From an uncultured Nitrososphaerota archaeon (GTDB lineage: Archaea; Thermoproteota; EX4484-205; JAAOZO01), in the NCBI GenBank assembly GCA_964408285.1, contig CAYOYV010000016.1, positions 1 to 35,988 of the forward strand: a DNA stretch of 35,988 nucleotides, written 5' to 3'. Below, piece after piece: positions 1 through 35,988 of this stretch (its first letter is position 1; the number at the start of each line of letters is the position of its first letter). The position numbers and the translations under genes are program-made. Under the pieces are notes generated by a model, which was not told the origin of the DNA, made no database searches, and saw only the letters and a program-made list of their open reading frames with translations.

Positions 1-1
1 C

Positions 2-1813
2 CCGATGGCTGAGGTCCCTTTCAAGATAATTGTGCTGGATGAATGTGACTCGATGTGTTTGCCTCCAGGAACACAGGTGATAATTGGAAGTCCGAAGAGC
101 AATCGGATAGCAACGACTCCTATTGAACGGCTTAATGAAAACCGTTGGAGGGTGATGCCATCCGTTAACCTAGAAACGGGTGAAATCGAAGATGATCACG
201 GTTTGCTTGTCGATTCGGGCTATGCGGAGTTCTACAAGATTACTCTAGAAAACGCCGAGAGTGTTGTGGCTAGTCCTGAACACCCGTTTTTTGTGATGAA
301 GAACGCAGAGCTAAATGCAGTGAGACTCAAGGAGCTAAAGGTCGGAGACGAAATCGTAGACTATTCTGACAAGATTATGAGAAAGTGTGAAATCTGTTCT
401 AAACGAACTCTAAACGAAAGATTTTGTTCGAGAGCATGTGCGAATAAGGGGCATTCCTTAGATATGGAAGAAAAGCGCAATCCTATGTTTGGAAAGAGAT
501 TTGGCCTTGAACATAGACTAAAACTCTCTAAAGGCATAAGAAGAGCCATCCGTCTCGGAATTCTCAAAAATCCTAATCTAAAACCAGAAGTGAGAACGAA
601 AAAGAGTCTCATAATGAAAAGATTGTGGGAAGACCCGACTGTAAGGAATAGACTGCTGAAAGGTAGCACAATCATGAAGACAAAATACAAAGGAAAATCA
701 GATATGCAAATAATGGGTTTTGAAAGGGCGGAAAGGAAAAGGCTGTTAGCGAGTTCTACCTATCGAGAAAACGGGATTTTTCTGGATAGCCGTTACAGGA
801 GATATGTGCCGAAAACTAAATGGACGAAATGCCAAGTTTGCGACAAGAAAACTGAAACCCATGGTTCTGACGGGATCTATGTCCATCATATAGATGGAAA
901 CCCCCTTAATAACAAAATAGAGAACATCGTGTTGATTTGTCCAAGATGTCATAATATCCTACATGATGTTGCTACAAGAAGTTGGTCAGATGAAAGGAGG
1001 CGTGAATGGAGTGACGAACTGAAACACAGATATAGTGAACGAAAGAGATTAGAGCTTCCATTCAAGTTAGGTGCTCCGATCATCGACCCCGTAAAGGTCA
1101 CTGAAATTGAATATGTAGGAAGAGGCAAGGCGTGGAACGTAAGGATGAGGAAGAATCCCTGCTTTATTCTAGGCAACGGAATAATAACTCATAACACTGA
1201 CGAGGCCCAACAGGCCCTCAGGAGAACGATGGAGAGATTCTCTGTAAACACCAGATTCATCTTGATAGCAAACGAACTCTACAAGATAATAGAACCAATC
1301 CAATCACGTTGCTCGGTGTTCAGATTTGGTCCATTGCCTGACAGAATAATAGCAGACAGGATAAAGGAGATTGCGAAGAAGGAGGGCGTTCAGTATGAGG
1401 AAGAAGCAATGAATCTGATGGTCGACAGGGCTTATGGAGATATGAGGATGGCAATTAACTTGGCCCAAGGAGCGGCTGCTGAGAACAAGAAGATAGACCT
1501 GAAGAATGTCAGGCAATTCCTCGGAGCATATGGCCTGGACAGGATAGACGATATGTTCGAGAAGGCCGTCTCCGGTGATTTCAATGGAGCAATCGGTATC
1601 CTTGACAAATTGCTTTATGATTCAGGTGTTCCGCCAAGGGAGATAGCTAGGAAGATCCAGAAGAGAACCTACGATTTGAATGCCAGCCCTGAGAGGAAGA
1701 TGGATCTACTTTCAGTATTGGCAGAGGTGGAATATAGGTTGACTGTCGGAGCAGATCCGGAAATACAGTTCTCCCTCTTCCTGGCAAAACTCTCTGAGAC
1801 GCCGAAGAGGTAG
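2..1813 (+). CDS. rfcS: Replication factor C small subunit, intein-containing, 5'-partial (frame open at window edge)
   Basis: Extein reads PFKIIVLDECDSM|TDEAQQALRRTME (Walker B region), then RFILIAN..KIIEPIQSRC (SRC motif) and GDMRMAIN (sensor 2). Walker A is absent, so the N-terminus lies upstream of the window. Confidence 0.96.
   Translation, partial: PMAEVPFKIIVLDECDSMCLPPGTQVIIGSPKSNRIATTPIERLNENRWRVMPSVNLETGEIEDDHGLLVDSGYAEFYKITLENAESVVASPEHPFFVMKNAELNAVRLKELKVGDEIVDYSDKIMRKCEICSKRTLNERFCSRACANKGHSLDMEEKRNPMFGKRFGLEHRLKLSKGIRRAIRLGILKNPNLKPEVRTKKSLIMKRLWEDPTVRNRLLKGSTIMKTKYKGKSDMQIMGFERAERKRLLASSTYRENGIFLDSRYRRYVPKTKWTKCQVCDKKTETHGSDGIYVHHIDGNPLNNKIENIVLICPRCHNILHDVATRSWSDERRREWSDELKHRYSERKRLELPFKLGAPIIDPVKVTEIEYVGRGKAWNVRMRKNPCFILGNGIITHNTDEAQQALRRTMERFSVNTRFILIANELYKIIEPIQSRCSVFRFGPLPDRIIADRIKEIAKKEGVQYEEEAMNLMVDRAYGDMRMAINLAQGAAAENKKIDLKNVRQFLGAYGLDRIDDMFEKAVSGDFNGAIGILDKLLYDSGVPPREIARKIQKRTYDLNASPERKMDLLSVLAEVEYRLTVGADPEIQFSLFLAKLSETPKR
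56..1195 (+). mobile_element. Intein (380 aa) with central HNH homing endonuclease, inserted in rfcS just after Walker B
   Basis: Starts CLPPGT (block A), has SPEHPF (block B) and LKVGDEI, ends GNGIITHN followed by Thr (+1 nucleophile). Removing it restores DECDSMTDEAQQALRR. Central part has CQVC..VHHIDGNPLNNKIENIVLICPRCHNILH (HNH). Confidence 0.93.
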
Positions 1814-1821
1814 GCTCTTCA

Positions 1822-2976
1822 TTGGCATGGTTCGAGGAACTTAAGCCTTCAGATTGGTCCGAGATAGTTGGGAACAATGAAGTAAGACAGGGATTCCTCA
1901 TGTGGCTTCAGAAATGGAATCCAAGGCAGGAGAAAAAAGCGGCCATCCTCTTTGGACCAGCTGGAGTTGGTAAGACAATAACGGCAGAGTTGGCAGCAAA
2001 GAAACTGAACTACAATCTCATTGAGCTCAACGCAAGCGATGTCAGAACAGGGGAAAGACTGGTCGAGAGTCTTTTTCCAGCCATGAGAAGCATCCCCCTG
2101 ACGGGGAAGAGAAACCTAATCCTGCTGGATGAGATTGACGGCCTGAATCAGAGGAAGGATACCGGGGGCATTGCGGCCATATCAGAGATGATAACGGACA
2201 CGGCCACGCCAATGGTCATGACCGCAAACAATCCCTGGAAGCCCTCCCTAAGAGAGATCAGGGAAAGATGTGAGCTCTTCGAACTCAGAAGGTTGAAGAA
2301 GGAAAGCATTCTGAGGAAGCTTCACGAGATCGCGGATCGGAGGGGAGCAATGATTGAAAAGGGTGCGCTCGAGCTCATATCGGAAAAGGCAGATGGAGAC
2401 ATAAGAGGTGCTTTGATGGATCTGCATTCGCTTGTATCTGAGACAAAGGTTCTAAAGAAGGCCACTGTGCAAGAGCTACTTCAGGATAGAATAAGGGAGG
2501 AGAACGTTTTCCAGGGCATCAGGAGCGCCATACTCGCTGACGACCCGACGGAAATCAGACAACACCTCCGCGACATTGATGTGCTCCCTGACGCACTAAC
2601 TGACTGGATATACGGCAATGCACCTAGCATCTGTTCTGATCCGAAATCCTTAGCTGTGCTGATGAAAGCGGTCGCGGAGGCCAATTACTTGAATGCAATA
2701 ATGTGGAAGAAAAGGAATTGGGTCCTCATTCCGTACATATATGACGTGCTATCATTGGGCCTCGCTTCTGCCTCAAGGAGGAGGGGATGGGTGAGGCTCT
2801 CAATGCCGAAGAGGATATCACAGAGGTGGGTAAGACTCAGTAAGCTAAGGAAGAACGTGGAAATGGCAAGTCAACTCAGAAAGGACATCCATGAGAGGAC
2901 TTCCATTATGATGACACAGGTTCTGCCCCTTCTCAACTATCTCCGAACCAAGAGCGAAACGGCGAGGAGGAAATGA
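1822..2976 (+). CDS. rfcL: Replication factor C large subunit (TTG start)
   Basis: W.E..KP N-terminus, GPAGVGKT Walker A, IELNASDVR, LILLDEIDG Walker B, GDIRGA; 8 nt downstream of rfcS. Confidence 0.93.
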   Translation: MAWFEELKPSDWSEIVGNNEVRQGFLMWLQKWNPRQEKKAAILFGPAGVGKTITAELAAKKLNYNLIELNASDVRTGERLVESLFPAMRSIPLTGKRNLILLDEIDGLNQRKDTGGIAAISEMITDTATPMVMTANNPWKPSLREIRERCELFELRRLKKESILRKLHEIADRRGAMIEKGALELISEKADGDIRGALMDLHSLVSETKVLKKATVQELLQDRIREENVFQGIRSAILADDPTEIRQHLRDIDVLPDALTDWIYGNAPSICSDPKSLAVLMKAVAEANYLNAIMWKKRNWVLIPYIYDVLSLGLASASRRRGWVRLSMPKRISQRWVRLSKLRKNVEMASQLRKDIHERTSIMMTQVLPLLNYLRTKSETARRK

Positions 2977-2987
2977 GGGCCAGACAT

Positions 2988-3269
2988 CTATCTGAATCCG
3001 TGCGCAAGTAGCTCCCTGAGGAGTTGGGCTCTTCGGTCCAGCGGATTCAGCTTGAAAAGACGCATTCTTCCGAATTGCCTGCAGTGCACTAATCCCAATT
3101 CCATCAATTCGTTGACCATCCTAGATGCACTAGTATGGTTCAGGTTAGCCCTTCTTGAGAGGGCAGACATCGTAAGCTCTATCTCAGAATCAGCTAGGAT
3201 TCTGATCAATCTCATGTATGGGGCGTCAAGGAACCCACTTCGTTGCTTAGCTGGTTGAATCCTGTTCAT
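2988..3269 (-). CDS. Small winged helix-turn-helix (ArsR/MarR-like) DNA-binding protein
   Basis: ELTMSALSRRANLNHTSASRMVNELMELGLV....FGRMRLFKLN wHTH pattern. ATG at 3269 (TTG at 3278 is an alternative) overlaps the cdc6 stop. Confidence 0.8.
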   Translation of the reverse strand: MNRIQPAKQRSGFLDAPYMRLIRILADSEIELTMSALSRRANLNHTSASRMVNELMELGLVHCRQFGRMRLFKLNPLDRRAQLLRELLAHGFR

Positions 3270-4398
3270 CCTTCTCAAGCATCCGGCGAAGGGCTACAGC
3301 CGGTGGGACCAAGAACAGAATTGTTGTCCTGCCTCTCTTGCCGAAGCTCTTTACGCTTCTCTTCACGAACCCGATCTTCTCAAGGTCCGACAGCATCTCC
3401 CATAGTCTCGTATGGGAAACTGGCTCCTTCCCTCGCTCTTCCATGTACCTCCTGTAATCATCCTCGAATCTCCCCATCGTTGTGTATGCCTCGTTGCCCT
3501 CGGAGAAGGAAATAGCCAGAGAAGCTAGGATGTCCCTCTGCGTTTCACCCAACGACGCCAAATCTGATTCTGATGGGAAAGACGGCAATATCGAAAGCGC
3601 TTTCCTCACGGCCTCCGGGAGGATCCTATCGCAACCATCGGATTCTGAAAGCGCTGCAGCCCTGGCCAATATCTCTATCGCATACCTCGCATCCCCCGAC
3701 GGCATTGCTGAACGGGATATGAGCAACATAAGGGATCTGTCATAGGATCCAGGGCTCAAACCCATTTTGGCTCTGTCCTCGATTATGTTGGCAAGCTCTT
3801 CCTCGGAATATCCGCTCAATCTTATCGCGGGAAGAAAAGCCATATCAGGTAGCCTTTCGTCCCCCATGGAGGCCGGAATTCTCCTCATGGTCAGAAGAAC
3901 CCCCAAGTTGTTTGAGGCCTTCACAGATCTCTCGTGCATTCTCAGGATGGCATAGAGCAGATAGGTGTGTTCCCTGATCAACAGAGAGTCTGCGTTGTCG
4001 AGAACGACCAAGAGAGGTTGCTTTGCCTTCTCTAGAGAATCGATGAGGAAAATCAGTGCCTCCTCTATTGATATTCCTCTGAGGAATCCCTGTGCCAGCC
4101 TCGCCATGATCAGGGTTCTCATGAGGATGTTGTACTCAGAGCCCTCTATTCTGCAGTTCACAATGAAACCAAGGCCATCTCCCTTTTTTGAGTGATACCA
4201 CTGAGCCAGCATATTGGAAAGCAACGTCTTTCCACTTCCTGTAGGTCCGACCAGTATCGTCCTCACGCCAGAGGGTTGTGCATCTAGAATTGGAGAGAAG
4301 GAACGGAGGAGTTGCTTCAGCTGTTCATCTCGATGGAATGGCCTCTTGGGCAGATATGCGGGATCGAAGGGCGTTCTGTCTACGATTATGCTTCCCAT
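3247..4398 (-). CDS. cdc6: Cdc6/Orc1-family AAA+ protein with C-terminal winged helix
   Basis: FDPAYLPKRPFHRDEQL N-terminus, GPTGSGKT Walker A, VNC motif, LVVLDNAD Walker B variant, GDARYAI sensor 2, C-terminal wing GKRGRTT. Confidence 0.93.
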   Translation of the reverse strand: MGSIIVDRTPFDPAYLPKRPFHRDEQLKQLLRSFSPILDAQPSGVRTILVGPTGSGKTLLSNMLAQWYHSKKGDGLGFIVNCRIEGSEYNILMRTLIMARLAQGFLRGISIEEALIFLIDSLEKAKQPLLVVLDNADSLLIREHTYLLYAILRMHERSVKASNNLGVLLTMRRIPASMGDERLPDMAFLPAIRLSGYSEEELANIIEDRAKMGLSPGSYDRSLMLLISRSAMPSGDARYAIEILARAAALSESDGCDRILPEAVRKALSILPSFPSESDLASLGETQRDILASLAISFSEGNEAYTTMGRFEDDYRRYMEERGKEPVSHTRLWEMLSDLEKIGFVKRSVKSFGKRGRTTILFLVPPAVALRRMLEKDEQDSTS

Positions 4399-4399
4399 C

Positions 4400-4969
4400 T
4401 CAGTGTTCCTTCTCTTCTTCTGACTTTGATCCTTCCTTCATATAATCGATGCTGGAGATGATCTTCTCACGGAGAGACTTCGCTGAAATTGGAAACTCCG
4501 CTGGCAAGACCGAAACTGCAGCCAGGCCATCTATGACCTCAACATAGATCACGAAACCAGGATTCTTCAGGTCTACCGATAGCGGATGTCTCTCTTTGAT
4601 TGAGGCTCCGATTTCCCTCTCGAGGAGAGTGCTTGATATTTTGGACCCCCGCACCTTGGCCCTGACTGCGAAGCTGGTCGATTCCTGCCCGTGAACGAGA
4701 TCGAGGCAGGCTTTCTTTATCTGATCCAGATCCAGAGCACAAGTCTTCTGAACGGGGATGAGCTTAGAGATATGGGTCGGGAGGGAGTCCATCACCATAG
4801 AATGTGCCTGAATTGGGTCAAGATCAGTTCTCACGAGGTATAGATCCCTATGCTTCGTATTCGTCACCTCGAGATCGATATCATGGAAAAACAACGCATC
4901 TACTACCTCGGTCTTGGCTGCTTCGCCTGAGCCAGAGTTCGATGATAGTATGAGGAGATTCCTCGCCAA
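4400..4969 (-). CDS. THUMP domain RNA-binding protein (Tan1-like)
   Basis: SFAVRAKVRGS..SSTLLEREIGASI......VDLKNPGFVIYVEVI THUMP signature. TTG at 4969 preferred over GTG at 4990 because of spacing to the AT box at 4991-5000. Confidence 0.85.
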   Translation of the reverse strand: MARNLLILSSNSGSGEAAKTEVVDALFFHDIDLEVTNTKHRDLYLVRTDLDPIQAHSMVMDSLPTHISKLIPVQKTCALDLDQIKKACLDLVHGQESTSFAVRAKVRGSKISSTLLEREIGASIKERHPLSVDLKNPGFVIYVEVIDGLAAVSVLPAEFPISAKSLREKIISSIDYMKEGSKSEEEKEH

Positions 4970-4990
4970 TTGCCAAGAATAGGAGAACAC

Positions 4991-5001
4991 AATATTTATT
5001 A
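4991..5001. promoter_or_regulatory. Probable shared AT-rich/TATA element of the divergent THUMP and rpo12 genes
   Basis: AATATTTATTA lies about 22-35 nt from both start codons (4969 minus, 5026 plus). Confidence 0.5.
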
Positions 5002-5025
5002 GTTGTCTCGACGAAGCCCTTCAAA

Positions 5026-5181
5026 ATGGAGAAGCAGAACATACTATACCGGTGTCTTTCCTGTAACGAGAGGTTCTCCCCTGAAACGTTGTCCACCAGG
5101 GAGATAAGGTGCCCATACTGCGGGTATAGGGTCGTCAAGAAACTCAGGACAGGTTCAGTAAAGATCGTGAAATCCGAATAG
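5026..5181 (+). CDS. rpo12: DNA-directed RNA polymerase subunit Rpo12 (RpoP), 51 aa; not in the ORF track
   Basis: Manual translation MEKQNILYRCLSCNERFSPETLSTREIRCPYCGYRVVKKLRTGSVKIVKSE*; Y-x-CxxC...IRCPYCGYRV..K.R is the Rpo12/RPB12 zinc ribbon. Confidence 0.95.
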   Translation: MEKQNILYRCLSCNERFSPETLSTREIRCPYCGYRVVKKLRTGSVKIVKSE

Positions 5182-5188
5182 AATCGTC

Positions 5189-7369
5189 TCAAGCAAGAGC
5201 CCAGCTTAGATAGGGATCTACCCAGTTAGACCACCACTGAGCTGGATTCTTCAATGGTATGGGTTGTAGCTTGGTCTCTTCCTCGGGAGATGGATTCTTG
5301 CCCAGTGGCAGACCGTACAACTCGTTTGAATAGAAGGGGACACACTCGGACAATGACACATCAAGATTATTCAGTAGAAGTAGATTCGAGTCCTCCTCTA
5401 GTCCTAGATAGGTCATTGCGTCCAAGAGATAGGGAGTGTCCCTGGGCCATACGACACAGCCGTGGTACTGCTCGTCATCAAGATAAGGCCCGCATTGTCT
5501 CTTCTGAGTCAGGAGACCAAAAGGTGCCTCTTTTCTTGGATTGAGTTTCATTATCCTTCTACTGACTACGAGTTCAGATCTTGCTTTGTCATAGGCCCTC
5601 TTTAGACTCTGTCTTGGCAGGAGGTCCTTCAATAGCGTCATCGATATGAAGGACGGCGAGGAAAGAGTCTGGTCCTTCCATTCAATGTCGTTGTGAATGA
5701 ACAGGCAGTTCGCAGGGAGGTCTTCGGAATCGCAAAGAAACTGCCTTTCAAATGCCCTCGTTGCCTTTTCCAGAGCAATCTTGAAGGGGCCCGGATCCAA
5801 TCCCAAGTCCGCCGAAACCCTTGATGCTTTGTCCAGGACCAGAATCCATCTTGCCTGTATTTCAGGGAGCACGAAATTCGGGCCTTCGATTAGGCCGATA
5901 GCCTTGTTGAGATCTGATTCCTGGGTGAGAATCCAATCATAGAAGCTCGGTGGCATTCTTGTGGAAACATGCCTGAGTTTCTCCCCCCCGATTTCGATAT
6001 CGACCTTCGAATCAGTCCAGCTGTAGCTTGCGGGGCACAACAGGGCGCCGTCGCTTTCTTTGATTTCTGGTATCTCTTTTTTCTCGAGAGATTGAATGAA
6101 CCGGATTAGGAGTGAGACCCCTGACCTAAGGCCTCGGAGATTGCCAATCGATCTACAATACTCCATGAGAAATTGGTGAAACAATAGGGTAGAGTCAAGC
6201 GAGTTGTATAGGACCAGCGGGCCATCTGATCTCCAGTCTATCAGATTCGGAAGAAGCCCGAACTCGTTGACATGCCTCAATCCTATCTCAAGTTGCGAGG
6301 CCATATAGTGCTGAAGCCCCAGTATTGATAGGACATTCCGATTCCAAAGAAGGCCCTCGTACACATCCCTCAGCCAACTTCGCCTGAACCACCAAGCCCC
6401 CGCCTCTCCAGCTATCAATTGCCTGTCCCCGAGATCAACCCTGATTCCGAAGAGCAACATCGAACAGATTCTGCCGTATAGGGCGTTTCTCACACTTTCA
6501 TTTACTGTCTCAAATGGTAGTAGTGAAAGCAATCCACGCAAGTTTGATTCGAATAACTCAATTGAGTCCAGAATCTTTCTCGGGGCGTCTTTGCCCACTG
6601 GAAATCCTGTTGTCACTAATAACTGAAGGACCGAGTTGCTACCAATTGGCTTCAATTCATATGGACCGACTACGGACAACGTTGAGCTATAGGGGACAGA
6701 CTTCACACCGTCAGGAGTCTGCCGCCTAGATCCGAACCCCTTCTTATATATCCAATCCAACCTCGTAAGAACGGCATGACTGGAATCCGTCTTCATATCA
6801 GAAGCAATCGATACATATATGTTCTCGTTCCTGCAAACGAAATTGTTGGTCATCAAGGGATCTATGATTGGAGGAGCTGATTCTCTTCGTAGGGGCCTGA
6901 GGTCTAGAAGCAGATAGATCCGAAACACGGTCTCGCTGGTCCTGTCTGGAAGTCCTATTTCAAGGCACAAAGAAGAAACATCGACGGCCCCGACATCTCC
7001 AAGCGAATATCTCACCATTACTTCTTGCTTTTTACTCATGTATTGATATGATGCCCGAATCGGACTGACAACCACCTTCGCAGGGAGCAATTTCCAGTTC
7101 TCTCCGCCGGAGGTCAAAGCTATGCCAACACCATCCAGAACCTTCCAAGGGTCGCCACGATTCAGGAAGCTAAGACCCTCGCTGCCGAAATCCCTATTGG
7201 GAACTATGAATTCGTCCCCGTTCGGCAACTCAACCTTCGCGCTGAAAACGCTGGACGAATACTCTGAAATCGGTGTGCGAAGCAAAATCCTCCTATTCCT
7301 AGCGAAATCCCAATCTGGACTCTCTGAAGAGTCAAGTTCAAGATACGGAATCGGTATTACCTCCTTCAT
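5189..7369 (-). CDS. Amylo-alpha-1,6-glucosidase / glycogen debranching enzyme family protein
   Basis: AGAWWF...WLRD, GLLPN, YNSLDSTL, SWTDS, PEIQARW, YHGCVVWP and NPAQWWS motifs of the GDE C-terminal alpha-barrel. ATG at 7369 preferred; the ORF-track extension to 7522 looks non-coding. Confidence 0.85.
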   Translation of the reverse strand: MKEVIPIPYLELDSSESPDWDFARNRRILLRTPISEYSSSVFSAKVELPNGDEFIVPNRDFGSEGLSFLNRGDPWKVLDGVGIALTSGGENWKLLPAKVVVSPIRASYQYMSKKQEVMVRYSLGDVGAVDVSSLCLEIGLPDRTSETVFRIYLLLDLRPLRRESAPPIIDPLMTNNFVCRNENIYVSIASDMKTDSSHAVLTRLDWIYKKGFGSRRQTPDGVKSVPYSSTLSVVGPYELKPIGSNSVLQLLVTTGFPVGKDAPRKILDSIELFESNLRGLLSLLPFETVNESVRNALYGRICSMLLFGIRVDLGDRQLIAGEAGAWWFRRSWLRDVYEGLLWNRNVLSILGLQHYMASQLEIGLRHVNEFGLLPNLIDWRSDGPLVLYNSLDSTLLFHQFLMEYCRSIGNLRGLRSGVSLLIRFIQSLEKKEIPEIKESDGALLCPASYSWTDSKVDIEIGGEKLRHVSTRMPPSFYDWILTQESDLNKAIGLIEGPNFVLPEIQARWILVLDKASRVSADLGLDPGPFKIALEKATRAFERQFLCDSEDLPANCLFIHNDIEWKDQTLSSPSFISMTLLKDLLPRQSLKRAYDKARSELVVSRRIMKLNPRKEAPFGLLTQKRQCGPYLDDEQYHGCVVWPRDTPYLLDAMTYLGLEEDSNLLLLNNLDVSLSECVPFYSNELYGLPLGKNPSPEEETKLQPIPLKNPAQWWSNWVDPYLSWALA

Positions 7370-7741
7370 CCGTATTTGAGGAAGAAGATGGAGTATTTTT
7401 CGATTATGCAACCAATTCTCATGGAGGTAAAAGACAGCAAGACGAGTTGTGTGATCGGAGCCTGTTGACAGGAGGCAATGTTCCACGGCCCGAGAATGCA
7501 CCATTGCGGCCAAGAATATCAATGCTCATCGGGTCGGCATTTCTTTGAATCAACAATTAGCTACTGGGCACACTGAGATGCTTGTCGAATTAGGTCAGGA
7601 CATCCGAAGGCAGCCGTGCGAAATTTGAACAATATGAGCAAGGAAACGAGCCGGATTCTAATTCTGACTCGCACAATCTAATTTATTGACGAAACGCTTA
7701 AAAACGTTATATCAGACCCGCTACGTCAAGGCGCAGAAACT

Positions 7742-9781
7742 ATGGAAGAAAAAGTGGAACTCTACAGAGAATTTGGAGAGCGCATCATACCGCCTTCGTG
7801 GAAAGACAAGACTTGGACTCCTGATGAATTCAAGAAGTTCTACAACGATACCGTAAAGGACAAAGAGGCGATTGAGAAATGGTGGGGAAAATGGGCAAAC
7901 GAACTTGCTTGGTTCAAGCGATGGGAAAGGGTTCTTGACGACAGCAACCCGCCATTCTACCGATGGTTCGTTGGGGGCGAAACAAACCTTGCATATCTAT
8001 GTGCAGATTGGCAGGTTGAGAAGGGAAGGAAGAACAAGTTAGCTCTGGTCTGGGAAGGAGAACCAGTCGATCAGGATACTGGAGAGCCGAAGGAGATCAG
8101 AAAATTCACCTATAATGATCTGTACAGAACGTCAAATAGAATCGCTTCCGCCCTCAAGGAGAAACTCAATGTGAAGGAGGGAGAAATACTGACCTTCTAT
8201 CTGCCCATGATTCCAGAGCTTCCCTTTTACATGCTCGCTGTCCAGAGACTAGGAGCGAACCACAGTATCGTTTATAGTGGATTCAGTGCTGTTGCGATCG
8301 CCGATAGAGCCCAAGCAGCTGGCTCAAGGGTAATCGTCACAGCTGATGGCCTGTATAGAAGGGGCAAGATATTGAAACTCAAAGAGGTAATTGATGAGGC
8401 CGTGAAAATACTTGATGAGAGGGGACATACAATAGAGAAAGTCATCGTAGTCAGAAGAACCGACAGATCAGACATACCTTGGAACGAGAAAAAAGATGTT
8501 TGGCATCACGAGCTGATAAGAGATGTCTCTGAGAACACAAGGATCGAAGGGGTAGGCGCTTCATCGGAGGACTTTTCATATATACTCTACACATCTGGAA
8601 CAACTGGCGCTCCAAAGGGATCTCAGATTCCTGTCGGTGGTTACGCGGTCGGATTATATGCCACGATGAGGATGATATTTGATATTAGGGATGAAGATAT
8701 CTATTGGTGCACCGCAGACATTGGATGGGTTACTGGACATTCCTATATAGTGTATGGGCCGTTCATGACAGGAACCACGTCCGTTATGTATGAAGGGGCA
8801 CCCGATTACCCCAGTCCGGACAGGTGGTGGAGCATCATCGAGAGATATGGAGTCAGTGTGTTCTACACGACGCCTACAGCCATAAGGATGTTGATGAAGT
8901 TCCCAGAGGAACTTGTGAAGAAGCATGACTTCTCAACGATAAGAATCGCACATTCAGTGGGAGAACCAATCAATCCAGAGGCCTTCAGATGGCTCTATGC
9001 GCATGTCTGCAGGAACGATGCGGTCTCCACAAGTACATGGTGGATGACGGAGACGGGCCAAATGCTGACGGGTCATTTCCCAGGGCTAGGCAAGATCTTC
9101 CCACTCAAACCAGGAACTAACGGCTACATTATCCCCGGCGTTCGTGCGGAGGTCGTTGACGAAGACGGAAAGCCTTGCCCCTCAGGAGTCAGGGGGTATT
9201 TCGTGATAGGGACACCTTGGCCGGGAATGTTCATGACTCTATACAAGGATCCAGAAAGATACACCAACATATATTGGAGGAGATGGCCCGGTTACTTCTG
9301 GACAGGCGATTATGCAGTCAAGGATCCAGATGGATACTTCTGGGTCTTGGGAAGAGCTGATGATGTTCTCAAAGTCGCAGGACACAGAATAGGAACTGCC
9401 GAAATCGAATCGGCAATGATCCTGCATCCAACCATTGCGGAATCGGCTTGTGTTGGAAAACCTGATGAAATAAAGGGAGAAGTCCCACAGATATTCGCGG
9501 TGCTCAAGCAAGGTTACGATGGCACTCCAGAACTTGAAAATGAGTTGAAAATGCACTTGAGGAAAACAATCGGGCCCCTTGTGTCATCTGATGCCACAAT
9601 AATCTTCATCAATGCAGTTCCGAAAACCAGAAGCGGCAAGATCATGAGAAGACTTCTGAGAGCGGTGGTCAGCGATAGACCGCTTGGGGATGTCACAACT
9701 TTAGAGGACGAGGCTGCCGTTAAAGAGGTCTCGGAAGCCTATGTCACTCTGAAGAAGGTAGTTGAAGAAAAGACCCGATAG
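7742..9781 (+). CDS. acs: AMP-forming acetyl-CoA synthetase
   Basis: YTSGTTGAPKG, WCTADIGWVTGHSYIVYGP, SVGEPINPEA, TWWMTETG, GRADDVLKVAGHRIG, PKTRSGKIMRR. Confidence 0.96.
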   Translation: MEEKVELYREFGERIIPPSWKDKTWTPDEFKKFYNDTVKDKEAIEKWWGKWANELAWFKRWERVLDDSNPPFYRWFVGGETNLAYLCADWQVEKGRKNKLALVWEGEPVDQDTGEPKEIRKFTYNDLYRTSNRIASALKEKLNVKEGEILTFYLPMIPELPFYMLAVQRLGANHSIVYSGFSAVAIADRAQAAGSRVIVTADGLYRRGKILKLKEVIDEAVKILDERGHTIEKVIVVRRTDRSDIPWNEKKDVWHHELIRDVSENTRIEGVGASSEDFSYILYTSGTTGAPKGSQIPVGGYAVGLYATMRMIFDIRDEDIYWCTADIGWVTGHSYIVYGPFMTGTTSVMYEGAPDYPSPDRWWSIIERYGVSVFYTTPTAIRMLMKFPEELVKKHDFSTIRIAHSVGEPINPEAFRWLYAHVCRNDAVSTSTWWMTETGQMLTGHFPGLGKIFPLKPGTNGYIIPGVRAEVVDEDGKPCPSGVRGYFVIGTPWPGMFMTLYKDPERYTNIYWRRWPGYFWTGDYAVKDPDGYFWVLGRADDVLKVAGHRIGTAEIESAMILHPTIAESACVGKPDEIKGEVPQIFAVLKQGYDGTPELENELKMHLRKTIGPLVSSDATIIFINAVPKTRSGKIMRRLLRAVVSDRPLGDVTTLEDEAAVKEVSEAYVTLKKVVEEKTR

Positions 9782-9822
9782 GACAACGATAGGAAGGGGG
9801 ACATACAGAAGGCAGCAATCCA

Positions 9823-11067
9823 ATGGCAATCGCTAGAGTAATGGGCATAGATGCGCAGAGAGGAAGATGGCTACTTGTCCTAGTCGGATTCCTGATGAAC
9901 ATGTGTCTAGGAGCCATCTATGCGTTTAGCGTGTTCAGAAAACCTTTGGAAGGATTGTGGGCAATAAGCGCGGCCCAGAGCGGACTGCCGTTCATGGTCT
10001 TTCTCGCCACATTCGCCTTCGTCATGCCCATTGCGGGGAGTTGGATGGTAAAATGGGGCCCTAAGAAGACAAGCATGCTTGGAGGCCTGCTCGTTGGGAT
10101 GGGATGGATGGGAGCAAGTTTTTCCCCAAGTATAGAGGTCTTGGCAATACTCTATGGAATTATCGGTGGAGCTGGCGTCGGGATCACCTATGGCTGCCCG
10201 ATTGCCGTCACGGCCAGATGGTTCCCTCACAAGGGTGGTCTACCCATTGGTTTGACTGTCATGGGTTTTGGGATATCCGCACTGGTCATGGCGCCGATAA
10301 TGAATGCATTGATAGGAGCAGTTGGACCATTGCAGGCCTTTCTCTATCTCGGCATAGTGTTTCTGGTGGCGGTGGTTCTCCTGTCTCTTCCGCTTAGCTT
10401 TCCGCCAACGGGATGGACCTCTGGATTGGAACCAAAGCCTGCCAAAACAACTGCCCCACTCGGGGAGATTGACATCAGCAGAGGAGAAATGACCAAGACG
10501 ACCGCATTCTATGCGCTATGGTCCACCTATGCAATAGGATGCTTGGCCGGCCTGATGGCCATCGGGATAGCATCTCCATTTGGAACAGAAGTCGCGAGAC
10601 TTGATGCCACAACAGCTGCCTTTGCGGTTTCACTTTTCGCAGTATTCAATGGCATAGGGAGGCCCATATTCGGAATGATCACAGATAGGACAGGCCCAAG
10701 ATATGCCAGCATGCTCTCCTTCGCGCTTGTACTTGGCGCATCTGTTGCGCTCTACTTTGCAGGCGAGGGTAGTTCCACTGTGTACTTCGTCGCTTTCAGC
10801 ATTTTTTGGTTGAACCTTGGTGGATGGCTGGCGTTGGCTCCGACCGCGACCAGAATACTCTTCGGGATGAAATACTACTCGCAAAACTACGGGCTCGTGT
10901 TTACGGCCTACGGGGTCGGAGCGATCGTGGGTACTTCCGCTTCTGGGACGCTGAGAGACATTACTGGAACATACTTGACTGTTTTTCCAGTCGTAATGGC
11001 GTTGACCGTTGCCGGGATGATTATCGCTTTTCTTGCACTGAAGCCTGTGAAGACTAGGACACCATAG
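9823..11067 (+). CDS. MFS transporter, oxalate/formate antiporter (OFA) family
   Basis: About 12 hydrophobic segments; GAIYAFSVF, WFPHKGGL..G..V.GFG, FNGIGRPIFG...DR.G, FG.KY...NYGLVFTAYGVG. Confidence 0.9.
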   Translation: MAIARVMGIDAQRGRWLLVLVGFLMNMCLGAIYAFSVFRKPLEGLWAISAAQSGLPFMVFLATFAFVMPIAGSWMVKWGPKKTSMLGGLLVGMGWMGASFSPSIEVLAILYGIIGGAGVGITYGCPIAVTARWFPHKGGLPIGLTVMGFGISALVMAPIMNALIGAVGPLQAFLYLGIVFLVAVVLLSLPLSFPPTGWTSGLEPKPAKTTAPLGEIDISRGEMTKTTAFYALWSTYAIGCLAGLMAIGIASPFGTEVARLDATTAAFAVSLFAVFNGIGRPIFGMITDRTGPRYASMLSFALVLGASVALYFAGEGSSTVYFVAFSIFWLNLGGWLALAPTATRILFGMKYYSQNYGLVFTAYGVGAIVGTSASGTLRDITGTYLTVFPVVMALTVAGMIIAFLALKPVKTRTP

Positions 11068-11172
11068 TGAGGCATTCCGCGTGCTGACTTATCGGCTAGC
11101 CACGGTTGATCTTGAGAGACGATAAGGATTTATTGAGGCTTTGAGTTCTCGAGGGGCGAATTACGTTCGGAG

Positions 11173-11772
11173 GTGGCGGCGCTGGCGAGACCGAAGACTG
11201 TAGCGATCATCGCTGTCTTTGCAGCGTTGACCGTGGCGCTGAATCTCTCCCCCGTAAAATTCCCAGCCCCCTTCGCTCCGTTTCTAATATATCAGATATG
11301 GGAGGTGCCAATAGTCACTGCCTTCTTGATCCATGGTCCCATCGTCGGAGTCATGATATCAATCATAAACACAATGGCCCTTCTGGTCGTTTTCCCCGGG
11401 GCGCTGCCAACCGGTCCATTCTACAATCTCGCAGCTGTCCTGAGCATGCTATCTGGAATCTACATTTCAGAGAAATGGGTCATCAATCGTATGAAGGGAA
11501 ACGGAGAGAGAATCCAGATGGCTTTCTCGTCCCTCCTTGGGATTGTGTCACGAGTGGGAATAATGACGGTCGTGAATGCCATCTTCTTACCCTTCCCACC
11601 TCCAATTGGATTTGATATGCCAATGGCCGCCGTCATCGCGATCATGCCCCTCATAGGTCTATTCAACGCAACGCTTGCGCTGTACACCATACCACTTGGC
11701 TATTTCTTGCAGAAGGCTGTATGTTCGGCGATGAAGATCAGGAGATGGGGTTCTCCAGCGACAGATAGCTAG
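11173..11772 (+). CDS. ECF transporter substrate-binding (S) component, RibU-like
   Basis: About 6 TM segments; AIIAVFAALTVAL, PFL.YQIWEVP, FNATLAL pattern; GTG start. Substrate not determinable. Confidence 0.75.
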   Translation: MAALARPKTVAIIAVFAALTVALNLSPVKFPAPFAPFLIYQIWEVPIVTAFLIHGPIVGVMISIINTMALLVVFPGALPTGPFYNLAAVLSMLSGIYISEKWVINRMKGNGERIQMAFSSLLGIVSRVGIMTVVNAIFLPFPPPIGFDMPMAAVIAIMPLIGLFNATLALYTIPLGYFLQKAVCSAMKIRRWGSPATDS

Positions 11773-11776
11773 AACC

Positions 11777-12487
11777 ATGAGTTGCATTCGCATGCCCCAA
11801 GATGATGCGAAAGGGGATACAGGAAGGGTCCAAGGGCGATCTCTACATTCGGCTCTGAAGACCGCATATAGCGCTCCAGGAGACAGGCTTGAGGCAATGG
11901 TTGAGGGCTACTTGGTTGACATCGCCCGGGGCGAATTGCTCATCGAAATCCAGACACAAAACTTCGCTGCATTGAAGGAGAAGCTCGTCAGCCTACTGAG
12001 GAATCATGAAGTGCGGGTTGTCTTGCCAATATCCATCGAGAAATGGATCATCATGTTGGCGATTGACAAGCGTACGTTCATCCGCAAGCGAAGGTCTCCG
12101 AAGCGAGGAAGGAAAGAGGATGTCTTTCGCGAGTTGGTGAGTTTCCCTGAACTGGTCCGCAATCCGAGATTTTCATTAGAGCTTGTTATGATAAGAGAGG
12201 AGGAGCTTCGATATAGGACTCCACCCAGGGGAAGATTCCGGAAGAGCTGGAGCACGCTTGACCGCCGTCTGATTGGAATTTCAGATCGGATCTTGTTCAG
12301 ATCTCCTGAGGACTTCCTATCCTTGCTCCCTCAGACAATCAAATCGCCCTTCATAACGCGGGATCTCGCGAGGGCGCTGAATCTTCCAGTCGGACTCGCT
12401 CAGAAGATGGTCTACTGCCTTCGTGGCATGGGTGTCATCGGGATGGTGGGAAGGAAGGCGAAATCCAGACTGTACGCGCGACTATAG
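11777..12487 (+). CDS. Uncharacterised protein with PD-(D/E)XK nuclease-like motifs and C-terminal wHTH
   Basis: SLHSALK, E..VEGYLVDI....LIEIQT, RRSPKRG; C-terminal FITRDLARALNLPVGLAQKMVYCLRGMG HTH. Start may be ATG 11792. Confidence 0.6.
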   Translation: MSCIRMPQDDAKGDTGRVQGRSLHSALKTAYSAPGDRLEAMVEGYLVDIARGELLIEIQTQNFAALKEKLVSLLRNHEVRVVLPISIEKWIIMLAIDKRTFIRKRRSPKRGRKEDVFRELVSFPELVRNPRFSLELVMIREEELRYRTPPRGRFRKSWSTLDRRLIGISDRILFRSPEDFLSLLPQTIKSPFITRDLARALNLPVGLAQKMVYCLRGMGVIGMVGRKAKSRLYARL

Positions 12488-12550
12488 CGATATAGCCGCG
12501 AAATGAAGGTATTGCGGAATGTTTTTAGAGGATGATGGGGAAGGGCGGAT

Positions 12551-12799
12551 ATGGTCTCAATCAAGCTTAGGGTCGAAGGAGCCAAGTCGGAACTCTTGGA
12601 TGAACTGGAATCATTTCTAAGGAGGAAGGTGAGCAAGGACCTGAGCAGAAGTGACAAGGTGTTTGAGTTCCCAAATAGCGTGAAACGCGGCGATGTGGTA
12701 GATGCAGTCAGATGGTTTTCCGCAAAGAAAGTGAGGCAGGTGAAGTTACAGAGAATTCTGTCCAAGGACGAGATAGTCCTGAAGAAGATTGGAGATTAG
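12551..12799 (+). CDS. Small basic protein, putative eL22 (L22e)-like ribosomal protein
   Basis: 82 aa, Lys/Arg rich; LESFLRRKV, LSRSDKVF and SKDEIVLK line up by eye with eL22 segments FEQFLQERI, IERSKSKI and SKESYELR. CDS is likely; identity is tentative. Confidence 0.5.
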   Translation: MVSIKLRVEGAKSELLDELESFLRRKVSKDLSRSDKVFEFPNSVKRGDVVDAVRWFSAKKVRQVKLQRILSKDEIVLKKIGD

Positions 12800-12824
12800 G
12801 AAGCCGGCAGTCTGAGCCATGAGA

Positions 12825-14174
12825 TCAGAATAGGAAGGTCTTGGCATTCTCTCTGCCGCCCAGTTCGCCGGCGAAGTTGTGAAGCATAAGCCTCCTGACA
12901 TCCTCAAGGGCGAAGTTATGTCCAAGAAGCCAGCCGAGCTTCACGTATGCCGTCTCGGCAAGCATATCCTCCAAGTAGACTACCCCCAACTTCAGGATGA
13001 TCCTGGCATTCCTGTACACATACGGGTCAACACGGCCATAGATGCATTGGGAGGCCATTCCTACGAATGCACCTTCAGCTAGTGCACGTTCTATTGATTT
13101 CAGCCAAGATGCTTTCTCATCCACCGTCTGGGTCGGAACATGACCCAAACCAGAGCCCAGTATTATGAACCCCCTATAGCCCTTGTCCAGCAAGAAATCC
13201 AAGAGCTCCGGGTTTGAGTTCGGGTAGGCATACAGCATCGCGGTTTTCTCCTCAAAGGATCCATCGAGCCAAGGATTCTCTTGGGCCCTCGGTTTGACTG
13301 CCTGCTGTAGCATCTCAAGGCGTCCATCCTTGAAGATTCTGGCTACCGGAAGGTCATTTATTGGCCGGAATGCGTTCCTCACGGAGGTGTGCATCTTTCT
13401 CACCTTGGTGCCCCTCAGGACCAGGGCATAATCATCTGAGGAGGAACCATGGAAGCATATCGCAACTATTGAACACGGTAGTTTTGAGGCAGCGTAAGCA
13501 GAGGCTAGGAGATTAAGATCCGCATCCCTGGAGCCTCTGTCAGGCGATCGTTGCGCACCTGTCAGAATCACGGGCGCATTCAGGCCTCTGATCATGAATG
13601 AGAGGGCAGCGGATGTGAAGTGCATCGTATCAGTTCCATGAAGGACGATCACGCCTGCATCCCCCTCAGAGAGAGAGGCTATGACCTTGGAGGCAACCTG
13701 GGCCCATTGGCTCGGCGCCAAGTCCTCTGAAGCCAGCGAGAAGATCCTCTCTGCCTTCCTTATCCTGACGATATCGCCCAACTCCGGGACGCCGAATAAG
13801 ATCTCCTCTGGTGAGAAGAGCATTGCGACTCCTCCCGTGACATAGTCCACCCTAGCGCTTATGGTTCCCCCCGTGGAGAGGATTGTGATGGGCGGAAGAT
13901 CCTTCCTCTGCTCCCTGGTCTCAAGGGAGGGGAATCTCTCGAACTCCGTCTTCCCACTCAGCCTCCTCAAGCCCTCTATTTTGCTCAGCTCGAATCCAAT
14001 GTTGTAGCCATTGGGAAGTTTGATCAGAAGAACATCTGGATTTCCGAAATCCGTTTCCTCCCTTGGCAGTAGAAAGCCCTTGAATTTCCTATGTCCAACT
14101 GTGAACTCGACCTCATCTCCGATCGAAATCTGGCTCCTTTTCAGAAAGTCCTGGACGTTCTGTGAGTATGGCAT
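12825..14174 (-). CDS. gatD: Glu-tRNA(Gln) amidotransferase subunit D
   Basis: N-terminal IKLPNGYNIG domain, STGGTISARVDY.TG, HGTDTMHF, TGAQRSPDR, VRKMHTS.R; adjacent to gatE. Confidence 0.97.
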   Translation of the reverse strand: MPYSQNVQDFLKRSQISIGDEVEFTVGHRKFKGFLLPREETDFGNPDVLLIKLPNGYNIGFELSKIEGLRRLSGKTEFERFPSLETREQRKDLPPITILSTGGTISARVDYVTGGVAMLFSPEEILFGVPELGDIVRIRKAERIFSLASEDLAPSQWAQVASKVIASLSEGDAGVIVLHGTDTMHFTSAALSFMIRGLNAPVILTGAQRSPDRGSRDADLNLLASAYAASKLPCSIVAICFHGSSSDDYALVLRGTKVRKMHTSVRNAFRPINDLPVARIFKDGRLEMLQQAVKPRAQENPWLDGSFEEKTAMLYAYPNSNPELLDFLLDKGYRGFIILGSGLGHVPTQTVDEKASWLKSIERALAEGAFVGMASQCIYGRVDPYVYRNARIILKLGVVYLEDMLAETAYVKLGWLLGHNFALEDVRRLMLHNFAGELGGRENAKTFLF

Positions 14175-14175
14175 G

Positions 14176-16047
14176 CTATGCCACCTTGCTTACCTCCTCT
14201 TCCAAGATCTCATTGATCTTGCTCCCAGGCGCCTTACCCCTGAGCTTTTCCATCGCAATCCCCATCAGGGGCTTGACCGATTCCTTTCCTTTTTTCCTCA
14301 CGAAGTCTATCCTCTGATTCACAATTTCCCTGATTACGCTTCTTATCTCCTCCTCTCCAACTGAACCTGCATATATCGACGCCAAGGAGCTGTCCACATC
14401 GCCACCTTCCGCCAACCTCCGTATGAATTGAGACAACAAGTCCTTTGGCACTCTTTTCTCCGTCATCATTGACAGTCCTCTTATTAGGACTGAATCCTCA
14501 ATCGAATCCACGTTTGCGCCTTCCCTTCTTAACATGGGCAGCGTGTTCAGCAAGCAGGAGGCAGCGAACAACGGTTCAACTCCTGATTTCACTGCGTCTT
14601 CGAAGACCTGAAGCGTCTGCGAGCGCAGCATCTGATTTGCCATGTGCTCAGTGAGACCGAGGGACATTAGTTTCTTTAAGTACACCGAAGGCTTTGGAGG
14701 CAACTTCTCCTTCAATTCACTGAGCATTTCGTCTTTGATTGCGATTGGAGGCAGATCAGTCTCGGGGTACATCCTGGCAGAACCTGGGAGTGGCCTTTGG
14801 TAGGAGGTAGTGCCATCCTCGTTTACCTTGCGCGTTTCTGATGGAACCCCCTTCAATGCCGTTTCCAGCCTGTCATGGATTGCGGTCAAGGCTCTCCTCG
14901 CCCTGTGCTCTTCTCCCAGCACGAGAATGAAGGCAGTGGGCTTGGCTTCGCAATACAGTTTCCTTATTTCAGAGACCTCAGTCTCGGAGATGCCGTATGC
15001 AGGTAGTTCGTCTGAATGTATTATTCCTCCGAGGCCAGCCCAGACCTGAGCGTAATCGGCGAGTTCAGTGCCTAGCCTCCTGTTCGGCTGAAGCGCCCTT
15101 CCAAGCAAGCCCTCAAATCCAGGGACTAAGAGACACATGATTCTGTGGCCATTTGAGATCGCAGACTTGGCCAGTGAGGAATTCGTCTCGGAGAAGGCAG
15201 TTGTAACGTCAATGGGATTGAATCCAGTGGTCTTCGCCTTCCTCTTCCCGAGCTCATTCCTTATCTCAAGAAGGTTGAGCTGTCTTTGGGCCTCGAGGCG
15301 AACGATGTCTCCAAGGAGCTCCAATTCCTGAACGCCCTTTATTTCCTGTCTGCTTCCCCCTTCCACACTTACGTTCAGGTCCTGCCTAATCGTGCCTATT
15401 CCCCTTTGGACATCTCCTGTCAGCCTCAGCATCAGTCCGACCTCTTCTGCAACTTCCAAGGCCTGTTCTGGGGAATGGATGTCGGGTTCTGTAGCCACCT
15501 CAACAAGGGGTATTCCAAGCCTGTCAAGCCTATAGAACGCCTCTCGTGCCTCGCTCTTCTCTATGTATGCTGATTCCTCCTCGAGACAAAGGGTCGCTAG
15601 TCTGACTGGTCCATTTGAGGTCTCTATGATTGAATCGTCTGTTCCTAGGGCGATTAGCATTGTTCTCTGGAAACCAGAGGTGTTGCTACCATCCAACACC
15701 ACCTTTCTCATTACCCTGACTTCGTCCAGTACTTGCATCTTGAACATGAGTGCGATTTTCAAAGCGATTCTGAGTGCCTCTTCGTTCACCAGATGCGGCG
15801 GGGATTCATCCAGTTCCACTAGGCATGCCGAGGACGGCGAATATCCATATTGAAAGGCTCTGGCCCTATGGGCCTCCAACAAGGCCGCGGGGTCATGTTC
15901 TCCCAATTCACTTGAGGAGATCCTGAGATAGCGAGTTTCGTAGCTGTCTGGCTTGACGCCCACCTCAGATGGACAATTGCAGAAGAGCTTGTGCGTCCTA
16001 AGCCTCTGATGCCATTCCAGTCCTACGGTTATCTTGGGAACTCCCAA
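14176..16047 (-). CDS. gatE: Glu-tRNA(Gln) amidotransferase subunit E
   Basis: VGLEWHQRL..KLFCNC, RKVVLDGSNTSGFQRT, LDRLGIPLVEVAT, RGIGTIRQDLNVS, RPLPGSARMYPETD. Confidence 0.97.
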   Translation of the reverse strand: MGVPKITVGLEWHQRLRTHKLFCNCPSEVGVKPDSYETRYLRISSSELGEHDPAALLEAHRARAFQYGYSPSSACLVELDESPPHLVNEEALRIALKIALMFKMQVLDEVRVMRKVVLDGSNTSGFQRTMLIALGTDDSIIETSNGPVRLATLCLEEESAYIEKSEAREAFYRLDRLGIPLVEVATEPDIHSPEQALEVAEEVGLMLRLTGDVQRGIGTIRQDLNVSVEGGSRQEIKGVQELELLGDIVRLEAQRQLNLLEIRNELGKRKAKTTGFNPIDVTTAFSETNSSLAKSAISNGHRIMCLLVPGFEGLLGRALQPNRRLGTELADYAQVWAGLGGIIHSDELPAYGISETEVSEIRKLYCEAKPTAFILVLGEEHRARRALTAIHDRLETALKGVPSETRKVNEDGTTSYQRPLPGSARMYPETDLPPIAIKDEMLSELKEKLPPKPSVYLKKLMSLGLTEHMANQMLRSQTLQVFEDAVKSGVEPLFAASCLLNTLPMLRREGANVDSIEDSVLIRGLSMMTEKRVPKDLLSQFIRRLAEGGDVDSSLASIYAGSVGEEEIRSVIREIVNQRIDFVRKKGKESVKPLMGIAMEKLRGKAPGSKINEILEEEVSKVA

Positions 16048-16320
16048 TTCAGCGGTTGATTTCAGGTCCAGACTTTAAGCTTTGACTGTGAAGGACAGGG
16101 GTTGGCTTTGTCCGAAACCGAACGGAGACTATGAATTCCGAATTTACTCACGGAACTTGAATCTATTCTGAAACACAATCTCGCGATTTGTCGAATTCCA
16201 CGAAGATTTTCAAAGATGCGAAAAAACGCCGGCAGATTGCCGGAGAGCCCTCATCCTCAGCTCGCCACAGATCTGGGACAACTATTCTGAATCTTGCTCC
16301 TAATTCTGTACGATTTGAAA

Positions 16321-16345
16321 TTTTATAAACTCTCCGGCCCGGAGA
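16321..16345 (+). promoter_or_regulatory. TATA box (TTTTATAAA) followed by the palindrome TCTCCGG-C-CCGGAGA, a candidate operator
   Basis: TATA at 16321-16329, about 26 nt before ATG 16355; 7-bp inverted repeat at 16331-16345. Confidence 0.55.
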
Positions 16346-16354
16346 ACACTGTGG

Positions 16355-19300
16355 ATGAAGCCGGAGAGGAGCTTTGGCGGGCTATTTGTAGCCATACTCA
16401 TCCTCTCGTTTTTGGTTGAATCGAAGGTGGCTTTTGGTCAGACGATTACTCTGGCTCCCAATAGCGGCAACGTTGGGGCTTCTGTTACTGTGAATGGACT
16501 GAGCTTCGGGGCGAACAGACAGGTATCCGTGTCGTTTGATGGAGCACGTGTTGGAAATGGGACTACCTCAAGCACGGGGAGCTTCAGCCTTGCTTTCGCC
16601 GTCCCCTCAAGCAGCCGGGGACCACACACGGTATCAGCAGATGACGGAATCTCTTCCGCGAGTGCAACCTTCACGGTCACAAACTCTCTGTCGAGATCTC
16701 CGACAAGTGGCATTGTAGGCACGACAATCACTCTCACCGGATATGGATACTCGGCCTCTGGCGTTATTACCATAAAATGGGACGGAACCGTTCTCGCCAC
16801 CTCTCCGTCCACAGTTGTAACGGACAGCGCAGGTGCGTTCGTCGCAACAGTTCTTGCCCCTCCATGTGAGCCAGTCTCCCATAGCATTGTAGCAAGTGAT
16901 TCCGGGGGATCCGTCACAGTCACTTTCACCATTTCAAGGAGCATTGCCCTATCTCCCAGTCTCGGGCCGGTCGGCACTCTAGCATTAGTGACGGGCTCAG
17001 GTTATCTGGCCTCTAACACGATAATCATAACATTCGATGGTTCCGCGGTTCCAACGACTCCAGCCACCGTCATCAGTGATTTCTACGGTGGATTTGTGGC
17101 ATCGTTCAATGTTCCATCGGTTTCACCAGGAGCCCACACGGTGAGGGGAATTGACAACGTGGGTGGGTCTGCGACCGCCACTTTCACAGTGACTCCTTCG
17201 ATCTCACTCTCCTCATCTTCCGGAAGGGGTGGCACTTCGATAACAGTCACTGGCACAGGATTTGCTTCATCGAACACAGTGGCGATTAGGTTCGATGGGA
17301 ATCTGTTGCTTAATTTTCCGACTGACCTATCTGGGGGATTCAGCGCGACTGTGACAATCCCGCTGGCCCCTGCCGGCGGTCACGTGATTTCGGCGACTGA
17401 TGGTCTTGGTTCAACGGCATCTGCCTCCTTCTCAGTCACCCCATCGATTTCGCTTTCCCCTGCCAACGGAGCAGTTGGAACGATTGTGACTGTCACTGGG
17501 GTTGGCTTTGCTGGAAGTTCCACAGTCACATTGCTATTTGCCGGAAATCCCGTTGTTACGACCCCGACTCCTATCTTGACTGATGCTTTTGGTGGATTCA
17601 TTGCCTCTTTCACTGCACCATTGGCTCCTGCGTCAGGATGGAGTGTCTTAGCCGTTGATGGATCTGGGTTCAGAGCTGCCGCGACATTCACGATAACGCG
17701 CAGGTTGTCCCTTTCGGCAACATCAGGAATCGTTGAGGCAACGATAATCGTGAGGGGAACGGGATTCGCTCCAAGCACCCAGATAGTATTTACGTTTGAT
17801 GGTGCCCCTCTGGCCACGACGCCGTCTCCAGTCACCTCAGACTCCAACGGAAGGTTCAACGCGAGCTTTGCTGTGCCAGAGTCAATCCAAGGAACCCATA
17901 CGATCGTGGTGGATGACCTCTCCGGAGGCATTGCTTCAACAACCTTCACGATTAGCAACTCAATAACCATAAGCCCGACTAGTGGGAACGTCGGCGATAC
18001 CATTGTAGTCGTGGGAAGGGGATTCGCACAGAATTCACTGGTCACCATATCCTATGATGGATCATCTGTTGTAACTGTGCCTGGGTCTGTTGAGACGAAT
18101 TCGTTGGGGAGCTTCTCTGCTTCATTCGCCGCCGTTGCAAGCAGTGCTGGAACCCATACGGTGAGAGCCACGGACTTGTTCGGCAACACCGCAACGGCAA
18201 CGTTCACCGTAATCAGAAAAATCACGCTTTCATCTCGCAGCGGAGCACCTCTTGTGGGAATCACTATCACGGGAGTTGGATTCGCAGGATTGAGTGGGAT
18301 CACCTTGACATGGGATGGAGGCCCGCTGACAGCTCTGCCCTCTCCAATTACAACGAACGCAACAGGTTATTTTCTTGTCATCTTGACTGTGCCTCTGGAT
18401 ACAGCGGGAAAGCATACTGTAGTAGCGACTGACGGAGTAGGCAACACTGCGTCTGACACTTACACAATATCTGCATCGATTTCGGTTACTCCAAGCGGGC
18501 TTAGTGTTGGTGACGAGCTTTGGGTGAGCGGCATCGGATTCTCAGGCTCTTCTACGATGTCGATTACTTGGGACGGCATTCAGGTTTCGACAGAACCTCC
18601 ATCGATTTCGACGGATTCCATTGGAGGTTTCACTGCCTCTTTCCTGATTCCACCTAGTCGCTTCGGTACTCATAGGGTCGTTGCTGTTGACCAATCTGGA
18701 AACTGGTCCTCATCCTCCTATACAATATCCTCCACCTCAGCGATATCCGTCGAGATGGACGTCGGGGCAATTTACTTCAGGGGAGAGGTTGTTGAGTTCT
18801 ATGCCCTTGTTACTCAGAACGGCAAGCCATTCGACGCGTCAACTGTGACCGCGAAGCTCTTCAGACCAGGCGGTGCAATCCAGGATCTCTCTGGAGCCGT
18901 GGTCAGGGTTGACACCGGGACTTACAGGATCGATTATACGGTGCCAGGCGGAGCGGCGCCAGGCACATATGCACTCGTAGTCAATGTGAGCAAGACAATC
19001 AGTGGGGTGTCTTCTTTCGGATCAGATCTAAGGGCATTTGAGATAAGTGACACGTTCGGAAGGATGAATGCCACAATAACAGCCATCAACAATAGGCTGG
19101 CCACGATATCCATTGACATAGGGCCAGTCCTTCTGAAACTGGATGAGGTCAATGCATCAATATCATCGCTCATTACGACCTCAAAGGGAGAGGTCCTGGC
19201 CCAGATATCCAGCACTGCAGGCATTATGACCTCGAAGCTCGACCTCATCAGTGCATCACTCAGCTCAATACAGAACGGGATGGCTACAATCTCCACTTCC

Positions 19301-20113
19301 TTTGGAACTGTCCAAGTGGAACTCACGGCAATAAACGCAAGGATAGATTCGCTCAAAGGCGATATGGCCTTGGTGAGGAGCACGGTGGGCTCCCTCAATG
19401 TTTCGCTGACAAATCTGAACCCTAAGATCTCCTCCATATCGGGGAATGTCCTGACATTGCAGACAGACCTTGGAGTCGTGCACGCGGAATTGGCAGACCT
19501 AAAGGCGAGATCAATAAGTATAGAAAATGGACTCGTTAGGATAGAGACCGGGGTCGGGCGAATCATAGCAGGACTGGAAAAACTGACAGGAATTACATTG
19601 CCGGTGAAGACTCAAGTCAGCACAAAGCTCGTCACGTTGTTCACGGATATGGAATTGACCTCAATAGAATATAGGGAATCGGAGCAAGCCATACGATTCG
19701 TATGTAACAGAGGCGCTCAGAGCTCCGGGGCACTTTCATTTGTCATTACAAGGGACCTGCTGAATGCAGTGGGTTCTTCGATATCAAAGATGAAGATATA
19801 TGAGGGAGGCCAAGAAACGGCTTTCTCATCAATCGAACTGAAGGACGCGTACCTATTGCAGGTAGGTCGGGGATTTGGCCAGCACGAGTTGGTCCTTTAT
19901 CTTAACGGGCTGCCGAGCATTTTCTCTAATCCCCTGTTTCTGTTTGGTGTGCCTGTGCTTCTCCTGGGAGTCTGTGGAATCATTCTCTTCATGAGAAGGA
20001 AGGGGAGGATTCACCCGAGCAAACCTAGAGCATATTGCGGGTACTGCGGGGCCCCTCTGGATACAATAGACGCTTCAAAATGCTCGAAGTGTGGGGCCAG
20101 TCAGATAGACTGA
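16355..20113 (+). CDS. Large secreted, membrane-anchored surface protein: 9 IPT/TIG-like Ig repeats, Ig domain, repetitive stalk, TM helix, cytoplasmic zinc ribbon
   Basis: N-terminal signal peptide; nine ~85-aa repeats LSP.SG.VG..VTVTG.GF....FDG....G.F.A.F.VP....G.HTV.A.D; ~28-aa stalk repeats; TM FLFGVPVLLLGVCGIILFM then RRK; CGYCG....CSKCG at the C-terminus. Confidence 0.85.
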   Translation: MKPERSFGGLFVAILILSFLVESKVAFGQTITLAPNSGNVGASVTVNGLSFGANRQVSVSFDGARVGNGTTSSTGSFSLAFAVPSSSRGPHTVSADDGISSASATFTVTNSLSRSPTSGIVGTTITLTGYGYSASGVITIKWDGTVLATSPSTVVTDSAGAFVATVLAPPCEPVSHSIVASDSGGSVTVTFTISRSIALSPSLGPVGTLALVTGSGYLASNTIIITFDGSAVPTTPATVISDFYGGFVASFNVPSVSPGAHTVRGIDNVGGSATATFTVTPSISLSSSSGRGGTSITVTGTGFASSNTVAIRFDGNLLLNFPTDLSGGFSATVTIPLAPAGGHVISATDGLGSTASASFSVTPSISLSPANGAVGTIVTVTGVGFAGSSTVTLLFAGNPVVTTPTPILTDAFGGFIASFTAPLAPASGWSVLAVDGSGFRAAATFTITRRLSLSATSGIVEATIIVRGTGFAPSTQIVFTFDGAPLATTPSPVTSDSNGRFNASFAVPESIQGTHTIVVDDLSGGIASTTFTISNSITISPTSGNVGDTIVVVGRGFAQNSLVTISYDGSSVVTVPGSVETNSLGSFSASFAAVASSAGTHTVRATDLFGNTATATFTVIRKITLSSRSGAPLVGITITGVGFAGLSGITLTWDGGPLTALPSPITTNATGYFLVILTVPLDTAGKHTVVATDGVGNTASDTYTISASISVTPSGLSVGDELWVSGIGFSGSSTMSITWDGIQVSTEPPSISTDSIGGFTASFLIPPSRFGTHRVVAVDQSGNWSSSSYTISSTSAISVEMDVGAIYFRGEVVEFYALVTQNGKPFDASTVTAKLFRPGGAIQDLSGAVVRVDTGTYRIDYTVPGGAAPGTYALVVNVSKTISGVSSFGSDLRAFEISDTFGRMNATITAINNRLATISIDIGPVLLKLDEVNASISSLITTSKGEVLAQISSTAGIMTSKLDLISASLSSIQNGMATISTSFGTVQVELTAINARIDSLKGDMALVRSTVGSLNVSLTNLNPKISSISGNVLTLQTDLGVVHAELADLKARSISIENGLVRIETGVGRIIAGLEKLTGITLPVKTQVSTKLVTLFTDMELTSIEYRESEQAIRFVCNRGAQSSGALSFVITRDLLNAVGSSISKMKIYEGGQETAFSSIELKDAYLLQVGRGFGQHELVLYLNGLPSIFSNPLFLFGVPVLLLGVCGIILFMRRKGRIHPSKPRAYCGYCGAPLDTIDASKCSKCGASQID
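16442..18730 (+). repeat. Nine tandem ~255-nt coding repeats (IPT/TIG-like domains), diverged at DNA level
   Basis: Repeat starts TITLAPNSG, SLSRSPTSG, SIALSPSLG, SISLSSSSG, SISLSPANG, RLSLSATSG, SITISPTSG, KITLSSRSG, SISVTPSG. Confidence 0.85.
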
Positions 20114-20168
20114 CCGAGTGATCTCGATCTTCCCTGGAAGACTATTCGGATCATAGACAAGGACCGCC

Positions 20169-21779
20169 TCATATCCGGGTAGGAAGGTTCTTGTAAACAT
20201 ACGGGGGTTCCGTCATGTACCCGATCCGATGGTAATACTCCCTTGTTCCTATTGCAGCCATTACGTAGAGCTTCTTCAATCCCCACTCCTCCGCACAAAC
20301 TCTCTCTGCTTCGTGCATCAATAGGGAGCCAAATCCTCTATGTTGGCCAGAGCGTTCATATACCATTCCAAGAGGGGTGGATCGGCCAACGACCTTCAAC
20401 TCCCTGACGATTGCCGAATCTCCATTCCTGAATTGCTTCATGGAACAATCATCCGAAGGCAATCTCAGTCTGAGGTACGCGATCAAGGTGTCCGACATCG
20501 AACCCAAGTATTCAAGGAAGACCTCTCGTCCACCCGACGCGTCGTAGTCAGTCCTCCTCAGTGAGATCTCATCATCGTCATTAATGCCTCCTCGAATGCC
20601 GAATTCCCTGCTTCTCATCTCAAGCGTCGACGAGCCTGTCTGCCTCAGGTATTGCATGGCAGACTCCCTCAGATTACCATGTTTAGGTCCCTCTATGATG
20701 TATTGCGCGGGGATGTCCCGCTGCACCCTCATTAGCCTAAGCCATCTCGGAGCCTTCGACATGACCTCCGCGACAAGTATGGCGGCGCGTTCATCCGTAA
20801 GAGGGGTGTACTCCCCGGACTTGTAGAGTGAGTATAGGCCTGTTCCCTCAATAACAAGCGTTGGATAGATCTTCATCATGTCTGGCTTGAACCTAGTATC
20901 CTGGAATAGGGTCTCGAATCCCTTAATGTCCCTTTCATAGTCCGAGCCGGGCAATCCAGGCATCATATGTACGCAGACCTTCAGCCCGCTATCCTTGCAC
21001 AGCCTGATCGCTCTGATCGAGTCCTCAACAGTGTGTCCCCTTTTGATGAGGCGAAGCACGTCGTCGGAAAGAGATTGAAGTCCTAGTTCCACCCTTGTTG
21101 CCCCTAGGTTCAGCATCGTGGCGACATGCTCTGCTCTGCAGTAGTCCGGCCTCGTCTCAATGGTGAGACCGACGTTCCTCTTGATTGCCTTCTCCGCGAA
21201 CGAATGGGCCTCCTCGATTGATTTCGATTGGATCCCATTTAAAGCATCGAAACACGACTTGATGAACCAACGCTGGTATTCAATTGGAAGACAGGTAAAG
21301 GTTCCGCCCATTATTACCAACTCAACCTTCTGAGTGCTGTGGCCCATTTCCCCAAGCTGATGTAGCCTTTGCGCAACCTGTCTGTGCGGATCGAAGCCAT
21401 TTTGAATTGCTCTCATTGCTGCAGGCTCATGGCCTGTATAGCTCTGCGGAGTATTGAAACTAGGTCCGCCGGGGCAATAGAGGCAGGTTCCGTGCGGACA
21501 TCCAAAAGGGGCGGTCATCGCGGCGACGACTACGACGCCAGATGCGGACCTTGTCCTTTTTATTGACAATTTTTCCTCAACAATAGCTTTTGTCTCCTCA
21601 TCGAGCGCTGACATTATCTCTGGATTCGAGGGGACTCTCTTGAGCTTGTACTTCGATGCAATACTCCTCTTTATGCCCTCGAAATCATCCTTTCCCAACG
21701 ACCGGTTCTTCCTAAGTTCTTGGGCTATTTCTTGCTTGGCTCTTTCATAGAGATTCGACAATGAACCAGTCGTTCCCAA
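20169..21779 (-). CDS. elp3: Elp3 tRNA uridine(34) acetyltransferase (radical SAM + GNAT)
   Basis: CPHGTCLYCPGG, PQSYTGHEPA, KVELVIMGGTF, IETRPDY, RVQRDIP, VRELKVVG, QHRGFG, GTREYY. Confidence 0.96.
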   Translation of the reverse strand: MGTTGSLSNLYERAKQEIAQELRKNRSLGKDDFEGIKRSIASKYKLKRVPSNPEIMSALDEETKAIVEEKLSIKRTRSASGVVVVAAMTAPFGCPHGTCLYCPGGPSFNTPQSYTGHEPAAMRAIQNGFDPHRQVAQRLHQLGEMGHSTQKVELVIMGGTFTCLPIEYQRWFIKSCFDALNGIQSKSIEEAHSFAEKAIKRNVGLTIETRPDYCRAEHVATMLNLGATRVELGLQSLSDDVLRLIKRGHTVEDSIRAIRLCKDSGLKVCVHMMPGLPGSDYERDIKGFETLFQDTRFKPDMMKIYPTLVIEGTGLYSLYKSGEYTPLTDERAAILVAEVMSKAPRWLRLMRVQRDIPAQYIIEGPKHGNLRESAMQYLRQTGSSTLEMRSREFGIRGGINDDDEISLRRTDYDASGGREVFLEYLGSMSDTLIAYLRLRLPSDDCSMKQFRNGDSAIVRELKVVGRSTPLGMVYERSGQHRGFGSLLMHEAERVCAEEWGLKKLYVMAAIGTREYYHRIGYMTEPPYVYKNLPTRI

Positions 21780-21875
21780 AATCGAAACAAATCTAACTTC
21801 CTTTTAACCGTTTGGTCAGCTCGACCGCGAAGCAATCTGTCTGAAATGACCTAGTGGAGGCCCAGACCTATTCGG

Positions 21876-22046
21876 CTATCTTCTATAGCCTCTTGTGCGG
21901 GCTTCTTCTCTTTTCAGAACGATTCTGTTCCTGTAGATTGCCTTAAGTCGAATCCTCGGAATGAGACTCCTTCGTTCGGCCTTGGGCAACTTAGGGGTCA
22001 CTGATCTAACCTTTCCAGCAAGCGTTACGGAACCGTGGGTGACCAA
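21876..22046 (-). CDS. rps30e: 30S ribosomal protein eS30 (S30e), 56 aa, TTG start; not in the ORF track
   Basis: Manual translation MVTHGSVTLAGKVRSVTPKLPKAERRSLIPRIRLKAIYRNRIVLKREEARTRGYRR*; HGS...AGKVR..TPK is the eS30 signature. TTAAAAG box about 30 nt upstream. Confidence 0.93.
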   Translation of the reverse strand: MVTHGSVTLAGKVRSVTPKLPKAERRSLIPRIRLKAIYRNRIVLKREEARTRGYRR

Positions 22047-22295
22047 TTTCGATTGAACATGATTTTTATCAGAGGCTTTTAAGGTTTCCGCCTAGACCTG
22101 AGATCTTTCGTCGGCTCTGTTCTTGACTCGTCCGCTCCTGACCCATTCCGTTTTATTCTTCCTGCCTTTCTTGAGGCGATGCCTTGGCTATCCCTTGTTC
22201 GTTGAAAGGCCTTGCGAATCTTCAGTGGAAAATCATTGTTGGTTTACAGGAGCGTGAGGATAGCAACGCCTATCGCAATGAGAAAGCGGCGAATC

Positions 22296-22311
22296 GTTAT
22301 AACATTATAAC
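22296..22311. promoter_or_regulatory. Palindromic TATA element upstream of nop5
   Basis: GTTATAACATTATAAC, 27-42 nt upstream of ATG 22338; reads as a TATA box on either strand. Confidence 0.55.
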
Positions 22312-22337
22312 CTGCAAGAACACCCGATTCCAACCGA

Positions 22338-23408
22338 ATGGAATCCGCATACTTGACCAGAACCGCATTTGGCATATTCCTGCTTGGCGAGAATATGGAG
22401 ATCGAGATGGCGGCACCCCTGCGAGGAGACAGGCTTCTCGAGAATCAATTGCAGGAGATCAAGAGAAGGAGTCCCGGAATGATCATCGTGGAGGAATCTG
22501 GCCTCATGGCTCAGGTGAGGGAGGTCGGCTTGAACGTAAGACTAGAACAACCATCGGTGGGAGGAAAGTGGGCACGAACTCATCTTAGCGAGCTTTCGGC
22601 GGCACTCAATGTGCGGAATCCGGAAGAACTGATTGCATCGATTGCGGTTGAGGAGTCAACGAGGTCCGTGACGAAAGCCTCTTCGAGTTTGGAACAGGAA
22701 CTGATAAGTGCGGTGTCGGCATATGATACTTTGACGAAATCGATAAACGAGTTGGGAGAGAAGTTGCTCGAATTGAACGACCTCTTTTTTCCCGAACTGA
22801 AGAGAAACGTGAGATCCGTTGAAAAGGCCGCCCAGATACTCAAGGAATATCCATCTAGAGAACTCATCTCTTCCGGGATCGCTGGTGGCAAGGTTCCTCA
22901 AGAGTTGATAGAGGCTGCCGAGAGGTCTCCTTATGCCCTTCCCTCCTCGCAGACAGCGAACGTGATGAGCCAATTCGCGTCCTCAATAATACAACTCGTG
23001 TCCATGAGGGAAACGCTGAACCGCAGGATAACGGAGATAATGGAGAGTGAGGCACCTAATCTCGTAGCGGTAGCTGGTCCGCTTCTTGGATCCAAGCTGA
23101 TTGCAAAGGCAGGAAGCATGATGAACTTGGTCAAGTTGCCTGCTTCATCGATACAGGTCATGGGAGCTGAGAAGGCCCTTTTCAGGTCAATGAAGGAGGG
23201 TACTCGGCCGCCCAAACATGGCTTAATATTCCAACACCCCTCGATCCATGGAGCCCCTAGGAAACTGAGGGGGAAGTCCGCCAGGATAGTAGCCAGTAAG
23301 ATCTCCATTGCCATAAAGCTCGATGTATTCTCAGGTATTGAGCGGGGCGAGGAGCTGAACGCGTCAATCAAGAAAAGACTGGAAGCATTGTCAAGGAGGC
23401 AGAAGTGA
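22338..23408 (+). CDS. nop5: C/D box sRNP protein Nop5 (Nop56/58)
   Basis: FFPEL, APNLVAVAGPLLGSKLIAKAG, PASSIQVMGAEKALF, PPKHGLIFQHP, RGKSAR. Confidence 0.95.
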   Translation: MESAYLTRTAFGIFLLGENMEIEMAAPLRGDRLLENQLQEIKRRSPGMIIVEESGLMAQVREVGLNVRLEQPSVGGKWARTHLSELSAALNVRNPEELIASIAVEESTRSVTKASSSLEQELISAVSAYDTLTKSINELGEKLLELNDLFFPELKRNVRSVEKAAQILKEYPSRELISSGIAGGKVPQELIEAAERSPYALPSSQTANVMSQFASSIIQLVSMRETLNRRITEIMESEAPNLVAVAGPLLGSKLIAKAGSMMNLVKLPASSIQVMGAEKALFRSMKEGTRPPKHGLIFQHPSIHGAPRKLRGKSARIVASKISIAIKLDVFSGIERGEELNASIKKRLEALSRRQK

Positions 23409-23409
23409 A

Positions 23410-24078
23410 GTGAGAGAGATCTTCCCGTCAGTTTTTGAGGATGAAGCAAAAAGGCTCTTGACCAGGAATCTGGCCAAGGGCGCATCGGTCTATGGGGAGG
23501 AGCTCGTTGAGCTCGAAGGAGTCGAGTACAGAGTTTGGGACCCTTTCAGGAGCAAACTCTCGGCATCCATAATGAAGGGGCTGGCCGATCTTCCGATCAC
23601 AGGAGGATCCAAAGTGCTCTATCTGGGTGCTGCGAGTGGAACAACGGTTAGCCATGTTTCGGACATCATTGGAAAGGAGGGGATCGTATTCGCCGTGGAG
23701 GTCGCATTCAGGCCAATGAGATCCCTGCTCGAGAAGGTTGCGACAAAGAGGCATAATGTGGTTCCGATTCTGGCAGACGCCAGAGACAATTTCAGCTACA
23801 CGAAGTTCATGGAGGAAGTCGATTGTGTCTATTCTGACGTTGCGCAACCGGATCAAACAGAAATCCTACTCGCGAATGCTAAGGCATTCATCAGACCGAG
23901 AGGCCACATCATGATGGCAATAAAGGCTAGTAGCATCGATTCAGTTAAACCACCTGGACAGATCTATGAGCAAGAGGTCCGGAAGCTTGAGGACTCCGCG
24001 ATTGGCGTGATTCAGAGACTCGATCTCGATCCCTTTGATAGGGCACATCAGATGATATTGGGAGAATGGACAGACTGA
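23410..24078 (+). CDS. flpA: Fibrillarin-like rRNA/tRNA 2'-O-methyltransferase
   Basis: VYGE, EYRVWDPFRSKL, VLYLGAASGTTVSHVSDI, DVAQPDQ; 1 nt after nop5. Confidence 0.97.
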   Translation: MREIFPSVFEDEAKRLLTRNLAKGASVYGEELVELEGVEYRVWDPFRSKLSASIMKGLADLPITGGSKVLYLGAASGTTVSHVSDIIGKEGIVFAVEVAFRPMRSLLEKVATKRHNVVPILADARDNFSYTKFMEEVDCVYSDVAQPDQTEILLANAKAFIRPRGHIMMAIKASSIDSVKPPGQIYEQEVRKLEDSAIGVIQRLDLDPFDRAHQMILGEWTD

Positions 24079-24707
24079 GGATATCCGGAACTGATGAGGC
24101 CGGGAGGGGTTGCGTGATAGGCCCCCTCGCAATTGCCACTGTCGTCCTCAGCAGGAAATCTGCGAGGAAGTTGAGAGCCCTTGGCGCAAAGGATTCCAAG
24201 AAATTGTCGCCGAGGAGAAGGGGCGAGCTAGCTCCCATTGTGAAGCACCTCTCTCGATCCTTCCGATTGACCCTGGTTGCTCCTGCTCTGATAGACAAGT
24301 ATGTTCTGAGATCGCAGAAATTCAAGACTTTGAACAAGCTTGAGGCAGAGGTCATAGCCTCTCATCTCGCCGCCCTCAGGCCGAGGAGGGCATATTTGGA
24401 TTCTCCGTATCCAGATCCTAGGGTGTTTGCAAGGATGGTCCGATCCGGATTGCCGAAACACATGAGGGTCCAGATAATGTCTGAGAACAAGGCAGATGAG
24501 AATAGAATTGAGGTATCATGTGCATCCATACTGGCGAAGGTGAGCAGGGACAAAGCGATAGCTGACCTGAAACGGGCATTTGGAGACTTCGGGAGCGGGT
24601 ATCCTTCAGATGTGAGAACGAGGGCTTTTCTTCAATCTGTAACCAGGGATTCTGGGATTGCTCAGCATCTGAGATGGAGTTGGAAAACCTGGCAAAGATT
24701 GGTATGA
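24066..24707 (+). CDS. rnhB: Ribonuclease HII
   Basis: GTDEAGRGCVIGPL, DSKKL, KAD, ASILAKVSRD, GSGYPSD, R.SW.T. Confidence 0.95.
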   Translation: MDRLRISGTDEAGRGCVIGPLAIATVVLSRKSARKLRALGAKDSKKLSPRRRGELAPIVKHLSRSFRLTLVAPALIDKYVLRSQKFKTLNKLEAEVIASHLAALRPRRAYLDSPYPDPRVFARMVRSGLPKHMRVQIMSENKADENRIEVSCASILAKVSRDKAIADLKRAFGDFGSGYPSDVRTRAFLQSVTRDSGIAQHLRWSWKTWQRLV

Positions 24708-24714
24708 CTTGTCT

Positions 24715-26295
24715 CTAATCTCCTGACCGTGCCTCTATGATTTGGTATTCTAATCCAATTCCCGCGTCAAGATGAACAGTCCTCCAGGCTACGGACCACC
24801 CCTCGTATGTAGAGGCATCCAACTGAGTCTTGGAAAAGAAGGGCACTTCGATTGAGCTTTGCTTCATCAGTGAAATTATGCTCTGCTTCAGTTCTTGGCC
24901 AATGGGCACAAAACCTTTTCCCGAAAGCTCACCTGCTAGAGAGAGGAGATGCTTTGACTCAGTGAGGAGATCTCCGACTCTTTTCGAGGACCCTGACGTC
25001 GAGTTCAGATATTGAGTCACTGTGTCCAACACGGCTTTGAGAGACCTATAGGTCTGAGGATCAGCCTCAATGAATACATTTCCCTTTGATGGCAAAGTGA
25101 GGATTAGGCCTCTCGGATAGGAGTAGAGCAGAAGAAGATAGGAAGGCAGTGCGGGACTGGATGAAGCCCTTAATTCGCCCTCTCCTTCTGTGGCAATCCT
25201 CGTCGGACCAATCGTTGAGATAAGTTGGAGCCATCTTTTGTCCAAGGAAAGAGCATCGGCTTGAGGCAAGCTCGGCTGCTTCATTTCCGATATCAATGCG
25301 GCAAATTTCTCCGACATTGAGACCGATTTGCCATCAGGCACAAGATTGGAGAGTGATGGCCTTTCCGAGAACAACTGAGTCTGGAATGGGAAATGCCAGT
25401 CTCCTGAAGTCGCTTTCACGAAAAGATCAAGCTTGCTCTGATCCCGGAGATTGTCCTCATCCAATACTCCCCCGAAGCAGGACGCACTTGCGGTGGATAG
25501 CCTAAGGGCATCGATTCCGGTGGCGTTGTTCAATCCGTTGTAGAATTGTGAGAGAGCAGACCAGGAACCGAAATCGGTGGCCGTGATGAAACCAAGCATC
25601 ACAAGCAGGTGAGGGTCCCTGGACCTCTCAACGGAGGTCGAATACTGGAGCCAGCTGACGGAGCTGAAGAATCTCCTCAGTTTTTCCGAGTAGCGAAATC
25701 TGCCAACGGGCCCGCCTTGGACCATAGCTGGGTCGGCCACTTTCAGAGAGGCAAGATAGCTTGTGCAGATTCCGCAAGAAGCATAATCCCTTGAGCCTCG
25801 CAGCAGACCGATTGAAATCCTCAGGATGGCGTGACTCTTCGTTGCCTGATCTCTGAAGTAGGCGGAATCCTTCATTACTTCCTCTGACTTCTTGAGAGCG
25901 GATTCCATTGCCTTCTCGTAGACCGGGACAACTATGTCCTCTTCTGTCCACGACAGGGCCGTCAGGATGTTCGAGGCCGACAGATGCAACATCATGTCCC
26001 ACGTTATGACTGATATCTCCTGTGACCTGTCGAGCGAACTCTCGTTCAGAAACTGGGCCTCTGCCTTTGGGATGTAGAGGCGGGATAGTGAATCCGCAAC
26101 CAGATTGACTTGGTATTGGGCAGCACCGGGCGCAAGCTGAATGCCGAACCAGCCCTCGCGTCCCTTGTCCAAGGTTGTTGCCTCCTTGCCCAAGGCAATC
26201 CTAAAGCCCCCGGGAACAACGAAGAAGACTGCGGCCGAAACGATTGTGGCCATGAGGACACCGGCGATGCTGTAGAGGATTTCCTTCCTTGACAA
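24715..26295 (-). CDS. Membrane-anchored/secreted hypothetical protein with weak DUF3160-like motifs
   Basis: N-terminal TM/signal; ITWDMMLH....IL.....EE, GRFRYSEKLRRFFSSVSWL and FIEADPQTYRSL resemble DUF3160 blocks in the same order. Confidence 0.5.
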   Translation of the reverse strand: MSRKEILYSIAGVLMATIVSAAVFFVVPGGFRIALGKEATTLDKGREGWFGIQLAPGAAQYQVNLVADSLSRLYIPKAEAQFLNESSLDRSQEISVITWDMMLHLSASNILTALSWTEEDIVVPVYEKAMESALKKSEEVMKDSAYFRDQATKSHAILRISIGLLRGSRDYASCGICTSYLASLKVADPAMVQGGPVGRFRYSEKLRRFFSSVSWLQYSTSVERSRDPHLLVMLGFITATDFGSWSALSQFYNGLNNATGIDALRLSTASASCFGGVLDEDNLRDQSKLDLFVKATSGDWHFPFQTQLFSERPSLSNLVPDGKSVSMSEKFAALISEMKQPSLPQADALSLDKRWLQLISTIGPTRIATEGEGELRASSSPALPSYLLLLYSYPRGLILTLPSKGNVFIEADPQTYRSLKAVLDTVTQYLNSTSGSSKRVGDLLTESKHLLSLAGELSGKGFVPIGQELKQSIISLMKQSSIEVPFFSKTQLDASTYEGWSVAWRTVHLDAGIGLEYQIIEARSGD

Positions 26296-26345
26296 CGATA
26301 TTGAGAAGTTGGTGCTGTTACGAATAAATCTAGTTTCTAGAACAT

Positions 26346-26792
26346 CTAGAATGGCAGGGATTTATATGCTCTGTAGACTTCATACCAAGTGAAGATCAAG
26401 GACAGCCCGCCAAAGGCAAGGAAGAGTGCGCTTTCCCTGGTTACTGCCCTGAAGAAGAAAACCAGATACACTGCGAGGAGTACCGTGAGGAAAAAGGCAT
26501 AGAAGAGGAATCTGGGCAGTGGACGCCCGCCTATGTAGACGAAATTCCTAAGGGGCCCAATCCTTGCTGCCTTCTTCAGGAAGTAGGTCGTTGTGTCACC
26601 CATCCTATCTATGAGTCCAACGTCCCTGAGAACCTCCAGGTGATGGAGGGATATGCTTGGGCTTGAGAGGTTGAGCGATCTCTGAACCTCCCTCACGGTG
26701 ACTGGTGCGCCTTTCCCAAGCACGTACCAATAGACGGCCCATGACTTTCCTCTAAGCCTTAACTCGATCTCTTCCTCCTTAAGGGAAGCCAA
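26346..26792 (-). CDS. wHTH transcriptional regulator with two C-terminal TM helices
   Basis: LRGKSWAVYWYVL....VTVREVQRSLNLSSPSISLHHLEVL..GLI, then PRFLFYAFF and two hydrophobic helices. Confidence 0.85.
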   Translation of the reverse strand: MASLKEEEIELRLRGKSWAVYWYVLGKGAPVTVREVQRSLNLSSPSISLHHLEVLRDVGLIDRMGDTTTYFLKKAARIGPLRNFVYIGGRPLPRFLFYAFFLTVLLAVYLVFFFRAVTRESALFLAFGGLSLIFTWYEVYRAYKSLPF

Positions 26793-26850
26793 CGGTCATA
26801 CCGAGCACAAATGATAAATAAAGTATTTCGTGCATGCCAATCGCACTGTC

Positions 26851-28305
26851 ATGAGCAGGGATTCCGAGAAAGTCACGTTCAATATCAGCAAGAAGGAGGA
26901 CTTCTCAGAATGGTACAACACCATAGTCAGGAAGGCGGAACTCATAGACGACAGATACAACATCAAGGGTTTTGTCGTCTACAGACCCTATGCGATGAGG
27001 ATGATAAGGGGAATCTACGAGTTCCTTGAGCAGAGGCTCGAGGCAAGCGGCCATTCCCCGGTTCTTCTTCCGTTACTGATTCCCGAGGAGAATCTTCAGA
27101 AGGAGGCAGAGCATGTTGGGTTCAAGGCGGAGACCTTCTGGGTGACAATGGGCGGTGATGAGCAGCTGGCGAAGAAATATGCGCTGAGGCCCACCTCCGA
27201 GACCGCCTTCTATGAGATGTATTCGATTTGGATAAGGAGTATTTCTGATCTTCCGGTGAAGCTCTACCAAAGTGTTGCGGTATATAGACACGAGACCAGG
27301 GCAACCAAGCCACTGATCAGGGGTAGGGAGTTCCTGTGGATTGAGGCTCATGATGTTTTCGCCTCAAGTGAGGAAGCGCTCGATCAGGTGAGGACCGACG
27401 AGACGACAATGAAGGAGGTGGTGAAGGATCTCCTGTCAATTCCAGTTCATTTCATAAGAAGACCCCAATGGGACAAGTTCAAAGGAGCGGTTGACACATA
27501 CGCCGCAGATGCCGTTATGCCTGACGGAGTCACGCTTCAGACTGGTTCCACTCACTACCTGGGGCAGAAATTCAGCAGGGCCTTCAACGTGACCTACGAT
27601 GACAAGGACGGAACGCACTATGCAGAACAGACTTGCTTCGGTCCTGGAGTCAGCAGGATCCTTGCTGCGGTGATCTCGATACACGGAGACGACTCCGGAC
27701 TCATACTGCCAATGTCCATAGCGCCGGTGCAGATTGTGATTATTCCGATACCTGGAGAGGGCGTCGATGAATACGCTGGGGTCCTGAAGAGGACGATATC
27801 GGACATGAACTACAGAGTTGAGCTGGACGAAGGCGAGCAGACTCCAGGCTCCAAATTCTACAAGTGGGAATTCTTGGGGGTTCCCCTCAGAATAGAAGTT
27901 GGACCAAGGGAAGCTTCTGCATCTAGTGTCACCGTGGTCGATAGGTTGACCAAGAAGAAAGAGCAGTTGGATCTCGAAGACCTTGGACAATTCCTGAAGG
28001 GATTCCAAGAGGCGCAATCAGAGGCATTGCTCCAGAGGGCCAAGGAGAAAGCGGATGAATTCACATCAACGGCTTCGGATGTTTCTGAGGCCAAGCGGAG
28101 AATGTCAGAGGGAAAAAGGGTGTTCGTGGTTCCATTCTGTTCGATTGAGATGGATGGTGAGAAATGTGCTGGCAAAGTTGAGACAGATTTGGGCCTGGAT
28201 ATTCTGGGGGAAGAACTTGATGCGGAGAAGCCAAAGCAGGGCGAAAGGTGCTTCGTATGTGGCAACCAGGCACGAGCCTTCGTATATGTCGCTGAGTCCT
28301 ACTAA
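26851..28305 (+). CDS. proS: Proline--tRNA ligase, archaeal/eukaryotic type
   Basis: FSEWY, LRPTSET, YRHETRATKPLIRGREFLWIEAH, HYLGQKFS, C-terminal Cys cluster and terminal Tyr. ATG 26851 preferred to GTG 26830. Confidence 0.97.
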   Translation: MSRDSEKVTFNISKKEDFSEWYNTIVRKAELIDDRYNIKGFVVYRPYAMRMIRGIYEFLEQRLEASGHSPVLLPLLIPEENLQKEAEHVGFKAETFWVTMGGDEQLAKKYALRPTSETAFYEMYSIWIRSISDLPVKLYQSVAVYRHETRATKPLIRGREFLWIEAHDVFASSEEALDQVRTDETTMKEVVKDLLSIPVHFIRRPQWDKFKGAVDTYAADAVMPDGVTLQTGSTHYLGQKFSRAFNVTYDDKDGTHYAEQTCFGPGVSRILAAVISIHGDDSGLILPMSIAPVQIVIIPIPGEGVDEYAGVLKRTISDMNYRVELDEGEQTPGSKFYKWEFLGVPLRIEVGPREASASSVTVVDRLTKKKEQLDLEDLGQFLKGFQEAQSEALLQRAKEKADEFTSTASDVSEAKRRMSEGKRVFVVPFCSIEMDGEKCAGKVETDLGLDILGEELDAEKPKQGERCFVCGNQARAFVYVAESY

Positions 28306-28347
28306 CCTTTATATCAGTAATTTTTCCGACGGTATAATAGTTCCAAA

Positions 28348-28638
28348 ATGGCAAAGAAGAGGAAATCTGGCGGAAGGGGAGGAGGTGGCAAGGGACGCTC
28401 CGGCTTGGTCCAGTGTGCGAATTGCGGGGCCCTCGTTCCAAGGGACAAGGCGATCAAGGTCTCCAAACCAGTTTCCCTAGTTGATGCTTCTCTCGCAAGG
28501 GAGCTCCGCAAGTCTGGAACGTTCATCCCCAGGATCTCGACGATCAAATACATGTGCGTCTCATGTGGAGTTCACACGGGAGCGGTGAAGGTTAGGGCCA
28601 GGGAGGAGCGGAGATTCAGGCCGGGTGAACTGGCCTAG
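28348..28638 (+). CDS. rps26e: 30S ribosomal protein eS26 (S26e)
   Basis: KKRKSGGR, VQCANCGALVPRDKAIK, CVSCGVH..VKVR.REER. Confidence 0.96.
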   Translation: MAKKRKSGGRGGGGKGRSGLVQCANCGALVPRDKAIKVSKPVSLVDASLARELRKSGTFIPRISTIKYMCVSCGVHTGAVKVRAREERRFRPGELA

Positions 28639-28956
28639 ATGGCTGTGGAAAGGCTCAGGAGAAAGCTGACCACCGAGAACCTTTGGATACACATCCTTTC
28701 ATCCCTCAAAGAGAGGGACATGTACGGTTATGAGATTGCCAACCTGCTCAGGAAGGAAAAGAGGGTGAATGTGGCCATCATAACAGTATACACAGTCCTG
28801 TACAAGATGGAAAGGGAAGGATTGATAATCAGGAAGTCCGGTGGCGCGCTGAACCTGAGGAAAATCTATTATGGGATAACCGAGAAGGGAAATGAAGCCA
28901 TCAGCGCTGGTATTGCGTTACTCCGCGATACCCTGAGCAGCATAGGCGGTGTCTGA
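28639..28956 (+). CDS. PadR-family transcriptional regulator
   Basis: LWIHILSSL...MYGYEI....TVYTVLYKMEREGLI....RKIYYGITEKG. Confidence 0.9.
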   Translation: MAVERLRRKLTTENLWIHILSSLKERDMYGYEIANLLRKEKRVNVAIITVYTVLYKMEREGLIIRKSGGALNLRKIYYGITEKGNEAISAGIALLRDTLSSIGGV

Positions 28957-28961
28957 CCCAA

Positions 28962-29564
28962 TTGCTCGGCACCCTCAAGAAGCTGCTTCAGAGGATGATG
29001 AGGCCGTTCGCCAAGGCAGCAAGATCACTGGGACTTCACCCAAATCTAATCACCATTGTTGGATTCATCTTTGCGATTCTCTCTGGGTATTTCCTTTTCT
29101 TGAAGCAGCCAATATATGCCACTGTTCTCCTCCTCATCTCAGGCGCTTTTGACCTGCTTGACGGATTTTTCGCGAGATCGTCTGGACTGCGCTCCAGATT
29201 CGGTGGGACTCTTGATGCAGTTTCCGATAGGTATGGCGAATTCCTTGTGGGAATCGGCGCTGCGTTTGGAGGCTATGTGTCTTGGGAACTCTCCGCCTTG
29301 ACCATATTCAGCATGATTCTTCCAAGCTATGTTCGGGCGAGGGCTGAATCCACAGGAGGCATGAGGGATTGTTCCGTTGGCGTGCTTGAAAGACCGGAGA
29401 AGATCTTGTTCATAGCATTGGCCTCCCTTTTCCTTGCTCTTGATCCGAATTCACTCAGCTATGGATTCATGCTTGTCGTGATCCTAGGACACATAACGGC
29501 ACTTCAACGGTTGTTCGCTGTTTGGCAGAATGACAATAGAGTACACGCAAACAAAAGATATTGA
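28962..29564 (+). CDS. CDP-alcohol phosphatidyltransferase (archaetidylinositol phosphate synthase-like)
   Basis: HPNLIT, DLLDGFFAR.....SRFGGTLDAVSDR signature, SYVRARAE, GVLERPE. Confidence 0.92.
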   Translation: MLGTLKKLLQRMMRPFAKAARSLGLHPNLITIVGFIFAILSGYFLFLKQPIYATVLLLISGAFDLLDGFFARSSGLRSRFGGTLDAVSDRYGEFLVGIGAAFGGYVSWELSALTIFSMILPSYVRARAESTGGMRDCSVGVLERPEKILFIALASLFLALDPNSLSYGFMLVVILGHITALQRLFAVWQNDNRVHANKRY

Positions 29565-29674
29565 GGTTCAGAACCTGACCGACGATTTATCTGCTAGCAA
29601 GCTGAGTCTCCAACCGGGCATAAGAGATTAAAACCCAGAGTCTTGGACTTCTTTGATCAAGGTAGAGCACGAAA

Positions 29675-31582
29675 ATGAGGAGTCTGCAGATACATTGCTC
29701 CAAGTTCGAGTATGAACCCCTATCGAGGGCGGTCGAAGGGGCGGAGGAGATTGAAGTGAAGGGAAGGAGGTCATTTGGAGACTGTCTCGTGAGCTTCATA
29801 ACTGTGGAAGGTGGGGACCTAAGAGATCCAGGAGGCATAGGCTCTGAAGCTGCAGACTCTATAGGGGAGCATGCCAGAATGGTGAAGACCAACACGATCG
29901 TTGTCTATCCCTATGCTCATCTTTCGAGCAGCTTGGCCACAGCAGAGCCCGCGAAGAAAGTCCTTGAAGAGGTGGCCTCGAAATTGGCAGCGCAAGGATT
30001 TGAGGTCCACAGAGCCCCATTTGGATGGTACAAGGCCTTCAACCTAGTGAACAGAGGACACCCGTTGGCTGAGCTCTCAAGGACTTATGTTGGAAAGGAA
30101 GGGCCACTGGTGCAGCCAGAGGGCAAGGACAAGTTCATCAAATTCTACATAATTGACGCAGAGGGAAGAGAACACGAGATAACGCCTGACAATTGGAAAT
30201 CGAAGACAGAGATATGGGACAAAGGTGGTGTCTACAAGCTGCTCTGGACGTTCGTGAGGAATGAATTGGAAGGAAGGCCTCCTTCAGGGGAGAGTCCAAA
30301 GCACATCGAGTACATGAGGAGACTTGAGCTACTTGATTACGCTCCGGAGAGTGATGTAGGGCACATGAAATGGTATCCAGGTGGAGTCCTGATAAAGGAT
30401 CTGATCACAGACTATGCCCTCAAGAAGATCGCATTGCCTTGGGGGGCGGTGAAGATGCAGAACCCCATCATATATAGGACCGATGTGGAATCCATAAAGA
30501 AACTCCAGGGGGAGTTCCATGAAAGGGACTACATCCTTGAAGAGGAGGGAAAGGAATTCGTCCTCAGATTCGCAAGTGATCCCGGCGCTTTTCCATTCGT
30601 CCAGAGGACCATGCTGACATACAGGCAGATGCCCTTCAGGGTATACGAGGAGGCGATATGCTTCAGGAAGGAGCAGAGAGGAGAACTGACCGGTCTGATC
30701 AGGGTCAGGAATTTCTGGATGACGGACCAACATGCCTTCTGTACCTCCGAGGAGCAAGCACTCGAAGAATACAGGAAGCTAAGCGTTCTCTTTGCAAGAT
30801 TGATGAGGGATACTGTGGCAGGCGAACACTGGGTGCTCGGCTTCGAGATAGTTGAGGATTTCTACGAGAAGTATAGGGGATTCTTCTCAGAACTCATGCA
30901 TGAGATCAATGTACCAGCCTTCTTCAAACTGATGAAGGAAATGACGCACTACTACGCCTTCAAGAACGAGGGACAATGCATCTTCTCAGATGGGAACAAC
31001 GTGCAGGTATCGACAGTACAATGGGATGTCAAAAACGGTGAGAGGTTTGGCATAGGATATGTGGACAAGGAGGGGAGGAGGAGGAGCGTTCCCTTCATCA
31101 TACATGCCTCTTCCTTTGGAAGCATTGAAAGATCAATGGCGAGTCTTCTGGAGAATGCTGAGTGGATGAAGGTCGAAGGTAAGCAACCGATGCTTCCAGT
31201 CTGGCTCTCGCCAGAACAGGTCAGGATAATACCTTTGAACCCCGGAATCCAACTGGCGAAGTCTGTTGAGATAGCACAACAGCTGGAGGAGAATGAAATC
31301 CGGGTCGGAGTGGATGACAGGGACATGAGCCTGTCGAAGAGAGTTATGGAGGCAAAGAGACATTGGATACCCTACCTCGTTGTCATCGGCGAAACTGAGA
31401 TGAAGTCGGACGAACTACCCGTCACGGTCAGGAAGGATGCAAAGTTGGACGAGGACTTGAGGAAGAAGATGACCGTCAGGCAATTGATGGATGAAATAAA
31501 GCGAGAGACTGAAGGTATGCCTTTCAGGAGGTCATACCTGCCCACTCTTCTGAGCATGAGGCCAATCTTCGTTGGTGGATAA
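29675..31582 (+). CDS. thrS: Threonine--tRNA ligase, archaeal type with N-terminal editing domain
   Basis: VVYPYAHLS, APFGWYK, GHPLAELSR editing domain; FRKEQRGELTGLIRVRNF motif 2; GSIER motif 3; PVWLSPEQVRIIP anticodon domain. Confidence 0.95.
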   Translation: MRSLQIHCSKFEYEPLSRAVEGAEEIEVKGRRSFGDCLVSFITVEGGDLRDPGGIGSEAADSIGEHARMVKTNTIVVYPYAHLSSSLATAEPAKKVLEEVASKLAAQGFEVHRAPFGWYKAFNLVNRGHPLAELSRTYVGKEGPLVQPEGKDKFIKFYIIDAEGREHEITPDNWKSKTEIWDKGGVYKLLWTFVRNELEGRPPSGESPKHIEYMRRLELLDYAPESDVGHMKWYPGGVLIKDLITDYALKKIALPWGAVKMQNPIIYRTDVESIKKLQGEFHERDYILEEEGKEFVLRFASDPGAFPFVQRTMLTYRQMPFRVYEEAICFRKEQRGELTGLIRVRNFWMTDQHAFCTSEEQALEEYRKLSVLFARLMRDTVAGEHWVLGFEIVEDFYEKYRGFFSELMHEINVPAFFKLMKEMTHYYAFKNEGQCIFSDGNNVQVSTVQWDVKNGERFGIGYVDKEGRRRSVPFIIHASSFGSIERSMASLLENAEWMKVEGKQPMLPVWLSPEQVRIIPLNPGIQLAKSVEIAQQLEENEIRVGVDDRDMSLSKRVMEAKRHWIPYLVVIGETEMKSDELPVTVRKDAKLDEDLRKKMTVRQLMDEIKRETEGMPFRRSYLPTLLSMRPIFVGG

Positions 31583-31642
31583 TCTTCGCCGAAAGCTTGG
31601 CCGTTGTTCGAATGACGTATTAAGAGCCCAATCTGATTCGTA

Positions 31643-32179
31643 GTGGAATGCACGTTGGAATTCTATGAAGTGATCAGGACAAGGAGAAGCATACGTTCCT
31701 ATGAGCCCGACGAAATCCAAGACGAAGTATTGCGGAGGATACTCGATGCTGCGAGGATAGCTCCCTCAGGCTCGAATAGACAACCGTGGAAGTTCATCAT
31801 AGTCAGGGATGCCGATGCAAAGGCTAGGATTGCGACCGCCTGTGGTCAGCAAGCCTTCATTGCTGACGCTCCCGTCGTCATAGTTGCTTGTGGGAAGAAC
31901 ATAGAATACAATAGAGGGGGCTATATGGGAGACTTCAGCATGCTGGTCGACGTGTCGATTGCCATGACCCAGCTGATATTGGCGGCAAGGGAGGAAGGAC
32001 TCGGGACCTGCTGGATAGGAATGTTCGAGAACGAGCCTTTGAAGCAAATGCTTCATGTTCCTAGGGCTTGGAATGTGGTTGCAGTGACACCCGTCGGATA
32101 TCCCACCGGCCAAGCATTCATGGAGACAAGTGAGAGGAGATCGCTGGAGGAAATAATCTCCTACGATAGGTTCGATTAG
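31643..32179 (+). CDS. Nitroreductase family protein
   Basis: RRSIRSY, ARIAPSGSNRQPWKF, LAAREEGLGTCWIG, GYP. Start GTG 31643 or TTG 31655. Confidence 0.93.
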   Translation: MECTLEFYEVIRTRRSIRSYEPDEIQDEVLRRILDAARIAPSGSNRQPWKFIIVRDADAKARIATACGQQAFIADAPVVIVACGKNIEYNRGGYMGDFSMLVDVSIAMTQLILAAREEGLGTCWIGMFENEPLKQMLHVPRAWNVVAVTPVGYPTGQAFMETSERRSLEEIISYDRFD

Positions 32180-32207
32180 GAGGACGACTGCAGAAGGGAC
32201 GACGTTC

Positions 32208-32990
32208 CTATTCCTCGCTCGGGAAGAAGTACTTCCTCACCCTGAGGGTTTGTAGTAAGCCAATGGCCGACACGAGTATTCCAAGAAAGCCGGTTAGGAG
32301 ATTCTCCAGCTGATGTGTTCCGGAGGGGGTTGGCACGAACTCCGCATTCAGCGAGTAGAAGATCTGATAGACGGACAAAGGGACTGATATGATCAGGGCG
32401 AGTATGCCGAGAAGGTAGAGGGGAGAATTCACCCTCATGAGCCCGAAGGCAGCGACGAAGAGTGCAATCCCAAGTCCGATGAGGATGATTCTAGATGCGA
32501 GGACAGAATCGAAGGGACTCGGATAGAAGACCTCCACTTGACCGAAGAGACTCAGTCCGGCTAGAACTATGTTCCACGCGCCCCATATGAGATACATCGC
32601 GGCAGCTGGAGTCACCCCTTCCAGCGAGTAACCTTCAAACGAGAAGAATCTTTTCCTCGTTACATAGTAACCTGTGTCGGCCCTTTGGGCAGTTCTCCTT
32701 CTCTTCCATACCTCTATGTTGAAACCACAATTCGTGCAGTACTTTTCCCCTTGACCCAACTCAGTTCCACAGTTCGGACACTTCATGATCTGAGGTGGCG
32801 GTGGAACTTCGCCGGGTGCAGCTTGGGCCTGTCTCGGAGCCGCAGGACCTGGAGCGGGTTGTTTCGGCTGCTCCTTCCTGGCTTCAGGTTCGACGATCTT
32901 CGTCCCGCAATTCGGACAGAAGCCCATCCCCACGGGAACATCTGAACCGCATTTGGGACATTTTCTCGTCCTGCGACCGAAATCAAACAT
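32208..32990 (-). CDS. Double zinc-ribbon membrane protein (two CxxC..CxxC modules, Pro-rich linker, four TM helices)
   Basis: CPKCG....FCPNCG, PAPGPAAP..PPPP linker, CPNCG....YCTNCG, then four hydrophobic helices. Confidence 0.85.
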   Translation of the reverse strand: MFDFGRRTRKCPKCGSDVPVGMGFCPNCGTKIVEPEARKEQPKQPAPGPAAPRQAQAAPGEVPPPPQIMKCPNCGTELGQGEKYCTNCGFNIEVWKRRRTAQRADTGYYVTRKRFFSFEGYSLEGVTPAAAMYLIWGAWNIVLAGLSLFGQVEVFYPSPFDSVLASRIILIGLGIALFVAAFGLMRVNSPLYLLGILALIISVPLSVYQIFYSLNAEFVPTPSGTHQLENLLTGFLGILVSAIGLLQTLRVRKYFFPSEE

Positions 32991-33196
32991 TGCTGCCGGA
33001 CGTAGTTGGAGTGTGCTCTTTAAAGTTTTGCACTCCGGCCCAGAGAAAAAGGGATTATTTCACTCAATAAAATAGGGTTCGAGCTTCACACGGATCCGTT
33101 ATAGAACTCCGTTGGCACGATTAGAACTACCACTTCAATTTCTGGGCTGAAGACTATCTAACCCCCAATGAGTGAATTGGTTTTGGAATTTGAAGA

Positions 33197-33228
33197 TAAA
33201 AAATAAAATATTAGGGGGTTGCCCCCCT
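33197..33228 (-). terminator. Hairpin plus U-tract terminator of the large surface-protein gene
   Basis: Minus strand after the stop: GGGGGG CAA CCCCC then TAATATTTTATTTTTTA. Confidence 0.7.
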
Positions 33229-33237
33229 TCGTTTTTC

Positions 33238-35988
33238 CTACTTTCCGGGTGCGCCGAAAAGCTGAGGTAGACTCTTCCTTCTGTATATGTTGTATTCCTG
33301 TGCAGCTATGATGAGTATCAGCAGCACTATGATTATGGCGATCAGCCAGAGTGCGAATCCTGCGAATGTTAGACCTTGTCCGAAGACTTCTATGAAGACT
33401 CCTGTCGTTATCTTCTGTAGTGTGTCGGCTGTCACGTTGACAGTTGCGGTTGCCTCGACTCCTCTGCTCGATACCCTGACCTCGTAGCTGCCGTATGGTA
33501 CTTCTACTGCAGCCATTCCGTCAGGATTCGTGACACCTGTGAATACTGGCGTTGTCGTTCCTGTTGGAGTTATGGTCACGGAGGAACCACCCAGTCCCTG
33601 GTTCTGTGCACCTACCACTTGTATCTGGAGGATTGCTACCTTGCTCGCTGTCATTAGGTATGTCCTTGACACAGATACCGAGAGTGGTGCCGCTGGACTT
33701 ACGTCCTTTCCGAACCAAGTCGCTGAGACTGCGTAGCTACCTGCCGGTATCTGGGTCACCTCAACGGATCCCTCAGCACCGGTCTTGCCAACGCCTACCG
33801 GTCCTACCTTGATGTCAGCTCCAACTATTGGCTTTCCTGATGGAGTCACCAGCTTCACAGTGGCATCGTATATCGGCAATGCTATGCTGACCGTCAGTGG
33901 CTCTTCAGTTACTTCGAACCAGATCGGAGCGGCCAACTTTGCAGTTCCGTATGCCGTAGTTGCTGTGGCGTCGACTTTGTACTTTCCTGCTGGCACGAGA
34001 GGCAGTGTTGCCGAAGAGCCTGTTATCGCGGCTGGAGCAAATCCGAGTGATGGTGTGATTGTGATCGTTCCAACCACGGCTCTCTTCGACGGTGACTGAT
34101 CTGCCAGGTTGATGGTGAGACTGAATACCTTAGTGTTGTAGGTTCTTGCCTGTGATGCTGCCTTGTCCACTCCAGAGCTGGTTGCCTCTGCAACCATCAT
34201 CGCCCACAGATATGGGCTCTCAACTGGTGTGGATGTCTGACCTCCACCCACTGGTATTGGAATACCAGGGTCGGTCACATCGGTCAGCAAGTAGATGAAC
34301 TTGTGCTGTGGCTCATCCCTGAATGTGTCCCATACGACTGTGCCGTCAACCTTGCCGAATGGTTGTGCGATTCCCTTCGTTCCGTCTGACTTGAAGTATA
34401 TCCTGACTATGTACTTGCCCCTGAGCATGTTGAATCCTAGGTTCAGCTTCGTGCCTTCCGCGGACGCCAGCGGATCAGCTGGGAATATGACTGGAGTTGG
34501 CAGAGCCACACTTCCAGGATATCCGAACTCATCCGTCAGCGCAGCAGTTATGTTATAGTTGTTCGTGGCATCGAAGATGAATACCCAGGCGTTCTTGAGG
34601 AACGTCACTTTGTCTCCAGCGTGGATCGTCAGCTGTAGCTTTGCTGGCCACCGCATCACGAACCAGCCGGATGCCCAATCAACAGCTCCGCCCTCAAGCG
34701 TCATGTTCAGGAACTGTAGCCTTAGTTGCCAGTCCTTGACCAAGTCCTTCGCTGGCTTCTGGGTCAGGTTCGTGGTTCCTATATCGAGCTCGTAGAAGCC
34801 CCAGAGGATTTCTGTCGGCGTCGACCTTAGAACCAAAACCCTTCTGTCGAAGCCTGTCACGCGATAGAGAGGTGTGTATTTCTCCATCAGCTTGGTCCTC
34901 GGCACTAGAGTTGCGCCAGAGCCATCTTTTATCGCCTCCCTGAACACCTGAACGAGTTGGTCTCCCAGGTCATTCAGGAATACGTCGTCGACCTCTATTG
35001 CCAGATCGTTTGCTATTGTCTTCATCGTTACGTATGCGAAGAAGTCAGAGTAGCTCGTCACGGTCGCTGGACCCACCTTCCTTCCTTGGAAGAGGCCTCC
35101 AGACAATATGCCCGTGCCCTTCAGCCTTGCGGCTGAGTTTGTCGTGAGTGACTTCCAGAGAGCAGCCTTGTGAGTTGCGGAGTTGTATAGACCAGTTGCG
35201 TTCAGTGACCAGATTTCCGTCAACATCCACGGAGTCTTAAGTCCAAGGGTTGTCGCTTCTGAAGTGAAGTTGATTTGGTGGATTGTGGCTGCAAGCTTCG
35301 GTGTATCACCGGAAGGTATTCCAACGGTGGTTCCTGGTATTGTGGTGAAGTTGGCGTATAGTGGTGTTCCGAACAGATCACCAGATAGCTGCCATCTGTT
35401 CCACGTGTATAGGTTGATGCCTAATGGTCCGAGATCCTTTATCCATGGTTTTTGCGGTCCCTCCTTGAACTGCCCTATATAGGCAGTACCGGGCAGTGGA
35501 CCATCGAGATACTGATCTGCGTCCATGTAAGTGAACAAGTTGGCGCTCTTGCTGTAGTTCCAGACCGGTACCAGAACCTTGAACTGGCCATTTGTGTCTG
35601 TCGTTCCCTCCATCAAGAACTGCGATGAACCGAAGAATGGCGGAACTGGAGTCCAAGGTATCTCAACGAGTGTTATCGGGCTCGTTACTGGTGGTCCCCA
35701 GAGTCTCTTGACGACGGTTAGGTTGAAGCCCTTGTACAGCTTGCTTGCGTTCAGGAGTGAGAATTCTTGAGCAGCTGGTGATGTCACCAGGCTGAATGTC
35801 GGCCACCATGTTACGTTCAGACCAGCCCAGAATACCTGAGCCTTCAGATTTGCTATTCCGAATACCTTGAAGTCGCCCTTCTCTATTGGTGAGTTGTTCA
35901 CCTGGAACACGTATGGATATACTGAGGTCCTTGTTGGGTTCTCCTTACTCTGGTATGGGTTGTTGAAGGCTATTGACTCGTTGAATAC
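33238..35988 (-). CDS. Large S-layer-like surface glycoprotein with C-terminal beta-sandwich (carboxypeptidase-regulatory-like) domains and TM anchor, 5'-partial
   Basis: Frame stays open to the window end (VFNESIAFNNPY...). Repeated G.T...G.......P.G.Y.V motifs, many N-x-S/T sequons (NVT, NAS, NLT, NYS, NFT, NAT, NMT, NIT), TM FALWLIAIIIVLLILIIAA then YRRK tail. Confidence 0.8.
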   Translation of the reverse strand, partial: VFNESIAFNNPYQSKENPTRTSVYPYVFQVNNSPIEKGDFKVFGIANLKAQVFWAGLNVTWWPTFSLVTSPAAQEFSLLNASKLYKGFNLTVVKRLWGPPVTSPITLVEIPWTPVPPFFGSSQFLMEGTTDTNGQFKVLVPVWNYSKSANLFTYMDADQYLDGPLPGTAYIGQFKEGPQKPWIKDLGPLGINLYTWNRWQLSGDLFGTPLYANFTTIPGTTVGIPSGDTPKLAATIHQINFTSEATTLGLKTPWMLTEIWSLNATGLYNSATHKAALWKSLTTNSAARLKGTGILSGGLFQGRKVGPATVTSYSDFFAYVTMKTIANDLAIEVDDVFLNDLGDQLVQVFREAIKDGSGATLVPRTKLMEKYTPLYRVTGFDRRVLVLRSTPTEILWGFYELDIGTTNLTQKPAKDLVKDWQLRLQFLNMTLEGGAVDWASGWFVMRWPAKLQLTIHAGDKVTFLKNAWVFIFDATNNYNITAALTDEFGYPGSVALPTPVIFPADPLASAEGTKLNLGFNMLRGKYIVRIYFKSDGTKGIAQPFGKVDGTVVWDTFRDEPQHKFIYLLTDVTDPGIPIPVGGGQTSTPVESPYLWAMMVAEATSSGVDKAASQARTYNTKVFSLTINLADQSPSKRAVVGTITITPSLGFAPAAITGSSATLPLVPAGKYKVDATATTAYGTAKLAAPIWFEVTEEPLTVSIALPIYDATVKLVTPSGKPIVGADIKVGPVGVGKTGAEGSVEVTQIPAGSYAVSATWFGKDVSPAAPLSVSVSRTYLMTASKVAILQIQVVGAQNQGLGGSSVTITPTGTTTPVFTGVTNPDGMAAVEVPYGSYEVRVSSRGVEATATVNVTADTLQKITTGVFIEVFGQGLTFAGFALWLIAIIIVLLILIIAAQEYNIYRRKSLPQLFGAPGK

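Follow-up and report, generated by a model that had tools for sequence, protein, structure and literature searches.

Does a short reading frame in an uncultured archaeon encode the ribosomal protein eL22, one of the eukaryotic signature proteins by which eukaryotes are linked to the Asgard archaea? As far as the accessible text of five sources goes (PMC4571567, PMC8997704, bioRxiv 10.1101/2021.04.02.438162, PMC13734099 and PMC13228614), archaeal eL22 is restricted to Asgard. Within the same limits the literature searched held no report of eL22 in TACK archaea; supplementary ESP tables may list TACK matches. The frame lies in what we call the window, the whole stretch of 35,988 nucleotides analysed here (contig CAYOYV010000016.1 of assembly GCA_964408285.1). 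A first-pass annotation, made from the letters alone, had proposed that the frame encodes a diverged eL22 in an apparently TACK genome and that it would widen the distribution of this protein in archaea.

The window is archaeal in its content. It carries an RFC gene with an intein, Cdc6/Orc1, GatD/GatE, Nop5, fibrillarin, Elp3 and a ThrRS editing domain of the archaeal type. Its GTDB class holds 26 genomes in four families and shares a phylum with the Bathyarchaeia. Depositors labelled members of two of these families, f3 and f4, 'Candidatus Brockarchaeota archaeon', and NCBI places the Brockarchaeota in the kingdom Thermoproteati (the TACK group), so genome taxonomy bears out the idea of a TACK host. 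The RFC small-subunit gene (5-1813, plus strand) matches Pfam Intein_splicing across residues 51-397 and also Rep_fac_C.

A conserved gene convergent with gatD

The features at this locus are as follows.

11777-12487, plus strand: ORF of 236 aa
12412..12765, minus strand: antisense ORF of 117 aa
12522..12527, plus strand: TATA-like box TTTTTA, at -29 to -24 from the ATG of the eL22-like gene
12551..12799, plus strand: eL22-like coding sequence, an ATG-started ORF of 82 aa, stop codon included
12825..14174, minus strand: gatD, Glu-tRNA(Gln) amidotransferase subunit D (Pfam Asparaginase, Asparaginase_C and GatD_N), convergent with the eL22-like gene

The product is the 82-residue basic protein that had been described, with 20 K+R against 13 D+E, a net charge of +7 and a pI of 9.99. 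The three segments that had been likened to eL22, LESFLRRKV, LSRSDKVF and SKDEIVLK, are residues 19-27, 31-38 and 71-78, in the order claimed.

Archaeal TATA boxes have their centre about 26 nt upstream of the transcription start. The box TTTTTA has the spacing expected if a leaderless mRNA were to begin at or beside the eL22-like ATG. An A/T run of at least 6 bases overlaps -32..-22 at 18 of 19 orthologous loci of the class, and the commonest box among them, present at most of the loci, is ATTTAAA at -29..-23. None of the 12 sequencing runs listed as having the window DNA is an RNA run. The orthologues of the gene are under strong purifying selection: over 26 equal-length pairs of genus-g6 orthologues, dN/dS has its median at 0.11 and does not exceed 0.23.

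It might be argued that so short an ORF, overlapped by the antisense frame at 12412..12765, is a chance opening in the gap before gatD and not a gene. This would leave a conserved family of at least 59 members, with a match in 61 of the 401 genomes sampled across the phylum, to chance, together with a dN/dS of about 0.11 and a confident fold prediction. We consider the objection already refuted by the conservation and the substitution pattern, and its remaining probability is negligible. The ORF is a real gene with its own TATA-like promoter, single-copy and conserved across the class. The antisense frame covers most of it; dN/dS and conservation were measured on the plus frame.

Convergence with gatD-gatE is found in 18 of 19 class genomes, usually with an ECF-S-like membrane protein in front of the eL22-like gene. 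In the window a 199-aa membrane protein is followed by the 236-aa ORF, which has no Pfam or NCBIfam match. A tblastn search with this ORF among 67 loci matched only the window's own locus, which suggests an insertion in this genome alone. There is no ribosomal protein operon around the eL22-like gene, whose neighbours are gatD, the membrane protein and the unassigned ORF. The neighbours of Bathyarchaeia eL22 are DUF47/PhoU-like genes, purA, his genes or transporters, and gatD is absent from the flanks of about 1.5 kb around those loci. We reject a functional partnership with gatD, since the two genes run towards each other and their linkage does not extend beyond one small class.

Homology to eL22

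It is important to realize how little a search with the single protein returns. The window protein has no match in Pfam, NCBIfam or the PDB sequences (phmmer) even at E<=10, and the ESM Atlas gave nothing usable; NCBIfam has no model that matches either this protein or the Bathyarchaeia form. Four relatives, each of 82 aa like the window protein and sharing 72-99% identity with it, came from a word-indexed search. When 1.84 billion representatives were searched exhaustively with phmmer, five matches reached E<=0.001, and two of them were kept (both 80 aa, at 55% and 41% identity). The other three, of 1072, 1063 and 445 aa, were rejected as spurious, being internally repetitive with 5-8 matched stretches each. 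The same kind of single-protein search found the gene in 5 of 41 related genomes, and one link of the window protein within its class is to the copy in genome G002 (41% identity, E 9e-13).

Profiles reach further. A profile from a 10-sequence alignment of the window family, A1, matched 59 proteins at E<=0.01. They are 45-112 aa long, none has a precomputed Pfam domain, and the databases call them 'hypothetical protein' of Thermoproteota, Brockarchaeota, 'Thaumarchaeota' or 'Crenarchaeota' archaea. When A1 was used to search for related loci it found only 2. A second profile of the window family, A2, was made from a 62-sequence alignment. Known eL22 did not seed A2, since the 59 database members are all without a precomputed Pfam domain. 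In this alignment M1, K26, R54 and W55 are invariant and F22, L23, F56 and R67 almost so.

Against 177,635 distinct PDB sequences, the sole match of A1 below E 0.1 is 5xy3_U (E 0.0013), a Trichomonas chain with the PDB name '60S ribosomal protein L22-1, putative'. A2 finds the same chain at E 7.8e-5 and 25.9 bits, pairing profile positions 13-72 with chain residues 33-94, and its second-best match is at E 0.78.

The Pfam model for eL22, PF01776 (Ribosomal_L22e, curated cut-off 23.6 bits), does not see this family directly. It has no match in the window's own genome (1.82 Mb in 46 contigs, 93.7% complete), none in the 25 other genomes of the class, and it matches only 2 of the 62 A2 members at E<=1, the best at 0.03. 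By direct match over the cut-off the window protein is therefore no member of PF01776, having matched no family at E<=10. But that cut-off is the operational criterion of one model and not a definition of common ancestry.

The bridge is provided by the Bathyarchaeia. We aligned 29 Bathyarchaeia-type proteins, taken from genes at places where PF01776 and A2 coincide, into a third profile, A3. All 29 match PF01776 at E<=0.01, the best at 1.9e-10. In the PDB, A3 matches 65 sequences at E<=0.001; of the best 60, 57 are named eL22, L22 or L22e and 3 are uninformatively named. Aligned to each other by hhalign, A2 and A3 give a probability of 98.5% and an E of 2.2e-15 over 78 columns, nearly the whole protein. 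In the window's class A3 matches the orthologous gene in 18 of 26 genomes (E 4e-12 to 3.5e-5), and in the window's own genome it matches nothing at E<=0.001. The window copy is thus tied to eL22 through its class relatives, because A3 misses the copy itself, PF01776 misses the class and only 2 of 62 members reach E<=1. It is the most diverged eL22 form among those compared.

The order of equivalences in the first-pass annotation agrees with both alignments, the one to Trichomonas eL22 and that of residues 4-81 to the Bathyarchaeia profile. Asking for a match to Ribosomal_L22e gave a divided answer: direct comparison with PF01776 failed, but profile-profile comparison with proteins that match PF01776 succeeded. 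The claim of a diverged eL22 is upheld by profile-to-sequence and profile-to-profile comparison, by the predicted fold and by the two profiles falling on the same genes. The window protein is homologous to eL22, and profile methods link it to accepted members of that family.

An AlphaFold2 model made on A2 has a mean pLDDT of 88.7 and a pTM of 0.77. Its predicted elements are:

5-9: strand beta1
13-26: helix alpha1
32-34: strand beta2
37-39: strand beta3
46-59: helix alpha2
65-70: strand beta4
74-80: strand beta5

This is the arrangement of eL22, two helices on an antiparallel sheet in the order beta-alpha-beta-beta-alpha-beta-beta, and the window protein is predicted to adopt the two-layer alpha/beta fold of eL22. 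Structure searches, which had been suggested as a check, put eL22 chains first with both Foldseek and VIA. The best Foldseek E against the PDB is 1.3e-3, with none at or below 0.001. Among its best 50 rows, 48 are chains of about 100 residues from 80S or pre-60S entries, with query-normalised TM of 0.54-0.74, and 33 of these 48 are named eL22 in the PDB listing obtained with A3; a designed protein and a pre-60S chain of 367 residues make up the rest. VIA-align over 48,161 representative chains places ribosomal chains in all of its best 10 positions, with Z of 7.7-9.2 and rmsd of 2.6-3.0 over 77-82 aligned residues. The highest, at Z 9.2, aligns 80 residues at an rmsd of 2.9, and seven of the ten are named eL22 in that same listing. 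The first unrelated rows are a designed protein at Z 7.6 and a BamA POTRA domain at Z 7.4. When the 991 best Foldseek chains were realigned, 81 had Z>=8. The best 50 entries listed are all ribosomes, at Z 8.6-9.5 with 79-82 of 82 residues aligned, and the top one aligns all 82 at an rmsd of 2.9. Residues 18-117 of the human chain correspond to the whole model (1-82), so that the human protein is longer by about 18 there, and this is consistent with the proposal that the eukaryotic loop insert is lacking.

Could the likeness to eL22 have arisen without shared ancestry, by convergence on a widespread type of small alpha/beta sandwich that has a basic helix? The fold is simple, unrelated chains reach Z 7.4-7.6, Foldseek gives E values of only 1e-3 to 3e-2, and identity to the eukaryotic chains is just 7-18%. 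Because the sandwich is common the fold alone would not prove homology; fold and profile evidence together do. Convergence does not account for a full-length hhalign match (98.5%, E 2.2e-15) to proteins that pass the Pfam cut-off for eL22. Nor does it account for reciprocal genome searches in which A2 and PF01776/A3 reach the same genes, or for eL22 being the sole PDB sequence match below E 0.1 of two independent profiles, A1 and A2. We regard convergence as already disfavoured and very improbable.

The comparison with known eL22 proteins shows what has been kept and what has changed. Eukaryotic eL22 (RPL22, PF01776; 5xy3_U, 7o7y_BU, 4v8p_AM and 6zj3_Lj) has the same element order as the predicted fold (Z 8.6-9.5). 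It also shares small size, a basic/aromatic helix-2 motif, and profile similarity across helix 1, the hairpin, helix 2 and the last strands. The window protein differs in being about 18 residues shorter over the aligned core, in having no N-terminal extension and no acidic C-terminal end, and in escaping the Pfam model, with 7-18% identity in structural alignments. The Bathyarchaeia '60S ribosomal protein L22' (WGM90519.1 of Candidatus Bathyarchaeum tardum; MDI6905135.1) belongs to the same family by hhalign and to the same phylum, and links the window protein to the eL22 model of Pfam. Like the window gene it lies outside ribosomal protein operons, with one copy in most genomes. Bathyarchaeia eL22 is 86-96 aa long with an acidic Glu/Asp end, a helix-2 motif of the K-F-L-H-K type and a median pI of 6.63, about neutral. 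The version in the window's class is shorter, has no acidic C-terminal end and carries Trp in the helix-2 motif (R-W-F), and the pI of the window protein is 9.99. The Bathyarchaeia genes also differ in their surroundings, which hold no gatD, and in already being annotated, whereas the window subfamily is 'hypothetical protein'. Asgard eL22, compared here by its description in the accessible parts of the papers from Lokiarchaeum on (PMC4571567, PMC8997704, bioRxiv 10.1101/2021.04.02.438162), is likewise an archaeal homologue of a eukaryote-type ribosomal protein encoded outside the main ribosomal protein clusters.

Distribution in the Thermoproteota

Our sample covered 401 genomes across the GTDB phylum Thermoproteota. 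A2 has a match in 61 of these and PF01776 in 44, 33 of which are over the curated cut-off. The two profiles largely find the same genes, since 34 of the 45 PF01776 places coincide with A2 places, including 29 of the 33 over the cut-off. Nine places in several further lineages are matched by A2 and missed by PF01776. There is one A2 place in the window's genome and one in every positive genome of its class. A single gene per genome and a gene tree that follows the organisms are what is expected of an orthologue, and both were found.

The tree has 60 rows, is unrooted and contains no Asgard or eukaryotic rows. One branch has the window's class on one side of it (support 90/86, present in 94% of bootstraps); families f1, f3 and f4 each form a group of their own. 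The stem that carries f1, the family of the window, is long, at 1.95 + 0.98 substitutions per site.

The gene is not in every member of the class. Neither A2 nor A3 matches the three genomes of genus g2 or genome G006, all of them 85-90% complete, and the eL22-like ORF is absent beside gatD in G001, which belongs to genus g2 (locus L069), and in G006 (L071). This is probably lineage-specific loss in genus g2 and in G006.

The forecast that the archaeal distribution of eL22 would be widened stands in part. A diverged, unannotated subfamily is present in this class, but in NCBI the relatives from Bathyarchaeia already bear the name '60S ribosomal protein L22'. A search with a Bathyarchaeia-type profile found 1870 proteins, and the best 120 of the 1870 are all Bathyarchaeia-type with PF01776. 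Thus eL22 in TACK archaea is known to the databases and not to the literature searched, and the Brockarchaeota-type subfamily is unannotated. The protein is clearly not confined to Asgard archaea and eukaryotes.

How it came to be where it is allows a more tentative statement, to which we give slightly less than even odds. eL22 would date back to an ancestor shared by TACK and Asgard archaea, with many losses since, rather than being an innovation of Asgard archaea and eukaryotes. It would survive in at least two Thermoproteota classes, the Bathyarchaeia and the Brockarchaeota-type class, and in several lineages that Pfam misses. The form in the Brockarchaeota-type class would be a remodelled one, very basic and without the tail, and a shift in where it docks on the 50S subunit may lie behind the remodelling.

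Three eL22-like proteins from other families of Thermoproteota carry a C-terminal extension, a Pro-rich stretch followed by aromatic residues, and PF01776 matches at none of them:

L077, 1414-1743, minus strand: extended eL22-like protein
L081, 1417-1719, minus strand: extended eL22-like protein
L082, 1435-1731, minus strand: extended eL22-like protein

Genome G215 has the extended form together with a canonical copy of the Bathyarchaeia type (L061).

A probable ribosomal role and its rival

We believe that the ORF encodes a fast-evolving orthologue of the large-subunit ribosomal protein eL22 and put the probability of this at about 0.7. That the protein would be part of the ribosome we infer from its homology.

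According to the portion of PMC13228614 that was accessible, yeast eL22 is small, globular and non-essential and lies near the tunnel exit. There it contacts the outer surface of 25S domain III between eL31, eL19 and eL38, and 60S subunits depend on it to mature efficiently, mostly in the cold. By analogy the window protein would bind the outer surface of 23S rRNA domain III, close to the tunnel exit on the solvent face of the 50S subunit. The rRNA contacts would be made by the strongly basic surface of the protein, which would aid the folding and stability of domain III during subunit assembly. It would be useful yet dispensable, a view that fits with its loss in some sister lineages and with the non-essential, cold-sensitive phenotype in yeast.

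All three neighbours, eL38, eL31 and eL19, are encoded in the window's genome with matches over their Pfam cut-offs. A predicted complex of the protein with the eL31 and eL38 of its own genome scored 0.10 against a mark of 0.32, in a run without controls. The eL38 model, PF01781, matches in the window's genome, in 3 of 3 genus-g2 genomes and in 25 of 25 genomes of family f15. In family f4 (genus g6, G008-G025) it matches 0 of 17 genomes, and 15 of these 17 have the A2 gene, so there is no co-occurrence with that ribosomal neighbour. Family f4 has either lost eL38 or has one too diverged for PF01781.

Median net charge is +8 in the window family and 0 in the Bathyarchaeia. The high positive charge and the missing acidic end suggest tighter or altered contact with RNA, and the long stem taken with the charge change could point to a different function. 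In animals eL22 also acts outside the ribosome. A descendant of eL22 might in the same way have left the ribosome in this class and been recruited to some other RNA- or protein-binding role. The very long stem of family f1 is what such recruitment would predict, as are the shift from about neutral to pI 10 with the acidic end gone and the failure of the Pfam model on 60 of 62 members at E<=1. Yet each positive genome of the class has one gene of the eL22 type and no canonical copy would be left for the ribosome. Selection is strongly purifying, and a small, very basic protein is just what is expected of a ribosomal protein that binds rRNA. The position of the gene outside a ribosomal protein cluster also speaks for recruitment, but the eL22 genes of the Bathyarchaeia are scattered likewise. 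The adjacency to gatD-gatE, kept in 18 of 19 genomes, counts in the same direction, but convergent neighbours are not co-transcribed, and the adjacency is more simply read as inherited gene order in a class of 26 genomes. That eL38 goes undetected in family f4 (0 of 17) is a further point for recruitment. On balance we think recruitment unlikely, and favour a diverged eL22 that would still serve the ribosome.

Homologues of eL22 are common in the Bathyarchaeia, and a much more diverged subfamily exists in the Brockarchaeota-type class. If these proteins are bound to ribosomes, the 'eukaryote-like' archaeal ribosome would be older and more widespread than the literature holds, and eL22 would count for less as a marker specific to Asgard archaea.

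A better annotation model for these genes could be built from the family alignment. Some eL22-type proteins carry the JGI name 'ATP phosphoribosyltransferase regulatory subunit HisZ' or 'beta-phosphoglucomutase-like phosphatase'; the proteins so named are P0037, P0039, P0050, P0052 and P0053, and P0170, P0176 and P0180. On eL22-type proteins of about 80-113 aa, these names look like annotation errors.
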